Origin: Candidatus Methanomethylicia archaeon
GTDB taxonomy: Archaea; Thermoproteota; Methanomethylicia; Culexarchaeales; Culexarchaeaceae
NCBI GenBank assembly: GCA_038727515.1
Contig: JAVYVS010000001.1
Span: forward strand, 256,001 to 320,000
DNA: 64,000 nucleotides
Direction: 5' to 3'
How positions within the stretch are numbered: position 1 is the first letter of the stretch; every line of letters starts with the position of its first letter. Shown in pieces: positions 1-64,000 of the stretch. Under the pieces are notes generated by a model. It saw only the letters and a list, made by a program, of their open reading frames with translations, was not told the origin of the DNA and ran no database searches. Made by a program: the position numbers and the translations under genes.

Positions 1-148
1 TTATAACCCCAAATACTAGTGATAGAAGAGCTCCTAAACCAGAGGCTATTCCAAGTTTAATATTCCATGGACGTTTAATCATTAAAATCCAAGTTAAGAC
101 AAATATGAGTATTGATGCAGCCTCCACATTAATCATTGAATACACCAT
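1..148 (-). CDS. ArsB/NhaD (IT superfamily) permease, N-terminal part only (runs off window start)
   Basis: Manual translation from ATG at 148: MVYSMINVEAASILIFVLTWILMIKRPWNIKLGIASGLGALLSLVFGVI, resembling the first two TM helices of ArsB-type pumps; not in ORF track. Confidence 0.65.
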   Translation of the reverse strand, partial: MVYSMINVEAASILIFVLTWILMIKRPWNIKLGIASGLGALLSLVFGVI

Positions 149-296
149 TTTAGTAGCATTAAAACAATGTGTATATAAAATTAATTAAGTAATGTATGAG
201 AAATACAATTATCATTGTTTTTGGAGGGTAAAGATTTTATACTTGTTAAATCCAAATATTGTTAAGTGACATATAAGTATTGGAGGTGAAGCATGA

Positions 297-647
297 ATGT
301 CTAAAGCTAAGAAAGAAGCTCAAGTGGCTGGGGAGCCGACAACGCAGAAGTCTGCAGCAGCATCAGAGAGGAGACCTATGTTGAGTAATGTTATACTTGT
401 GGGTAAAAAGCCAATAATGAATTACGTATTGGCATGTATAACGCAGCTTAGTGGTGCAGGAAAAGAAATTGAAATAAAGGCTAGGGGAAGAGCTATAAGT
501 AGAGCTGTGGATATAGTGGAAATATTACGTAATAGATTTATAACGGATCTCAAAGTTAAAAACATTGAGATAGGCACAGAAACTGTGACTGCACAAGACG
601 GCTCCCAAGTCAATGTGAGTGCAATAACCATAAAAATATCAAGATAG
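297..647 (+). CDS. albA: DNA/RNA-binding chromatin protein Alba
   Basis: VGKKPIMNYV, KARGRAISRAVD and VSAITI motifs; GGAGGTGA ribosome-binding site at 282-289. Confidence 0.95.
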   Translation: MSKAKKEAQVAGEPTTQKSAAASERRPMLSNVILVGKKPIMNYVLACITQLSGAGKEIEIKARGRAISRAVDIVEILRNRFITDLKVKNIEIGTETVTAQDGSQVNVSAITIKISR

Positions 648-760
648 AGGGGGTTTCCAGCACAAAATAAATCCCCTCCCTTTATCTTTTGATTTAAATC
701 CCTATTTACAGCAAAGTTTTTCTATTAGTATTGTTTAGTATCCATTGTTTGGCGGTTTAA

Positions 761-1375
761 ATGGATGTCAGTGTAGAAGAATATCTTGGAATGATTGAAA
801 ACTTTATATCATACCTAGAAGCTGTAAGGAAAGAACTACCTGAAGACGCTCAAATTTGGGTTGAAGAATACTATAAGAAGCTTTCAGAGAGTTATGATAA
901 AGCTAAGGAGACTGGAGATCCAAGGATAATTGCCATGTGTATGTCGATGATTAGAGAAATTATTGGGAAATTAGTTTATGAAACTATTACTGAAACCAGC
1001 CCACCAAAAAGATTTGCTGCCAATATCATGAGGAATTTAGGTTATGATGTTAAGTGGGTTAATGAGGAGGATATGGACTTACCTTTTGATTTAATAGCCT
1101 TTAAGGATGGTGGATTATACCTTATTAGTGTTAAATATTCTGAAGATGGTGAATCCAAAGGATTCTCAAATACTTGGACTGGAGAAATGAAATATTTCTG
1201 TAATAGGTTAAATGCTCAACCACTCGTACTATTGATATGTAGAGATAGTGAAGGTTTTGGAGCTGTATTCATGGTACCATTAATTGAAGATGTAACATTC
1301 CATGAAACTAGAGTTTTCGATATGGAGAAATTAAATGATAAAATGGATAGGTTAATGCAATTGTTAAAACCCTAA
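761..1375 (+). CDS. Hypothetical protein with C-terminal PD-(D/E)XK (Hjc/Mrr-like) fold
   Basis: LGYDVKW...PFDLIAFKDGGLYLISVK resembles the nuclease core D-x(n)-ExK, with S in place of E. Confidence 0.5.
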   Translation: MDVSVEEYLGMIENFISYLEAVRKELPEDAQIWVEEYYKKLSESYDKAKETGDPRIIAMCMSMIREIIGKLVYETITETSPPKRFAANIMRNLGYDVKWVNEEDMDLPFDLIAFKDGGLYLISVKYSEDGESKGFSNTWTGEMKYFCNRLNAQPLVLLICRDSEGFGAVFMVPLIEDVTFHETRVFDMEKLNDKMDRLMQLLKP

Positions 1376-1495
1376 ATACAAACTATTTTTTAATGTAAGT
1401 AGCCTATTACTGGGAGATAAAAATTCTTTATATACATTAATAACAATAACTAAATTATTGGTATTAATGAATATTGTTATGGTGGTGCTGAATTA

Positions 1496-2314
1496 TTGAG
1501 TGAAGAAGAAATTTCAAATATCTATCAAGTTTTAAGTAACCCCATTAGGAGGAAGATTATTGAGATTTTAGGTGCTCGTGGAAGTGCTGGTTTAAGAGAA
1601 CTTATGGATAATCTAGGTGTAAGTGCTGGAAGCGTATATTATAATATTGAGCTTCTAGGAGATTTAGTTAGGAGAGAGGGGGATAAAAGATTCATCTTAA
1701 CTGAGAAGGGTTGGATGGCTTATAGATTGTTAATGGATGGTAAAGAGAAATTTTCTGAAATGAAGTATTATTCTAGGAGATTTATATCCTTAAAAACTAG
1801 ATCTAGAATTTCAACAATACTATTTCCAAAATGGTTTTTCCTAGCTTTATTTGAAGATAAAATACTTAGAGTGGTAATACCAGTAATAACTTTAGTCTTC
1901 GGCTTTATAACTTGTTATAAAACTAATGTTGAACTTATACTATTTTCCACTTCTTACAAGCCTTTACAAGAACAGTGGATTACAGCTATTAAATTTCTAG
2001 CTTCTTGGGTAATCATATACTTCTCTTTAGAAGTATTATCATTAATTATTCATGGTAGAAGTGGTGGTAGAGGATTACTATTACTTGGATTAAGTATCTC
2101 AACACTTCCACTACTAGCAATACCATACATAATGATAGCCAACATAAACAATATAATCCAAGGAATAATAATACTAATACTACAGCTTGCATCATGCATA
2201 CTTCTATCTACCGCTATAAGTGCATCGAAAAACATAAACTTAGAAAGAGCTTTTCTAATGGCTGTATTAATAGTTTATTTGAATATTACTTTAAATGTTA
2301 TCTTTAGATTTTAA
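1496..2314 (+). CDS. ArsR-type winged-HTH protein fused to a multi-TM C-terminal domain
   Basis: LSNPIRRKIIEIL...SAGSVYYNI wHTH followed by about 5 hydrophobic helices. Confidence 0.8.
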   Translation: MSEEEISNIYQVLSNPIRRKIIEILGARGSAGLRELMDNLGVSAGSVYYNIELLGDLVRREGDKRFILTEKGWMAYRLLMDGKEKFSEMKYYSRRFISLKTRSRISTILFPKWFFLALFEDKILRVVIPVITLVFGFITCYKTNVELILFSTSYKPLQEQWITAIKFLASWVIIYFSLEVLSLIIHGRSGGRGLLLLGLSISTLPLLAIPYIMIANINNIIQGIIILILQLASCILLSTAISASKNINLERAFLMAVLIVYLNITLNVIFRF

Positions 2315-2805
2315 CTTTTACTAATGAGTTTTAATGCTAATTCAAGTATCATCCTACACTCTAATTCACCTATAACTTCCCCGTCACTTGAGACTATACC
2401 AATGACATCCACATTATATCTAACCATTTCCCTCATTGCATCTACTATCGTTGCATCTTCAGGTACAGTTACAAGTTTATCTGCAAAATCCATTGCACGC
2501 ACCCCTAAAGCCTCCCTAACTTCTACTTCTATTTCACCCATAAGGTCCTTTAATTCCCTTGTTTTGAGAAGTATCCATTTAAATAGTTTATATATGGATA
2601 TCATCCCAATGGGTTTCCCATCTTTAGCAACAAAGAACGTTTTTCTTCCAGGGGTGTATGATGCTATTTCAATGAGCTTCCATATTGGTGTTTCAGCATC
2701 AATAACATCTCTTATAGGCGTCATGTAATCTTTTGCAAATAACCCTTTTAAATCTTCAAGTAATATGGATATAACTCTCATACCCTCATTCATGTAGATA
2801 ACCAT
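2311..2805 (-). CDS. CBS domain protein
   Basis: AKDYMTP, GKPIGMIS and TVPEDATIVDAMREM...VIGEL tandem CBS pair. Confidence 0.85.
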   Translation of the reverse strand: MVIYMNEGMRVISILLEDLKGLFAKDYMTPIRDVIDAETPIWKLIEIASYTPGRKTFFVAKDGKPIGMISIYKLFKWILLKTRELKDLMGEIEVEVREALGVRAMDFADKLVTVPEDATIVDAMREMVRYNVDVIGIVSSDGEVIGELECRMILELALKLISKS

Positions 2806-2849
2806 TAATACTTATATTTGACCATGTATATAAAGCCTTATGGATTCAG

Positions 2850-4256
2850 ATGATTGTGGGTAGGCAGAGTAGGGTGAATTCAAAGTTTAGAGCTTTACTC
2901 TTCTCTCCAATAATTACATTGACATTTGGTTATATTCTCGGTTTTGATGTGAAACAAATAATTGCTTTATCTGCCTTTGTAATAACTGTTTTAGGCGCAT
3001 TCCTATATTGGCAGTATAAATTGGTGATAGCATTTGTTAGTGTTGTTATCCTATTTGTAATGGGGGTTATTGATGTTGAAACCTTCATAAAATCTGCTGA
3101 ATTCAATATAATACTATTTCTTGTGGCTATTAGCATTCTTGTGGCACCACTTAAACGTGTAGGCTTCTTTAGATGGTTTTCAACTATGATTCTAAGTATG
3201 TGTAAATTTAATTTTAAGTGGTTTCTTCTCCCAATGTCCTTTGCCGCTATGTTTTTTGCATGTTTAATGGATGAAGTATCTTCAATAATATTCATGTCTA
3301 CAATAATGCTTGAAGTTGCACAATACTTTGAATTTAACCCTACCCTCTCCCTACTACTAATAATAATGTCTACAAATATTGGTAGTAGTGGTACAGCCCT
3401 TGGAAATCCTGTTGGTTTAATAATTGCCTTTGAAGCTGGATTAAAATTCAGTGAATTTTTAAGGTGGAGTATGCCCATAGGAATATTAAGTGTAGCTATA
3501 CTATACTGGTATTTTACTCGAAAGAGAGTAGACTATATTTCCAGTGTTCAATCATCTATAGATAAAGTTATTAGTGAACGTGGCGTAGTTTTAGATCTTG
3601 CTTCACTTATTGGTGATTTTAAAAAGTTTCTCATGGCTACAATAATATTCATATTTACAGTGATTGGTGTTGCTTCACATGGATATTGGGAGCATATTTT
3701 AGGTTTAGAGGATGGCACTATGCTTTTAGGCTTCGGCTTCCTTGGAGCTGCTGCTGCACTCATCATGTATCGTGAAGAAGCCAAAGAAATCGTAGAAGGT
3801 GAAGTGGATTGGTGGAGCTTACTATTCATAGCTTTCATACTTGGTGAAGCTGGAGCATTAAAATATACTGGTGTAACTGTGAAACTTGCAAGTATGATAA
3901 TGAATTTAACTGGTGGAAGCGAAATACTACTATTCACATTAGTCTCCCTATTTACTTTCTCACTTTCACCATTCATAGACAATATATCTATAGTGGCAAC
4001 TTTAACTCCAATAGTCTTATCACTTAAAACTTATATAAACGTCTACCCAGTTTGGTGGATTATGTTGATCTCAGCATGCTATGCCGGTAATATAACACCC
4101 TTAGGTGCCGCTGCAAACATTATAGCTTTAGGACAATTAAACTCTATGGGTATGAATGTTGAATTGAAGGAATGGATTAGGGAATGTACAATACCAACCA
4201 TTATAGTATATGGTACTGGATTCATCCTGCTACTAACCCAATTCTTCCTCCTTTAA
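2850..4256 (+). CDS. SLC13/ArsB/NhaD family permease
   Basis: Multi-TM protein with MDEVSSI, STNIGSSGTALGNP, IDNI and GNITPLGAAANI motifs. Confidence 0.9.
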   Translation: MIVGRQSRVNSKFRALLFSPIITLTFGYILGFDVKQIIALSAFVITVLGAFLYWQYKLVIAFVSVVILFVMGVIDVETFIKSAEFNIILFLVAISILVAPLKRVGFFRWFSTMILSMCKFNFKWFLLPMSFAAMFFACLMDEVSSIIFMSTIMLEVAQYFEFNPTLSLLLIIMSTNIGSSGTALGNPVGLIIAFEAGLKFSEFLRWSMPIGILSVAILYWYFTRKRVDYISSVQSSIDKVISERGVVLDLASLIGDFKKFLMATIIFIFTVIGVASHGYWEHILGLEDGTMLLGFGFLGAAAALIMYREEAKEIVEGEVDWWSLLFIAFILGEAGALKYTGVTVKLASMIMNLTGGSEILLFTLVSLFTFSLSPFIDNISIVATLTPIVLSLKTYINVYPVWWIMLISACYAGNITPLGAAANIIALGQLNSMGMNVELKEWIRECTIPTIIVYGTGFILLLTQFFLL

Positions 4257-5090
4257 CTTCCAAATCCTCCTACCATCAACTTCCTCTTCATATACTAAAC
4301 CCTTATTCCTTAAACAATTTAATGTTGCAACTACTTGAGGTATTTTCCAACCTGTTCTCTCAGCCATTTCACTCACACTAACACCATTCTTTACTTTCTT
4401 CAATTCTTTAATGATAATTTCACATCTTATCCTACGAATCCAAGATTTAGATATTTGATACCTCTTCATGGCTATTGATATTTGTTGTGGATTTACAGCA
4501 TATATAGCCTTTCCACTTCCAGCAATTCTAGATACAACCATTATTTTTCCCGAACTTTTTAGCTTCGATATACACCATCTTATAGTTCTATGTGGATATA
4601 CACCCTTTAAAGCATCCAAAATTTCTTCTGCTGTTAAAGGAGTATTCCTCAACATATCAAGTATCCTTTCTTCACATTCCGAAACTACTCTTCTCGGAGT
4701 TCTACGTTCAGCTACATCCGTCTTAGAATTTAATTCTACACTTACACCTTCACCCATCACTATTTTAGGTATATTCTCCATCCCCCCTTCATCCACTATT
4801 ACAATCCCATTTAAAGCTGATAATTGAAGGATTTTCAATGGAATTTTAAAGCCTCCAACAACCAGTATACATGTGTAACCATTCTTAACAGTTAAATCTT
4901 GACATGCTGCGAATTTCTCCCATAAATCCCCTATTTCCTCACAACATAAGATTACCGTATTATATTCTTGTATATAGAAATCCACATTCCATTCCAACCC
5001 CCCTCTCAAAACAACCTTTTCCTTGAAGTTTAAATTATGATTTTTCAGAATCCTTTTAACCCTAGTTCTAACTCTACTCCTTATTTTCAC
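4233..5090 (-). CDS. Hypothetical protein: N-terminal restriction-endonuclease-like fold plus two winged-HTH domains
   Basis: VDFYI..VILC N-terminal core; PLTAEEILDAL...TIRWCISKLKSSGKI and GVSVSEMAERTGW...LRNKGLV wHTH signatures. Confidence 0.55.
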   Translation of the reverse strand: MKIRSRVRTRVKRILKNHNLNFKEKVVLRGGLEWNVDFYIQEYNTVILCCEEIGDLWEKFAACQDLTVKNGYTCILVVGGFKIPLKILQLSALNGIVIVDEGGMENIPKIVMGEGVSVELNSKTDVAERRTPRRVVSECEERILDMLRNTPLTAEEILDALKGVYPHRTIRWCISKLKSSGKIMVVSRIAGSGKAIYAVNPQQISIAMKRYQISKSWIRRIRCEIIIKELKKVKNGVSVSEMAERTGWKIPQVVATLNCLRNKGLVYEEEVDGRRIWKLKEEELG

Positions 5091-5831
5091 GTATACGTGT
5101 ATTATGAAATTAGTAAATAACTTTTTCCATTAAATACAAAAAACTTATGATACATCACAAATAATAAATGATAGTTGTAAACTAGATACATTGTTCAAAT
5201 CCCATGATAAACACATAACTGTAGAATTCAATGGGTCTTTCCACTGTTTTTCAACAAAAATCAGATTTTTAATTATAAATTAAACTTTAGAAATCCAAAT
5301 ACTCAAATTTGAAATTTTCGTTAAAATTTTATTTAGTACATTAGAAATTAAACTATAAATATCGTAATTTACTCGTTTCTTATTAGAATCCGATTGGATT
5401 CATAAATCCTAGTTTAATTCCCAACATAGAATAATTTATCAAATTGAACCAACTCTATTTAAAGATCTTCAAAGAAGTTATTATTTGAAATGTTAATGTT
5501 CAAATCTTATTATTCACAAAACTAACCTTTAGTAAAACTATTAACTTATAATTCCCCCTATGAAATTCTTATTGATTGAATACTAAAACGTAAGAATAAA
5601 GGGGTTGAAAATTTATGTTCTTAGTATTATTTCTCATGTTGACAGTTGGTAATTAGCGTTTAAGTCTGTAGTTTTGATGTAACATATATTTATTGAAGCG
5701 TCTTCTACACAAGCCTCCATGAAATAGCTTTTCTTGAGCATTAAATTGGTGTCTATGGGAACTTTCAATGTTACTAGAAGTTTAGCTTATGGCTGAATGA
5801 CCCAAATGAAAACCGACAAAAGACCCCTTAA

Positions 5832-5845
5832 ATCAGTATACTGAT
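5832..5845. promoter_or_regulatory. Perfect 14-bp palindrome ATCAGTATACTGAT, candidate recombinase binding/crossover site or operator
   Basis: Seen directly, about 60 bp upstream of the likely recombinase start; central TATA. Confidence 0.4.
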
Positions 5846-5849
5846 AAAA

Positions 5850-6542
5850 GTGTTTGGTAAAGGATATATATCTATGGTTTATAGATGTAAGTGTAGTGGT
5901 TTTATGTCTGTGGGTATTGCTTATGTTAGGGTTAGTAGAGTTGAGCTTGATGAAGAGAATCAAATTAACGCTATAAATCATTTTGCAGCTTCTAGAGGGA
6001 TTAAATTGGTGAAGATATATGTGGATAAGGGGGTTACAGGAGTTAAGAGTTTTAAGAATCGTGAAGCAGCTAATCAACTACTGGAGGAATTACCAGTTAC
6101 AAAACCAGAGGTTTTATTGGTTTTTGCAATAGACCGTATTGGGAGGGATATGAGGGATACCTTAAACACAATATTGGAATTGGAGGAAATGGGGATAAAG
6201 GTGATAAGTGTAAAGGAAGAGTGGCTTCAAACCCTAGATCAAAACATCCGTAAACTTGTGTTGAGCATTTTGAGTTGGGTTGCAGAATTTGAACGTAGAA
6301 GGCTTAGGGAGAGGCAGATGGCGGCTTGGGAGGCTGGAAAACAGAAGGGGCGTCCCCAAAAAAACTTACCCTACAAGGAAATTTTGAAGAGGCTTGAGGC
6401 TGGATGGAGTAAAAAGGCTGTTTGGAGGTGGCTTATAACTGATAGAAAGATAAATATAAGTTACGACCACTACTTGAGAAAGTTAAAGAAGTACATGGAG
6501 GAAAATAAGATAATTGAAAAGAGAATGTTGGTGAAGGAATAG
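5850..6542 (+). CDS. Small serine recombinase (resolvase/invertase family); probable start ATG 5904
   Basis: AYVRVS catalytic Ser motif, IDRIGR, AEFERRRLRER, KGRP hinge and C-terminal HTH. Confidence 0.92.
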   Translation: MFGKGYISMVYRCKCSGFMSVGIAYVRVSRVELDEENQINAINHFAASRGIKLVKIYVDKGVTGVKSFKNREAANQLLEELPVTKPEVLLVFAIDRIGRDMRDTLNTILELEEMGIKVISVKEEWLQTLDQNIRKLVLSILSWVAEFERRRLRERQMAAWEAGKQKGRPQKNLPYKEILKRLEAGWSKKAVWRWLITDRKINISYDHYLRKLKKYMEENKIIEKRMLVKE

Positions 6543-6780
6543 GTAAATGCTATTTCGATAATTGTTTAGTGGATTAATTTGTTCATCTAATAAATATTGA
6601 AGTTGTGTGGAAACTGGAATTCAGAGAAATGAATTTAAAAATGTATCTAACTTATAATTCTAAATTATTTGTTTATAGGCTTCATAGTTTTGTTGGCATA
6701 AAGTAGTATTTGTGAATTTGTTAACACGTATTTATGAGATAAATTTAAAAATAAATTGTATATAGATGTTGGGTTAGAGG

Positions 6781-7008
6781 TTGTTGCTTATGGAAAATGC
6801 TGAACTTGAGAGGTTTATCATTGAAACCATAGGTTCAACTGGTAGAGTTACTAAGCAATATTATGAACATGAAATAGAAGTTCTTGATCCTATAAACTTT
6901 CCATGGTATAGAATTATAGAGATTCTCACTAGCTTAGATTATGAGCTAAGCATCATTAGGAGAAATGATGTAATAGTGGTTAGATTTATAACGAAACCAA
7001 AATATTAA
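6781..7008 (+). CDS. Hypothetical small protein
   Basis: 75-aa ORF with host-like codon usage and an AT-rich upstream region. Confidence 0.6.
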   Translation: MLLMENAELERFIIETIGSTGRVTKQYYEHEIEVLDPINFPWYRIIEILTSLDYELSIIRRNDVIVVRFITKPKY

Positions 7009-7043
7009 ATTCATAAATAAATGTTGAATTATGTTTAGATTGT

Positions 7044-8417
7044 TTATACAAAGTATAGTGCTCTAAGATAAGTTATTGCTGATGCAATTAAAAGAGTTGG
7101 TATACTCACTATGCTGCCAACTTTTAACCATTCTTTAAAGGATACTTTATGGGTGCGCTCAACAATGCCTATAGCAATAATGTTTGCTGTACTCCCTATT
7201 GGTGTGAGATTTCCCATATATGTACCGGAATAAAGCATAGACCACCAATATGGTAAAACGTTTAAACCAGCTTTTTTAAATCCTTCTACAATAGGTATAA
7301 GTGTAGCTACTGCAAGCACATTATCCATAACAGCAGTTAAAAATCCACCAATATATGTGAAAAATAGGTAGAATTCAAAGTTCTTTAAACCAGTTTTCAA
7401 AAAGCCTTCTATTAAGATATCTATAATTCCAACATACTTTAAAGTTCCTACAGAAGCAAATAAAGCTATGAAGAATAGGAGTGTCCACCAATCTACACGT
7501 TCAACAACAATATTTTTAGCTTTTTCAGTTTCCATCAATAGAATTAATCCAGCCATGAATAGTGAAGTTACAATGAGCATAATACCCTTTTCTAAATGTA
7601 GTAGATGCTCTATTGGGCTATGCAATACTAAAATTAGTAGAGTTATTGCGAAAATTGCGAAATTAAGAGTTTGTTTTTCACGACTATTACTTTCACTTAA
7701 AGTTTCACTTTCTTCAAATTTTAGAGAGTTTAGGTATTCACGATAGTATCTCGAGCAAATAGCTATCGTCAACAGTAATGAGAGAATAGCTACTGGAGTC
7801 GACCAATATAAGAAATCAATGAAGGAGAAGTTTCCCCTCAAAGCTACCATAACGCCTATTGGATTACCCACAACCGTAGCACTACTACCTATATTAGTAG
7901 CGAAAACAGTCATTAACATTAATGGTATAGGGCTTAAGTTTGATGCTAACGCTACTCGTAAAACTATTGCTGTAATAAAGAGTATTGATGTTACTTCATC
8001 AACAATAGCTGCAAATAAAAACGAAGAAAACATTAATGTAAGATAGATCCTAGTAGGTTTACCTCTACTAAACCTGACCAAAACATTTAAGATATATTCA
8101 AAGAATCCATGTTCTTCAAGGTATCCTATTATTATCATCATGCCCACTAGGAAGATTACTACATCAAGTGAAGAAAACTCAATAAAATGCTCTACATCCA
8201 AACATCCAGTTGCAAAAAGAATTGCAAGTCCAATGAGGGCAAATGCCACTCTGAACTTCCAAAAAAGTAAAGTAGCAGCTGTCTTAGCTACAAAAATAGT
8301 TACAGCTACATTTTGAATAAAGCTTAAATTTATTAGGTAGCAGATTATTGAAAAGGCCAATGTGATAATTATAAATGATAAAGTCTTAAACATTTCAATG
8401 TTTTTCACTAATTTCAT
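7044..8417 (-). CDS. SLC13/ArsB/NhaD family permease (paralog of 2850..4256)
   Basis: VDEVTSI, ATNIGSSATVVGNP, MDNV and GNLTPIGSTANI motifs. Confidence 0.9.
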   Translation of the reverse strand: MKLVKNIEMFKTLSFIIITLAFSIICYLINLSFIQNVAVTIFVAKTAATLLFWKFRVAFALIGLAILFATGCLDVEHFIEFSSLDVVIFLVGMMIIIGYLEEHGFFEYILNVLVRFSRGKPTRIYLTLMFSSFLFAAIVDEVTSILFITAIVLRVALASNLSPIPLMLMTVFATNIGSSATVVGNPIGVMVALRGNFSFIDFLYWSTPVAILSLLLTIAICSRYYREYLNSLKFEESETLSESNSREKQTLNFAIFAITLLILVLHSPIEHLLHLEKGIMLIVTSLFMAGLILLMETEKAKNIVVERVDWWTLLFFIALFASVGTLKYVGIIDILIEGFLKTGLKNFEFYLFFTYIGGFLTAVMDNVLAVATLIPIVEGFKKAGLNVLPYWWSMLYSGTYMGNLTPIGSTANIIAIGIVERTHKVSFKEWLKVGSIVSIPTLLIASAITYLRALYFV

Positions 8418-8581
8418 TGATTACACCCCCAAATCAAGTCCTTTATATTGGCTAAACCCTTTTAGCAATGCCCATATAAATATGTTTCTCAATAGGGTTA
8501 TGCAACCCTTTAATCAACTATCCATTTCATACTACAATTTTCATTTATTCCTTAACAATTTAAATGCTGAAAGGGGTAAAG

Positions 8582-9604
8582 TTAAAGTTTGACGGATAGT
8601 TTCAAACTCGTTTTAGCTGTTAACACTGATATTATTAATTGATATATGATTAATGTTACCACTATATCAATATGCTCTCCAAAGGTTAGTATTAGAATTG
8701 ATGGGAAAACCACTGATAACGTTAATAGTAGCGTTAATGCTATGGTTATATGAAATATTTCACGTACGATGTTTTTCACTGTTTTCACACATTCCTTTTG
8801 TGATAGAATCCAGTGATAAAATGCCACAATAACTCCTCCTACACAATTACCAATAGTTACTGGAAGGAGATTTGAATTCATGAAGTTTTTCCATTCTTCT
8901 ACTCCACCACCATTCAATATTATTGAAGCTGGAATTACCCACATATTGGCTATGGAGTGTTCAAATCCTATGGTTACAAAAGCAAATATTGGAAACCATA
9001 TTCCAAGAATCTTCCCAGAGGTATCTGATGCTCTTGCTGAAAGCCATATGGCTACGTTTACCAGTATATTGCATCCCAACCCTCTAAGTAATGCTTCTTG
9101 AAACGTTAAATTGAGTTTTGATTTTGAAATTAGATTTATACACTGCATAACATTTGAATTTGAAATTAATCCAGTGGCATAGGATAATAATTGTACTGCT
9201 ATTATTGAGCCTAGAAAATTACCATTATAACTCAAAATCCAATTATATATTAACTCCCTAAAACTTATTTTACCAAGTAGTTTTGGATATAAAATCAATT
9301 GAACATTTCCAGTCCACAATTCTGCTCCACCTATAACCACCATGATCAACCCTAAGGGGAAAACCGCCCCTAAAACCATTCTAAATATTGAGAAACTAGT
9401 ATTGGGATTAAAACTTGAAGCACATGTAACCGATAAAAGAAATCCAAGTGATATATAGATTCCAGCCATAATTGAAGCTATGAAAAGAGCTAAAAAATTC
9501 ATTCTAGCTTTTACAACCCCAGATTCCGCCAAAGACTCCACACTTTTACCAACATTATACGGTGCATTATAAGTTGACTCCACACTCCTCACCACATTAA
9601 CCAA
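8582..9604 (-). CDS. Formate/nitrite transporter (FNT) family channel
   Basis: AGIYISLG, GAELWTGN, GNFLGS, GCNILV and GFEHSIANM signatures; extra C-terminal TM helices. Confidence 0.93.
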   Translation of the reverse strand: MVNVVRSVESTYNAPYNVGKSVESLAESGVVKARMNFLALFIASIMAGIYISLGFLLSVTCASSFNPNTSFSIFRMVLGAVFPLGLIMVVIGGAELWTGNVQLILYPKLLGKISFRELIYNWILSYNGNFLGSIIAVQLLSYATGLISNSNVMQCINLISKSKLNLTFQEALLRGLGCNILVNVAIWLSARASDTSGKILGIWFPIFAFVTIGFEHSIANMWVIPASIILNGGGVEEWKNFMNSNLLPVTIGNCVGGVIVAFYHWILSQKECVKTVKNIVREIFHITIALTLLLTLSVVFPSILILTFGEHIDIVVTLIIYQLIISVLTAKTSLKLSVKL

Positions 9605-9705
9605 TCAAAACACGTTTAACCTTTACTATTAATATGCATTTCCAATTTAATTGTAAAGTTAATGATCACATTAACAATTGATTTATGGGAAGTGATTGTG
9701 AAAAT

Positions 9706-10350
9706 TTAATTTCCACCTTTCACTTCCCTTTGATACTCAAAATACGAGTAGATGGTTGTGTAAATTGCAGTAAATATTACAGGAGCCAGTATTAAGATTA
9801 ATGCATATTCTTGAATTAAAGCTCCCAACATGGCAATTACCCCAGAAGCCTTAAAAAGTTTTCCACCAAGCCTATGGGTCTTCTCCCAAACTCTATCACT
9901 ACTCAACGTCCAAGGCGTCCTTATACCAATAAACCAATTCCTCCTACAATTATCACATAAAAACCCAATATACAAGAATAACAATCCAATACCTATCGGA
10001 AGAGTAACTGTTAGATTCACCTTCACCCCAATATTCCATAAAATAACTTGCACATAAACCAAGAGGAAAAACAAAGAGAAAAGTAGGACAAACCCATCAT
10101 AATACCTTTTAAACAATTCAATATTCTTCTTCAAAGGATCTATTCTTGGAATAACTATAAAAAGCAAAACAATACCAGCAAAGATAAGGGGAAAGAGGAA
10201 CAACCCCCAAAACTTTGAGAGATAACCATCAACCTCACCCTTAACATTCCAGTGAACTGCAACCTTCTCCGGCATAAAAGGATATAGACAAACACCAATA
10301 CCAAAAGACAATAAAACCAATACAAGAATCAACACTTCACTTCTACTCAT
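9706..10350 (-). CDS. SdpI/DUF1648 family membrane protein
   Basis: VAVHWN..GEVDGY and NWFIGIRTPWTLSSDRVWEKTHR. Confidence 0.92.
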   Translation of the reverse strand: MSRSEVLILVLVLLSFGIGVCLYPFMPEKVAVHWNVKGEVDGYLSKFWGLFLFPLIFAGIVLLFIVIPRIDPLKKNIELFKRYYDGFVLLFSLFFLLVYVQVILWNIGVKVNLTVTLPIGIGLLFLYIGFLCDNCRRNWFIGIRTPWTLSSDRVWEKTHRLGGKLFKASGVIAMLGALIQEYALILILAPVIFTAIYTTIYSYFEYQREVKGGN

Positions 10351-10461
10351 CCCACAAACCCCTCAAAACATTCACATAAACCCATATAAACATTTTCAAC
10401 ACCCAGAAAATCAACTACCTCATATGAAAATCACACAAATACTAAATTCTAAATTGATTCA

Positions 10462-10495
10462 ACACTTGATATGTAAGCTTTTTACATATAAGTGT
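10462..10495. repeat. Near-perfect inverted repeat (14-bp arms, one bulged base, 5-bp spacer)
   Basis: ACACTT(G)ATATGTAA-GCTTT-TTACATATAAGTGT. Confidence 0.6.
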
Positions 10496-10807
10496 ACCAT
10501 TAAAAAGTGAAAATGTGTTATGTGAACTTTATCTTACTACTTGGCATCATCCACTATCATCAAATCAAAGTTTAAATCCAAACATTAAATCTTCAGTTTA
10601 AGGAAACTCTAAACCGAGAATGTTCACGATATTCTTCGTATTAAACACTCTTAAAAATTAGAGAGAACTAATACATCAATCAAGTGGAAATGTAAAAATT
10701 GTAAATTCAAAGAAAAATACAAAATTAAATCATAAAGTTATTCTTCCCTATTTAAAAAAGAAGTGAAAACTCAAAAAGTTCAATAAATAAAAATATTTAT
10801 AAATTAT

Positions 10808-12148
10808 ATGGAACAAGTTATAATAGTACATAGCCGAGGATGCAGCATGGTTAGTTTCTTTAGAATACTTGATAGTGAACGACATATAGCTTTTTGTCCC
10901 ATGAATTTTGTTGCAGATGTGTACATTGGTTGCCCGCATGCTTGTTGGTATTGTTATGCTCCCTCTTTTGCGGTATACGGAAATTACGAAACAAGTTTTC
11001 AAAAATTCAGAAATTTTAGGCGACGGTTTAAGGGGGAGTCTGATTTTGAGAAAATAGAATATGCGATAAAGACAGGGAACGTTAAGGGAACATGCTGTCG
11101 CAAAGAACAGGAATCTTTTGTCTCTCTTGCCATTAAGCGTAAACATCCACTACGTATTGGTTCTGTTTCTGATCCGTTCGGCCTTCCATTAGAGAGTGAA
11201 CTAGGTGATACCTACCGAATTTTAGAAATTTTGATAGAAAATGATTACCCGTTTATTGTATGCACTAAAAGCCCTTTTGTAGCAACACCAAAATATCTAA
11301 ATCTTTTGAAGTCTGCTAATGGAAAAGCTTGTGTGCAAATTTCTTTGATTTCCTTAGATGAAAATTTGCTTAGATTTTTAGAATCTCGACCTGGAGGAGC
11401 AACTCCTTCTGCTAAATCACGTTTAGATGCGTTAAGAAAATTGTCTGATGAAGGGATTTTTACTACATGTAGAATTCAGCCCCTCATCCCTCAAGTTACA
11501 GAATATGGAATGCAGGAGCTCATTTATGCATTGGCTGAAGTAGGTGTAAAACATGTCATTATTGAGTTTCTATGGCTTCCAATGGCACATGCTAAAGATA
11601 TGGGTCGAAAGTTAAAAATTGCGTTAGACGAATACTGTAAAAATGGTGGAAAAGTTGGTCCTGAATTAGCGAAGTTCGGTAATGATATCTATATTTACTA
11701 TAAATCTTTCAGCGATGCTGAGAGAGCTTATGGTAGAATCTTTTATTCTAAAAGAAAGATGGCTGAGCTTATGCCAAAATTCGTAAAAATGATTGAAGAA
11801 GCAAATAAAGAATACAATACAAATATGACTTTTGGTTCTGGAAATGAGGAAACATCTTACCTAAACCATACTGATAATTGCTGTGGGGTAGATAGGCTTC
11901 CCGCTTTTTCAGAATATCCAAAATGCATTGGTCAAACAGTACTTAAAATTGCAAAGGATAAAGGGAAAGCAAAAATTGATGATATACTACAATTTTATAA
12001 TCCATACTTAGATAAATTTCGTACCCTGTGGACTAAAAGAGAGAGGAACGGTCGCTTCTTTCTGGAGAACAGAATTTTTAAGCTCAGAGCTTACACCCTC
12101 GGAGGAAGTGTTGAATACGTATATGATGATGCTGTTCCAAAACCGTGA
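10808..12148 (+). CDS. Radical SAM protein, divergent spore-photoproduct-lyase-like (SPL/COG1533-like) family; possible start 10847
   Basis: DVYIGCPHACWYCYA (CxxxCxxC), IGSVSDPF, CTKS, RLDALRKL..GI, RIQPLIP. Confidence 0.88.
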   Translation: MEQVIIVHSRGCSMVSFFRILDSERHIAFCPMNFVADVYIGCPHACWYCYAPSFAVYGNYETSFQKFRNFRRRFKGESDFEKIEYAIKTGNVKGTCCRKEQESFVSLAIKRKHPLRIGSVSDPFGLPLESELGDTYRILEILIENDYPFIVCTKSPFVATPKYLNLLKSANGKACVQISLISLDENLLRFLESRPGGATPSAKSRLDALRKLSDEGIFTTCRIQPLIPQVTEYGMQELIYALAEVGVKHVIIEFLWLPMAHAKDMGRKLKIALDEYCKNGGKVGPELAKFGNDIYIYYKSFSDAERAYGRIFYSKRKMAELMPKFVKMIEEANKEYNTNMTFGSGNEETSYLNHTDNCCGVDRLPAFSEYPKCIGQTVLKIAKDKGKAKIDDILQFYNPYLDKFRTLWTKRERNGRFFLENRIFKLRAYTLGGSVEYVYDDAVPKP

Positions 12149-12154
12149 TGAACG

Positions 12155-13942
12155 ATGATGCCAAGATATATACCCTACATTAAATATGTTATTGCTCCCG
12201 GTACAAGATTTGAACGAGATAAGAAAGTACTTTTTGATCCAGATGGAGAGGTTGCTCAAGGTAAACCACTTTTGAACTATGGTTGGGCTCCTACTGGTCT
12301 AAAGGAATTTATTGAAGCGTTATATGTAGCAAAAAATGGAAGTTTAGATGGTTTTAATACTTTTTACACTGAAAAAATCCTTAGTACGAATCGAAATATT
12401 ATTGAAGTATTAAGAGAGAATAATCTTATCGATAAAGAACTTTCAGCATTGTTAGTGATTAAAGTTAAAGAAGATATTGAAGTGCCTGCTTTACTTGTTA
12501 ACATTGATAGGATGATCTTTAAAAGGTGTCAGTTTTGTAATCAATCATGGAGAAATGTTAAACCGCCACAAGATTTTGTAGATTTTCTAAAGGAATTAGA
12601 TATAAAAAAGGTTGTTGAAGTTTTTCAATGCTCAAGACAGTTATGCAAATTTCTATGTGAATATTACAGTTATTGTGAGAAAAGCTACACAAGCACAGAA
12701 GGATTACAAAAAGTTGAAAATGAGAAGATTGAATGTCTTAAAAATTTGATCATGTTTATGGCTGGAAAAAACTCTCAAATTCAGGGGTATGACTGTATTT
12801 TAAGGAAAAAAATTCCATCTAGACTTGGATGTAAAGAATTGAAAACGATGAATAAAGAGATGTCATTAAATTTTAAATCTTTTAAAGAGATTATCAATAG
12901 AGCGGAGGAAATAAAATGTACAATATGTATTGAGCGTCCCTTAAGATTTGATTTTACTCCGCTACGTTATTTCTTTTTTGATCATAAAACTTGGGATTAT
13001 ATGAAAAAACAAAGGTATTGTAAAATTCGTGCTCAACGTAACATTGATGCACTTCCCACAAGTTTGTTAATTGAGTTTATCAATTTTTATGACAAATATC
13101 GTGATGGAACTCAACTTATTGCACCAGTTAATCGTGAAGGGGTACTTGAAGTATTCCTTAATGTATCAGCAGTTAAATTTGAATTAAAACATTCATTAAA
13201 ATGTAAATGTAAAGTTTGTGGATTAACTCACGAGATAACTAACATACCAATTAAAGCTATGTTTAGAGACTCGGATGTTTTCATTCATGAAGCTTATTTC
13301 GCTAATTTATTATGGAACAAGATTTGGGAAATCTATCCCAAACAATTTTGTAATACTTTCCTTGGAAAAATAAGTATCAAAATTTCAGAAAGTACTGTTA
13401 TTAAGAGAGAAGTGAAATCTAAGAGTCTTGATCCTACAAGTAGGTTTCCAGCGAGTTCTTATGACTATGTGGTAGATCTACATCCGTTGGGCGTAAATCG
13501 CTGCATACTTTTTGATCTTACAACAGGTTTATGGAAAAAAAGTGGTTTTCATGAAATTGGTAAAACAACTGAAGAATATGTGGAAACATGGAAAGAATTG
13601 TTATTTAATATTCCTAGAAAGTTGGCTAATGTTTATGCCGTTTGGTACATTGTTATTAACAGTACAGAATATAGATTTTTTGATGAAACAGCCCCCCAAG
13701 GTGTCAAAAACATTGATGGTTTGGTTGATTTAATTACTTCAGCTAATAAAGAAATTTCAATAATTATTAGATCCGATGTAGATATAGGAAACTTGAACTT
13801 AAACGTACACAAACTTGTTATAGTTCCAATTTTTAATTCAACACCACTCAAAGGTGAAGCCCGCTGGGAAATTAAACGTTTAAAAGAAGAAAAATACAAT
13901 AGATTACTTATGTGGAAAATATTAGATCACCTCTTTAAGTGA
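12155..13942 (+). CDS. Large Cys-rich hypothetical protein, possible C-terminal PD-(D/E)XK-like domain
   Basis: 595-aa ORF 6 nt after the rSAM stop; CQFC, CTIC and CKCKVC clusters; SYDYVV...ILFDLTTG. Confidence 0.75.
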   Translation: MMPRYIPYIKYVIAPGTRFERDKKVLFDPDGEVAQGKPLLNYGWAPTGLKEFIEALYVAKNGSLDGFNTFYTEKILSTNRNIIEVLRENNLIDKELSALLVIKVKEDIEVPALLVNIDRMIFKRCQFCNQSWRNVKPPQDFVDFLKELDIKKVVEVFQCSRQLCKFLCEYYSYCEKSYTSTEGLQKVENEKIECLKNLIMFMAGKNSQIQGYDCILRKKIPSRLGCKELKTMNKEMSLNFKSFKEIINRAEEIKCTICIERPLRFDFTPLRYFFFDHKTWDYMKKQRYCKIRAQRNIDALPTSLLIEFINFYDKYRDGTQLIAPVNREGVLEVFLNVSAVKFELKHSLKCKCKVCGLTHEITNIPIKAMFRDSDVFIHEAYFANLLWNKIWEIYPKQFCNTFLGKISIKISESTVIKREVKSKSLDPTSRFPASSYDYVVDLHPLGVNRCILFDLTTGLWKKSGFHEIGKTTEEYVETWKELLFNIPRKLANVYAVWYIVINSTEYRFFDETAPQGVKNIDGLVDLITSANKEISIIIRSDVDIGNLNLNVHKLVIVPIFNSTPLKGEARWEIKRLKEEKYNRLLMWKILDHLFK

Positions 13943-13955
13943 TGGTGAAATTTAA

Positions 13956-14309
13956 ATGGACTCTGAAACTACAGTTCAAAGTTTAAAAATTCTTGTTCAA
14001 AATTTTGTTGTTAAAAGGGATTGGACAAGGTATCATAATCCAAAAGATTTAGCTGAAGCTATATGTATTGAAGCTGCAGAGCTTTTAGAAATTTTTCAAT
14101 GGACTACTATTGAAGAAGCTTCTTCCTGGAAAAATGTTCCTTCAAAACTCATAAAAATTAAAGATGAATTAGCAGATGTTTTAATTTATTGTTTAAGTAT
14201 GGCTAACGTGCTTGATATCGATATTTCAGAGATAATTTCAGAGAAGCTCAGTAAAAATGAGGTTAAGTATCCTGTGGATAAATATTTTGGACGGGCTCGC
14301 TTGGAATGA
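13956..14309 (+). CDS. MazG-like nucleotide pyrophosphohydrolase (DCTPP1/RS21-C6-like)
   Basis: RDW..YHNPKDLA..I.IEAAELLEIFQW...DELADVLIY...K...N..KYP. Confidence 0.93.
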   Translation: MDSETTVQSLKILVQNFVVKRDWTRYHNPKDLAEAICIEAAELLEIFQWTTIEEASSWKNVPSKLIKIKDELADVLIYCLSMANVLDIDISEIISEKLSKNEVKYPVDKYFGRARLE

Positions 14310-14503
14310 TGCATCAGATTAACCATATACGGGTTTGAACATATTAAGATGATTAACCATTAAAGGTCAAAATCTAAAAATATATCAAATGGTTAACTAG
14401 TTATTGTTATAGTGTTTTGAGAACTAAAAATTTGTAAAAATAGTAGATGCTTATGTACCTTTAGAGAAATTTGAAAGACACTAAGATTAAATCATACATA
14501 ATT

Positions 14504-15271
14504 TTAAAGGTATTTTAAACCAAAGATTTTCACAGCATTCTCCGTGGTTTTTTCAGCTACAACTTCCACACTCATACGCTTCAATTCTGCAACTGCATTC
14601 AACGCCTTAATTATATGGGAAGGCTCAGATTTCTCACCAGCATAGATTACTGGTGAATCTGTTTCTAAAACTATATTTTCCAATGGAGTTTCAGCTATGG
14701 CTTTCCTATGCTCTTTACTGTAGGCTGCTGCTGGAGTTGCGGAAATATAGTATCCATGGTCGAGAATTTTTCTAAGAACTTCCATTGGACCACTAAACCA
14801 GTGGAATACAGCTTTTTTAACGCCAATTTCTATGGTTATATCAACACAATCCATCCATGCACCTCTACTATGGATAGAAACGGATTTACCCCTATCCCTA
14901 GCTATAGTAAGCACCCTCCTAAACACTTCCCTCTGTAATCTCTTCAAATCTTCATTCTTCCTAACCTCTTTATACCAGTAATCAAGCCCAATTTCACCGA
15001 TAGCAACAACTTCATCCACAAATTTCTCAATAAAACTTATAGTCTCAGAAGCCTTCATTGGATCTAAACCCCAAGGGTGAAGTCCAAGTGCTGGATAAAT
15101 CTTTAAACCCTCCACCTCATACTTTCTACTCTCATTTAAAACCCAAACATTAGAATCATGATCAGAACCCATAGCAATAATAGCTTTAACACCAACTTTA
15201 ACAGCATTCTCAATAACATCCTTCAAATTTTCAATTTCCTCTAAATGCGCATGTGTATCTATTAATTCCAT
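14504..15271 (-). CDS. tatD: TatD family hydrolase/DNase
   Basis: IDTHAH, GLHP, IGEIGLDY, IHSR, FHWF and LETDSP motifs. Confidence 0.95.
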   Translation of the reverse strand: MELIDTHAHLEEIENLKDVIENAVKVGVKAIIAMGSDHDSNVWVLNESRKYEVEGLKIYPALGLHPWGLDPMKASETISFIEKFVDEVVAIGEIGLDYWYKEVRKNEDLKRLQREVFRRVLTIARDRGKSVSIHSRGAWMDCVDITIEIGVKKAVFHWFSGPMEVLRKILDHGYYISATPAAAYSKEHRKAIAETPLENIVLETDSPVIYAGEKSEPSHIIKALNAVAELKRMSVEVVAEKTTENAVKIFGLKYL

Positions 15272-15419
15272 AATACACCCAACTCCAAATAACTGGTCTT
15301 AATAAACTATGATGATACAACTTATAATTGTTATTAGATGAAATCGTGGAGAAGGTTGATGGAATAAGCAAAGATTTGGTTTGAAAGAAGGTTGTGAATT
15401 CTTTAAAGTTTACCACCTT

Positions 15420-16475
15420 TTAGTATAATTCTTTTAGTATGGGGTCTGCTAGGTGATATTCATGGTTTGTTTTGTTTATAATGTTTGAGTTTAGTAATGT
15501 GTTTAGAATTTGTGTGAATGTTTTATCATTTATTTTCCTTCCCAATTTTATTTCTGTTGCAAGTTTTATTTCACTCCATTTGTTGAATCTTTTCATGTTT
15601 TGGATTATTATTTTGTATATGTCTTTGTCTATTTTGTCTTTTAAGAAGTGTTCTAGTTCTGTTTCCATGATTTTTCTGGCTTCATTTATTGTTTCTATTA
15701 TGGCTTTGTTAACATCATATTTCCTTATGGTGTGAAAGTTTCCGAAGAGCGTGAGCCAGCCTACTATTCCATTAAATCTTTTGTAAACTTCTTCTATAGT
15801 TTCTTCACTTATCTTCATTTTTTGCTCCTCAAATCCCTTTATGAGGAAGTTTTTTGAAGTTTCTTCGTTGAATGGTTTTAAGATTATTTTTGTTGGTTGT
15901 CTACCATATAGTGGTGATGTTGATTTTTGTTCGAAAAGTGCTTTTACAACTCCAATGTAGGATCCTGTGAATATGAATGAAATGTTTCTATTAGATGCGA
16001 AGGTATTTGCAAGAATGTTTAGTAGTTGTCTAGAGGCTTTGGAGACTTCTTGAAATTCATCTATTCCTATAACTGTCTTTCTATTTAATGATAGGAATAG
16101 CTCTAGAAGGTTATTGTATGGTTTATTTCTATGTTTTAACTCTATTCCTAGGGGGCCTATTTGAAGGTTTAATGAAGGTTTTAATGTTTCTAATAAACTC
16201 TTCCTCCTATTTATTTCATGGATTAATAGGTTGAGTAAACCTTCCAAGCTTCTAATTCCCCTCAAATTGATGTAAATGGTTGAGTATCCCTTCTTCTCCA
16301 ATTCATTTAATGAAACCTTTAATAAACTTGTTTTACCAATCATCCTCTGCCCTAAAATAACTACCCAGTTTCCATTAATTATTTGGTCAATAATATAATT
16401 AACTTCAAAACTTCTACCAAAGAGTTCATTTATATTTTCCTTTGGATGTAGGTCGAAGAGCAACTTACCATACAC
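15420..16475 (-). CDS. Archaeal AAA-type ATPase (ATPase_2 family) with C-terminal wHTH
   Basis: LFGR, Walker A GQRMIGKTS, Walker B IGIDEFQ, TGS, SPLYGR, ADPIL. Confidence 0.9.
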   Translation of the reverse strand: MYGKLLFDLHPKENINELFGRSFEVNYIIDQIINGNWVVILGQRMIGKTSLLKVSLNELEKKGYSTIYINLRGIRSLEGLLNLLIHEINRRKSLLETLKPSLNLQIGPLGIELKHRNKPYNNLLELFLSLNRKTVIGIDEFQEVSKASRQLLNILANTFASNRNISFIFTGSYIGVVKALFEQKSTSPLYGRQPTKIILKPFNEETSKNFLIKGFEEQKMKISEETIEEVYKRFNGIVGWLTLFGNFHTIRKYDVNKAIIETINEARKIMETELEHFLKDKIDKDIYKIIIQNMKRFNKWSEIKLATEIKLGRKINDKTFTQILNTLLNSNIINKTNHEYHLADPILKELY

Positions 16476-16799
16476 CAGTAGCTTACTATAGTAAGTAAAT
16501 TTAAACTTTTCCCTAATGGAAGATAAAGTAAACCCCCATAACCTCCCACTTTCAATACTAAATCTCTGAAAGCAAGCTTAAGCATTTCTCCAATTTCCCC
16601 TCAAACTATATGAGCCAAATCATCCAGCAGAATTCTGTATTGTCGTTTACAAGTTTTAAATTATAGAATACTAAATTATAATTCTTCAATTTAAAAGCTG
16701 TTTAAGGATTTCTAAATAGCGTTTTTCATATTTCAAATAAAGACCAAGTATATCTGTAAAATCTTTTTGATGGTACACTTAGATATGGTGTTCACCTTT

Positions 16800-17231
16800 T
16801 TATTGTTTTGAAGTGTATTCTGATAGAAGTTTTTCCACTTTTTCTAGTACTTGTTTTGCGTTTCTTAGTGCTTCTTTGGCGTCTTTTTCATCGTATAGGG
16901 TTGATGGTGGTGCTCCACTTTCTTCATCGCCGTACATTGATGGTTCTCTTTCTCTACGTAGTTTTCTTGATATTCTTGCAAGTTCAGGTATGATTTGCTG
17001 GAACCATTCTGGGTATTTGTCTTTATGTTGTTTGAGTATTGGTCCAACGTCATGTATTTTTGGAGGTTCTATTCCTATTAGTCTTAGGGATGCTTTTAAT
17101 GAGAGTTCTACTGCTTCTTGTGATTGTCTGATGACATATGGGTATAGGCCTCTTTTTATTGATCTTCTAGCGTTATAGACTCTTTCTTTTGCTTGGGTTA
17201 TATAGTCTTTGGCCATTTCAATATTATTCAA
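16800..17231 (-). CDS. HEPN domain protein (HEPN-MNT toxin-antitoxin pair)
   Basis: SQEAVELSLKA, HDV and REPSMYG motifs; overlaps the MNT gene. Confidence 0.92.
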   Translation of the reverse strand: MNNIEMAKDYITQAKERVYNARRSIKRGLYPYVIRQSQEAVELSLKASLRLIGIEPPKIHDVGPILKQHKDKYPEWFQQIIPELARISRKLRREREPSMYGDEESGAPPSTLYDEKDAKEALRNAKQVLEKVEKLLSEYTSKQ

Positions 17232-17736
17232 TTTCTATTACCTCGCCAAATTTGTAATTCTTTTTCAAAATCCAATACCAGCCTTTACCCATTCTAATTC
17301 TTTCAGCTCCAAGTTCATTCAATTTGTTTCTCAATCTATTCAATATGTTTACCATGAAGTTTTTATCGTATATTATGATGGCGTCTTCAACCATATCTAA
17401 GTATATTGGGATTATTTTAGATGCTTCCATGGGGGTTTTAAGTATTGGTGAGAAATCTATGTAGTAACCTTTACTCCTTAAATCATCTAGTATATGTGTA
17501 ATTTCATCTTCAATTTTCATAAATATGTCTTGACGTTCAAATCTAGATTTTGGGAGGTCTTTAATTACTAGAAATAAGTCTATGTCACTATCTTTACGGG
17601 CTTCTCCACGGGCTACGGAGCCAAAAACAATTATGGAAATTAATTTATCACCGAAGTATTCAAGAAGCTCTTTAAATAATGCATCTACTACTTCACGATA
17701 AGGACTATGTAAATGTTCAATTCCAAATTTAAACAT
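17224..17736 (-). CDS. Minimal nucleotidyltransferase (MNT) antitoxin
   Basis: FGSVARGEARKDSDIDL. Confidence 0.93.
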   Translation of the reverse strand: MFKFGIEHLHSPYREVVDALFKELLEYFGDKLISIIVFGSVARGEARKDSDIDLFLVIKDLPKSRFERQDIFMKIEDEITHILDDLRSKGYYIDFSPILKTPMEASKIIPIYLDMVEDAIIIYDKNFMVNILNRLRNKLNELGAERIRMGKGWYWILKKNYKFGEVIEIE

Positions 17737-17836
17737 ATACTCCGTATAATCATCATACTAAATACACATATAAGCTTATAGAGTTAAGATTATCGTTTTT
17801 CTTTATCCTTGTGAAATTTTACTTCACAATTTATGC

Positions 17837-19579
17837 TTGGAAAAACTTTATCTACTTTTAAAACATACTAGTTTTGAAATGTGTTTTTCGAAGAGGTTAA
17901 TTCCATTAATACTTATACTTTATTTTTTAGCTTTAATTGTTGTAGATTTCCACGTTTTTCAAGTTGTATATGCTTATAATCCAATTATGATTGGCCAGAA
18001 TTATATGGTTGAAGATTTCAATGTTACTTTAACTGTTTATCATAATAATACGGTTAACGTTGTTGAAGTTATTAGAGTTTATTTTATCAATTTAGCTTTT
18101 AAAAGTTTTACTAGGAGCATTTATATTGAGGGTTTCGAGGATTTAAAGATTAATAATGTTTATTCCATTGATTCCAATATAACTAGTGTTAAAATTAATA
18201 AAGCTTTGAATTTGAGGGAGATAACTATAGATCATGTTAGAGATGTATTGCAGCGTTATGTTACGTTTGTTATTGAGTATAATGCTTATGGAGTTTTAAC
18301 ATTATATGATTCTGATAGGAATAGGTTTTCATGGCCTGTGGTTAGTTATGCATGGAATACATTTCCATTTGATAGAATACTTGTAACTGTTATTTTGCCT
18401 AGAAGTTTTAATCCATCATTGATAGAATGTGATCCAAAAGCTGAATCTACTATTCAAGGTGAAAGTTTCACTAAAATAACATTTTATAAGGAGAATCTTA
18501 AAGCTAATGCTGGAGGATTCTATATAAATGTTATCTTCCCAAAGATAACTGAAGTTGTTAGGGAACCATTTATATTTGAAGATCAACCCATAGAATCAGC
18601 GCTTTTAATCTCATTTTTTACGACTTTAGTTATGTTTACATTGTATTATTTTAAGGGTAGGATTCCAAGGGTTGAAGCTTCAAGTTATATTTATTCTAGT
18701 GGGGTTCCATCCCATCTAAAGCCTATTGAAGTAGCGTATTTAGTTAATAGGAGGTTTGGTGGTGGACCCCTATTATCCACAATTATTGAACTTGCGAAGA
18801 GTGGTGATATTGTTTTGAGGTATGATGGTGTATATCTACATTTTATTGAAACTTCTAAGGGTAAGCTTTTCAGTAGATATAAAGTTTCATTGAAGGATTA
18901 TGAAAAAGAATTGATAGATGTAATTTCTAAAGCTGGAGATTCATATCATCTTCAAACAAGTTTCTGGCCTAATTTGAGGAGGATTGCCCATATGGTTGAA
19001 GACTACTTGGTTAAGGAAGGATACTTTAGTTATCCACCATCTAAATTGAGGAGGATATTCTTATCCCTAGGTTTAATAATTTCTGGAGTTGGTTTAATAA
19101 TGCTTTTAATCATGCCTTTATTTGGAGAATTCTTTTGGAATCTTGCTAAGAGATTTATGGGTTTATTCTTTGGTTTAATCATGTCTAGTGCTCCAATAAT
19201 ATTAATCGGATATTTAAAGTTTACAAGTTATACTCCTAAAGGTGCAATGGAGTTAAATGCTTGGAAAACATATATTGAGGGTATTTTAAATCCACAAGCA
19301 TTAAAGACAATGTATACTTTAAGTGAAGAAAGATTTGAAGAAGATATGATGTATATAGTGGCTATAATTCCACATAGATTCTATGATTGGGCTATGAATT
19401 TCATTGGAAAATTAAGTTATGTTCCAAAATGGATTGAATTCAATGGTGGTATAGGTAAAATAGAATCTTCCACTGAGGGATATGTAAAATTTATAAATAT
19501 CATGGGAACAATAGTAAAAGATTTCATAGAAGATTTCCCACACATAAGATACTTAAAATTATTCCCATATCCAATTTAA
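17837..19579 (+). CDS. DUF2207 family membrane protein (probable start ATG 17879)
   Basis: Signal peptide, beta-rich extracellular domain, PSHLKPIEVAYL...TIIELAKSG and YTPKG motifs. Confidence 0.75.
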   Translation: MEKLYLLLKHTSFEMCFSKRLIPLILILYFLALIVVDFHVFQVVYAYNPIMIGQNYMVEDFNVTLTVYHNNTVNVVEVIRVYFINLAFKSFTRSIYIEGFEDLKINNVYSIDSNITSVKINKALNLREITIDHVRDVLQRYVTFVIEYNAYGVLTLYDSDRNRFSWPVVSYAWNTFPFDRILVTVILPRSFNPSLIECDPKAESTIQGESFTKITFYKENLKANAGGFYINVIFPKITEVVREPFIFEDQPIESALLISFFTTLVMFTLYYFKGRIPRVEASSYIYSSGVPSHLKPIEVAYLVNRRFGGGPLLSTIIELAKSGDIVLRYDGVYLHFIETSKGKLFSRYKVSLKDYEKELIDVISKAGDSYHLQTSFWPNLRRIAHMVEDYLVKEGYFSYPPSKLRRIFLSLGLIISGVGLIMLLIMPLFGEFFWNLAKRFMGLFFGLIMSSAPIILIGYLKFTSYTPKGAMELNAWKTYIEGILNPQALKTMYTLSEERFEEDMMYIVAIIPHRFYDWAMNFIGKLSYVPKWIEFNGGIGKIESSTEGYVKFINIMGTIVKDFIEDFPHIRYLKLFPYPI

Positions 19580-19840
19580 ACTTATGTTTAATATCTACAG
19601 CTAGAAGTGCTATATTTTCATCTAAAGGTATTATGAAGCTTTTCTCAACAATAAATTTATTTTAGATGTGGGTTTCTCATAATTCCTCAGATACCTAGTT
19701 TAATTTCGGTAAGACAAATAGGGGTATATAAGTACTTATAGATTCATCCTTTAATTACAGACATAATTCTTCGAAATTGAATTCTTAGGATGATTCATAT
19801 AAAAGAATGGGAGAATTCATATTTTCCCATATAGTTTAAT

Positions 19841-21232
19841 TTATTTTTCTCCAGCTACATTTATTTCTGGTATTAGTATTGTTGGTGCAATTGTATTTTG
19901 AACTTGTTTAATATTGCTGGAAGCTTCAATTAAGTTTAGGAGTTCTCTTATATTTCCGGTTATTGTAGCATGTTTTATTGGTTTTGTTATTGCTCCATCC
20001 TCTATTTTGAATGCTAATGATGCTGTTACTGTAAATCTACCGGAGGCTGGGTCTGCTCCATGTGCTCCTATAACTTCCTCTATTAGTATTCCCCTTTCTA
20101 TTTGATTTATTAATTCATCTATGCTTTTTGTTCCATGTTTTATTTGTAGACTTCTTGGTTGAGGTTTTGGTGTAGCTTGATATGGTTTTGTAAGTCTAGG
20201 CCATGTTGATAATGGTGTTCTAAAACCATTGCCAGTGGAAATTGTATTTTCATTTTCAGCATAGTAGTGGTCGTAGAGTAGGGTTTTAAGTGTACCCTTC
20301 TCAATTATACTTTTTAGATTTCTAATTGTTCCTTCATGATCTATTGGGCATGCTCCTGGATTTTCTGGGTTTAATGGATCTTCAATTAAAGTGAAGTTTT
20401 CAGATCCCAATTGGATTCCAGGTTTTAGAATTCTTGGATGGAAGCTTGATGTTAAAGCTGGGTATAATGTGTAGCTTAATATGGATACTAGAGCTCTAGG
20501 CCCTATTAAAGCTTGATATCTACCTGATTCTATGGGTTCTTTTGGAATGCATTTTTCAACGTATTTCAGTGATTCATAGATTTTATTTAGAGTTATATCT
20601 ATGTCTATTGGTTTTCTATCGTAGATGAAATCTGAGTATATAGCCATTTGATTATTCTTTAAAGCCATAACTGAAAAATTATTTGAAGCATGGCTTTCTT
20701 TAACTTCAAAATTTAAACCTAAACTATTTATTAAACTCCATTTAACTATTCTAATACTACTATTAAAAGACATTATTCTACCTAAACCATTATACTTAGA
20801 TGCTTTATCAAAAACATTTTTAACATTTTTAAATAGTTCATCTTCAGATATCCCCTCTAGATCTTCATGGTAAATATCTAATTTATGAGGAGATTGACTA
20901 TGGGTGGGTAGAGATTTCAATTTTCTACCAGCTCTTCTAGCGTTAACGATTGCATTTAAAATGGATTTCTCAATGTAATCTCTAGATGGATTGGATACAT
21001 AACTAAATCCTTCTACGCCATTAACTATAACTCTAATTCCAACACCCATTGAAGATGTAGAGGATATCCTCATTCTACCTTCAATTGAAATTGATGTGGA
21101 AATTATCTTATCTTGATAAATGAATAATTCACATTGATTTGCACCATTAACTTCAGCGAATTTTAAGAGATTTTCTAAATTCATTTTCTCAACCTCCAAT
21201 AATAACTTTATCAATTTTAATGGTTGGAACAT
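19841..21232 (-). CDS. pmbA: PmbA/TldE family protein
   Basis: GVGIRVI..G..GFS, DHEGT, STGNG, G.F...A..IE.G.I..P; no HExxH. Confidence 0.88.
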   Translation of the reverse strand: MFQPLKLIKLLLEVEKMNLENLLKFAEVNGANQCELFIYQDKIISTSISIEGRMRISSTSSMGVGIRVIVNGVEGFSYVSNPSRDYIEKSILNAIVNARRAGRKLKSLPTHSQSPHKLDIYHEDLEGISEDELFKNVKNVFDKASKYNGLGRIMSFNSSIRIVKWSLINSLGLNFEVKESHASNNFSVMALKNNQMAIYSDFIYDRKPIDIDITLNKIYESLKYVEKCIPKEPIESGRYQALIGPRALVSILSYTLYPALTSSFHPRILKPGIQLGSENFTLIEDPLNPENPGACPIDHEGTIRNLKSIIEKGTLKTLLYDHYYAENENTISTGNGFRTPLSTWPRLTKPYQATPKPQPRSLQIKHGTKSIDELINQIERGILIEEVIGAHGADPASGRFTVTASLAFKIEDGAITKPIKHATITGNIRELLNLIEASSNIKQVQNTIAPTILIPEINVAGEK

Positions 21233-22556
21233 ATGCGGTTACAGACATCCTTTGATCTCCCTTGCCGCATAGAGTTATGTAGTATTGAGCTTTATCACAT
21301 ATGGCTTCAATACCCTTTAAAGCTTCAAGTATATTCATAGAAACACCAATACTTCTTAGAGGTGTAGTTAATTCTCCATTTTTAATTATGAATGCTTCAC
21401 TAGCTTGGAATTGGAAGGGTCCTTTACCAGTGGTTTGACCACCTCTAGCGCCAGCAATGTATATTCCTTCTCTAGTTTCACGTATAAGTTCTTCTTCACT
21501 CCAATCTCCAGATTTAACTATGAGGTTACCCATTCTAACTATGGGTTCATACATAAAGCTTTCAGCTCTAGCATGACCTGTGGGGGCTTCATTAAGTCTA
21601 TATGCTGTTTCTCTTGAATGAATATAACCCTTTAAAACTCCATTTTCAATTAAAATAATTCTTCTTGGTTTTACTCCTTCATCATCAAAGAATATTGAAC
21701 CCCAAGCATTGGGTATTGTGGGATCTTCATAAACAGTTAAATTTTCAACGGCAATCTTCTGATTCTTTAAACCTTCAAAAGCAGAAGTTCTCCTAATAAC
21801 TGAATCAGCTTCAAAGGAATGTCCCATTTCATGGAAGAAATCTCCTGCAGCTCTACTTTCAAGGATGGCTTTAATTGGACCTGTTGGTGGTTTTTGAGCT
21901 TTAGATTGATTTAAAACTCTTTTAGCCATTCTACTTGAAACATCAATTATAGATTCTTCAAGTTTCTCAAGACCGGAGATAGCACCATACCTCTCAGAAT
22001 CATAGAATAAGCCATTTTGAGTTTCACCATAAACTCCAAAGCTAAAGTAGAATCTAACACCACTTTGAATTGCATCACCACCATCACTACTTAAAAATTG
22101 TGTTTTAAAGAATAAATCAAAATAATTTATTTCAATACTCTTAAGATTTTCCTTAGCTATTTCACGAGCATTTTCCACACCTTTAACTAGAATAGATAAT
22201 TTATCTTTTAAATCAATATTTCTAGGATCAATCTTAAAATCAAATTGGAATGAACCTTTAGCAATATCTGCTTCAGCTAATTTAACTATTCCCCTTCCAC
22301 CTTGAACTCTAGATAGTTTAACGGCTCTCCTAATAGTTTCCTCAATTTCATCTTTAGTGGGATTACATGTATATGCAAAACCCCAACATCCATCAATTAA
22401 AACTCTAATGGAGACTCCTTCATCAACACCATGAACGAAATCTATGAGATTTTCATCCCTCAAAATTATGGCATCCCTCTCTAGATATTGATATCTAACT
22501 TCAACATGATCTACATTGAATTTCTCAGCATACTTTATAATGTTAATATCGAGCAT
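21189..22556 (-). CDS. tldD: TldD family metalloprotease
   Basis: FHEMGHSFEAD, FDDEGV, TGHARA, VRMGN and CGK motifs. Confidence 0.93.
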   Translation of the reverse strand: MLDINIIKYAEKFNVDHVEVRYQYLERDAIILRDENLIDFVHGVDEGVSIRVLIDGCWGFAYTCNPTKDEIEETIRRAVKLSRVQGGRGIVKLAEADIAKGSFQFDFKIDPRNIDLKDKLSILVKGVENAREIAKENLKSIEINYFDLFFKTQFLSSDGGDAIQSGVRFYFSFGVYGETQNGLFYDSERYGAISGLEKLEESIIDVSSRMAKRVLNQSKAQKPPTGPIKAILESRAAGDFFHEMGHSFEADSVIRRTSAFEGLKNQKIAVENLTVYEDPTIPNAWGSIFFDDEGVKPRRIILIENGVLKGYIHSRETAYRLNEAPTGHARAESFMYEPIVRMGNLIVKSGDWSEEELIRETREGIYIAGARGGQTTGKGPFQFQASEAFIIKNGELTTPLRSIGVSMNILEALKGIEAICDKAQYYITLCGKGDQRMSVTAYVPTIKIDKVIIGG

Positions 22557-22598
22557 GGAAATCTGTAAATATATTACATTAATATATTTATTTATAGT

Positions 22599-23516
22599 TT
22601 AACTATTTGTTTGATGAATATTCATTTTCCATTTTAATTGATCTATATATGTGCTGTGGGGTTTGAATTTCACTTTTAATTTATTTGGATCTTCACCTAT
22701 ATATGGTATCTTTTGTGGGTTTATTTCCCCATAGCCCCAATTGTTTAAGAAGTAGAGGTATCCAACATCCTTTGGATTGAATCCCATCATATATGTTGTT
22801 AGTGCATCGAGGTTTACTGGGTTTGTGGATGCTAAGAATACTCCCCAATTTATTGGTTCACCGTCTACGGGACCGTTTCCCTGCATTCCCTCTAAACCAT
22901 CTATTATAGCTAGATTTGGCATAACTCTTTCAGCTATTCTTGCTATGTTTAGATTTATGTAGTAGTATCCTTGATGCATTAAAGGTTTTTCTCTTCTTGG
23001 TATTACCCCCATAGCCATGTTTTTTATGGTTAAAGTTACTATTACTGTATCATGTGTTTTTGGTCTACATATTGATATTTTAAAGTATTTATTGCTTAAA
23101 GCGGTTTTTGCAATATTTATTTTGAATTTCTCTCCATAGCTATTGTATACTTCAATTTGCTCCATTTCATCTTCATCGAAGTATAGGAAATCCAATGGAT
23201 ACTTCCTTTTTAAATCTTTATATTGATAGTTTTCTAAAGCTTCATGTAATGTTCCATCTGATGGTGATTCAGCTATTAGAATTTCATTTATGTTGAAGTT
23301 GTTTGTTAGATAGTTTAATAGTGTATCTACACTTTCCAATGGTGTTGCTGATAGTTTAACTCTTACTGATACAAAGTTTGGTTTTACGAGTATTCGACCA
23401 TTCTTTAAGTTTATTGATTGCGATATTTCATTATGGATTAATTTTAGGACGTTGGTTATACCTTCAATCCTCGTTGAAGCTTTAACTATACTAACAATAC
23501 CCTTCAATTTCTCCAC
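22599..23516 (-). CDS. DUF362 domain protein
   Basis: LVKPNFV, PKTHD..VTLTIKN, IIDG..GMQGNGP..G, N.DA. Confidence 0.88.
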   Translation of the reverse strand: MEKLKGIVSIVKASTRIEGITNVLKLIHNEISQSINLKNGRILVKPNFVSVRVKLSATPLESVDTLLNYLTNNFNINEILIAESPSDGTLHEALENYQYKDLKRKYPLDFLYFDEDEMEQIEVYNSYGEKFKINIAKTALSNKYFKISICRPKTHDTVIVTLTIKNMAMGVIPRREKPLMHQGYYYINLNIARIAERVMPNLAIIDGLEGMQGNGPVDGEPINWGVFLASTNPVNLDALTTYMMGFNPKDVGYLYFLNNWGYGEINPQKIPYIGEDPNKLKVKFKPHSTYIDQLKWKMNIHQTNS

Positions 23517-23587
23517 ATGTAAATTATATCCAAGTATTATTTAAGGTTAAAATGTTATAACAATTCTTTTAAATTTTCTAATCTTAA

Positions 23588-24913
23588 TTGTCTATGATGT
23601 TTATGGATTTATACCTTGATTTACGTAATAAATTTGTTATGGGTGGTGTCTCCCTCCTTCATCCTATAACCATTGAGCGTGGGGTAAATGCATTACTATA
23701 TGATGTTGAAGGTAAAGTTTATATTGATTTTACTAGTGGTATTGGTGTTACCAGTCTTGGTCATGCTAATCCAGAACTTATTGAAGCTGCTATGGAGCAG
23801 TTGAAGAAGCTTTGGCATATATGTGTAATGATTGCTAATTATAAGCCTTATGTGGAGTTGGCTGAGAAACTTGTGAAAATGGCTCCTGGGAAATCTGAGA
23901 AACAAATTCTCTTTATGAATAGTGGTTCTGAAGCTACCGATAATGCTGTTAAAATTGCTAGGCAGGTTACTGGTAGACCATATATTGTTAGTTTTGAAAA
24001 TTCTTTTCATGGTAGAGGTTCTATGCTTGCTTTAGCTTTAACTGGTAAGTATAAGCCTTATAAAGTTAATCTTGAACCTTTCCCTCCAGGTGTAGAGTTT
24101 GTTCCATACCCATATTGTTATAGGTGTATTTTTGGTGGCGTGTATCCAGATTGTGGATTAGCTTGTCTTGATTATATTAGAAAGTATTTTATTTATTCTA
24201 GGGTTCCACCTGAGAGGGTTGCAGCATTTATAATTGAAGTGGTTCAAGGTGAAGGTGGATTTGTAGTTGCACCCATGGAGTTCATTAGAGAACTTAAATC
24301 CTTCCTTGAAAATAATGGTATAATTTTAATTGATGATGAAGTTCAAGCTGGTTTTGGTAGAACTGGTAGGATGTGGGCTATTGAGCATTCTGGTGTTGAA
24401 CCTGATATCATGTATACTGCTAAAGCTATTGCTAATGGTTTACCTCTCTCCGCTATTATTGGTAGGAGGGAGGTTATGGAGAAGGTTAATCCTGGAACTT
24501 ATGGTGGAACTTATGGTGGTAATCCAGTGGCTTGTGCAGTGGCTTTAAAGGTTTTAGAGATTTTTGAGAGAGATAAAATTGTGGAGAGAGCTGTTAAACT
24601 TGGTGAAATTGTTAGGAAGAGATTTGAGGAGTTTAGGGATAAATTTAAGATTGTTGGTGATGTTAGAGGATTAGGTTTAATGCAAGCTATAGAATTCGTT
24701 AAAGATGGGAGATCAAAAGAACCTGCAATTTCTGAAGTAGCAAAAATTCTTGAAATAGCTAGGTTAAAGGGGCTTCTCCTACTTAGAGCTGGATTATATT
24801 TAAATGTGATTAGAGTTCATCCACCTTTAACTATTGAAGAAGAATATTTGATTAGGGGATTAGATATTTTGGAGGAAGCTATTAGGGAAGTTGAAGTTCA
24901 TGGTGATAGATAA
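23588..24913 (+). CDS. Class III PLP aminotransferase (4-aminobutyrate/beta-alanine aminotransferase-like)
   Basis: DFTSGIGV, NSGSEA, SFHGR, EVVQGEGG, DEVQAGFGRTG, AKAIANGLP and GGTYGGNP motifs. Confidence 0.92.
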   Translation: MSMMFMDLYLDLRNKFVMGGVSLLHPITIERGVNALLYDVEGKVYIDFTSGIGVTSLGHANPELIEAAMEQLKKLWHICVMIANYKPYVELAEKLVKMAPGKSEKQILFMNSGSEATDNAVKIARQVTGRPYIVSFENSFHGRGSMLALALTGKYKPYKVNLEPFPPGVEFVPYPYCYRCIFGGVYPDCGLACLDYIRKYFIYSRVPPERVAAFIIEVVQGEGGFVVAPMEFIRELKSFLENNGIILIDDEVQAGFGRTGRMWAIEHSGVEPDIMYTAKAIANGLPLSAIIGRREVMEKVNPGTYGGTYGGNPVACAVALKVLEIFERDKIVERAVKLGEIVRKRFEEFRDKFKIVGDVRGLGLMQAIEFVKDGRSKEPAISEVAKILEIARLKGLLLLRAGLYLNVIRVHPPLTIEEEYLIRGLDILEEAIREVEVHGDR

Positions 24914-26394
24914 TGGTGATTTTAACTCCACCTAGAGATTTCTATGGGAGATTGAAATTATTTATTAATGGTGGATGGGTGGAGTCTAAAAGTAGTGATG
25001 GAATTTCAATTTATGATCCTGGGCTTGGTAAGATTATTGGTGAATACCCATATGCTTTGAAATCTGAGGTTGATGAAGCTATTGAATCTGCTTATGAAGC
25101 ATTTAAAATTTGGAGTTGTAAACCAATTCCAGAGAGACTTCAATACCTATATAAAATTAAATTTGTTCTCGAGGAGAATAGGGAGATTCTTGCTAGAGTT
25201 AATACTCAAAATCATGGTAAAACTGTTAGAGAGTCTAGGGGTGATATTCGTAGAACTATTGAGAATGTGGAAGCCGCTATAAGTATGCTTTTAACTCTTG
25301 CTAAAGGTGAAATTCAATATAATATTGCTGAGGGAATTGATGAAGAATTAACCTTTGAACCTTTAGGGGTATTTAACGTTATAACTCCATATAATTTTCC
25401 AATTATGATACCCTTCTGGTTTATACCGTATGCTATAGCTCTTGGAAATACATTGATAGTTAAAGTTAGCCCGGTTACACCAATACCATTAACTTTCACC
25501 ATGGAATTAATATCTCAAATACTTCCACCTGGTGTTTTAAATTTAATTCATTTAAGTAATGATATGGTTGATTACTTAGTTACACATCCATTAGTTGAGG
25601 GAACTGCATTTGTTGGTACATCTACTGTAGCTTTAAAATTATATGAGTTATCTGCAAAGTATGGTAAGAGGTTTCTTGGTGGTGGAAGTGCATCTAATTA
25701 TGCTATAGTTATGTCTGATGCAAATCTTGAGAAAACTATAATGAGTTTAAGGGATGCTAAGTATGGTAATACTGGGCAGCGTTGTTTAGCTATACAAAAT
25801 ATTGTAACTGTTGGAAGTGATGAATTCCATGAGAAATTTAAAAATGCCTTTATTAATGCTGCTAGGGGAATTAAAGTTGGTTATGGACTTGATGAAAGTG
25901 TGGATATGGGGCCTATGGCTAGTTTAAGGTATAAGGAGAATGTATTAAAGTGGATTGAAGTGGGGTTAGAGGAAGGGGCGAAAATAGCTTTAGATGGTAG
26001 AAATTTAAAAGTTGAAGATTATCCATATGGATTCTATCTAGGTCCAACAGTTATGGTGGATGTTACTCCTGATATGAAGATTGCAAAAGAAGAGATTTTT
26101 GGGCCTGTAGCTAATCTTCTTAAAGCTGAAAGTCTTGATCAAGCAATAGAGTGGATTAATGGGAATAAATATCATCATTCAGCAGCCATATTTACTAGTA
26201 GTGGAAGATGGGCTAGAGAATTTAAAACTCGTGTTAAAGTTGGGAATGTGGGTATAAATATTGGTATTGCAGCTCCAATGGGCTGGTTCCCCTTTGGTGG
26301 TAGAAGTTTATCTGGTCTTGGAGATTTTCATCCACAAATAGATACATGGCAATTCTTCACTGATAAAAAGATAACCATAGTTAGATGGTGGTAG
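24913..26394 (+). CDS. CoA-acylating (methyl)malonate-semialdehyde dehydrogenase-like ALDH
   Basis: ITPYNFP.MIP.W, FVGTS, GNTGQRCLA, EEIFGPV, GNVGINIGI.APMGWFPFGG and C-terminal RW. Confidence 0.85.
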   Translation: MVILTPPRDFYGRLKLFINGGWVESKSSDGISIYDPGLGKIIGEYPYALKSEVDEAIESAYEAFKIWSCKPIPERLQYLYKIKFVLEENREILARVNTQNHGKTVRESRGDIRRTIENVEAAISMLLTLAKGEIQYNIAEGIDEELTFEPLGVFNVITPYNFPIMIPFWFIPYAIALGNTLIVKVSPVTPIPLTFTMELISQILPPGVLNLIHLSNDMVDYLVTHPLVEGTAFVGTSTVALKLYELSAKYGKRFLGGGSASNYAIVMSDANLEKTIMSLRDAKYGNTGQRCLAIQNIVTVGSDEFHEKFKNAFINAARGIKVGYGLDESVDMGPMASLRYKENVLKWIEVGLEEGAKIALDGRNLKVEDYPYGFYLGPTVMVDVTPDMKIAKEEIFGPVANLLKAESLDQAIEWINGNKYHHSAAIFTSSGRWAREFKTRVKVGNVGINIGIAAPMGWFPFGGRSLSGLGDFHPQIDTWQFFTDKKITIVRWW

Positions 26395-26399
26395 ATGGC

Positions 26400-26513
26400 G
26401 CTTCTCATCAAGCAGTGGAAAAGCTATCCCTTGTTAGTTGGATGATTGAAAATCTCTCAGAAAAATGCTGAGAGAACTGTAAAATTGCAGGTGATATTAT
26501 TGAATTCATCAAA
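26400..26513 (+). pseudogene. HEPN gene remnant
   Basis: Fragments ASHQAVEKL (26400-26426) and SQKNAER..IAGDIIEFIK (26455-26513) resemble the first and last HEPN helices; the middle is missing. Confidence 0.45.
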
Positions 26514-26619
26514 ATTTTTGCTAAATTAAGAAAATCTTAGAGTTAAAATTAGAAGATCATTCATCGTTAAATTTGAGAATTCCACTATTAATTTACATAA
26601 GTGTTTCCATCTAGCTTCT

Positions 26620-26750
26620 TTTATTAGTTTGGTTACTACTGGAATTACTAGAATTAGGTATATTATGTGTTCACTTAAACCAATGAATTTAGCACTTTGA
26701 AGAACATATGTACCAAAGGTCCATCCGAAATTTTAACTCATAGACTAGAA
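26620..26750 (-). pseudogene. Degenerate 3' copy of the small membrane-protein gene 29184..29510
   Basis: 26620-26726 aligns ungapped with 29197-29303 (about 9 mismatches in 107 bp); in-frame stop SMS*NFGWTFGTY. Confidence 0.85.
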
Positions 26751-27082
26751 TGTTGCTACTTATGGGGACTTCTTTTAAGTTCCATAAGCCTTTGATGACA
26801 ATCGCGATTATGATGATTCCCACCCCGAGAAAAGAAAGTGTATCTTCAAGATCCTCATCATCCATTAAGATACCCACTTCGCCATCTCCATCACATTTAG
26901 GGCATGAAGTAAGGAAGATGGTGGCTGGATCTCGTCCTATGCCGCCACATCGTGGACAAGTTCGATGCACCAAGAAAACCGAAGGCTAGTTGAACTGAAG
27001 ATATTGATAGTGCTAGAAAAACTAGGATCATTAACACCAGCTTTTTCCTAAGCACATACTTCCTCATCAACTTTTTCACCAT
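26689..27082 (-). pseudogene. Frameshifted exported protein with DnaJ-type CxxCxGxG zinc finger and TM anchor
   Basis: Signal peptide in ORF 26897..27082 joins CPRCGGIG...CPKCDGDG plus TM in ORF 26689..26973 if one base is removed from the 4-nt run at 26975-26978. Confidence 0.65.
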
Positions 27083-27362
27083 TTTTTAAATTCCAACATT
27101 AATCCTAAGATCCATAATATATAAAATTTCCCAATACAACCCAAGAAGGTTAAAAAGAGAATGACTTTCTTCTCTGGTTATATGCTCAGTCACCATAAGC
27201 CAAGCACACTTTTTAAGCAAGGAAAAAAGTTATATTGTTTTACTACAACTTTGCATGAGCTCATCATCACATGATTTGGCAATGCTAAAAAGAATTATTG
27301 GATATATTTTTAATTATGTAATGTAGTGGTTTATGTTTGTGGTTTCGACCGCAGGGATCTCG

Positions 27363-28136
27363 TTACATAATAACTCCTTTTTTATAGAGAATAAATGTTG
27401 CTATTAGAACAGCAGCTAACACAAGTAGAACAATACCAAGGAATGGGATTGTCAAACTACTTATTTGTTGCATGGTTATGTATACTTGGGACTCTTTGTC
27501 TTGCTGAACTGTTGCTATAACTGATGTTGTTTGAAAGCCGCTTTTTAAGAGGGTTATTGTGTATTGTCCTGGCGCTAAATCTGTAAATGTTATTTGTCCG
27601 TTGAAGTCTGTGTAACCAGTTCGTGATTCTCGTCCGGAGGCGCTAACATAGACTCCACTAATTGCATTTCCACTAGCATCCTTTACAATGATCCTTAAGG
27701 TTCCGGCAATTCTTTCTTGCCATATTAGTTTTTCAGTCCAAGAGTATAAACGGGCTGCGCTTCCTGCAAAACCCGTAACAACTATGTAGAAGTTGTCTGA
27801 ATATTTAACTTCGAATCGTACGTATCCTTCTTGAGCTGTTTTCGAGATGCGGTAGCTTGTTGGACTTCCAATTTTAATCCAACTTTTCCAGTCGATTTCA
27901 TTTAGTATGTAAACTGAGACAAATCTATCGGCAGCCCATTCAACATGAATAGTTTTGCCCGCTTGTACAAAGTAGGGACCAGAATAACGGTAACTTAGAA
28001 ATCCAATATCGAGGTATTTACCAGTATAAAGTATTTGTTCCCTTTCAACGATTTCAGCTGAATAAACACTAAAAAAGTTAATCAATGATGTAACTATAAA
28101 AACTAAAAATAGGATGATTAAAAATCTTTTTGACAT
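27363..28136 (-). CDS. Exported, membrane-anchored protein with carboxypeptidase-regulatory-like (CnaB/PEGA-like) domain
   Basis: Signal peptide; VKDASGNAISGVYV...TDFNG...LAPGQYTIT..K.GF; C-terminal TM plus KK. Confidence 0.8.
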   Translation of the reverse strand: MSKRFLIILFLVFIVTSLINFFSVYSAEIVEREQILYTGKYLDIGFLSYRYSGPYFVQAGKTIHVEWAADRFVSVYILNEIDWKSWIKIGSPTSYRISKTAQEGYVRFEVKYSDNFYIVVTGFAGSAARLYSWTEKLIWQERIAGTLRIIVKDASGNAISGVYVSASGRESRTGYTDFNGQITFTDLAPGQYTITLLKSGFQTTSVIATVQQDKESQVYITMQQISSLTIPFLGIVLLVLAAVLIATFILYKKGVIM

Positions 28137-28715
28137 TTAATCACACCGGTTCTTAATCATTATTACAATGTAAGTTTAAACATATATAGTTTTTATGCTA
28201 TTAAAAGACAAATTTTACCTTTACTCCGCTTTTGCTTTTTTCTTCCTTACCAATATAATAATCTTAACAATTATAGAAAACAGTAAACTAAAAAAGAAAG
28301 TATCAAACAATATAACAATCAGATTCTCTTAGAAATTAGAAGATTGCTGGAGAACCTTTTTAATAGGTCCCTCTACCACCATCTAACCTCCCTTTGTTTT
28401 ACGACTTTAGACATAATTCTAGCGTTGGGTCTTGTGAGCATCTACAGTCTTCTCTTCTTCTCCCCTGTAAAACACAGGGATATAAGCTAGGTGGATTTCC
28501 TTTAACCTTTTTTGGAAGCATCATAAAATTGATGTCTGTCTATTTCTATAGTGGCTATCTTATCTAGTTCCACTATTGGAGTATCTGAGTGAGGTTAGTA
28601 AATATGTTGCCACGTTATTAATGATAAACATAACAGCATTTCATAGAATTTACTCTCATATAATCTCAGTTGTCATTAACATTGGAAAAGTTTCTAAATA
28701 ATATTAAGAACAAGT

Positions 28716-29048
28716 TTACTCAAACTTTTTAACAAATCTTACAATTAAGACAATTAAAGGCACCAAATAAATCAGCAATTCAAATATGTCAACCAATCCA
28801 GAAGTATACATAGCCCATAAGCCCACAAGCCAACCAATACAGTAACCAGTCGCCCAAAACCGCATCGCAAAGACCATTAATATCGTGGAGATTATACCCA
28901 AAATATTAAACAGCAATACAAAAGGAGTAGAAAGTAATCCAGCATTAGCGAAAGAGGATAAAATTATTGATGTTGCAAGACCAGTAATTATCTCTGAAAT
29001 CGCTCTCTTAAGGCCGTGTTCAGATTTAGGCATATCAAATCTTTTCAT
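28716..29048 (-). CDS. Small multi-TM membrane protein (family member A)
   Basis: 110-aa hydrophobic ORF; paralogous to 29184..29510 (KRA..E...GL..S.IL; GW..G..A; YL). Confidence 0.75.
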   Translation of the reverse strand: MKRFDMPKSEHGLKRAISEIITGLATSIILSSFANAGLLSTPFVLLFNILGIISTILMVFAMRFWATGYCIGWLVGLWAMYTSGLVDIFELLIYLVPLIVLIVRFVKKFE

Positions 29049-29185
29049 CCACGCATCTTAATTTAAAGCTTTCTCATTTAGACCCTTAAAGCTACATATA
29101 TACATGTGGAGGGAAATTCTACAAATTAATAAAATAAAGGAGGAGCCTTAGTATGGACAAAACCATGTTTTTTGGTTTAATTTTT
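28734..29185. repeat. Diverged segmental duplication, partner at about 44914-45272
   Basis: 28734-28870 near-identical to 44914-45033 apart from two deletions; shared upstream TAGACCCTTAAAGCTACA and TAGTAT.GACAAAA.CCATGTTTTTGGTTTAATTTT. Confidence 0.9.
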
Positions 29186-29510
29186 ATGTTGCCCCCTTTA
29201 TTAGTTTGGTTATTACTGGAATTACTAGGATTAGGTATATTATGTGTTCAGTTAAGTCTATGAATTTAGCGCTTTGAAGAGCATATGTTCCAAAGGTCCA
29301 TCCTAGGGTGTAGCTCATGGATAGGAAGGGTGTTATGAAGGATAGGAAGATTACTGTTAGAGCATTTATTATGTGGATTATCATTATTGTTGTATATGGT
29401 TGTTGATGGTGTATGTATAGGAAGAATATTGCTTGTAGAATTGTGGATAGGATAAGTCCCATCATGGTTTCTATAAATGCTCGTTTAAAAGTGTATTCAC
29501 GTGTTATCAT
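29184..29510 (-). CDS. Small multi-TM membrane protein (family member B)
   Basis: 108-aa hydrophobic ORF; paralog of 28716..29048. Confidence 0.75.
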   Translation of the reverse strand: MITREYTFKRAFIETMMGLILSTILQAIFFLYIHHQQPYTTIMIIHIINALTVIFLSFITPFLSMSYTLGWTFGTYALQSAKFIDLTEHIIYLILVIPVITKLIKGAT

Positions 29511-29666
29511 CTAAATAAATATTTATTTATGTAGCTTAACTATTTTCCCCCTTTTCCAATTATTCTTATGTATGTTGAAGTTAATTGTGATGGATAAGAT
29601 TTGGGATGTTCATGTGGATTTAATTATTGTTGTTGGGTTAATGTAGGGTGATATTTAGTTATATGT

Positions 29667-29942
29667 TTATCCTCCACCACTCGGTGGGAATATTACTATT
29701 TCATCTCCATCTTTAAGTGTTGTTTGTAGTCCTCCAGTGAATTCTATGTGTCTTCCATTTACCAGTATTATGTATCCCCTAGCCATTTCTCCCTTTTCAT
29801 CAATTAAATATTGTTTTAAATCTTCTGTGTAATCGAGTAATTGTTTGAATGTTGTGTGATCTTCATTGAAATTTACTTCTTTCTTTGACCATCTAAGCTT
29901 CTCCCTTAAGGTTAAGAATACTTCTATTGTTACCTTCCCCAA
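29667..29942 (-). CDS. MoaD/ThiS ubiquitin-like sulfur carrier (SAMP)
   Basis: ILVNGR...LKDGDEIVIFPPSGGG C-terminal diglycine. Confidence 0.93.
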   Translation of the reverse strand: MGKVTIEVFLTLREKLRWSKKEVNFNEDHTTFKQLLDYTEDLKQYLIDEKGEMARGYIILVNGRHIEFTGGLQTTLKDGDEIVIFPPSGGG

Positions 29943-29991
29943 TTTAATCCTAGATTTAATTTACCTTAAATTTAATATAAGTTTATTTCCT

Positions 29992-31101
29992 TTATAGGGG
30001 GCAGCTTACTATTCCATGTGAGTAGGGGCATGAAGCGCAGGAGGGTTGGTTACCCCAACAATCATATTCATTTGTTAAAGTTAAGTTGCAATAGTCTTTT
30101 AATCTGCATTCATAGCATGAGGGCATTTTGAAGAAGAATGTATTTAATCTAAATCTTATGTATTCTGGTTTTCTCCAGATTTTCATTAATTCTTCTTTAA
30201 GTATGTTTCCGAAGACTATTTTCCTTATTGTTCTAGTTACCCCCATAAAGTTTGTCTTCCAATTATGTGCGTATTGTAGACATGGGGTTACTTCACCATC
30301 ATATCTAATGAATGCTGCATTTACATGTATGAATGGGCATTTCCTATCTGAGATATTTGTGAAATTTGGTAGTATTATTTTACCTCCACTTTCAAAAGCT
30401 TTTCTAGCTAGTTTATCTCTTATATCTTCCATTTTCTCCATGTAATCTCTATTTCTATATATGGCTAGTTTCTCCTCCATTTCCCTATTTAATGGTATTA
30501 TATTGGAGATTGTGACTTGTGAAGCTGCAATCCTCTTCATGTATTCTGGGAGGTTTAAGAGGTCTTCCATGTTTAATGTTGTTAATGTGAATTGTACATG
30601 TATTTCTGGTTTAAGTGAATCATTTTTAATTTTTAATTCTTTGATTTTAGTTAATCCTTCATTGATTTTTGATAGATTTCCTCCCACTCTAGTTTGTTGG
30701 TAGAGTTCTTCGTATACGCTATCTATGCTTACATGGATTATGTCAACGCCTAGTTTACATAGTTCTTCAGCATATTCAGATATTAAAGATCCATTTGTAT
30801 TGAGTATGATATTGAATTTATACTTCTTTAATTCTGAGATGAAGTCTATTATTGCTGGATGTGTTAATGGTTCTCCCCATCCCGATAAAGATATTTTAGA
30901 TATTTTTGCATTATATGCTTGTTTAACTAGATTTTTGAATACTTCAACATCCATGTATCTACCTATTTCTGAATCTAAAATTGCATTTCTAAAACAGTAT
31001 ATACAGTTATAGTTGCATGAAGTTGTTAATTCAATCATTAATTCGCGTGGGAAGCTTTCCACATAGTTTATTATCCATTCACCACTCCTTATGGATAGCA
31101 T
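29992..31101 (-). CDS. Radical SAM/SPASM protein, tungsten-cofactor oxidoreductase maturase type
   Basis: CNYNCIYC, GWGEPLTHP, SPASM cysteines (CPF...PC...CYEC...CWGN.PSCASC); divergent from aor. Confidence 0.85.
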   Translation of the reverse strand: MLSIRSGEWIINYVESFPRELMIELTTSCNYNCIYCFRNAILDSEIGRYMDVEVFKNLVKQAYNAKISKISLSGWGEPLTHPAIIDFISELKKYKFNIILNTNGSLISEYAEELCKLGVDIIHVSIDSVYEELYQQTRVGGNLSKINEGLTKIKELKIKNDSLKPEIHVQFTLTTLNMEDLLNLPEYMKRIAASQVTISNIIPLNREMEEKLAIYRNRDYMEKMEDIRDKLARKAFESGGKIILPNFTNISDRKCPFIHVNAAFIRYDGEVTPCLQYAHNWKTNFMGVTRTIRKIVFGNILKEELMKIWRKPEYIRFRLNTFFFKMPSCYECRLKDYCNLTLTNEYDCWGNQPSCASCPYSHGIVSCPL

Positions 31102-31242
31102 AATATCACTTTAACATTGATTTATAATGTATTAAAAGTTTTGTAGAATATTATTTTATATTTGTCTAAAGTTTATAGTTTGAAAGTTTGTTTTGTTAAG
31201 GTTTATATTTTCTCTTGTATAAATTTATTTGAGGTTATTTAA

Positions 31243-33129
31243 ATGTTAGGAGGTTATATTGGTAAAATAGCTAGAGTGGATTTGAGGACTGGTAAAGTTA
31301 GGTTTGAATCGCTTCCAGATGATGTTCTTAAAAAGTGGATTGGTGGTAGAGGTTTAGGGGTTTATTTAGCGTTGAAGGAGATTCCTCCAAAGGTTGATCC
31401 CTTTTCACCTATGAATAAAGCTTATGTTATGACTGGACCTTTAACTGGTATTGTAGGTATACCTACATCTGGTAGATGGTGTTCTGTAACTAAATCTCCA
31501 TTGACAAATACTATTCATGATTCTCAGAGTGGCGGTAAATTTGGTCCTGAACTTAAATTTGCTGGTTTTGATGGTATAATTCTTGAAGATGCTTCTGAAG
31601 AACCTGTATATCTATGGGTTTGTGATGGTAAAGTGGATGTTAGATGTGCATGTCATCTATGGGGTAAAGATGTTCATGCTACTACGGATATTATTATGGA
31701 AGAGCTTAAGGCTGAAGTTGGTGATGAAGCTAAGAAAATTAAAGTTTTAGCTATTGGTCCAGCTGGTGAAAATCTAGTTAGAATTGCAGCTTTACTCAAT
31801 GATAAATCTAGAGCTGCTGGTAGGGGTGGTCATGGTGCTGTTTGGGGTTCTAAGAAGATTAAAGCTATTGCTGTTCTCGGCCATGGGAAACCTACAATTG
31901 CTAAACCTGAATTGTTTAAGGATGTGGTTGTTGAAGCTATGGAGAAGCATAAGAAGAGTCCAGTGACTTCTGAAGCTCTACCAAAATATGGAACTGCAGT
32001 TCTAGTTAACATTATAAATAAAGCTGGTGTTTATCCAACAAGGAATTTCCAAACTGGGGTTTTCCCCACTGCAGATAGAACTAGTGGTGAAGTATTGGCT
32101 GAGAAATATATGGATTGGGAGAAGTATAGGGAGGAGATATGTTGGGGTTGCCCAATTGGGTGTGCTAGGTATACTAGGGTTGTGAAGTCGCCGTTTAGTG
32201 GTGAGGGTGGTGGACCTGAATATGAGACTGTTTGGGCTTTTGGAGCTCAGACTGGGACTGATGATATTGAGGCTATAAGTAAAGCTAATTATTTATGTAA
32301 TGAGTTGGGTCTTGACACTATATCCATGGGTCACACGATTGGGACTTTTATGGAGCTTGTGGAGAAGGGTAAAATTCCTCTAGAGAAGCTTAGGGGGTTG
32401 AATGTTAAGTGGGGTGTTCCAGAGGTTATTGTTGAACTTGTTTGGCGTACTGCTTATAGGTCTGGTGTGGGTGATGATTTGGCTGAGGGATCTTTGAGGT
32501 TAGCTACTAAGTATGGTGCTCCAGAATTGGCTATGGTGGTTAGAGGTCAAGAATTACCTGCTTATGATCCTAGGGGTGTTCAAGGTCATGGTTTAGCTTA
32601 TGCCACTAGTAATAGGGGTGGATGCCACTTAAGAGCCTACTTGATCTCTCCTGAAATTTTAGGTGTTCCTGAACTTGTGGATAGATTTGAAACTAGGGGT
32701 AAAGCGAAATTGGTTAAACACTTCCAAGATGTCTTTGCAGTTATAGATTCACTGGTTGTATGTAAGTTTTCATCTTTTGCTGTTTGGGTTGAAGATTATG
32801 CTAAATGGTTGACTGCTGTAACTGGTGTGGAATTTACTGGTAGAGATCTTGAGATTATTGGTGAGAGGATATATAATGCTGAAAGAGCTTTCAACGTTTT
32901 ATCCTTTGGTGATGGGAGAGCTTATGATACGTTGCCTAAGAGGCTACTGGAGGAACCTATGCCTGAAGGGCCCAGTAAAGGTTATGTTGTTAAATTAGGT
33001 GAAATGTTAGATGAGTATTATAGTGTTAGAGGGTGGATTGATGGTAGACCTTCTAGAGCTAAACTAGAAGAGTTAGATCTCAAATGGATTGCCTATAGAC
33101 TTGAAGAGGAAGGTTTACTACCTGGATAA
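31243..33129 (+). CDS. aor: Tungsten aldehyde:ferredoxin oxidoreductase
   Basis: GGRGLG, KSPLT, AAGRGG.GAVWGSK, CWGCPIGC, GPEYET, LGLDTIS, AYDPRG and RGGCH motifs. Confidence 0.95.
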   Translation: MLGGYIGKIARVDLRTGKVRFESLPDDVLKKWIGGRGLGVYLALKEIPPKVDPFSPMNKAYVMTGPLTGIVGIPTSGRWCSVTKSPLTNTIHDSQSGGKFGPELKFAGFDGIILEDASEEPVYLWVCDGKVDVRCACHLWGKDVHATTDIIMEELKAEVGDEAKKIKVLAIGPAGENLVRIAALLNDKSRAAGRGGHGAVWGSKKIKAIAVLGHGKPTIAKPELFKDVVVEAMEKHKKSPVTSEALPKYGTAVLVNIINKAGVYPTRNFQTGVFPTADRTSGEVLAEKYMDWEKYREEICWGCPIGCARYTRVVKSPFSGEGGGPEYETVWAFGAQTGTDDIEAISKANYLCNELGLDTISMGHTIGTFMELVEKGKIPLEKLRGLNVKWGVPEVIVELVWRTAYRSGVGDDLAEGSLRLATKYGAPELAMVVRGQELPAYDPRGVQGHGLAYATSNRGGCHLRAYLISPEILGVPELVDRFETRGKAKLVKHFQDVFAVIDSLVVCKFSSFAVWVEDYAKWLTAVTGVEFTGRDLEIIGERIYNAERAFNVLSFGDGRAYDTLPKRLLEEPMPEGPSKGYVVKLGEMLDEYYSVRGWIDGRPSRAKLEELDLKWIAYRLEEEGLLPG

Positions 33130-33130
33130 A

Positions 33131-33153
33131 TTTAATTTCCCCCTTTATTTTTT
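33131..33153 (+). terminator. Pyrimidine/T-rich archaeal terminator after aor
   Basis: TTTAATTTCCCCCTTTATTTTTT immediately after the stop codon. Confidence 0.45.
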
Positions 33154-33337
33154 AGGATTCTCTGATGAAGTAATGGAATATTGGATTGCTTTATAAATGG
33201 TAGTGGTGTTAACGAAATTTAAATCAATTTATCTTAAAAATATTAGGTGAGAGTTATATTACTTAGTTTTCATTAAGTTAATTCTCCAAATTCTTTGTTT
33301 CCAAAAGCTATTTAAAATTGCAAATAATATTTTTTCT

Positions 33338-34471
33338 ATGGTTAAACCTTTTGAGCAAGGTAGATTGAGGGGTTTATTGGAGAAAGATGCTATTCATTTT
33401 AGATTGAATGAAGTTCGTAAACTTCTGGATTTTATGGAGATGGATCTTGAAGATTTATTGAGGTTGAGGAGTGATAGGTTGAAGTATGTTCCTGAGAGGT
33501 TTTTGGAGGAGTGTAGGGGTATTGCTGAGGGGGCTGGTGTAAGGTTTGAGGAGATTTTATTTTTGGATTTCGGTTTAGTTTTTGAGCAGATTTTTAAGTT
33601 TGAGTGTACAGCTTTCGCTATTCCAAGGAGTTATAGTGTTGATGGTTCAATTATGCTTTTGAAGAATAGAGATCTTGGTTTTAGGAGGTTCCACCCACAG
33701 GTTTTAGCTTACTCTAATATTGATGGTTATAATAGGTTTTTAGGTGTTGTTTCTGCTGGTAGTGTATGTTGGTATCAGGGGGTTAATGAGAAGGGTTTAA
33801 TAGCATTTAATACTGCTACTCCCAGTGAAATTATTGATCCAGTTAAGGCTCAAGGTATGGGGGTTGCCATATTGATTAGAAGGATTTTAGAGGAGTGTGA
33901 TGATGTTGATGAAGCTTTAAAGTTAGTTTTTGATTTTGGAGGTGGTGTATCATCAAATCTCTTTTTAGCTGATTATAATAGGATTGTGGTGGTGGAATTG
34001 AAGGCTGGTTTAACGCCGTATGTTTGGGAGATTAAGGAACCTGATTGTCGAGCAAATCATTATTTATTGCATGTTAATCCAGAACCTAAAGAGCCGCTTG
34101 AAGTTTTAACTAGAAATTACACTTTATTGAGGTATGCTAGGGGGAAGATGCTTTTGAAGGGTAAAGAGAAGATTGGTGTAGATGACTTGGTTGAGTTTAG
34201 TCGGGATCATTTTAATGGTCCTGGCCCTGCATCTATATGTAGACATCCGCCGATGGTTGGAAGTCCATTGGTAAAGTTGTTATCGTCTACAACTTTATCT
34301 GCACAGATATTTAAGGTTGGGGAGGGGATAGAGGTTTATACAGCTTTGGGATATCCATGTCAAACAAACTTTATACATACAGTGTTTGGAGGGGATATAC
34401 CTATTGAAGCTTCTTCTGGAGTTGTATGGTTAACTCAATATAAGAGGAAATGTAAGAGTAATATAGATTAG
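33338..34471 (+). CDS. C45 family Ntn-hydrolase (acyl-CoA:6-APA acyltransferase-like peptidase)
   Basis: EE.RGIAEGAG, ECTAF nucleophile, KNRD, GVNEKGL, ANHY and SICRH motifs. Confidence 0.88.
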   Translation: MVKPFEQGRLRGLLEKDAIHFRLNEVRKLLDFMEMDLEDLLRLRSDRLKYVPERFLEECRGIAEGAGVRFEEILFLDFGLVFEQIFKFECTAFAIPRSYSVDGSIMLLKNRDLGFRRFHPQVLAYSNIDGYNRFLGVVSAGSVCWYQGVNEKGLIAFNTATPSEIIDPVKAQGMGVAILIRRILEECDDVDEALKLVFDFGGGVSSNLFLADYNRIVVVELKAGLTPYVWEIKEPDCRANHYLLHVNPEPKEPLEVLTRNYTLLRYARGKMLLKGKEKIGVDDLVEFSRDHFNGPGPASICRHPPMVGSPLVKLLSSTTLSAQIFKVGEGIEVYTALGYPCQTNFIHTVFGGDIPIEASSGVVWLTQYKRKCKSNID

Positions 34472-34524
34472 ATTTCTTAAATCACTTATTTGGAGAAGGT
34501 TATTTTTATCTTTAAGTATTGTAA

Positions 34525-36219
34525 ATGAGTTTTTGTATGCTTCCACATATTTTTAGGTTGAAGTTTTTTACTCTTATTCTAATTATTTCTGTATGTACTC
34601 TTTGGTTTGGATGTTCTAATTATTCTAATCATATTCATCAATTTAATGGTTTTGCTTATGGTCAGATTGCTGATTATAGTGTTGTTTTATTTAATGTTAC
34701 TTTATATGTTCGTGAAGATAATACTGTTAGGGTTATTGAAGTTTTCAATCTCATATTTGAAAATCTGAATATTAGGAGATTTTCTAGGACTATTTATATT
34801 GAGGGTTTTGAGGATGTTGTTTTTGAAGATGTTTCTTCTCCAGATGTTAAAGTGGTTAATTGGAGTGTTTCCACCTTTCTAAATTATAAGAGGTTGGATG
34901 TATCTTTTGATAAGAGTCCTTTTCAGAGGACTGCTACAATAATTATAGTCTATACTGTGTATGGTGTTTTAACTGTTGAAGATGGTATGAATAAGCTTGT
35001 TTGGCCTGTTATAAAGATGGTTCATGATGCTGTTTTCATTGATGTTTATACTAATGTAATTATACCTAGGGTTTATATTGATCCCACAGTTATATCTTGT
35101 GATCCTAATCCCATTAAAATTGAATTTAATGTTAATTTCACTAGGGTCATTTTTTATGTTAGGTTTATAGTGAAATCTGATTATTATGTTATGGTTAAAT
35201 TTCCAAAGATTACTGAGAGGGTGAGGGATTATTTTATTTTTAGGGATCAACCATGTGAATCTGCAATTTTAATATTCTTATTTACAACTATGATCATGTT
35301 AATTCTATATTATTTTAAGGGTAGAATTCCAAGTGTTGAATCATCAGTATTTACATATTATGCTAAGCCTCCTTCAAATCTAACTCCTATGGAAGCATCA
35401 TATTTAATGTATAGGGAATTGAATGAGTGTCAAATTTTATCTACCTTGATTGATTTAGCCATTAGGAAGTGCTTGATATTGGAGTATAATGGTGTAAACG
35501 TGTATTTTTATAGGAGTTTTGAAGCCACTATGTTTCCAAGGGCATATTTAAGGGATTATGAGGTTAAACTTCTTGATATAGTAGATGTAGCTAGGAATCC
35601 AATTGATTTATTTATGGAGAAATGGAGTGAAGTGAAGAGGATTGGTGGAATGGTTGAGAATGAATTAATGCGTAAAGGATATTTCCATAGTTCTCCTTCA
35701 AATCTTAGGAAGACTTTTCTAATAATTGGTTTAACTCTATTCATAGTTAGCCTTGTGATTCTACTTGTCAATCCAATTTTTGGGAGGAGTTTCTGGGAGT
35801 TTGCAAGATACTTTTATGGATTATTTCTTGGTTTAATGTTTTCAAGCATCCCAGTGATATCAATTGGATGCATCCTATTTAAGAGTTATACTATTGATGG
35901 AGCTCGAGAACTAAGTTTGTGGAGGAATTATATAGATTTTATTTGTGGGAGGAATCCCATTATAACGGGTTCAAGGGAGGATTTTGAGAGGCAATTAGTA
36001 TATGTTGTTGCTTTAGCTCCTGAACTTTTTGAGTTTTGGGCTAATAATTGGATTGGAAGGTTGAGGTATATTCCAGATTGGATTAAAATTAAGGTTGAGA
36101 ATTTTAGTGTTGATGAGAGTGATGAAGGATTTAGAAGATTTATCAATATTTTGAGGATAATTGTAGTTGAATTTAAAGATTTTAGATATAGAATGCTCAT
36201 TAGGAAGTTGGGATTTTAA
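34525..36219 (+). CDS. DUF2207 family membrane protein (paralog of 17837..19579)
   Basis: Shared segments RTIYIEGFED, ISCDP, FPKITE.VR, YYFKGRIP and PSNL.P.E. Confidence 0.75.
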   Translation: MSFCMLPHIFRLKFFTLILIISVCTLWFGCSNYSNHIHQFNGFAYGQIADYSVVLFNVTLYVREDNTVRVIEVFNLIFENLNIRRFSRTIYIEGFEDVVFEDVSSPDVKVVNWSVSTFLNYKRLDVSFDKSPFQRTATIIIVYTVYGVLTVEDGMNKLVWPVIKMVHDAVFIDVYTNVIIPRVYIDPTVISCDPNPIKIEFNVNFTRVIFYVRFIVKSDYYVMVKFPKITERVRDYFIFRDQPCESAILIFLFTTMIMLILYYFKGRIPSVESSVFTYYAKPPSNLTPMEASYLMYRELNECQILSTLIDLAIRKCLILEYNGVNVYFYRSFEATMFPRAYLRDYEVKLLDIVDVARNPIDLFMEKWSEVKRIGGMVENELMRKGYFHSSPSNLRKTFLIIGLTLFIVSLVILLVNPIFGRSFWEFARYFYGLFLGLMFSSIPVISIGCILFKSYTIDGARELSLWRNYIDFICGRNPIITGSREDFERQLVYVVALAPELFEFWANNWIGRLRYIPDWIKIKVENFSVDESDEGFRRFINILRIIVVEFKDFRYRMLIRKLGF

Positions 36220-36267
36220 TAGATTACAAATTTAAACCTTAAATTCACCTTTTAACATATTTAGGTA

Positions 36268-37329
36268 TTGATGTATATGAATAAAGGTTTCCCCGTAATA
36301 ATTCTAGTAATAGCATTATTATCTATTGCATTGTATAGTCCATGTGTAAATGCGCAGGGTAAAATTAAGATTTTAACTATTAGTCCTTATGGTGGTTGGT
36401 CTACGCAGGCAGCTTCACTTTTAAGTGCTATTTCCATGTATGGTGATGTAACTCAAATTGTCCTTGGTACTGGTGAATATACACTTGACTTCTTCCTTCA
36501 ATTTGATGTTATATATACTGAGAGTTGTAGTGGTTGGAAATCTTATCCTCAGATGCTTGGTAAAATTGGAAGTGCGGTTTATGAGGGGAAGAGTCTTATT
36601 GTATGTGTAACTTCACTTTATGATCCTAGTCCAGCTAATGCATGGGTTTCTGTGGCTAGATTTAGTACTCCAAAGGATTGGGTGGAGTATAATATTGTTT
36701 CAAGTAATTTAACTATTGGCGTTAAGAGTATTAAGGGTAGTGAGCATTGGCTTTTTCTCTATGGTGGTTATCCACTGGTTTTAACCCCTATGAAGCCTGA
36801 ATTTCCTGAGGAGCCTGCAGCATTAGCGGTTTATGGTTTTCATGGTGCTGGTAGATATGCTGTTTTTGTTGGTGAACTCTTTAATCCGTCGAGGACTGTT
36901 GGTGATGTTGGTAGACTTGTATCTAATGTTATGTATTGGCTTACTGGTAGAGGTATTCCGCCTCCACCATCAGTTATGGAAATTTGGGGGAGGATTGTGG
37001 AGCTTGATTCATTGGTTGATGAATTATACGAGAAGGTTTTAGATTTAAATTCCACTTTGAATTCAATTAGATCTCAAATACCTAAATTAGTTGAATTGGA
37101 TGTTTTACAGGTGAAGGTGAATGATTTATCTATACAATTAAATCAATTAATGCAGAAGGTTAATGATTTATCTAGGGGTATTGATAATCTTTCAAAACAA
37201 TTCAATGATTTAATGAGGGAGTTTTCAACTTTAAGAACTTTAAGTTACTTGTCGATTATAGCTTTATTCCTAAGTTTGGCATCCATGGCATTACTCCTTG
37301 TGGGGAAGATAAAATTACCTGGGCTCTAG
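36268..37329 (+). CDS. Exported protein: alpha/beta (GATase1/ThuA-like) head, coiled-coil stalk and C-terminal TM anchor
   Basis: Signal peptide, G.GRYAVF.GE motif, PPPP hinge, heptad repeats and TM. Confidence 0.7.
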   Translation: MMYMNKGFPVIILVIALLSIALYSPCVNAQGKIKILTISPYGGWSTQAASLLSAISMYGDVTQIVLGTGEYTLDFFLQFDVIYTESCSGWKSYPQMLGKIGSAVYEGKSLIVCVTSLYDPSPANAWVSVARFSTPKDWVEYNIVSSNLTIGVKSIKGSEHWLFLYGGYPLVLTPMKPEFPEEPAALAVYGFHGAGRYAVFVGELFNPSRTVGDVGRLVSNVMYWLTGRGIPPPPSVMEIWGRIVELDSLVDELYEKVLDLNSTLNSIRSQIPKLVELDVLQVKVNDLSIQLNQLMQKVNDLSRGIDNLSKQFNDLMREFSTLRTLSYLSIIALFLSLASMALLLVGKIKLPGL

Positions 37330-37515
37330 TTAATCTACTTAGGTTGAATTGTGGGGGCATCTTAATAAGGGCTTAAATGATGATGGTTACTTAAAAATTT
37401 ACAATTTTTACAAAATCTTTTATGCCATGAATATCCTAGCATTAAATTGTCCTTATATTGATGAATCTTTATGGGGTGATTAAACATATTTAAATCTTGT
37501 TGTTTACATTGTGTG

Positions 37516-38967
37516 TTAATATGATTTTGCGAAGTATGCTACTTCTTTTGCTTCTTTTCCACAGTATATGCATTTTGAGAATGGTTCTTCTCTTTCGAGG
37601 GGGATTAATCTAATTGTAGCTCCAGTTTCCTCTTTAATTTTTTCTTCACATTCTCTATTTCCACACCATGAAGCTTTTATGAATCCTCCTTTTTCACTTA
37701 GAATCTTTTTAAATTCTTCATAGTTTTCTACTCTTGTTATTTTTTCCTCTAGGAATTTCTTGGCTCTATTGTATAGGTTTCGCTGTATTTCTTCTAAGAG
37801 CTTTTTGATTGCTTCCACCATTTCTTCTTCTTTTACTGTTATTCTCTCGTAGGTGTCTCTTCTTGCAATGGTTATTTGTTCCTTCTTTATTTCCATGGAT
37901 CCTATTTCTATTCTTAGGGGTATTCCTCTAAGCTCCCAATGATTGTATTTCCATCCTGGGGTGTATTCTAATCTATCGTCTAGGATTGTTGATATTCCAG
38001 ATGCTGATAGTTTTCCCTGTATGCTCTTGGCTTTTTCAATTATCTTTTCTATTTCCATGTCTTTTGAGGGTATTGGGATTATTACTACTTGTGTTGGTGC
38101 TATTCTTGGTGGTAGTATTAAGCCTTTATCGTCTCCATGAACCATGACCATGGCTCCTATGAGGCGTGTGCTGAATCCCCATGAGGTTTGCCAAACGTAG
38201 TGTTCTTTTCCATCTCTACCCATAAATTTGATTTCAAAAACTTTGGAGAAGTTTTGTCCGAGGTTGTGGGATGTTGCCATTTGTAGTGCTTTTCCATCGG
38301 GCATTATGGCTTCTAGTGTTGTTGTGTATAATGCTCCAGCGAATTTTTCACTTTCACTTTTCCTTCCAGCTAGTACTGGGATAGCTAGGTAATTCTCTAT
38401 TAAATCTTTGTATTCATTTAGTATTTCCATGACTTCTCTATCAGCTTCTTCTTTTGTTTCATGGGCTGTATGTCCTTCTTGCCATAGGAATTCTCTGGTT
38501 CTTATGAAGGGTTTAGTGCCCTTTGTATCCCATCTTACTACGCTACACCATTGATTTAATTTTACTGGGAGATCCCTCCAGCTTTTAATCCATTTGGCAT
38601 ATGTTGCGCAGATTATTGTTTCTGATGTTGGTCTTATAGCTAATTTCTCTTCTAATACTTCATCTCCACCCATGGTTACCCATGCTACTTCTGGTACGAA
38701 TCCTGAGAAGTGTTCTGCTTCCTTTTTGAGTAGGCTTTCTGGTATGAAGAGTGGGAAATACACGTTTCTATGTCCAGTTCTCTTAATTTTTTCGTTAAAT
38801 ATTTCTTGGATCTTCTCCCATATGGCATATGCAAGTTCTCTAAAGATTATGCATCCCTTTATTGGGGCATAATCTACTAATCCAGATTTCAAAATTACTT
38901 GTGTATACCATTCTGAGAAATCCTCTGATTTTTTAACTGTGAGACCTAATTCCGACATTGATTTCAC
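37516..38967 (-). CDS. proS: Proline--tRNA ligase (archaeal/eukaryotic type)
   Basis: FSEWY, RPTSET, RTREFLWQEGH, SWGFSTRLIG motifs; C-terminal Zn domain ending FAKSY. Confidence 0.98.
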   Translation of the reverse strand: MKSMSELGLTVKKSEDFSEWYTQVILKSGLVDYAPIKGCIIFRELAYAIWEKIQEIFNEKIKRTGHRNVYFPLFIPESLLKKEAEHFSGFVPEVAWVTMGGDEVLEEKLAIRPTSETIICATYAKWIKSWRDLPVKLNQWCSVVRWDTKGTKPFIRTREFLWQEGHTAHETKEEADREVMEILNEYKDLIENYLAIPVLAGRKSESEKFAGALYTTTLEAIMPDGKALQMATSHNLGQNFSKVFEIKFMGRDGKEHYVWQTSWGFSTRLIGAMVMVHGDDKGLILPPRIAPTQVVIIPIPSKDMEIEKIIEKAKSIQGKLSASGISTILDDRLEYTPGWKYNHWELRGIPLRIEIGSMEIKKEQITIARRDTYERITVKEEEMVEAIKKLLEEIQRNLYNRAKKFLEEKITRVENYEEFKKILSEKGGFIKASWCGNRECEEKIKEETGATIRLIPLEREEPFSKCIYCGKEAKEVAYFAKSY

Positions 38968-39110
38968 CTCTTACATTTAATAGTGTTATGGTTTATTATG
39001 GATTCAAGGTTGATTTTATTATTTTGGTTGAGGGTTTTATGGAATTGATTCACCCATTTCAATACACTTATGTTAAATTTATTTTGCATATTATTTAAAG
39101 TTTATTATGA

Positions 39111-39725
39111 TTACATTTTCCTAATGATTTTTGCTATTGCTAATGATGGTATTATGGATATTATTGTGTGGAGTATATTGAATAAGGCTGTGAAAGCCAT
39201 TATCCAAAATAATTTCTCTAATGGGGTTGCTATGTTTATTCCAGTGGTTAAAGTTATGGATTTTACTGCTATATCTATGAAGAATGGGAATAACCACCAT
39301 AATATGATGTAATTGAATATGCCCATAACCATTACCCTTAGTGTAGCTCCACCTATGAGCATCAATATACCCCTAGTTTTACTAGTGAAGTATTCTATGG
39401 GTGCATTTTTAAATCCAGATGCTATCCATATTCCAATTATAGTTGAGATTATTGCTGCAAATTTCATGGCCGGTCCAATTGGAACCCAGCTTCCAAAGAC
39501 ATTTAGTATAATCCATAAGGTTATTGATGATACTATTCCTGGAAATGTTCCAAAGGTTAAGAAGGCTATCATAACTGGGATTTCTGCTACATCAAATTTT
39601 AAATATGGTATTACTGGGAATGGTATACTTAGGGGGAGAGCTGTTAATATTGCTGAAAGAGCTGCAAAGGCTGCTGAAATCGAAATTCTAAAGGTTCTAT
39701 TCTCTATGAGGCTTGGGTTTTTCAT
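39111..39725 (-). CDS. ECF transporter substrate-specific (S) component
   Basis: FP..PYLKFD.AEIP motif (RibU/CoaT-like), 5-6 TMs. Confidence 0.85.
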   Translation of the reverse strand: MKNPSLIENRTFRISISAAFAALSAILTALPLSIPFPVIPYLKFDVAEIPVMIAFLTFGTFPGIVSSITLWIILNVFGSWVPIGPAMKFAAIISTIIGIWIASGFKNAPIEYFTSKTRGILMLIGGATLRVMVMGIFNYIILWWLFPFFIDIAVKSITLTTGINIATPLEKLFWIMAFTALFNILHTIISIIPSLAIAKIIRKM

Positions 39726-39808
39726 AATCTTCTACTCAATTTTAAGTTTATACTCAATTTTGATATATAAAATTTTCCAATAAATTTAATTCATTATTAA
39801 TTTTTCAT

Positions 39809-40267
39809 TTATTTTCTAATGTATTTTCTGCCTGTAATCTTCTTTGGTGTTATTATGCATATCCTCACTCTTTTCAATTCTTCTTCTAGATTTCTACTTG
39901 TTTTACTCATGTATTGTTCTAGAGGTTCTGGAATTCTATATTTATCTATGAGTTTCTGTAGGTATGGTTTTATTTCTTCAGGGTTTTCTAGTATTTCAAT
40001 GGTTCCCTGTATTATTACACTTTTATACATGGATATGTCTGATGTGGCTTCATCTACTTCAAAACATACATTCCTATTCCTTTTTATTGCTTCCATCTTC
40101 AAACCTTTTTCACATGTATGGAAGGCTATTTTCCCATCAACGTATACGTATCCTAAGGGTATAATGTATGGGTATCCATCTATGCATACTCCAAGTCTAC
40201 CAACTCTTGCACATGTTAGGAAAAGTTTGATTTCCTCTAAACTCATATCCTCAGACAAATTTAACAC
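39809..40267 (-). CDS. Pyridoxamine 5'-phosphate oxidase-like (NimA-like) flavin-binding protein
   Basis: VGRLG...PYIIPL.Y, G.K...I..N..VCFEVD, YKSVI..G and ITGR motifs. Confidence 0.9.
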   Translation of the reverse strand: MLNLSEDMSLEEIKLFLTCARVGRLGVCIDGYPYIIPLGYVYVDGKIAFHTCEKGLKMEAIKRNRNVCFEVDEATSDISMYKSVIIQGTIEILENPEEIKPYLQKLIDKYRIPEPLEQYMSKTSRNLEEELKRVRICIITPKKITGRKYIRK

Positions 40268-40369
40268 TATAATTAATTGTTAAGTAGCGATTTAACCTTT
40301 TTGAAATTATTGAAGTTAAATTTACATTATTACCCTCTAAAAGTAGTGTTATTGTAGATTTATTTATTT

Positions 40370-40843
40370 TTAGATTGGTGGTGGCCATGGTCTATATCTT
40401 CTCATCAACCTTCGTAGGAATAATCTAATCATGGCTATAATCATCATAATTATAGTTAAGATTATTAGGTATTCTCCTAGAGGTAATCTAATTCCACTAT
40501 AGGTTAGAGTGTAGAAGATTATAATTGATATTATGAGGCTTAGGGGCATTGTAAATAAAATCCAAGTATATTGAAGCCAGCTGCGTCTTTTCCCTCTATA
40601 ACCAGTTTTAAGGTATTGTTCCTGTAATTGTTTAAGTCTATTTTCGTCAAGATAATATTTGCCGTTAACTTCAATAAATATCTTTAATTGGCCAAGTCTT
40701 CTATTCATTGCTTGTTTAAACCATGGTGGCAACCCCAATTCATCTATGGTTAAAGCTCTCTCGGGACTAGTAGCATTCTTCTCTCTAAACTTCTCTATTA
40801 ACATCATAATTCTTTCAATGGTTTTTCTTCTATCCCTCAACAT
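40370..40843 (-). CDS. Hypothetical protein with wHTH-like N-terminus and two TMs
   Basis: KFREKNATSPERALTIDELGL...GKYYLDE followed by hydrophobic helices. Confidence 0.7.
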   Translation of the reverse strand: MLRDRRKTIERIMMLIEKFREKNATSPERALTIDELGLPPWFKQAMNRRLGQLKIFIEVNGKYYLDENRLKQLQEQYLKTGYRGKRRSWLQYTWILFTMPLSLIISIIIFYTLTYSGIRLPLGEYLIILTIIMMIIAMIRLFLRRLMRRYRPWPPPI

Positions 40844-40972
40844 TATGTTTCCACAATCACTTACCCTATGTAATTCTTTATAAAGGTATTGTTGAATTGG
40901 GTTGAATATCCTTCAAGTTTTAGGTGGGGGATTTGAGTGTGAGTAATTGTTGGATTATGATTCTCAATTTAT

Positions 40973-41657
40973 TTGGGGATATGCTTATTCATATGTTCAC
41001 ATATATATTGTTTGGTGTTTATTTTGGGTTTTGAGGATGTTTCCACATTGCTTTTAATGGTTCGTGATGAGCTTGTTAAAGTTACTGTGGGTGGTTGGAT
41101 TGAAGATTCCCGTGAAATTCCTAAACGCTATTTCATTATGAATTGTTTTGATGAGACTGTAGCTTTTCTGGGTTTAATTCTCGGATCTTTTTATGGTGGC
41201 TTCTTAATTCCAAAGATCATATTTATTTCACTTTTAAATGCAGGTTTTGCTATGGCTATTTCTTCTTTTACTGTGGCTTTACTTGTGGAAAGTGCTGAGG
41301 TTGATAGGCTTTTAGAGTTTGTTTCAAGTAGATTGGGTTCTGGAGGTATGTTTATGATTAGACTTAGAAGTTTTTGTTGGGGTCATGTTTTTAAGAGTGC
41401 ATTTGCTAATGGTGCTTCAGCTCTCCTCTCTACAGCTCTCATAGGTTTACCATATCTCTTTGCGTTACTAAATGTTTTTTTCAGCTTTTGATGCATTCTA
41501 TATCTCGCTAATAGTAGTCGTATTTTTACTATTGATTTTAGGTTTTATGCTTGGTAGAATTGCTAAACGGAGGAGTATGGTGTACTGTCTATTAACTATG
41601 AGTTCAGGTGTTTTAACGGGGTTTATTAGTATGTTGCTTGGATTACTTGGCGCTTAA
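40973..41657 (+). pseudogene. VIT1/CCC1-like membrane protein split by a frameshift in a T7 run
   Basis: RYFIMNCFD...AMAISS..A..E.AE motif; removing one T at 41475-41481 joins the two ORFs (NVFSAFDAFY). Confidence 0.7.
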
Positions 41658-41751
41658 ATCTTCTATTCATTATGAATTGTATTATTAGGTTTAACTTTGG
41701 ATTTTGTTTGTTTTTCAAGTTATCTTATGAGTTAAACTTATAAGATAGTGT

Positions 41752-42033
41752 ATGGAGTTTTTGTTGGGTTTTATGTCTATGGGTGTTGTTGTGAAGGTTC
41801 ATAGGAAGGGTATTATTGTTTTGCCTAAGAGTGTTAGGGATGCTCTTAATATTGTTGAGGGGACTTTATTGGAGTTGAGGGTTGATGGTGATACTATAGT
41901 TTTGAGGTCTCTGGATCTTTGGGATAGGGTTTGGGGTGGCTGTAAAGGTTTAGGGGATGTGGAATCTTTTGAGGGGGAATTGGATTTTGAGGAGGAGGAG
42001 TTTTGGAGGAGAAGGGCGAAGTTGATTCGGTGA
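41752..42033 (+). CDS. vapB: AbrB/MazE-type antitoxin (probable start about 41779)
   Basis: KVHRKGIIVLPKSVRDALNIVEGTLL; stop overlaps GTG of the PIN gene. Confidence 0.9.
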   Translation: MEFLLGFMSMGVVVKVHRKGIIVLPKSVRDALNIVEGTLLELRVDGDTIVLRSLDLWDRVWGGCKGLGDVESFEGELDFEEEEFWRRRAKLIR

Positions 42034-42461
42034 TCATTGATACTTATACTCTTCTTGCCATGGCATATGGACAATTGGGTGGAAATGCTGAAAAGATTTT
42101 ATTGGGGGTTAGGGGTAGGAGGATTCTTGGTTTAATTCCTGTTACAGTGGTTTATGAGTATTGTGTACATTGGTATATGGGTAGGATACCTGTTTTAAAG
42201 AGTTTGGATGAGGTTAAAACGTTTCTATCTAGCTATTTTAAAATAGTTGATTTATCTATGGATGATTATATGAATGCTTCTAGAATAAAGGTTGAGGGGG
42301 ATAGGATTTTGAGGGATCTTAGAGTTATGGGGGATAGGAGTATAAGTCTTGTTGATGCTACAATTATAGCTGTAGCATTTAGATATAAAGCTCCAATAGT
42401 TACTGGAGATTTAGATTTAAGTTGTGTTGCTAAGGCTATGGGGTTTAAGGTTATTTGGTAG
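42030..42461 (+). CDS. vapC: PIN domain toxin
   Basis: IIDTY, V.YE, SLVDA and VTGD motifs. Confidence 0.9.
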   Translation: MIIDTYTLLAMAYGQLGGNAEKILLGVRGRRILGLIPVTVVYEYCVHWYMGRIPVLKSLDEVKTFLSSYFKIVDLSMDDYMNASRIKVEGDRILRDLRVMGDRSISLVDATIIAVAFRYKAPIVTGDLDLSCVAKAMGFKVIW

Positions 42462-42798
42462 TTTAACTTATCTATAGCATTTCTTTAATTCTCTTGTCTT
42501 TTTTTGTTTTCCTTCTCTCTCTATATTGTTACTAAGAGTTCTAATTTGCTTAAAGCATAAACCAATAATTTACTCTAATTTATAATGCTTTACTAAATTC
42601 TTCTCAGCTTTAATACCATTTCAATTTTAGGTTTGTTCCTTAGGAAATCGGTTAAACCCTTTAATCATAAGTAGTAAGTTGGAAGTCTCCTTTAGCAATA
42701 TTACTGGTTTTCGGGGTTTAACTGTTGGGAGTAAATGTTTCAATTTGTGTGGTAGTAATATTTTTATACTAAGTGTTGGTAGTATTTTTGGTGGTATT

Positions 42799-43029
42799 TT
42801 GGGTAGGTATGTGACGGTTTCAGCTAAAATTGATGTGGAACTTAGGAGGAAGCTTGCTGAATTGGGTATAAAGCCGTCAGAGGTTATTAGGAGGGCCCTT
42901 GAAAGGGAGGTTGAGGAGAGAATGAGACGGCAGCTCTATGAGAAGGTTGGGAGGGCAAGTGAAATAATAATGAGGGTTGGAAGGGATTCATGGGTTAAAG
43001 CTATAAGAGAGAGTAGGGATCAGAGATGA
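42799..43029 (+). CDS. vapB: RHH-type antitoxin (ORF track start 42679; TTG at 42799 preferred)
   Basis: VTVSAKI...LGIKPSEVIRRALE...IRESRD; ATGA overlap with vapC. Confidence 0.85.
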   Translation: MGRYVTVSAKIDVELRRKLAELGIKPSEVIRRALEREVEERMRRQLYEKVGRASEIIMRVGRDSWVKAIRESRDQR

Positions 43030-43412
43030 GTCTCTTCGACTCTTCAGCTATAATAAACCTTTGTGGGGAAGGGGAAATAGATAAATTATTTGGGGGATTT
43101 ACATTAAACCTTGCATTTTACGAGCTTGGAAACGCTGTTTGGAAGCATGTTCACATTTATAAAACTATTACTATGGATGAAGCCATTATAATATTGGATT
43201 CTCTAATAGAGGTTTTTAAAAGGTTGAAGAGGTTGGAGGCGGAAGATGCTTTGGAAATATTGAAAATAGCTGTGAATGAGGGTTTAACTTATTATGATGC
43301 CTCCTATATTTATGCAGCAATTAAAAACAGTTTAACACTAGTTACAGATGATCAGCAGCTTTATGATATAAGCAAAAAATATGTTAAGACCGTAACAAGT
43401 AAAGAAATTTAA
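43026..43412 (+). CDS. vapC: PIN domain toxin
   Basis: FDSSA, YELGNAVWK, LTYYDASY and LVTDD motifs. Confidence 0.92.
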   Translation: MSLFDSSAIINLCGEGEIDKLFGGFTLNLAFYELGNAVWKHVHIYKTITMDEAIIILDSLIEVFKRLKRLEAEDALEILKIAVNEGLTYYDASYIYAAIKNSLTLVTDDQQLYDISKKYVKTVTSKEI

Positions 43413-43435
43413 CAAAATATTTTTCAGAAACCTTT

Positions 43436-43981
43436 GTGTTTGCTGCATTATACTCGTTTGTTCCAGCATTGGCTATTAGACTCATGCTTTCTGAAGTGGA
43501 AATTGCCATGTTTTTCACGGCTGAGGCAATAGTTTTTACCTTAACGAATGTGATTGTGGGTATATTATCCGATAAGATTGGTAGAAAACCTATTATGATA
43601 ATAGGTTTAGCATGTAGTTCAATCAACCTTATTGCATTCTTTTTTGCAGTGGATTTCTGGCAGATCCTATTTTTAATGGCTCTTTATGGATTTGGAAGTT
43701 CATGCGTCTACATTATGAGTTCAACGATGGCTGTAGATATATTGCCAGAGGAGGATGTTATTTGGGTTTTGATGGATTTGGGTTTGGTTGCTGGCTCTTC
43801 CATTTGCTTCTCATTTTTATCGGTCTCTGGATTGCCTGTTAATTATGTTTTCTTGGTGATGGCTGTCCCCTCAATAATGGCTTTGGGCTTCATTTTTGGC
43901 TTTAGGTTTTTCATGATGTGTTTGTGGTTTAGGTTATGTATTGTAGTATGTAGTTGGTTGATGTGGTTAGGGTTGTTGTGA
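43436..43981 (+). pseudogene. MFS transporter, C-terminal half fragment
   Basis: GILSDKIGRKP motif A; only about 6 TMs; 3' end runs into the convergent gene. Confidence 0.65.
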
Positions 43982-44807
43982 GTAGGATTATTCCCAAGAT
44001 TTTTTCTGGGATGTGTTTTTGGAGTTTTGCTCCTAGGTATGTTCCGAGGATTCCGCCTATTCCTAGTGTTAGGCCAATGTTCCAGTTTGGTGGGTAGCCT
44101 GTGATGTGGTAGTTGATTAGTGTGAATGTGGATGTTGTTAGTGTTGTGAGGAGTGTTGCTCCTGCGGTTGTGTGTATGGGTAGATGGAATATGCTTATTA
44201 GTATTGGTGATATTATTGCTGCTCCACCTATACCGTAAATTCCCCCTATGACTCCGGTTGATATTGAGATTAGGGTTAGGGGGATTGTTGGGATGGAGTA
44301 TATGTTCCCCATAAATTCGTATTCCACTCTTCTTAATCCAATTCTCCTTGTTTTTATGGTTGCATCCCCAATTAAACTTGTGTTTTTTGGGTTTCTTGAT
44401 TTAAGGGTGTAGTAGCCTATTCTGAGGCTGAGGGAGAGTAGTATTAAGCCTACGAGGAATTTGAAGAGTTTAGGGTCTAGGAGGAATCTTGTTCTTATGT
44501 ATACTCCTATGTAGGCTCCTGGTATGGGGGTTAAAGCTATTATGGTGGCGAGGGGCCAATTCATCCTTTTCTCACGTATATACCTATATACTCCACTTGG
44601 AGTGGCAATTAAATTGTAGATGAGATTAGTGGAGTTGGCTACTGGAGATGTTAAACCAAAAACACTTATTTGTAGGGGTAGAAGTAGGAAGGCTCCACTT
44701 ACACCTATAGGAGATGAAATTAAAGCTATGAGGAAGGATGTGGATAAAGCTGTAATGTAAAGCCACATACACACTAAATAGAAGGCAAAGAAACTTAAAC
44801 ATTTCAT
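43929..44807 (-). CDS. Sulfite exporter TauE/SafE family protein (probable start about 44768)
   Basis: GVSGAFLLLP.Q, GGIYGIGGAAII.P and G.YLGA.LQ motifs. Confidence 0.9.
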   Translation of the reverse strand: MKCLSFFAFYLVCMWLYITALSTSFLIALISSPIGVSGAFLLLPLQISVFGLTSPVANSTNLIYNLIATPSGVYRYIREKRMNWPLATIIALTPIPGAYIGVYIRTRFLLDPKLFKFLVGLILLSLSLRIGYYTLKSRNPKNTSLIGDATIKTRRIGLRRVEYEFMGNIYSIPTIPLTLISISTGVIGGIYGIGGAAIISPILISIFHLPIHTTAGATLLTTLTTSTFTLINYHITGYPPNWNIGLTLGIGGILGTYLGAKLQKHIPEKILGIILLTTTLTTSTNYILQYIT

Positions 44808-44835
44808 TTCAACAAAACCTATAAATAGTTTAAAT

Positions 44836-45171
44836 CTATTTCAGTGTAATTATATGTTTTAACTCACACAAGTTTGTAGTTGTCATTGATATTGGAATAG
44901 GTTTCTTTTTAATAAATCTTACAATTAAAGGCACCAAATAAATCAGCAATTCAAATATGTCAACCAATCCAGAAGTATACATAGCCCATAAGCCAACCAA
45001 TACAGTAACCAGTCGCCCAAAACCGCATCGCAAAACTATGAACACTGTAAAAATGATGTTCAAGGCATGGAACAGTAATACAAAAGAGGAAGAAAGCATT
45101 CCGACACTGGCAAAGGATGATAAAATTATTGATATTGCAAAACCAGTATTAGGCATATTAGACTCATTCAT
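44836..45171 (-). pseudogene. Degenerate copy of membrane-protein gene 28716..29048
   Basis: Microhomology deletions of 9 and 8 bp, a 1-bp deletion and loss of the KSEHGLKRAISEII segment. Confidence 0.85.
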
Positions 45172-45371
45172 TCAAGTAGCTTAACTTAAATTTTTCTAAT
45201 CTAGACCCTTAAAGCTACACATATATATGTGAACCCTAGTATAGACAAAATCCATGTTTTTGGTTTAATTTTATATTAACTTAGGGAGATAGATATTTCG
45301 GTGAACACCTACTTTTTATTTGTCCAAGCTTACTGCAGCTGTGGGATGTAAATGTCAAGTGTTTAGTATCA

Positions 45372-45917
45372 TCAAGTTTTTAAGATAGATTCTCGTAATA
45401 GGCTTAGGTAATTCGCCATGGTGTACTTCATTCCACAATATTCACATTCCACTAGCTCTGCTGAAACAATTTTTAATTTTGCTCCACAGTTTGTGCATTG
45501 AAGCGGCTGTATGAATTTTACAACTGAACTTTTTATGATAGGCTGCTTTTCACTCGTTGCCATTGATTTCTGTTGTTGTTCTTCAATGATGTTGTTTGCC
45601 AACTCTTCTATTTTGTTGTTCAAAAGTTTTTGCAACTCATCTATCTGTTTGAGATAATTTGATATTTTATTGCTTCCCTCATTTTTTCTTAAACTTTTGA
45701 CTATTCGAAACATGAGGTTGCTTTGTTTTGTTTTCTCTATCATAAACATCTGCTTAATTATAATTAGTTGCCTTAAGGTTTGAGCTATAGATGTCAGAGC
45801 CTGTTTTTGAAAGAATGTTAAGTCATCTTCCGAAATTTTGGCACCTAATATTTTGCTGATTTGATCTAACACTTGAGCCTTTGCGTCTTCTAGCCTCAAT
45901 TTAATCTTCCCTTTCAA
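45372..45917 (-). CDS. Helical/coiled-coil protein with C-terminal zinc ribbon
   Basis: CTNCGAKL...CEYCG; 4-nt overlap with the upstream PH gene. Confidence 0.75.
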   Translation of the reverse strand: MKGKIKLRLEDAKAQVLDQISKILGAKISEDDLTFFQKQALTSIAQTLRQLIIIKQMFMIEKTKQSNLMFRIVKSLRKNEGSNKISNYLKQIDELQKLLNNKIEELANNIIEEQQQKSMATSEKQPIIKSSVVKFIQPLQCTNCGAKLKIVSAELVECEYCGMKYTMANYLSLLRESILKT

Positions 45918-46231
45918 ATGAATTGTATGATTTGCTGATATAACGCTTTAATCTCAGAGGGGGTTCCTTCAAGTTGTAGAACTGTTTTACCATGAACTTC
46001 TAAAATTCCGGTCTTGCCGATTACACCTCGCTCCTTATATTTTACCCCCTGTAATTCATCCAACTTAATTGAAACTAAATCATCACTTTTGAACACCAAT
46101 CCGCGCCTCGCATAAAGTAGAAGTCGCTTATTGGTCACAAGCAACTCATACATTTTCCCGCCATATTTAATGCTTTGATTGCTGTGAAAACGAATTTCTT
46201 CTCCAGGAAGAAGATAATCTTCAAGTGGCAT
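45914..46231 (-). CDS. Bacterial-type PH domain protein
   Basis: YLLPGEEI...LLVTNKRLL......G......I.L..L..V.Y..G. Confidence 0.8.
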   Translation of the reverse strand: MPLEDYLLPGEEIRFHSNQSIKYGGKMYELLVTNKRLLLYARRGLVFKSDDLVSIKLDELQGVKYKERGVIGKTGILEVHGKTVLQLEGTPSEIKALYQQIIQFI

Positions 46232-46423
46232 AATATCTCAAAAATTATAGTGAGATTTCAGAACTTAAAAAACTTGTGCTTTTAGATGCAGAAGTTAAAT
46301 ATATGTTTAAGCTTTACACTGCGGATGCAATTTAAAGATTTGCTTAAGAAGATTGTGGAGTGAGTGATGTGTTGATGTGTGGGCGATTAAATGGCGTTTT
46401 TCTATTGAAGGTAAGATATTTAA

Positions 46424-46768
46424 ATGTTGTTATCATATAGTGTTATCGAGTGGATATTTATGGAGCTGTTTGAAGCGTTAGTTATATCTTTCATTAACAC
46501 GGTGATAGTCCTCGCTCTACATGGAATTAAAGTTAAGACGAGGGGGGGCATTGAGGTTTATGGTCCATTTTCATATGAGTTGGATGAGTCTGGTGTTTTG
46601 AAGGAAGTTCAAGCTCAGCATGTTCCCATCGAGTTTGCGGATATGCTTCGGGAAAAGATATTAAGCGAAATTAAACAGTCTAAGACAACTATGAGTAGGA
46701 AGCTTGCAATCGCCATTTTCGCTTTAACGATCTTCATAATACAACTAGTAATCTTACTCAGTATATAG
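46424..46768 (+). CDS. Hypothetical membrane protein (TM at both ends)
   Basis: 114-aa ORF with two hydrophobic segments. Confidence 0.55.
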   Translation: MLLSYSVIEWIFMELFEALVISFINTVIVLALHGIKVKTRGGIEVYGPFSYELDESGVLKEVQAQHVPIEFADMLREKILSEIKQSKTTMSRKLAIAIFALTIFIIQLVILLSI

Positions 46769-47426
46769 TTTGCGTGATTCTAGATGGTGGATTGCATCCA
46801 TTGGCTACTCATCTTCTGATTGTTCCAGTTTGGTTTTCTAACAGTTTTCTCGTTACTTATTGATATCTCTTTATGATTGGCGTTTGATTTTGTTTGTTGT
46901 TATGGGGGGCATGTGGGCTTGTTAAAGCTCGTCGAAGGAAGGAGGGGATCTTGGTTTATTTTGCTTATCCTCAATCAGACTGTTTTGGGGTTTTCTTTTA
47001 GGCGCTATTTTTGTAATTAGTATTGTTATGTTGTTGAAGGTGGTTAAACTTCGGGTGCGAGAGCTGCAGGGGTAGATCTATCGATTCTGTTGGGGGTATG
47101 GAGGGCTATATGCATCTACTTTCTCTTTATGTGAATGCTCATTGGGGTGGTCTTCTGCGCGCGTTAAGGGTTGCTGTTAAGTGCGATTCTAGGCTTGGCG
47201 AGTTTATGGGCGGGTTAGGCGTCGGCGTAGCAATACCATTTAGTATTATGGCTGAGCAGTTATGAGGGGCAAGATTACAGAGGGAGGGTGCCAGCATCAT
47301 GACAATTGAAAAGCTCATCCCACGTTTGATAGGTTAAATTAGGCCTTTGATGGGATGGATCCATGCTTTCTTCCCCCAAATATTTTCCGTTAAGTCTAAG
47401 AACTTGTAGATAAGTGGTTTTACTGT

Positions 47427-48140
47427 TTAGATCTTTCCCCTTTTCTTCTTAGTTTTGTTTATGGTTTTCCATATGGTTTCTGTTAACTGTTTTATTGTGG
47501 GTAGATCTTCTATGTCTTCCACGTTTATGTTAATGTTTATGCTTTGCTCAAATTCTTCATCTACAACTTCTATCTCCACTTCTCCAGGTATGTGTAATTC
47601 TTCATCTTGAGAGAATGTTTCCTCCAGTTTTTCAGCGATTTCATGTATATTTTTCAGTATCCATTTAACGTTTAGGTTGTCATGGTATTCAGGGTGGAAA
47701 AATGCGGTCATATAAGCGCTTCTCCCCTCAATCCAAAGGGCAAATTGATCTATTAAGTTTTCCCTATTCCAACCCGTGCTTTCAAATTGTAGGAAATGTT
47801 TGTTTTCAAACATGTTGAACTGTAAATCTTCAATTACAAAATCTCCAGTAGCTTCTAATCTCTCTAGTAAAGCCTTTATATCGCTTAGGAAGACTGTGAA
47901 TCCACATTTAAAGGTTTGTCTCATTACAGTGGAAAACTGTGAGTTCACATCCATTTCTTTCGGCATTTCACCCATAACGTTAACCATTGATTTTACGAGT
48001 GATGAACTTAATTCCACAAGTAAAGCTTTGAGTACGCCTTCAATGGCTTCCTCCACTTTTAAACCTAATTCTCTGGCTATTCGTATGAGATCATCATAAT
48101 TGGATTCCTCAAGTTATAATTCAAATTTTATAGATGGCAT
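47427..48140 (-). pseudogene. Hypothetical protein with RHH-like N-terminus interrupted by an in-frame TAA
   Basis: From ATG 48140: MPSIKFEL*LEESNYDDLIRIARELGLKVEEAIE..., in frame with ORF 47427..48056. Confidence 0.6.
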
Positions 48141-48854
48141 AACATTACATTATGAGGATATTAGTATTAATAGTTTTCCAACCTGTAGAAAAGTGGTGTA
48201 CCACTAAAAGAACTCTTTCAATTTAAACTTGCCGTTAAGTTTAGGTTGCATAGTTTAATTGAATTTAACGTTTAGGATGTGTAGATCTGCCATTACTTTA
48301 TGTGGCAAGTGCAGACGTAATTACTAGTATATGTTATTGGATATTAGAGGTTTCTGTTTCAGGGTTTCTTGGAATTCTGATTATTGGAGGAGGCTTATTC
48401 CGAAAAAGTTGATAAGCTTCGCTTATTTGGATGTGAATCAACCATTGGAGGGGGCATCTACTGTCTGTACTTTCTTTTAATTTTAATGGGATAATTCTAG
48501 GTGTGATAGAGGTTGTGTGAATCAGCTTGCTGAGTTTGAGATTTCATCCAGAGGATTGGGGTTATTGGGGAATTCTATGAGTTTCCCTTTAAAGCTTTAA
48601 GATATCTGTTTGATGAGGTATTTATGTGGGGGCAGCAGCGGTGATGGATGTCAGATTATAGATCAATATGATACAACAATAAAGGGGGTGAAGGTATTTA
48701 TAGGCTTAAGCTGGCAACACGTCTTTCAGCTGGGGATTTAACATAAATTTACCTCTCCATATTTCGAGGAGTTTGGGAAGTGTCATTATGTTAAAGAAGA
48801 GTTGAAAAGGTGGTGTCCATCTAAATTTATGCTGGTGTAAATATGTTGAGGAGA

Positions 48855-48927
48855 GGCGATGCGCCGCCCAAGCCTGTGGGCGGTGCAGAGCCCCCGGCAA
48901 CTGCACACAAATAGGTTTTGGGCGGCC
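48855..48927. ncRNA. GC-rich structured element (candidate ncRNA or IS200/IS605-derived end)
   Basis: About 65% GC over 48851-48930 in an AT-rich genome; long outer stem plus GTGCAG/CTGCAC inner stem. Confidence 0.4.
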
Positions 48928-49229
48928 ATAGACTTAATTGCAAGTTGTTGTGGTTGACCTGTTGATTTTGTTGGGGTTTTTGTGTATTGAACGTTGTGGG
49001 TTGGGTTTACGGTTTTAAGTTTATATGGCTATATAGGGTGTGTTTAGTTTTGATAAATATTGATGTGATGTGAAAGTTTACTTTATGTTATAGGCGTTAC
49101 AAATAGGAGAGTCTATTGTAGTGTAAAGTATTTTAAATCTCAGGTTTAGGCTATGAGTTTATTTCTCCTCAATAAATTTACCTCTGTTTTAAAGGGTTTT
49201 CATAAACTATTATCGTTGATGTAACGATC

Positions 49230-49395
49230 CTATTTAAAGGCTCTTATTATTTCTTCATCTTTAGGTTCTCCAATAATTTTCTCTTCTTCGATTTCACTCT
49301 CTATAGCATTCCTAATAAATTCACTCTGATTTATCTTAATCTGTTCCATCATCTTTTTGATTTCCCTCGTTTACTCTAATAGTGATTATTGGCAT
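49230..49395 (-). pseudogene. Frameshifted RHH/VapB-type antitoxin remnant
   Basis: MPIITIRVNE / EIKKMMEQIKINQSEFIRNAIESEIEEE; no intact PIN partner. Confidence 0.6.
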
Positions 49396-49522
49396 ACCTG
49401 TATCACAGGGAACATGAGAATAACATGAGAATACAAACCTTACAATTAGTTTTATAATGATGTTTATAAAAATTTTAAAAAATACCTTATATAATCTCTA
49501 ATACTAATTTTAGTGTGATGTC

Positions 49523-50599
49523 ATGACATTTAATGTGGAAACTATTTTTGCTGGATCAAGGAAAACTTATGGAGTTTGGGAATTGGAATCTAGAGGTAAA
49601 GGTATGGTTATAAGATATTGGGGTTGCAATTTGAAATGCCCTTTATGTTTTGCTCAATCATATGCGTATAGGGGGGAAAGAAAAAGTAGATTTCCACTTA
49701 AAGTTTCTTTAAATGAAGTATTGAGACAAGTAGGTGCAGAAGAAGCTAGAGACATTTTATGGTGTAGAATTGAGGGAGGTGAACCTCTTCAAAGTTTTCA
49801 ACACATGATTATGACAGTTAAACTTGCCATAGGTATTTTAAATTTAATGAAGAAATCTATCAGGGTTATTATTCAAACTAATGGTATATGGTTAGGTAAG
49901 GATGAAAATAATATTATCGAATTTTGTAGATTATTGAAGGAAGAAATTTCTAAAACTAATTTAAGGATTAATGGGAGAATTGCTGTTGAAATATCTTTTA
50001 AGGGACCTAATCTACTTGCAGCCAAAATCTATTCTGGGAAATTTGATGTTGATATTTTAAATCTTCAAATAAAAGCATTTACTAACTTAATTAAAAATGT
50101 AAGGGAAGATTTTTGGAATAAAGAGAATTATATTGTTGCTGTATATCCTGTAGCTGGTTTCGGACCGGACCTCGAAAAATTTACATTCATACCATTAGAC
50201 CCAGAAAATAAAGATTATCCTCTATTTCACCCTAAGACGTGGGATCAAAAGTATAGTGATCACATCATCAATTTCTTTAAAGAGGTGATGAATGAATATT
50301 CAGAGGTTTACTATTTATATAAGTCAAGATATGGAAACAGAATAGCAATGTATGGACTTGAGCCGAGGAATTGGCAAAAGACATGGACAACAAAAATAAA
50401 AGTGGACAACTATCTTAAACAATTTGTTTTAAATTACATTAGGATCAATGCTGGAGAGAAATTGTTTAACATGTTTAGAAAAGATTTTATAGATATACTT
50501 GATGAAATAAACGCTACAGATGAATTAATGGGAAAAGTTTATGAAATATGTAAATTCTATGCATGTCCGGAACCTTTAAAACATTATCCTTATATATGA
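49523..50599 (+). CDS. Radical SAM protein (activating-enzyme/QueE/COG5014-like core with long C-terminal extension)
   Basis: GCNLKCPLCFA, RIEGGEP, IQTNG and ISFKG motifs. Confidence 0.85.
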   Translation: MTFNVETIFAGSRKTYGVWELESRGKGMVIRYWGCNLKCPLCFAQSYAYRGERKSRFPLKVSLNEVLRQVGAEEARDILWCRIEGGEPLQSFQHMIMTVKLAIGILNLMKKSIRVIIQTNGIWLGKDENNIIEFCRLLKEEISKTNLRINGRIAVEISFKGPNLLAAKIYSGKFDVDILNLQIKAFTNLIKNVREDFWNKENYIVAVYPVAGFGPDLEKFTFIPLDPENKDYPLFHPKTWDQKYSDHIINFFKEVMNEYSEVYYLYKSRYGNRIAMYGLEPRNWQKTWTTKIKVDNYLKQFVLNYIRINAGEKLFNMFRKDFIDILDEINATDELMGKVYEICKFYACPEPLKHYPYI

Positions 50600-50722
50600 A
50601 AGAACATTTAGAAGTTAAGTTAAATTTAATAATGAGAAACTTCATGATGAATATTTACATAAATTTGAAGTAATTTACCCAAATTATTCTATTGATGGAA
50701 AAAAGGATATGGATAAGTGGTT

Positions 50723-53299
50723 TTATTGTATTATTGCGTTGAATATTGTTTTGAATGTTCCTAGTGTTTGTCCTCTGAATTGTGGTTTGAAGGCGTATAG
50801 TATTATTCTACCTTTTCCTTGGCGTGCATCTATGAGTGCTGGTTTTCTGCTTAGGTATTTCTCTCCTATTAACCATCCGCTTTGCATTATGTCTGTTTCT
50901 GGGTATGTTATTGGTGTTTGATAATCTTCATTGTTGAATGTGGGAACTAATTCTAGTATCATGCTATTATGATACATTACGTATGCTCTTTTTGGCATTC
51001 CATAACATATTGGGTGTGTATTATCTACATCTACTTTTAGTATTGTTGATGGGCAGAAGAATTCTTTGGGGTCAAGTTTCTTTGAGGGGATGTTTATTGG
51101 TAGTTTGAAGGTTTCTATGGCTAGTTCGCAGCTTGAGTTGAATGTGAGTAATGTTCCACCATTATTTACAAATTCTTTAACTTTATCTAATCCTTCCTTC
51201 TTTATTCCACTCATATATTCTGGTGGTATTGGTGGTAGAACTACTGGTCTTCTATATAATTCGGACAATGCTTTTTCAATAGCTTCTTTACTTTCTCCAA
51301 GAATTAATGCTGGTGGATCATCTGCAAATATTAGTAGATCTATTTCCTCTGGTAATTTACCATTTCTCACATGTTCATCTTTTATTATTTTATATGGGAA
51401 TCCATATTGTTCAAGTATCCATCTAGTCCAACCTTCATCCATACTTCCACCATAATAACGTTGATAAATACCTACACGAAGACGTTTAACTTCACGTAAA
51501 CCAACCTCTAATTTATTCTTTAAAGCTTTTATTGGAACATGATACTTATTGCTTAGGGATTGTAAAAGTTCTCTAACACCATTAGCATTTGGAATATAGA
51601 AGGATCCTATTGGATACGTTTCACCATCAACTTCAACTGATTCATCAATTCTATAAATCGTGAATCCACGATCTAAAAGTCCATTGACTACACCATAAGC
51701 AGGATTATACCTAGCAGACAATAAGTATCCAAATTCAGAGTTATCTACATTATACATTGGATAAATAGAACCTTCTACACGTTTAAATACTCCTTCTGGT
51801 CTAGTATTAATTAAATCTACTTTAACACCTAGAAAATCTGGAACTGTAAATGTTGCTGTATCATATGGCCTAATAGGAGTTCCATCACGTGCACGAGTCC
51901 ACTCATTATCTGGATAAATGGTTTTCTCCAATAAATATTTCAGCATACCTCTATATGGTTGAGCAGAAAATACAAAGTATGTTCCATTTGGATAAATTCT
52001 TCCATCAGCTTTAGCTTCACCTTCACAAACAAAAACTTCAACACCCCACTTCAAAATGAGATCCACAAGTTTTAAAGCAGCACTTGGATCAGCTTGAGAA
52101 TCTATTGGGATAACATAAGCATATGGAGGTTCACTTAAACCCCTTTCAATATTCCTTTTAGCTTTTAGATACATGTTGTAGAGAATTGTATCCTTCATTT
52201 TTGCAGCTAATTCTAAAGCAGCTAAATTTGAAACAAGTATTTGTTTCACAATATCCTTTAGTCTCCACCATCCTCCCGGCCATGGATTTGGAAAGCTATA
52301 TTGCTTTTTATCTCCAACCCTACCCCTATGACCTGTTAATTGATGCTTATGTATGTATATGGGCGTAGCTATCTTAACACTTGCAGATTCTGTAAGCATA
52401 GCACAAACATTCATTAAACCAGCCATATCGAGAAAACCAGCCAACATTTCAGCAGTATACGGTGGACCTCCTTCAACACCTTGAATTCCAGCTTCTTCAA
52501 GTTTTACAGCCATAAAACCTCCAAACCATTGATGCTCACGATAAACCAATGGATCTATCTCAGGACAAATAGGATCATAATATGGAGGAATATAAAATCT
52601 AGCACTATAACTACCCATTTGATGATTATCAATGAAAACTTGAGGCTTCCAATACCTATAAATGACATCTGCAAGAAGATTTGATTCCACCTGTGTAAGC
52701 ATCCAAGCATCCCTATTATTATCATGCCCCACATACTTTTGATAAAGCCATGGAAGAGAAGTCCCCTCATACTCAGTCCCCAAATACTTATAATACCAAT
52801 CAACAACCATTATCTGACCATCAGGATTAATGGAGGGAAAGAGTAGTAAAATAACATTGTCCAAGATTGTTTTAATAGTTTCATCATCACCAGTAACAAG
52901 TTTATACGCTAATTCAATGGACATTTGAGTTCCACCAACTTCAGTAGCATGCAAACTATTAGTTATAACAAAAACAACTTTACCCTCCTTAACCAACCTT
53001 TTAACCTCAATTTCACTTAAACCTCTAGGATCAGCAAGCCTATGTGAAATCCACCTATACTTCTCCAAATCCCTCAAATTCTCAGGGGAACTTATATATG
53101 CAAGTATAAATGGATTACCCTCAGTACTTTTACCAAGCTCCACAACCTTAATCCTATCAGAATTCTCAGCCAAATGGTAAAAGTATTCAACAATCTTATC
53201 CCAACGCGCAAGCTTCCTATCTTCACCAATCTCAAAACCAAAAAACTCCCTTGGACTTAAAACACCCATAAATACACCTAAAAAAGTAGATGAAAACAA
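50723..53299 (-). CDS. M14 family zinc carboxypeptidase-like protein (probable start 53269)
   Basis: HATE, NPDG, DNNRD and DNHQM Zn motifs; C-terminal GATase-like domain. Confidence 0.9.
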   Translation of the reverse strand: MFSSTFLGVFMGVLSPREFFGFEIGEDRKLARWDKIVEYFYHLAENSDRIKVVELGKSTEGNPFILAYISSPENLRDLEKYRWISHRLADPRGLSEIEVKRLVKEGKVVFVITNSLHATEVGGTQMSIELAYKLVTGDDETIKTILDNVILLLFPSINPDGQIMVVDWYYKYLGTEYEGTSLPWLYQKYVGHDNNRDAWMLTQVESNLLADVIYRYWKPQVFIDNHQMGSYSARFYIPPYYDPICPEIDPLVYREHQWFGGFMAVKLEEAGIQGVEGGPPYTAEMLAGFLDMAGLMNVCAMLTESASVKIATPIYIHKHQLTGHRGRVGDKKQYSFPNPWPGGWWRLKDIVKQILVSNLAALELAAKMKDTILYNMYLKAKRNIERGLSEPPYAYVIPIDSQADPSAALKLVDLILKWGVEVFVCEGEAKADGRIYPNGTYFVFSAQPYRGMLKYLLEKTIYPDNEWTRARDGTPIRPYDTATFTVPDFLGVKVDLINTRPEGVFKRVEGSIYPMYNVDNSEFGYLLSARYNPAYGVVNGLLDRGFTIYRIDESVEVDGETYPIGSFYIPNANGVRELLQSLSNKYHVPIKALKNKLEVGLREVKRLRVGIYQRYYGGSMDEGWTRWILEQYGFPYKIIKDEHVRNGKLPEEIDLLIFADDPPALILGESKEAIEKALSELYRRPVVLPPIPPEYMSGIKKEGLDKVKEFVNNGGTLLTFNSSCELAIETFKLPINIPSKKLDPKEFFCPSTILKVDVDNTHPICYGMPKRAYVMYHNSMILELVPTFNNEDYQTPITYPETDIMQSGWLIGEKYLSRKPALIDARQGKGRIILYAFKPQFRGQTLGTFKTIFNAIIQ

Positions 53300-53488
53300 T
53301 TTTTAATGCTTTCTATAACAATAGAAAGGACATTACAACTATAGTTAAAAACTGCCATTATAACTTGATAATTTACTAGAACATCATTTAACTCCATAAA
53401 AATTTAGTTAAGTTATTTACCTACATCAAATTCTTATACTACAACCATCATAGTTAAAGTTATTTATTGGTTTTACCAATGCTACCTG

Positions 53489-54388
53489 GTGTACAAATTG
53501 AAGAAGCTATGGATAATCCTCATAGCATCATTAATAATCTTCTTACTATGGATTCCAACAATACCTGGAATAATATCTGAAGAAATACGACAAATATACT
53601 TAACCTATTCAAATATCATTAGAGCTTTAACAATAATAATGATTGGCATGATCATAATAGAGACAATAGCATCAGCAATAATGATGAAATTAAGTTATTT
53701 AGGTAGAGAAGCATATATTGTTAGGAATATTATAATTGTAGGTGGATACATAATTATTGGATTCATATTGTTAACTATATTTGAAACTACTGGTACAGGT
53801 ACGATGGCAGGAGCAACAGTTACAGGGCTTGTAGTTGGTTTAGGTCTTCAACCAATAATAGCAAATCTCTTTGCAGGATTAATAATTTTAGGAACAGGAT
53901 TCATGAAGCCTGGAACAAGAATAAAAATAGCTGGAGGAATACCACTTTCACCAGTAGTCTTCCCAGCATATAAAGTGTTTAGTAAAGATGAACATATACC
54001 TACATTAAGAGGAACCATAATTGAAGTAGGATTAATGCATACAAAAATATTATCGGATGATGGAGAACTAGTAAAAATATCAAATAACATGGCATTAAAT
54101 AGCAGTATAGTTTTTGAAGAGAAAAGTGAACCAAAAACCGTAAGGGTTAGATATGAATTCCCAATAAAATACGATCCAGAAATAGTATTATCAATGCTTA
54201 AAGAAGAACTCAACAAAAACTTTAGTGACTGCAAGATATATCTTGAAGAACAAAGCGATAAAACATATTACATTGTTATTGTTATAGCAGAAGCACCACC
54301 ACACATAAAAGTCAGAGAATTTAGATCAGAAATACTAAAACAAATAATCAAAGTCCATAGAAACCTAGAACAAAGAATAAAGGAATGA
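53489..54388 (+). CDS. mscS: Small-conductance mechanosensitive channel family protein
   Basis: GLVVGLGLQ..IANLFAGL and G.IIEVGL.HT.I...DG..V.I.N motifs. Confidence 0.9.
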   Translation: MYKLKKLWIILIASLIIFLLWIPTIPGIISEEIRQIYLTYSNIIRALTIIMIGMIIIETIASAIMMKLSYLGREAYIVRNIIIVGGYIIIGFILLTIFETTGTGTMAGATVTGLVVGLGLQPIIANLFAGLIILGTGFMKPGTRIKIAGGIPLSPVVFPAYKVFSKDEHIPTLRGTIIEVGLMHTKILSDDGELVKISNNMALNSSIVFEEKSEPKTVRVRYEFPIKYDPEIVLSMLKEELNKNFSDCKIYLEEQSDKTYYIVIVIAEAPPHIKVREFRSEILKQIIKVHRNLEQRIKE

Positions 54389-54390
54389 TA

Positions 54391-55263
54391 CTATTTTGGT
54401 ATTAGATGTGTTCCATCACAAGTTTCAGAAGTTTGAAGATTTCTAAATCCTTCACGACAAGTTGAAAATGTTAAACCATACTCATCAACAACACCCTTAA
54501 CCATCCTCATAATTTCAAATCTAAATTTCTCAGGCATATACCTCACACCACCAATTTTAGATCCAGACTTCAAATAAAGATCCTTTAAAAGATCAGCTTT
54601 CTCTGGAAAAGATTCTAAAACTCTATTGAAATTATCTGGTTTAGCTTTATAAGTAGATGAAACCACATGTTTAACGCCAATTTCAGCAACCCTAGAAACT
54701 ATTTCAATAATACCATTAAAATCATCATTAACGCCTGGGATTATCGGGTCAATCCTCACTGAACATGGAATACCAGCTTTACATAAAACCTTTAAAGCAT
54801 CAATTCTATCAGTTGGTGAAGGAGCATAGGGTTCCAATTTACGGGCTAGAGAATCATTTAAAGTTGTTATTGTAATACTAACAGTAAATTTACCTTTACA
54901 AAGAATATCTAAATCCCTAACAACAAGATTAGACTTAGTGATAAGTATAACTTTAGCATTAAAAGACTTTAGAAATTTTAAAGTTTCACGAGTTAAACAA
55001 AGTTTACCTTCAGGTGGAGTGTAAGGATCAGAACTATTGGCAATAGATATTGGAATAGAGAGATCAGCTTTAACGAGATCACGCCTAAGGAAAAGGAGAA
55101 ACTTATCCTTAACCCTAGGTTTAAAACCATCATGAACATAAGAAGTTATATAGCAATAACGACAACCATGACCACAACCAGTATAAGGAGATAAACTATA
55201 TTTTCCAGGGCAGGTACACAAAGGAAAATTCCAAGGATCAAATCTACTTAAAACATAAGGCAT
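54391..55263 (-). CDS. SPL-like (COG1533) radical SAM protein
   Basis: PYTGCGHGCRYCY, NSSDPY, TKS.LV.RD.D, LEP.APSP..R, RIDPIIP and TCDG motifs. Confidence 0.9.
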   Translation of the reverse strand: MPYVLSRFDPWNFPLCTCPGKYSLSPYTGCGHGCRYCYITSYVHDGFKPRVKDKFLLFLRRDLVKADLSIPISIANSSDPYTPPEGKLCLTRETLKFLKSFNAKVILITKSNLVVRDLDILCKGKFTVSITITTLNDSLARKLEPYAPSPTDRIDALKVLCKAGIPCSVRIDPIIPGVNDDFNGIIEIVSRVAEIGVKHVVSSTYKAKPDNFNRVLESFPEKADLLKDLYLKSGSKIGGVRYMPEKFRFEIMRMVKGVVDEYGLTFSTCREGFRNLQTSETCDGTHLIPK

Positions 55264-55330
55264 AACAAGAAAATATTAAAGAAAATTAGAAATATAAATT
55301 ACGCTCAATTACTGCTTAATCTAATTAAAT

Positions 55331-55837
55331 TTAATGCAAATCGCTAAAATGCATTTTCCTAGCCTTCTTATCACACCAAATCACAAGTTTCATCTTTTCA
55401 TCGATATCCTTAGATTTAAGTTTATGCTCTTCAATTTTATCTACATCATATATATGAATAACTTCATATCCAAGTTCAGCTAGATAATTTGCAATATACC
55501 TCCTATGACATCTAAACCATAACCTCTCAGAACAAAGAATAATTGAACATTTATCATCAATAATCTTCAACATATTGTATATGAAAGATTTAAATTCATC
55601 AGTTTTAGCAAATTCACCATAACCCTCACGTCTATAACCACCAAGTTCAGGAAAGTGAACATATGAAATTCCAAGTTCTTTTAATTTCAATTCTAAATTC
55701 TCCTTATTAAACCAAGGAAATTTACTACTTATTGGAAAACGTCTAACATCTATAACAACCTCAACACCAAACTTAAAAAGAATATCTAAAAATTCATTAA
55801 AACTCCTAGTGGAATGTCCAAGAGTATAAATTTTCAC
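55331..55837 (-). CDS. DUF488 family protein (GTG start 55837; upstream extension in the ORF track is spurious)
   Basis: IYTLGHS, IDVRRFP.S, ELGG.R and LCSE..WFRCHR motifs. Confidence 0.92.
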   Translation of the reverse strand: MKIYTLGHSTRSFNEFLDILFKFGVEVVIDVRRFPISSKFPWFNKENLELKLKELGISYVHFPELGGYRREGYGEFAKTDEFKSFIYNMLKIIDDKCSIILCSERLWFRCHRRYIANYLAELGYEVIHIYDVDKIEEHKLKSKDIDEKMKLVIWCDKKARKMHFSDLH

Positions 55838-55910
55838 AAGTAAAAGTATTAAAATGTTGAATATATAAAAATTTATGAATAAGTAAACAAATAATAAATG
55901 AGCAGCCAAG

Positions 55911-56657
55911 GTGGTGAAAATGGTTGAAAGAGTTAAAACCGGTATACCAGGATTAGATGAAATACTTAAGGGAGGAATCCCCCGTAGAAACGTAGTTTTA
56001 CTTGCAGGAGGACCTGGAACTGGAAAAACCATAATGGGACAGCAATTTCTATACTATGGATTAAAAACTGGCGAACCGGGAATTTATGTAGCATTAGAAG
56101 AACATCCAGTACAAGTGAGGATAAACATGCAGCAATTTGATTGGGATATAAAGGAATATGAAGAACAAGGTAAATTTGCAATTGTAGATGCATTTACAGC
56201 AGGTATAGGTGAAGCAGCTAAAAGAGAGAAATATGTAGTTCCAAGCCCAGACGATTTTCCAACATTAACAGACTTAATTAGACAAGCAATAAGGGATATA
56301 AATGCTAAAAGGGTTGTGGTGGATAGTGTAACAACACTCTATATAACAAAGCCAGCAGTTGCAAGAAATATTGTACTCCAATTGAAAAAGATACTTTCAG
56401 GGCTTGGAACAACATCAATACTAATATCACAGGTAAGTGTAACTGAAAGAGGCTTTGGAGGACCTGGAGTAGAACATGCAGCTGATGGCATCATAAGATT
56501 AGATTTAGATGAAGTTCGTGGAAAACTATATAGGAGTATAATAGTTTGGAAAATGCGTGGAACAGCTCATTCAATGCAGAGACACCCCTTCGAAATAACA
56601 GATAAAGGAATAACTATATATCCAGATAAAACATTAAGTGTAGAGAGAGGTGAATAA
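55911..56657 (+). CDS. Single-domain KaiC/RecA-superfamily ATPase (archaeal PH0284-like)
   Basis: [34 protein letters not shown] and KMRGT.H motifs. Confidence 0.93.
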
Positions 56658-57090
56658 AATGAGTATAACACTCTCACCCATAGGTAGAGAAGACATAAAG
56701 AACCTTGAAACAGCACTATTAATAGAAACACTATTTAGAAGAGATGTACTAGAATTACTGAAAGATTCATCACAAAGAGTAACATGGCTAACATCACTTG
56801 GAATAGCTGCTGGAGCATTAGCAAGAGAAAAAGCAAAAATGACAGTAAAACAAATAGCAGATGAATTAGGAGTTTCAGAAGCAACCATAAGAAATCATTT
56901 AACTGGGAAGACAAAAGCAGGACAATTAATTAGAGAAACATATGAGAAATTCCTAAAGGAAGGCGTTCAATTCAAAGCAATGGAAATACTCCTACAAGAA
57001 GGAAAAATAAAGGAGAAAATAGAAGAAATCTCAAAAACAATAGAAGAATTAAACAAAAAATTCGAAGAACTAAAGAAAGTTCTACAATAA
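56650..57090 (+). CDS. KaiC-associated HTH regulator (COG1318-like)
   Basis: [15 protein letters not shown]...[21 protein letters not shown]; overlaps the kaiC-like gene. Confidence 0.85.
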
Positions 57091-57127
57091 ACCTAGTTTT
57101 TAGGTATTTAAAATCAGAAATAAACGT

Positions 57128-58264
57128 TTATATATCTTCCCCAATAAGACTTCCAATGTTTGAGATTTCACAGACTACTTCATTGTGAATATCGTTGATA
57201 TTTGGAATTTTTATTGATGTGTTTAGTATTTGTGTTGAGAGTCTTTTTAGAGTTGATAATGTGAATTTTTGCGATATATCTATATAGAAGTATCTTAATC
57301 CATTTTCTTCCATGAAGGTTTTGATTTTATTGCTATATGCTAAGCCTATTACTGGTTTCTCCATCATGAAGGCTATTATGGATGGATGTAAACGCATGCT
57401 TACAACGTATAGTGAGTTTTTAATTAGTTTTAGTATATTTTCAAGTGGTGTAGAGCCGTATACAATTATTTTTGTCATATCTTTTTTATGGATGTTATGC
57501 ATGATTTTTCGGGTTATGTTTATGTCGGATTTAAATCCATGTTGTGCTACTAGGAAGTATATGTGTAAACCTTCGGAGTTAATTAGGTAGTTGCAGAATT
57601 CAGATATTGTATTTATAAAGTGGTTTAAATCCATGTTGGTTAGTTTGTTGTGTATGAGGAAATCCTTTAAGACGAATATTACGTATGGATCTCTTTCTAA
57701 AGTATCCTCAAATTTTAAGGAGAGTTTGTTTAGATCATTATATAATAGGAATGATAGATCTCTTACTATAAAAATATGTTTTAAGGCGCCTATGGTTTTG
57801 AAGAAAGCTTTAGAAATTATATCTCTAACACTAATTACATCGGAAATAGCAGTGAGCAATTTAGTAAGGAATTTATCGAATTTCGAAAAATTGTGTGGAA
57901 ATTCTACACCTACAGAGAGTAAAGCAATTTTGCATCTAAACAATTTAAATAAGAGTGTATATAGGAAGATGGAGAATATAGTTGCACCAGGTTGAATGAT
58001 TCCTCCACCACCCATCAACAAAACTTTACCACTAATTAAAGTTTTGAGGAATTTTATGGGATTCCTTAAAGTAATAGCTTCCACACCATAACGTGAACTA
58101 ATAAAGGATGTATCAGCTTTCAATTGGCTAGAAACAACAACGATCCTAGATTTATCAGTAAACTTACTTAAACGTTTTATAATTGCATACAGTATTATGT
58201 CATCACCAAGATTACCAGCTCCATAATACCCAAAAATAACTATTTTCCGCTTAAAAACAGCCAT
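57128..58264 (-). CDS. Polysaccharide pyruvyl transferase family protein (CsaB-like)
   Basis: GYYGAGNLGD, GGGG, SVRD..S and SMRLH motifs. Confidence 0.9.
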   Translation of the reverse strand: MAVFKRKIVIFGYYGAGNLGDDIILYAIIKRLSKFTDKSRIVVVSSQLKADTSFISSRYGVEAITLRNPIKFLKTLISGKVLLMGGGGIIQPGATIFSIFLYTLLFKLFRCKIALLSVGVEFPHNFSKFDKFLTKLLTAISDVISVRDIISKAFFKTIGALKHIFIVRDLSFLLYNDLNKLSLKFEDTLERDPYVIFVLKDFLIHNKLTNMDLNHFINTISEFCNYLINSEGLHIYFLVAQHGFKSDINITRKIMHNIHKKDMTKIIVYGSTPLENILKLIKNSLYVVSMRLHPSIIAFMMEKPVIGLAYSNKIKTFMEENGLRYFYIDISQKFTLSTLKRLSTQILNTSIKIPNINDIHNEVVCEISNIGSLIGEDI

Positions 58265-58440
58265 CTACATTCAAATACTATTTATTAGAAGAAGATAAAA
58301 GGGAAATTATGAAAAGAAAGTTTCAATAAAAATGAGAAAAGTGGAAAGGGAGTTTCATTAAAGAAAATGAATGTAAATTTAATTTTAAATTAAATTTTAC
58401 AACAAAGAATTTAATTTCTGAAGTATATCATATAGTACTG

Positions 58441-59433
58441 TTGAATGTTATGTATACTACGCATGTTGGAAGCTTCCCTCTCGAATATTGTATAGAGAAT
58501 GTTATTAAAGTGTTTCATGATATGATTGAAATAGGAATTGATTATCCACCATATCCACAATTACGAAATTTCATAGGAATATTCTTAAAACCGTTGATAG
58601 AATTAAATATTATAGTAGAGGAGAGAAATAAGTATATATTAAATGCACCAATACGAGAAAGCTTCCCATTGAAGATAAATATAAGAATTGATGAAGCTGA
58701 AATAATAGCTGAAGAAGCTGAAAAGGGAAAATCGAAATTTAAGGATGTTAGAGGATGTGTAACAGGTCCATTTACATTATCATCACAAATACAATTAACT
58801 CAGAGGGGAACTGGATTATCTTCAACTCTATTAAGTAATAAAGATCTAGTGTTAAAGTACATGGTTAAATTTGTAAGAAGTTATGTTGAATATTTCTATG
58901 ATAAATTAAAGTTTAAATTTATAGTTGTAGATGAACCAATACTATCATTAATGGTGGGAGCTAGGAAAATACTATTTGAATATAGTATTGAAGAATTAAT
59001 AGAAGCTTTAAACACGATTCTATATGGAATAGACTTTGCTGGTATACACGTATGTGGGATGATTCCTCCACTACTAAAAGAAGTACTTCTAAATACCAAG
59101 ACAATAAAGGTTTTAGATCATGAATTCAAAGATACACCAAGAAATATCAATGTATATATAAAAGAAGATTTAGAGAAGTATGATAAGTTCATCTCTTTTG
59201 GATGTATTTCATCTAAAAATCCAATTATTGAAAGTGAAGAAGAAATAATGCATCTAGTCAATGAAGGATTAAATAGATTTGGAAGTAGACTATTAATGAT
59301 AAAACCAGATTGTGGTTTCAGAAGTCTATTAGACATATCAAGAGACCCAAACAAAGCATATGAAATAGCCATAGAAAAACTAAGAAGGATAGTAAATGTC
59401 TCAAATATGCTAAAGAGAAAATTATTTGAATAA
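58441..59433 (+). CDS. Single-barrel (core) methionine synthase, MetE catalytic-domain-like
   Basis: THVGSFP, TGPFTL, VDEP, Zn ligands GIHVCG and KPDCGF, EKL; about 330 aa with no N-terminal barrel. Confidence 0.8.
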   Translation: MNVMYTTHVGSFPLEYCIENVIKVFHDMIEIGIDYPPYPQLRNFIGIFLKPLIELNIIVEERNKYILNAPIRESFPLKINIRIDEAEIIAEEAEKGKSKFKDVRGCVTGPFTLSSQIQLTQRGTGLSSTLLSNKDLVLKYMVKFVRSYVEYFYDKLKFKFIVVDEPILSLMVGARKILFEYSIEELIEALNTILYGIDFAGIHVCGMIPPLLKEVLLNTKTIKVLDHEFKDTPRNINVYIKEDLEKYDKFISFGCISSKNPIIESEEEIMHLVNEGLNRFGSRLLMIKPDCGFRSLLDISRDPNKAYEIAIEKLRRIVNVSNMLKRKLFE

Positions 59434-59579
59434 CTTACTTTAATCCTTCAGCAATTACCCAGTCTAGGGTAATTGATATTTGATAAAAATAGTTTACGTA
59501 GAGTTTATTGGTATAAGTCAATTGTTGTTTATGAAAATGCTTATATATTTGTAAACAAATCTGTTTACTTAGATTATAC

Positions 59580-59804
59580 ATGTCTAGTGTTGTTAGTGTT
59601 CGTGTAAAAGAAGAGGTTAAAAGGATTTTAGAAGAGGAGGGTATTGACATAAGTGAAGAAGTTAGGAAGTTTTTAGAGGAGCTTGCAACTAAGGTAAAGC
59701 TTAAGAAGTATATTGAAAAATGGTGTAAGCTCTTAGAGGAAGTTATTCCCAGCGAAAAAGGGTTTGCAGCAAGATCCGTGAGGGAAGATCGTGAGAGTCA
59801 TTGA
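59580..59804 (+). CDS. vapB: RHH-type antitoxin
   Basis: SSVVSVRV..EVK..LEEEGIDISEEVR...VREDRESH. Confidence 0.88.
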   Translation: MSSVVSVRVKEEVKRILEEEGIDISEEVRKFLEELATKVKLKKYIEKWCKLLEEVIPSEKGFAARSVREDRESH

Positions 59805-60189
59805 TTCATCATCACTAGTGAAGTTCTTTTCTCGTGAGGAAGGATGGAATAAAGTTAGAGAAGTATTATTAGAAGGTGTTGTAACACTTGATCTAGGTAT
59901 TAAAGAAGTAGCTAATGCCTTAGGGAAGAAAGTTTTGAAAGATGAAATCAATTACGATGTTGCGCAAACAATTCTTAAAGACCTCGTTGAAGAAAGAGCT
60001 ATACCCACCATAGATCAGGAGAGATTCCTTACTCAAGCCTTCACTTTAGCAGTTAATGATAATATAACAATATATGATGCTATATTCATTGTAGTAGCAA
60101 AAGAACTTAAAACAGAGCTCGTAACAAGTGATAAAAGACAGATGGATATAGCTGTGAAAAATGGTGTTAAAGTTGTATTCATAGATTAG
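59791..60189 (+). CDS. vapC: PIN domain toxin
   Basis: VIDSS, KEVANAL, TIYDA and LVTSD motifs. Confidence 0.92.
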   Translation: MRVIDSSSLVKFFSREEGWNKVREVLLEGVVTLDLGIKEVANALGKKVLKDEINYDVAQTILKDLVEERAIPTIDQERFLTQAFTLAVNDNITIYDAIFIVVAKELKTELVTSDKRQMDIAVKNGVKVVFID

Positions 60190-60356
60190 TGCAGAATAAG
60201 ATATTGTAAAATCTATGAGTGTTAGAATGTTTTAGAAAATCCAGTTTTAAAGATAAATCATTAACTATATAGATTAGACAAGAGAAAAACACTGACTTAT
60301 TAAAATTGATTTATTGAAATTAAAAAGAGGGAGGATTATAGTTGAAGGGATAAAGT

Positions 60357-61553
60357 TTATGTGGGTACTGTTAAATAATCCAAGTCTTTCGGGAATTTCG
60401 TTAAAACAATGGGTTTATCGCTACCTATTACAACTGTATCTGAATGTCTAAATCCACCAAATCCATATATACAGAGCATAGGTTCAACTGTGGTAACCAT
60501 ATTGGGCTTCATAATCCTGTGATTAAAAGCCATATCATGCCAATATTCATGTCCACCTAAACCAATTCCATGACCAGTTCTATGGAAAACATAATCTCCA
60601 AAACCAGCATCCTCTATAACCTTTAAAGCGGCAGCATCAATATCTGAAACCTTATTACCAGCAACACAAGCTTCTACACCCTTAATTTGAGCCCTAGTAA
60701 CTACATCGAAGAATTTTATATGCTTATCAGTTGGTTTACCAACTACAAAGGTTCTTTCATCTTCAGCCCAATAACAATTCAATCTAACACCAACAACAGC
60801 AAGTAAAGTATCACCCTCCTGAATTCTCCTACCATTTGGCATACGCCAGCCATGAGGCATAGCACCCTCCGGACCAGTCCCAGTAAAACCAGCAGAAACT
60901 TCTATTGAAACATCTGATGGATATCTCTTTGCAGCTTCCTTCGCAATCTCATAAGCAACTTTATGCCCCACTTCAACATTTGATAAACCAATTTCAATAG
61001 TATTCTTCATAACCTCCAAACCGTAATCAGCAAGCTCAGCAGCTTTACGCATCAAGTCAAGTTCATACTCATCTTTAACCAAACGCATTTCCCTAAGAAT
61101 CCAACCAGCATCATAAACTTTAACCCTAGGTAGATTATGTTTAAAAACACTTTTAACCACGAAGTTATGTGTATCAAAACCGATATCACCTTTGAAAATT
61201 CCCCTATCCATCAACATGTTACAGAGAATATATGGAAAATCACTAGTATAATATCGTCTGCCTGTTAATCTTGGATGTTCATCATAGAAAACCACATCTT
61301 TAATCCAATGAAAACCCTTCTCTAAACCATACCTATAATGATTTATTGAAAGCTCATTTAAAATCATAAATGGCTCTCCATCCAATGGTATAACTGTAGC
61401 TACAGGTCTCTCCCAAGGTTCAACATCAAGGAAAAAGCCAGAAACATAGATAGTATTTAATGAATCAAAGATTACTAGTGCATTTAAATCTCTTTTAGCA
61501 AGAAATTCTCTAATACCATTAATACGACGTTTATAAACGTTAAAATAATCCAA
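60357..61553 (-). CDS. M24 family (Xaa-Pro peptidase/creatinase-like) protein
   Basis: Creatinase N-domain, R.VK..E, PHG, ERT, HRTGHGIG and VEP motifs. Confidence 0.88.
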   Translation of the reverse strand: MDYFNVYKRRINGIREFLAKRDLNALVIFDSLNTIYVSGFFLDVEPWERPVATVIPLDGEPFMILNELSINHYRYGLEKGFHWIKDVVFYDEHPRLTGRRYYTSDFPYILCNMLMDRGIFKGDIGFDTHNFVVKSVFKHNLPRVKVYDAGWILREMRLVKDEYELDLMRKAAELADYGLEVMKNTIEIGLSNVEVGHKVAYEIAKEAAKRYPSDVSIEVSAGFTGTGPEGAMPHGWRMPNGRRIQEGDTLLAVVGVRLNCYWAEDERTFVVGKPTDKHIKFFDVVTRAQIKGVEACVAGNKVSDIDAAALKVIEDAGFGDYVFHRTGHGIGLGGHEYWHDMAFNHRIMKPNMVTTVEPMLCIYGFGGFRHSDTVVIGSDKPIVLTKFPKDLDYLTVPT

Positions 61554-61661
61554 TTAAATCACCAAAAATAGTTATGAAAATTAAAGGTTTATAAGATTAA
61601 AGTTTGGGAAACGTATAAATAACAATGCATTATAGCGTTTATATAGGTGCATAGAGAAGAG

Positions 61662-64000
61662 ATGAGCTATCAACTTCAGATACAGAAAATAGAGAGAGAA
61701 GTTGTAAAAAGGAGGAGTTCAATTAAACCAATAAATGAGAGAATAGCTAAACTTAGAGAGGAAAGTGAAAAAGCTATAGTTAAAGTATCATTAGAAAGAG
61801 CTAAACTACTAACAGAATTTTACGCTAGCGATCAAGCTATAGGTAAATCTATTCCAGTTCAAAGAGCATTAGCCTTTAAATACTTAATGGAAAACGTTAG
61901 TTTACCAATTGAAGATGGACAGTTAATCGTTGGAATAAGGGGTACTGGACCTAAAGAAGTTCCGACATACCCAGAAATATGCTGCCATACACTACAAGAC
62001 TTAGAAGTATTAAATACAAGGAAGAATATGCCATATAAAGTTGATGATGAAACCTACGATTATTATAGGGATGTTATAATATCATTCTGGAAGGGTAAAA
62101 GTATTAGAGATATAATTTTTAAGAGTATGCCTAAAGAATGGATAGAAGCATATGAAGCAGGAATATTCACAGAATTCATGGAGCAAAGAGCTCCTGGACA
62201 TACAGCTGGAGGAAGTAGAGTATTCAAAATGGGTATAAATGATATAAAAAGGGAGATACAGGAGATTATTAGTAAATTAGATAAAAACGATCCAGAATAC
62301 TATGATAAAATAGAAGAATTAAAAGCTATGGAGATCGTGGCTGATGCAATATTAAAGTATGCTGAAAGATATGTGGAGAAACTTAAAGAATTAATGGAGA
62401 AAGAAAAAGACCCTAAGAGAAAAGAGGAATTGAAGCAGATGATTGAAATATGTAGTTGGGTTCCAGCAAATGCCCCAAGAACATTTTGGGAAGCATTACA
62501 ACACTACTGGTTTATACATGTTGGAATAACATACGAAACAAATCCATGGGATTCGTTTACACCCGGAAGATTAGATCAACATCTATACCCATTTTACAAA
62601 AAGGATATAGAGGAAGGTAGATTAACAAGGGAAAAAGCAAAAGAATTACTACAAGCGTTTTGGCTTAAATTCAATAATCAACCAGCAGTACCAAAAGTTG
62701 GAGTAACAGCTGAAGAAAGCTTCACATACAATGATTTCTCAAAGATAAATATTGGAGGATTAAAAGAGGATGGATCTGATGGTGTAAATGAACTCTCATA
62801 TCTAATACTTGAAGTTCTAAGTGAAATGAGAACTCTACAACCAAATACTGCAGTATTAGTTAGCAATAAGAATCCAGATAGATTTCTAATAAAAGCTCTA
62901 GAAGTTGTAGCACCAGGATTTGGAGAACCGCCATTCTTTAATTTTGATGGTATAATAGTAAAAATGCTTAGACAGGGGAAAACTCTTGAAGATGCTAGAA
63001 CCTCTGGAGTTAGTGGATGCGTTGAAACGGGAGCCTTTGGAAAAGAAGCATACATATTAACTGGATACTTCAATCTACCAAAAATACTTGAAATAACATT
63101 AAATAATGGTATTGACCCTAAAACTGGTAAAAAGATTGGATTGGAAACTGGAGATCCAAGGAACTTTAAATCATTTGAAGAATTATGGGAAGCATTCATT
63201 AAACAATTAAGATACTTCATAGATATTAAAATGAGGGGGAACGATATTATAGAAGAAATTTATGCAAAAAATCTTCCAGTACCATTCTTATCATTATGGA
63301 TAGAAGATTGTGTTAGAAATGCAAAAGACTATAATTGTGGAGGGGCAAGATATAATACACAATATATACAAATTGTAGGTTTAGGCACATTAACAGATTC
63401 ACTTACATCTATAAAATACAATGTATATGAGAAAAAGATATTCACAATGGAGCAAATTCTAGAAGCATTAAAGAGAGACTATGAAGGATATGAATTCATG
63501 AGACAAATATTCGTAAATAAAACACCAAAGTATGGCAATGATGACGATTACGTAGATGAAATAGCTAAGAAAATAGTTGATGAAATTGTTAAAATAATTG
63601 AAAGTTATCCACCAACACCAATAAGAAGAGCTTCAAGAAGAGTATACTTCCTTCCAACAACTGTACACGTATACTTTGGAAAAATGACTGGAGCAACACC
63701 AGACGGTAGAAAAGCTGGAACACCAGTATCTGAAGGAATATCTCCAGTTCAAGGCATGGATAGAAGAGGGATAGCAGCAGTATTTAGATCAATAACAAAA
63801 ATTGATTGGGATAAAACTGGAGGAGCCTTATTAAATATGAAATTAACACCAGACCTCTTAGAAGGTGAAGAAAATATCAGGAAATTCGCACAATTATTAA
63901 GAGTATACTTCAATATGGGTGGACACCACGTACAATTTAATGTTGTAAGCGCAGAATTACTAAGAGAAGCACAAAAAAGACCACAAGACTTCCAAGATCT
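61662..64000 (+). CDS. hypD: Glycyl radical enzyme, trans-4-hydroxy-L-proline dehydratase-like (3' end beyond window; absent from ORF track)
   Basis: Manual translation: PTYPEICCH, FTEFMEQRAPGH, NPWDSF, FNNQPA.PKVG.T.EES.TY.DF, SGCVETG..GKEAYILTGY, LPTT.H and HVQFNV, matching HypD as I recall it. Confidence 0.85.
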   Translation, partial: MSYQLQIQKIEREVVKRRSSIKPINERIAKLREESEKAIVKVSLERAKLLTEFYASDQAIGKSIPVQRALAFKYLMENVSLPIEDGQLIVGIRGTGPKEVPTYPEICCHTLQDLEVLNTRKNMPYKVDDETYDYYRDVIISFWKGKSIRDIIFKSMPKEWIEAYEAGIFTEFMEQRAPGHTAGGSRVFKMGINDIKREIQEIISKLDKNDPEYYDKIEELKAMEIVADAILKYAERYVEKLKELMEKEKDPKRKEELKQMIEICSWVPANAPRTFWEALQHYWFIHVGITYETNPWDSFTPGRLDQHLYPFYKKDIEEGRLTREKAKELLQAFWLKFNNQPAVPKVGVTAEESFTYNDFSKINIGGLKEDGSDGVNELSYLILEVLSEMRTLQPNTAVLVSNKNPDRFLIKALEVVAPGFGEPPFFNFDGIIVKMLRQGKTLEDARTSGVSGCVETGAFGKEAYILTGYFNLPKILEITLNNGIDPKTGKKIGLETGDPRNFKSFEELWEAFIKQLRYFIDIKMRGNDIIEEIYAKNLPVPFLSLWIEDCVRNAKDYNCGGARYNTQYIQIVGLGTLTDSLTSIKYNVYEKKIFTMEQILEALKRDYEGYEFMRQIFVNKTPKYGNDDDYVDEIAKKIVDEIVKIIESYPPTPIRRASRRVYFLPTTVHVYFGKMTGATPDGRKAGTPVSEGISPVQGMDRRGIAAVFRSITKIDWDKTGGALLNMKLTPDLLEGEENIRKFAQLLRVYFNMGGHHVQFNVVSAELLREAQKRPQDFQD

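Follow-up and report, generated by a model that had tools for sequence, protein, structure and literature searches.

Three genes stand almost end to end within the window (the whole stretch of DNA analysed, 64,000 nt), encoding a radical SAM enzyme, a 595-aa protein and a MazG-like pyrophosphatase. Do these genes form one unit, and what might such a unit act on?

Layout and spread of the three genes

The three co-oriented ORFs occupy 10808-12148, 12155-13942 and 13956-14309 on the + strand. Their tight spacing, noticed earlier from the sequence, was confirmed (gaps of 6 and 13 nt in ORF coordinates), as was the GGTGA ribosome-binding site, which lies 7 nt upstream of the ATG of the third gene. 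The first ORF is open from 10808, but the radical SAM gene probably starts at 10847 (433 aa), because a GAGGA lies ahead of this position and both the database-called product and the MVxFFR start of the homologs match it. The features are as follows.

10847..12148, +, SPL-like (COG1533-type) radical SAM enzyme, 433 aa
11924..12127, +, extension of about 80 aa at the C-terminal end of this enzyme
12155..13942, +, 595-aa protein, predicted modified-base reader with a restriction-endonuclease fold
12161..13114, +, predicted EVE/YTH-type (PUA superfamily) domain, residues ~3-124 and ~261-320
12527..12934, +, Cys-rich insert interrupting the reader domain, residues ~125-260
13184..13252, +, beta-hairpin bearing a CxxC...H knuckle (C352, C355, H359)
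13253..13939, +, predicted PD-(D/E)xK-fold domain
13956..14309, +, all-alpha NTP pyrophosphatase of DCTPP1/RS21-C6 type (MazG-like), 117 aa

The linkage of these genes was compared across genomes. In all 27 evaluable close loci the 595-aa gene immediately followed the radical SAM gene, and in 8/8 evaluable distant loci the two were adjacent; the pyrophosphatase gene adjoined them in 41 of 43 loci. Among homologs of only 21-35% identity the genes stayed linked, in six arrangements. The radical SAM and 595-aa genes were found in the same four genomes of 401, while the DCTPP1-type family occurred without the other two genes in 27/401 genomes. The cassette was found in 0/60 relatives and in 3/400 genomes of the phylum. 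These results bear out the earlier note, which had proposed a horizontally acquired module and a search for its conserved synteny in other genomes: the three genes are a real, conserved and rare unit of archaea that has moved horizontally. Moreover, in loci L027 and L028 the nuclease is 44-46% identical and the adjoining radical SAM enzyme 80-85% identical, indicating by sequence comparison that the nuclease gene was swapped between cassettes.

Codon usage was also compared. The share of CGN among Arg codons is 0.13 across the genome; it rises to 0.48 in the radical SAM gene (top 0.3% among 636 genes) and to 0.37 in the 595-aa gene (top 3%). The CGN richness claimed for all three genes thus holds for the first two; the pyrophosphatase gene, with 4 Arg codons only, is uninformative. 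TatD, an AAA ATPase (archaeal ATPase_2) and HEPN-MNT do neighbour the cassette as had been described, but they were rejected as parts of it because their codon use is ordinary and other copies of the cassette lack them as neighbours. The window locus showed no tRNA, no att-like repeat and no promoter or terminator signal of use. Many other copies have extra genes missing here, encoding a divergent wHTH protein, a 108-aa protein and an HExxH protein. The divergent wHTH regulator lies ahead of 18/24 evaluable loci, and no remnant of it or of the 108-aa gene was found around the window cassette; the HExxH proteins next to close copies did not align with those next to distant copies. Inspection of individual neighbourhoods placed several copies near integrases, toxin-antitoxin clusters, an Argonaute or a NurA/HerA-like pair. 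The repair genes UDG, UvrD, endonuclease III and AGOG are found close to several distant copies, and many cassette neighbours are housekeeping genes. No homolog of the nuclease was found in IMG/VR, PLSDB or INPHARED, and the sole viral match of the radical SAM enzyme (29%) had no nuclease or MazG alongside.

Predicted proteins of the cassette

The first protein matches Pfam Radical_SAM (PF04055) at 1e-8 and has homologs in 73 clusters. Besides the CxxxCxxC at residues 29-36 it has one more N-terminal Cys and a C-terminal NCCG; C29, C33 and C36 are nearly invariant among the homologs. Membership of the SPL (spore photoproduct lyase) family proper did not hold up: the SPL model PF20903 gave no match, although the B. 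subtilis control was positive, and a PDB sequence search found no match to solved SPL at E 10. The NCBIfam models PA0069 (76 bits, cut-off 360), Rv2578c (52, cut-off 430) and mobile-pair-B (67, cut-off 410) were all far under cut-off. By these sequence comparisons the enzyme is SPL-like and stands outside the SPL family proper. It shares the CxxxCxxC radical SAM core with the SplB, PA0069, Rv2578c, mobile-pair-B and DUF1848 families, with weak model matches, and differs from these families in its C-terminal extension and its tie to a nuclease gene. The extension, possibly a winged helix, is present in close and most distant homologs and missing in locus L055; its top solved-structure matches were MntR winged helices (E 0.02). 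The host genome encodes three or four further SPL-like paralogs, 27-32% identical to the cassette enzyme, and its own SPL-like paralog matched the enzyme by profile without the extension.

The 595-aa protein did not match any entry of Pfam, NCBIfam, PADLOC, PHROG or the PDB sequences, and Foldseek with the whole AlphaFold model (mean pLDDT 86) gave nothing at E<=0.001; Atlas searches gave weak nuclease-type leads only. Structure searches with separate domains, together with conservation, were more informative. The top structural match of the reader domain was THYN1 (Z 6.6, rmsd 3.3, 126 aligned; predicted models), and in the full model THYN1 again matched (Z 6.2, rmsd 4.1, 151 aligned). With the reader domain of an insert-free homolog, 14 chains reached Z>=5, all of EVE or YTH type, and the best 50 Foldseek rows were all YTH/EVE. 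D22, F27, W44, F67 and P301 are invariant in this domain. The nuclease domain matched VC1899 (Z 7.8, rmsd 3.1, 123 aligned), BstEII (Z 7.3-7.6) and Cdn1/Can2 (Z 6.9-7.6). For both domains the Z-scores of 6-8 fall in the range that the tool labels a possibly common arrangement. E379, R418, D437, T456 and K462 do not vary even among homologs of 21% identity, which suggests catalysis. The centre is an atypical D-x-T...K, with Thr in the usual Lys position, and D454 is kept in 50/52 close but only 9/17 diverse homologs, the second acid being lost in the other 8/17. Taken together, the model points to an EVE/YTH-type reader, split by a lineage-specific Cys-rich insert and fused to a PD-(D/E)xK fold, in agreement with the proposal that this protein is a sensor or effector.

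The protein, which the earlier note had called Cys-rich, has 17 Cys. Eight Cys of the insert are present in 51-52/52 close homologs and probably bind metal, and C399 is likewise invariant among close homologs. However, the insert is missing from 11/11 distant homologs (~480-680 aa), as is the CxxC...H knuckle from distant homologs. The Cys-rich region was therefore rejected as a defining or catalytic part.

The pyrophosphatase matched Pfam MazG-like at 3e-18 (66 bits, cut-off 27), and its acidic metal-binding motifs are present. Its nearest solved structures were 4qgp (1e-20) and dCTP pyrophosphatase 1 (1e-16), ahead of dUTPases (1e-5). The suggested MazG/DCTPP1 type is thus supported by sequence, with DCTPP1 as the nearest characterised structure. 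It shares with DCTPP1/RS21-C6 the all-alpha fold family and the signature RxWxx(Y/F)HxPxxL...E..EL.E.FQW; unlike these, it sits in an operon. It is the sole copy in the host genome.

Relation to known systems

Fusions of a modified-base reader and a nuclease usually work unaided against viral DNA that is modified. In the cassette, an effector that appears from its model to be built like a type IV restriction enzyme always travels with a base-chemistry enzyme, and the whole resembles a so far undescribed means of policing DNA that has been chemically altered. None of the three proteins matched any system in PADLOC 2.0 at E 0.1 or any anti-phage model of NCBIfam 20, and literature searches, with most subscription papers outside their scope, did not find the combination, which agrees with the earlier view that no named system has this architecture. 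The predicted EVE/YTH and PD-(D/E)xK folds of the 595-aa protein and the DCTPP1 type of the MazG protein are new here.

The type IV enzymes VcaM4I, YenY4I and TspA15I share with the 595-aa protein an N-terminal PUA-superfamily reader and a C-terminal nuclease fold (PMC7641849, PMC6765204, PMC7897488), and type IV EVE/PUA-PD-(D/E)xK and EVE-HNH enzymes are likewise patchy, with copies on mobile elements. The cassette protein differs in having no sequence match to any library model, large reader inserts and the atypical nuclease centre. Its genetic company differs as well. Among 350 known PUA nucleases, a DNA methyltransferase was nearby in <6% (PMC6765204), and ordinary type IV enzymes are free of a linked DNA-modifying enzyme, whereas the cassette nuclease is always linked to the radical SAM gene and nearly always to the DCTPP1-type gene. 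Ophion (radical SAM, PHP and PRTase) and prokaryotic viperins likewise place a radical SAM enzyme within a small operon of defence type and concern nucleotide chemistry; the partners in Ophion are other ones, with no reader-nuclease or MazG-like gene.

One reader-nuclease has thus stayed bound to a radical SAM enzyme over wide divergence and six gene orders, and the main readings all point to one shared non-canonical base for the three proteins. This one small operon makes two questions testable: how SPL-like radical SAMs besides SPL act on nucleic acids, and which base modifications are important to uncultured archaea of hot springs and sediments. A new reader or nuclease with base specificity, or a new chemistry of DNA modification, would also have practical use as a tool.

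Possible functions

We tentatively favour, at rather less than even confidence, a mobile module that restricts DNA with an altered base, probably a cytosine derivative, while the two partners keep host DNA clear of it. The 595-aa protein would bind DNA and flip the altered base, most likely a cytosine derivative, into the EVE/YTH-type pocket; the PD-(D/E)xK domain would then cut nearby, so that incoming DNA with this base would be destroyed. The DCTPP1-type enzyme would hydrolyse the matching dNTP and so prevent its incorporation into the chromosome; any altered base that did enter host DNA would be removed or converted by the SPL-like radical SAM enzyme. The analysis shows how the genes are linked, their patchy spread, the predicted folds and the family assignments; that DNA is cut, what the pocket binds, a part in defence and an eraser function of the radical SAM enzyme are inferred. 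The combination of EVE/YTH and PD-(D/E)xK domains has been described as the core of type IV enzymes (PMC7641849, PMC6765204), and DCTPP1, the nearest characterised relative of the pyrophosphatase, hydrolyses C5-substituted dCTPs, its substrates being dCTP plus 5-methyl, 5-formyl and 5-halo dCTP (PMC7162842). In VcaM4I, E15 binds cytosine N4 and W22/P24 also enter the pocket comparison (PMC7897488); D22 and W44 fall where these residues lie and may be their counterparts, as judged by secondary-structure order without superposition. The constant company of the radical SAM enzyme is expected if the nuclease needs an antidote, and patchy spread, foreign codon use, mobile and defence neighbours and nuclease exchange are typical of conflict systems. 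On the other hand, to our knowledge no eraser activity has been described for this radical SAM subfamily, the centre of the nuclease departs from the canonical one, the fold Z-scores are modest, and the many housekeeping neighbours and the repair genes near distant copies fit less well. Known type IV enzymes, moreover, need no antidote (PMC6765204). The host also encodes a gene of the C5-methyltransferase family, which conflicts with a plain 5mC trigger if it acts on DNA.

The antidote role could be reversed. It is possible, though clearly less probable, that the radical SAM enzyme installs a new DNA modification, either a host self mark or an invader tag. The EVE/YTH domain would read the mark, the nuclease would be blocked or licensed accordingly, and the pyrophosphatase would destroy the modified dNTP arising from turnover. 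The cassette would then, at the same modest probability, be a restriction-modification-like system with radical chemistry, whose cognate EVE/YTH-nuclease reads a base modification not yet described. The coupling is indeed reciprocal, since the radical SAM subfamily is confined to the four nuclease-bearing genomes, and the enzyme has gained an extension with a weak winged-helix match. The wHTH regulator is placed much like the controller genes of restriction-modification systems. The lack of a linked modifying enzyme in ordinary type IV enzymes (PMC6765204) also speaks for this reading. However, so divergent a nuclease beside so similar a radical SAM enzyme in L027 and L028 is awkward for matched sequence specificity, and no co-substrate genes are linked to the cassette. 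SPL, the characterised relative, reverses a lesion and writes no mark. If true, this reading would yield a first substrate for one branch of the SPL-like radical SAMs, a large group that is uncharacterised.

Somewhat less likely again is a mobile damage-tolerance module, in which the three proteins would handle one damaged pyrimidine by radical reversal, lesion-directed incision and pool cleaning. SPL-like paralogs are linked to DNA repair, some being SOS-regulated, a fusion to a LexA-type S24 peptidase occurs in one distant homolog, and repair genes lie near several copies. The rarity (4/401), nuclease exchange and integrated-element sites are nevertheless more in keeping with conflict than with housekeeping repair. 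Two redundant repair routes would not be expected to be so strictly coupled, and the host already has its other SPL-like paralogs.

The least probable reading, which we consider rather unlikely, is an RNA or free nucleotide target or an inactive nuclease fold. The large protein would then serve as a scaffold or a YTH-like reader, and a nucleotide analogue would be made or removed by the radical SAM enzyme, much as with viperin or Ophion. YTH domains read RNA and score equal to EVE domains, position 454 is variable and radical SAM defence at the nucleotide level exists (10.1101/2025.09.30.679545), but the five invariant residues of the nuclease domain suggest catalysis, and the pyrophosphatase is closest to deoxynucleotide-specific enzymes.

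Conservation of the three-gene cassette

The genes of interest, and an isolated gene upstream of them, lie in the window as follows.

10808-14309, + strand: radical SAM gene, 595-aa protein gene and MazG-like (DCTPP1-type) pyrophosphatase gene
5850-6542: solitary gene for a serine resolvase, 4 kb upstream, with no link to the cassette found

Three co-oriented ORFs, with gaps of 6 and 13 nt and a GGTGA site, were confirmed on re-inspection, as described in an earlier note. The radical SAM start is most likely 10847 rather than the ORF opening, giving a 433-aa product. The raised use of CGN Arg codons was borne out for the first two genes: 0.48 for the radical SAM gene (top 0.3% of 636 genes) and 0.37 for the 595-aa gene (top 3%), versus 0.13 across the host genome (archaeal, 1.59 Mb, 94% complete). 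TatD, an ATPase and HEPN-MNT are indeed neighbours, but their codon use is ordinary and they are absent beside the cassette in other organisms.

Homologs formed 55 clusters for the 595-aa protein and 73 for the radical SAM, with Bathyarchaeia, Thermoproteota, Brockarchaeota and Aenigmatarchaeota among the carriers. For the close copies, 47 loci were fetched. The radical SAM gene lay immediately 5′ of the 595-aa gene in all 27 loci with enough DNA and a MazG-like gene adjoined in 41/43, counts that include one window-identical copy and a few near-duplicates, which leaves somewhat fewer independent loci. Searching the full library gave distant homologs of the 595-aa protein (480-680 aa, 21-35% identity); a radical SAM gene of the same subfamily was beside the nuclease gene in 8/8 evaluable distant loci, and a MazG-like gene was also present in 7/7 that could be judged. 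Overall, the genes show six arrangements. Within the phylum (401 genomes), the nuclease and radical SAM (E<1e-30) profiles matched the same 4 genomes at adjacent positions, and none of 60 nearer relatives carries the cassette. The MazG-like gene is less tightly tied (27/401 genomes). At locus L054:4952-6159 the radical SAM gene is broken into 235- and 157-aa ORFs by a frameshift or assembly error.

Predicted domains of the 595-aa protein

The 595-aa protein matched no family in any library searched, and its predicted model was confident (pLDDT 86). In structure searches, residues ~3-330 resembled EVE/YTH/ASCH domains and residues ~340-595 PD-(D/E)xK nucleases (VC1899, Z 7.8; BstEII, 7.3-7.6; Cdn1/Can2, 6.9-7.6). 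As an independent test of the reader fold, a distant homolog lacking the Cys insert was cut down to its N-terminal 225 residues and folded separately. This domain matched 61 of 48,161 chains at Z 2 or more; all 14 chains at Z>=5 were of EVE or YTH type, with THYN1 first and an archaeal McrB reader included, and Foldseek returned YTH/EVE throughout its best 50 rows. These Z values are modest, yet both methods give the same answer and their match lists are uniform. A single clade has added the Cys-rich stretch (125-260) and the C352/C355/H359 knuckle.

Reader residues D22, F27 and W44 are invariant and, by secondary-structure order, may correspond to E15 and W22/P24 of the VcaM4I base pocket (PMC7897488). 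E379, R418, D437, T456 and K462 are invariant in the nuclease fold; D-L-T stands in place of the usual (D/E)xK, and distant homologs vary at D454. The protein is likely an enzyme that remains active with its lysine relocated.

Partner enzymes and the candidate base

The radical SAM was proposed to be SPL-like. Its kinship to the SPL-like group held, but it failed the tests for SPL, PA0069, Rv2578c and the mobile pair. It carries a C-terminal extension of ~80 aa, missing from the genome's ordinary paralog, whose top structural-sequence matches were winged helices (E 0.02), a weak hint that the enzyme acts on DNA. Three more SPL-like paralogs are encoded in the host (window 54391-55263; G000:C1:51688 and C1:494110 on a host contig). 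In one aligned paralog the N-terminal CxC and C-terminal CxG cysteines match those of the cassette enzyme, which suggests a second metal site in common.

The third gene product is nearest to dCTP pyrophosphatase 1, which removes dCTP and C5-substituted dCTPs (PMC7162842); by this analogy, a cytosine derivative would be the simplest substrate common to the partners. The host's own C5-methyltransferase-family gene, which looks intact and occupies a housekeeping position, casts doubt on plain 5mC; the three other carriers have no such gene. The host gene and DUF2122 lie immediately 3′ of the EF-1alpha and S10 genes (fetched locus L085:1492-2950; G000:C3:85449-86381).

Relation to known systems and mechanism

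The predicted way of working of the 595-aa effector resembles that of EVE-PD-(D/E)xK type IV enzymes, a described kind (PMC7641849). However, the absence of a linked modifying enzyme is characteristic of type IV enzymes (PMC6765204), whereas this effector, whose cleavage is a prediction, has a linked radical SAM gene, and it should therefore not be filed among them. Bell et al. make no mention of MazG or photoproduct lyase, and no description of the trio was found in the literature searched, in line with the earlier claim that no named system has this architecture. The cassette is a real, undescribed system, probably a variant of modification-dependent restriction; it is rather doubtful that it is a DNA modification system of a new kind.

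One copy lies within an element that bears an integrase and a NurA/HerA-like pair, another within a toxin-antitoxin island and another beside an integrase and a terminase-like gene; one distant cassette adjoins Argonaute, DUF6884 and AGOG-like genes, and other copies lie among housekeeping or repair genes. The NurA-like and DUF87 (HerA-like) genes occupy L076:6321-8897, with similar pairs in loci L023 and L035. At L051:3792-10457 the distant cassette is followed by DUF6884, the AGOG-like gene, DUF2797 and an 833-aa prokaryotic Argonaute. Loci L027 and L028 encode a radical SAM that shares 80-85% identity with close-clade copies, against 44-46% for the nuclease. The two gene trees conflict (AU p about 1e-6 to 1e-5, optimistic values since the groups were picked after viewing a first tree). 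Conflict systems typically swap effector genes in this way, and the swap suggests that the radical SAM is not matched to the sequence specificity of a single nuclease.

The cassette probably belongs to the restriction-type conflict systems, with an altered base at its centre. Among the readings of this class we tentatively favour, at somewhat below even chance, one in which the nuclease would target the altered base while both partners would guard the host, because known members of both partner families remove unwanted chemistry, no evaluable locus has the nuclease gene without a radical SAM gene, and the nuclease is swappable. That the radical SAM instead writes the base mark is fairly improbable, although the radical SAM-nuclease coupling is two-way and a wHTH gene looks controller-like. 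A repair role is slightly less probable still, and a reading based on RNA, nucleotides or an inactive nuclease is unlikely.

Many of the close copies are larger and carry extra genes, namely a divergent wHTH gene (18/24), a 108-aa protein gene (17/28) and an HExxH protein gene (20/28), none of which is in the window's genome. At L006:1807-2088 and 18 other loci, the ~93-aa wHTH gene, which the window lacks, is oriented head-to-head with that of the radical SAM and likely regulates the operon. In most close copies the MazG-like gene is followed by the genes for the 108-aa protein and a ~218-aa HExxH (HEKAH) protein (L006:5930-6938 and ~20 other loci); neither product matched Pfam or PDB, and they may serve as accessories either to the system or to the element that carries it. 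Distant loci L055:4895-10049 and L050:242-3494 have two neighbours of the nuclease in common, a TPR protein and a 268-aa HExxH protein. In L055, where GC content is 64% and the neighbours look bacterial, a LexA-type S24 peptidase is fused to the nuclease.
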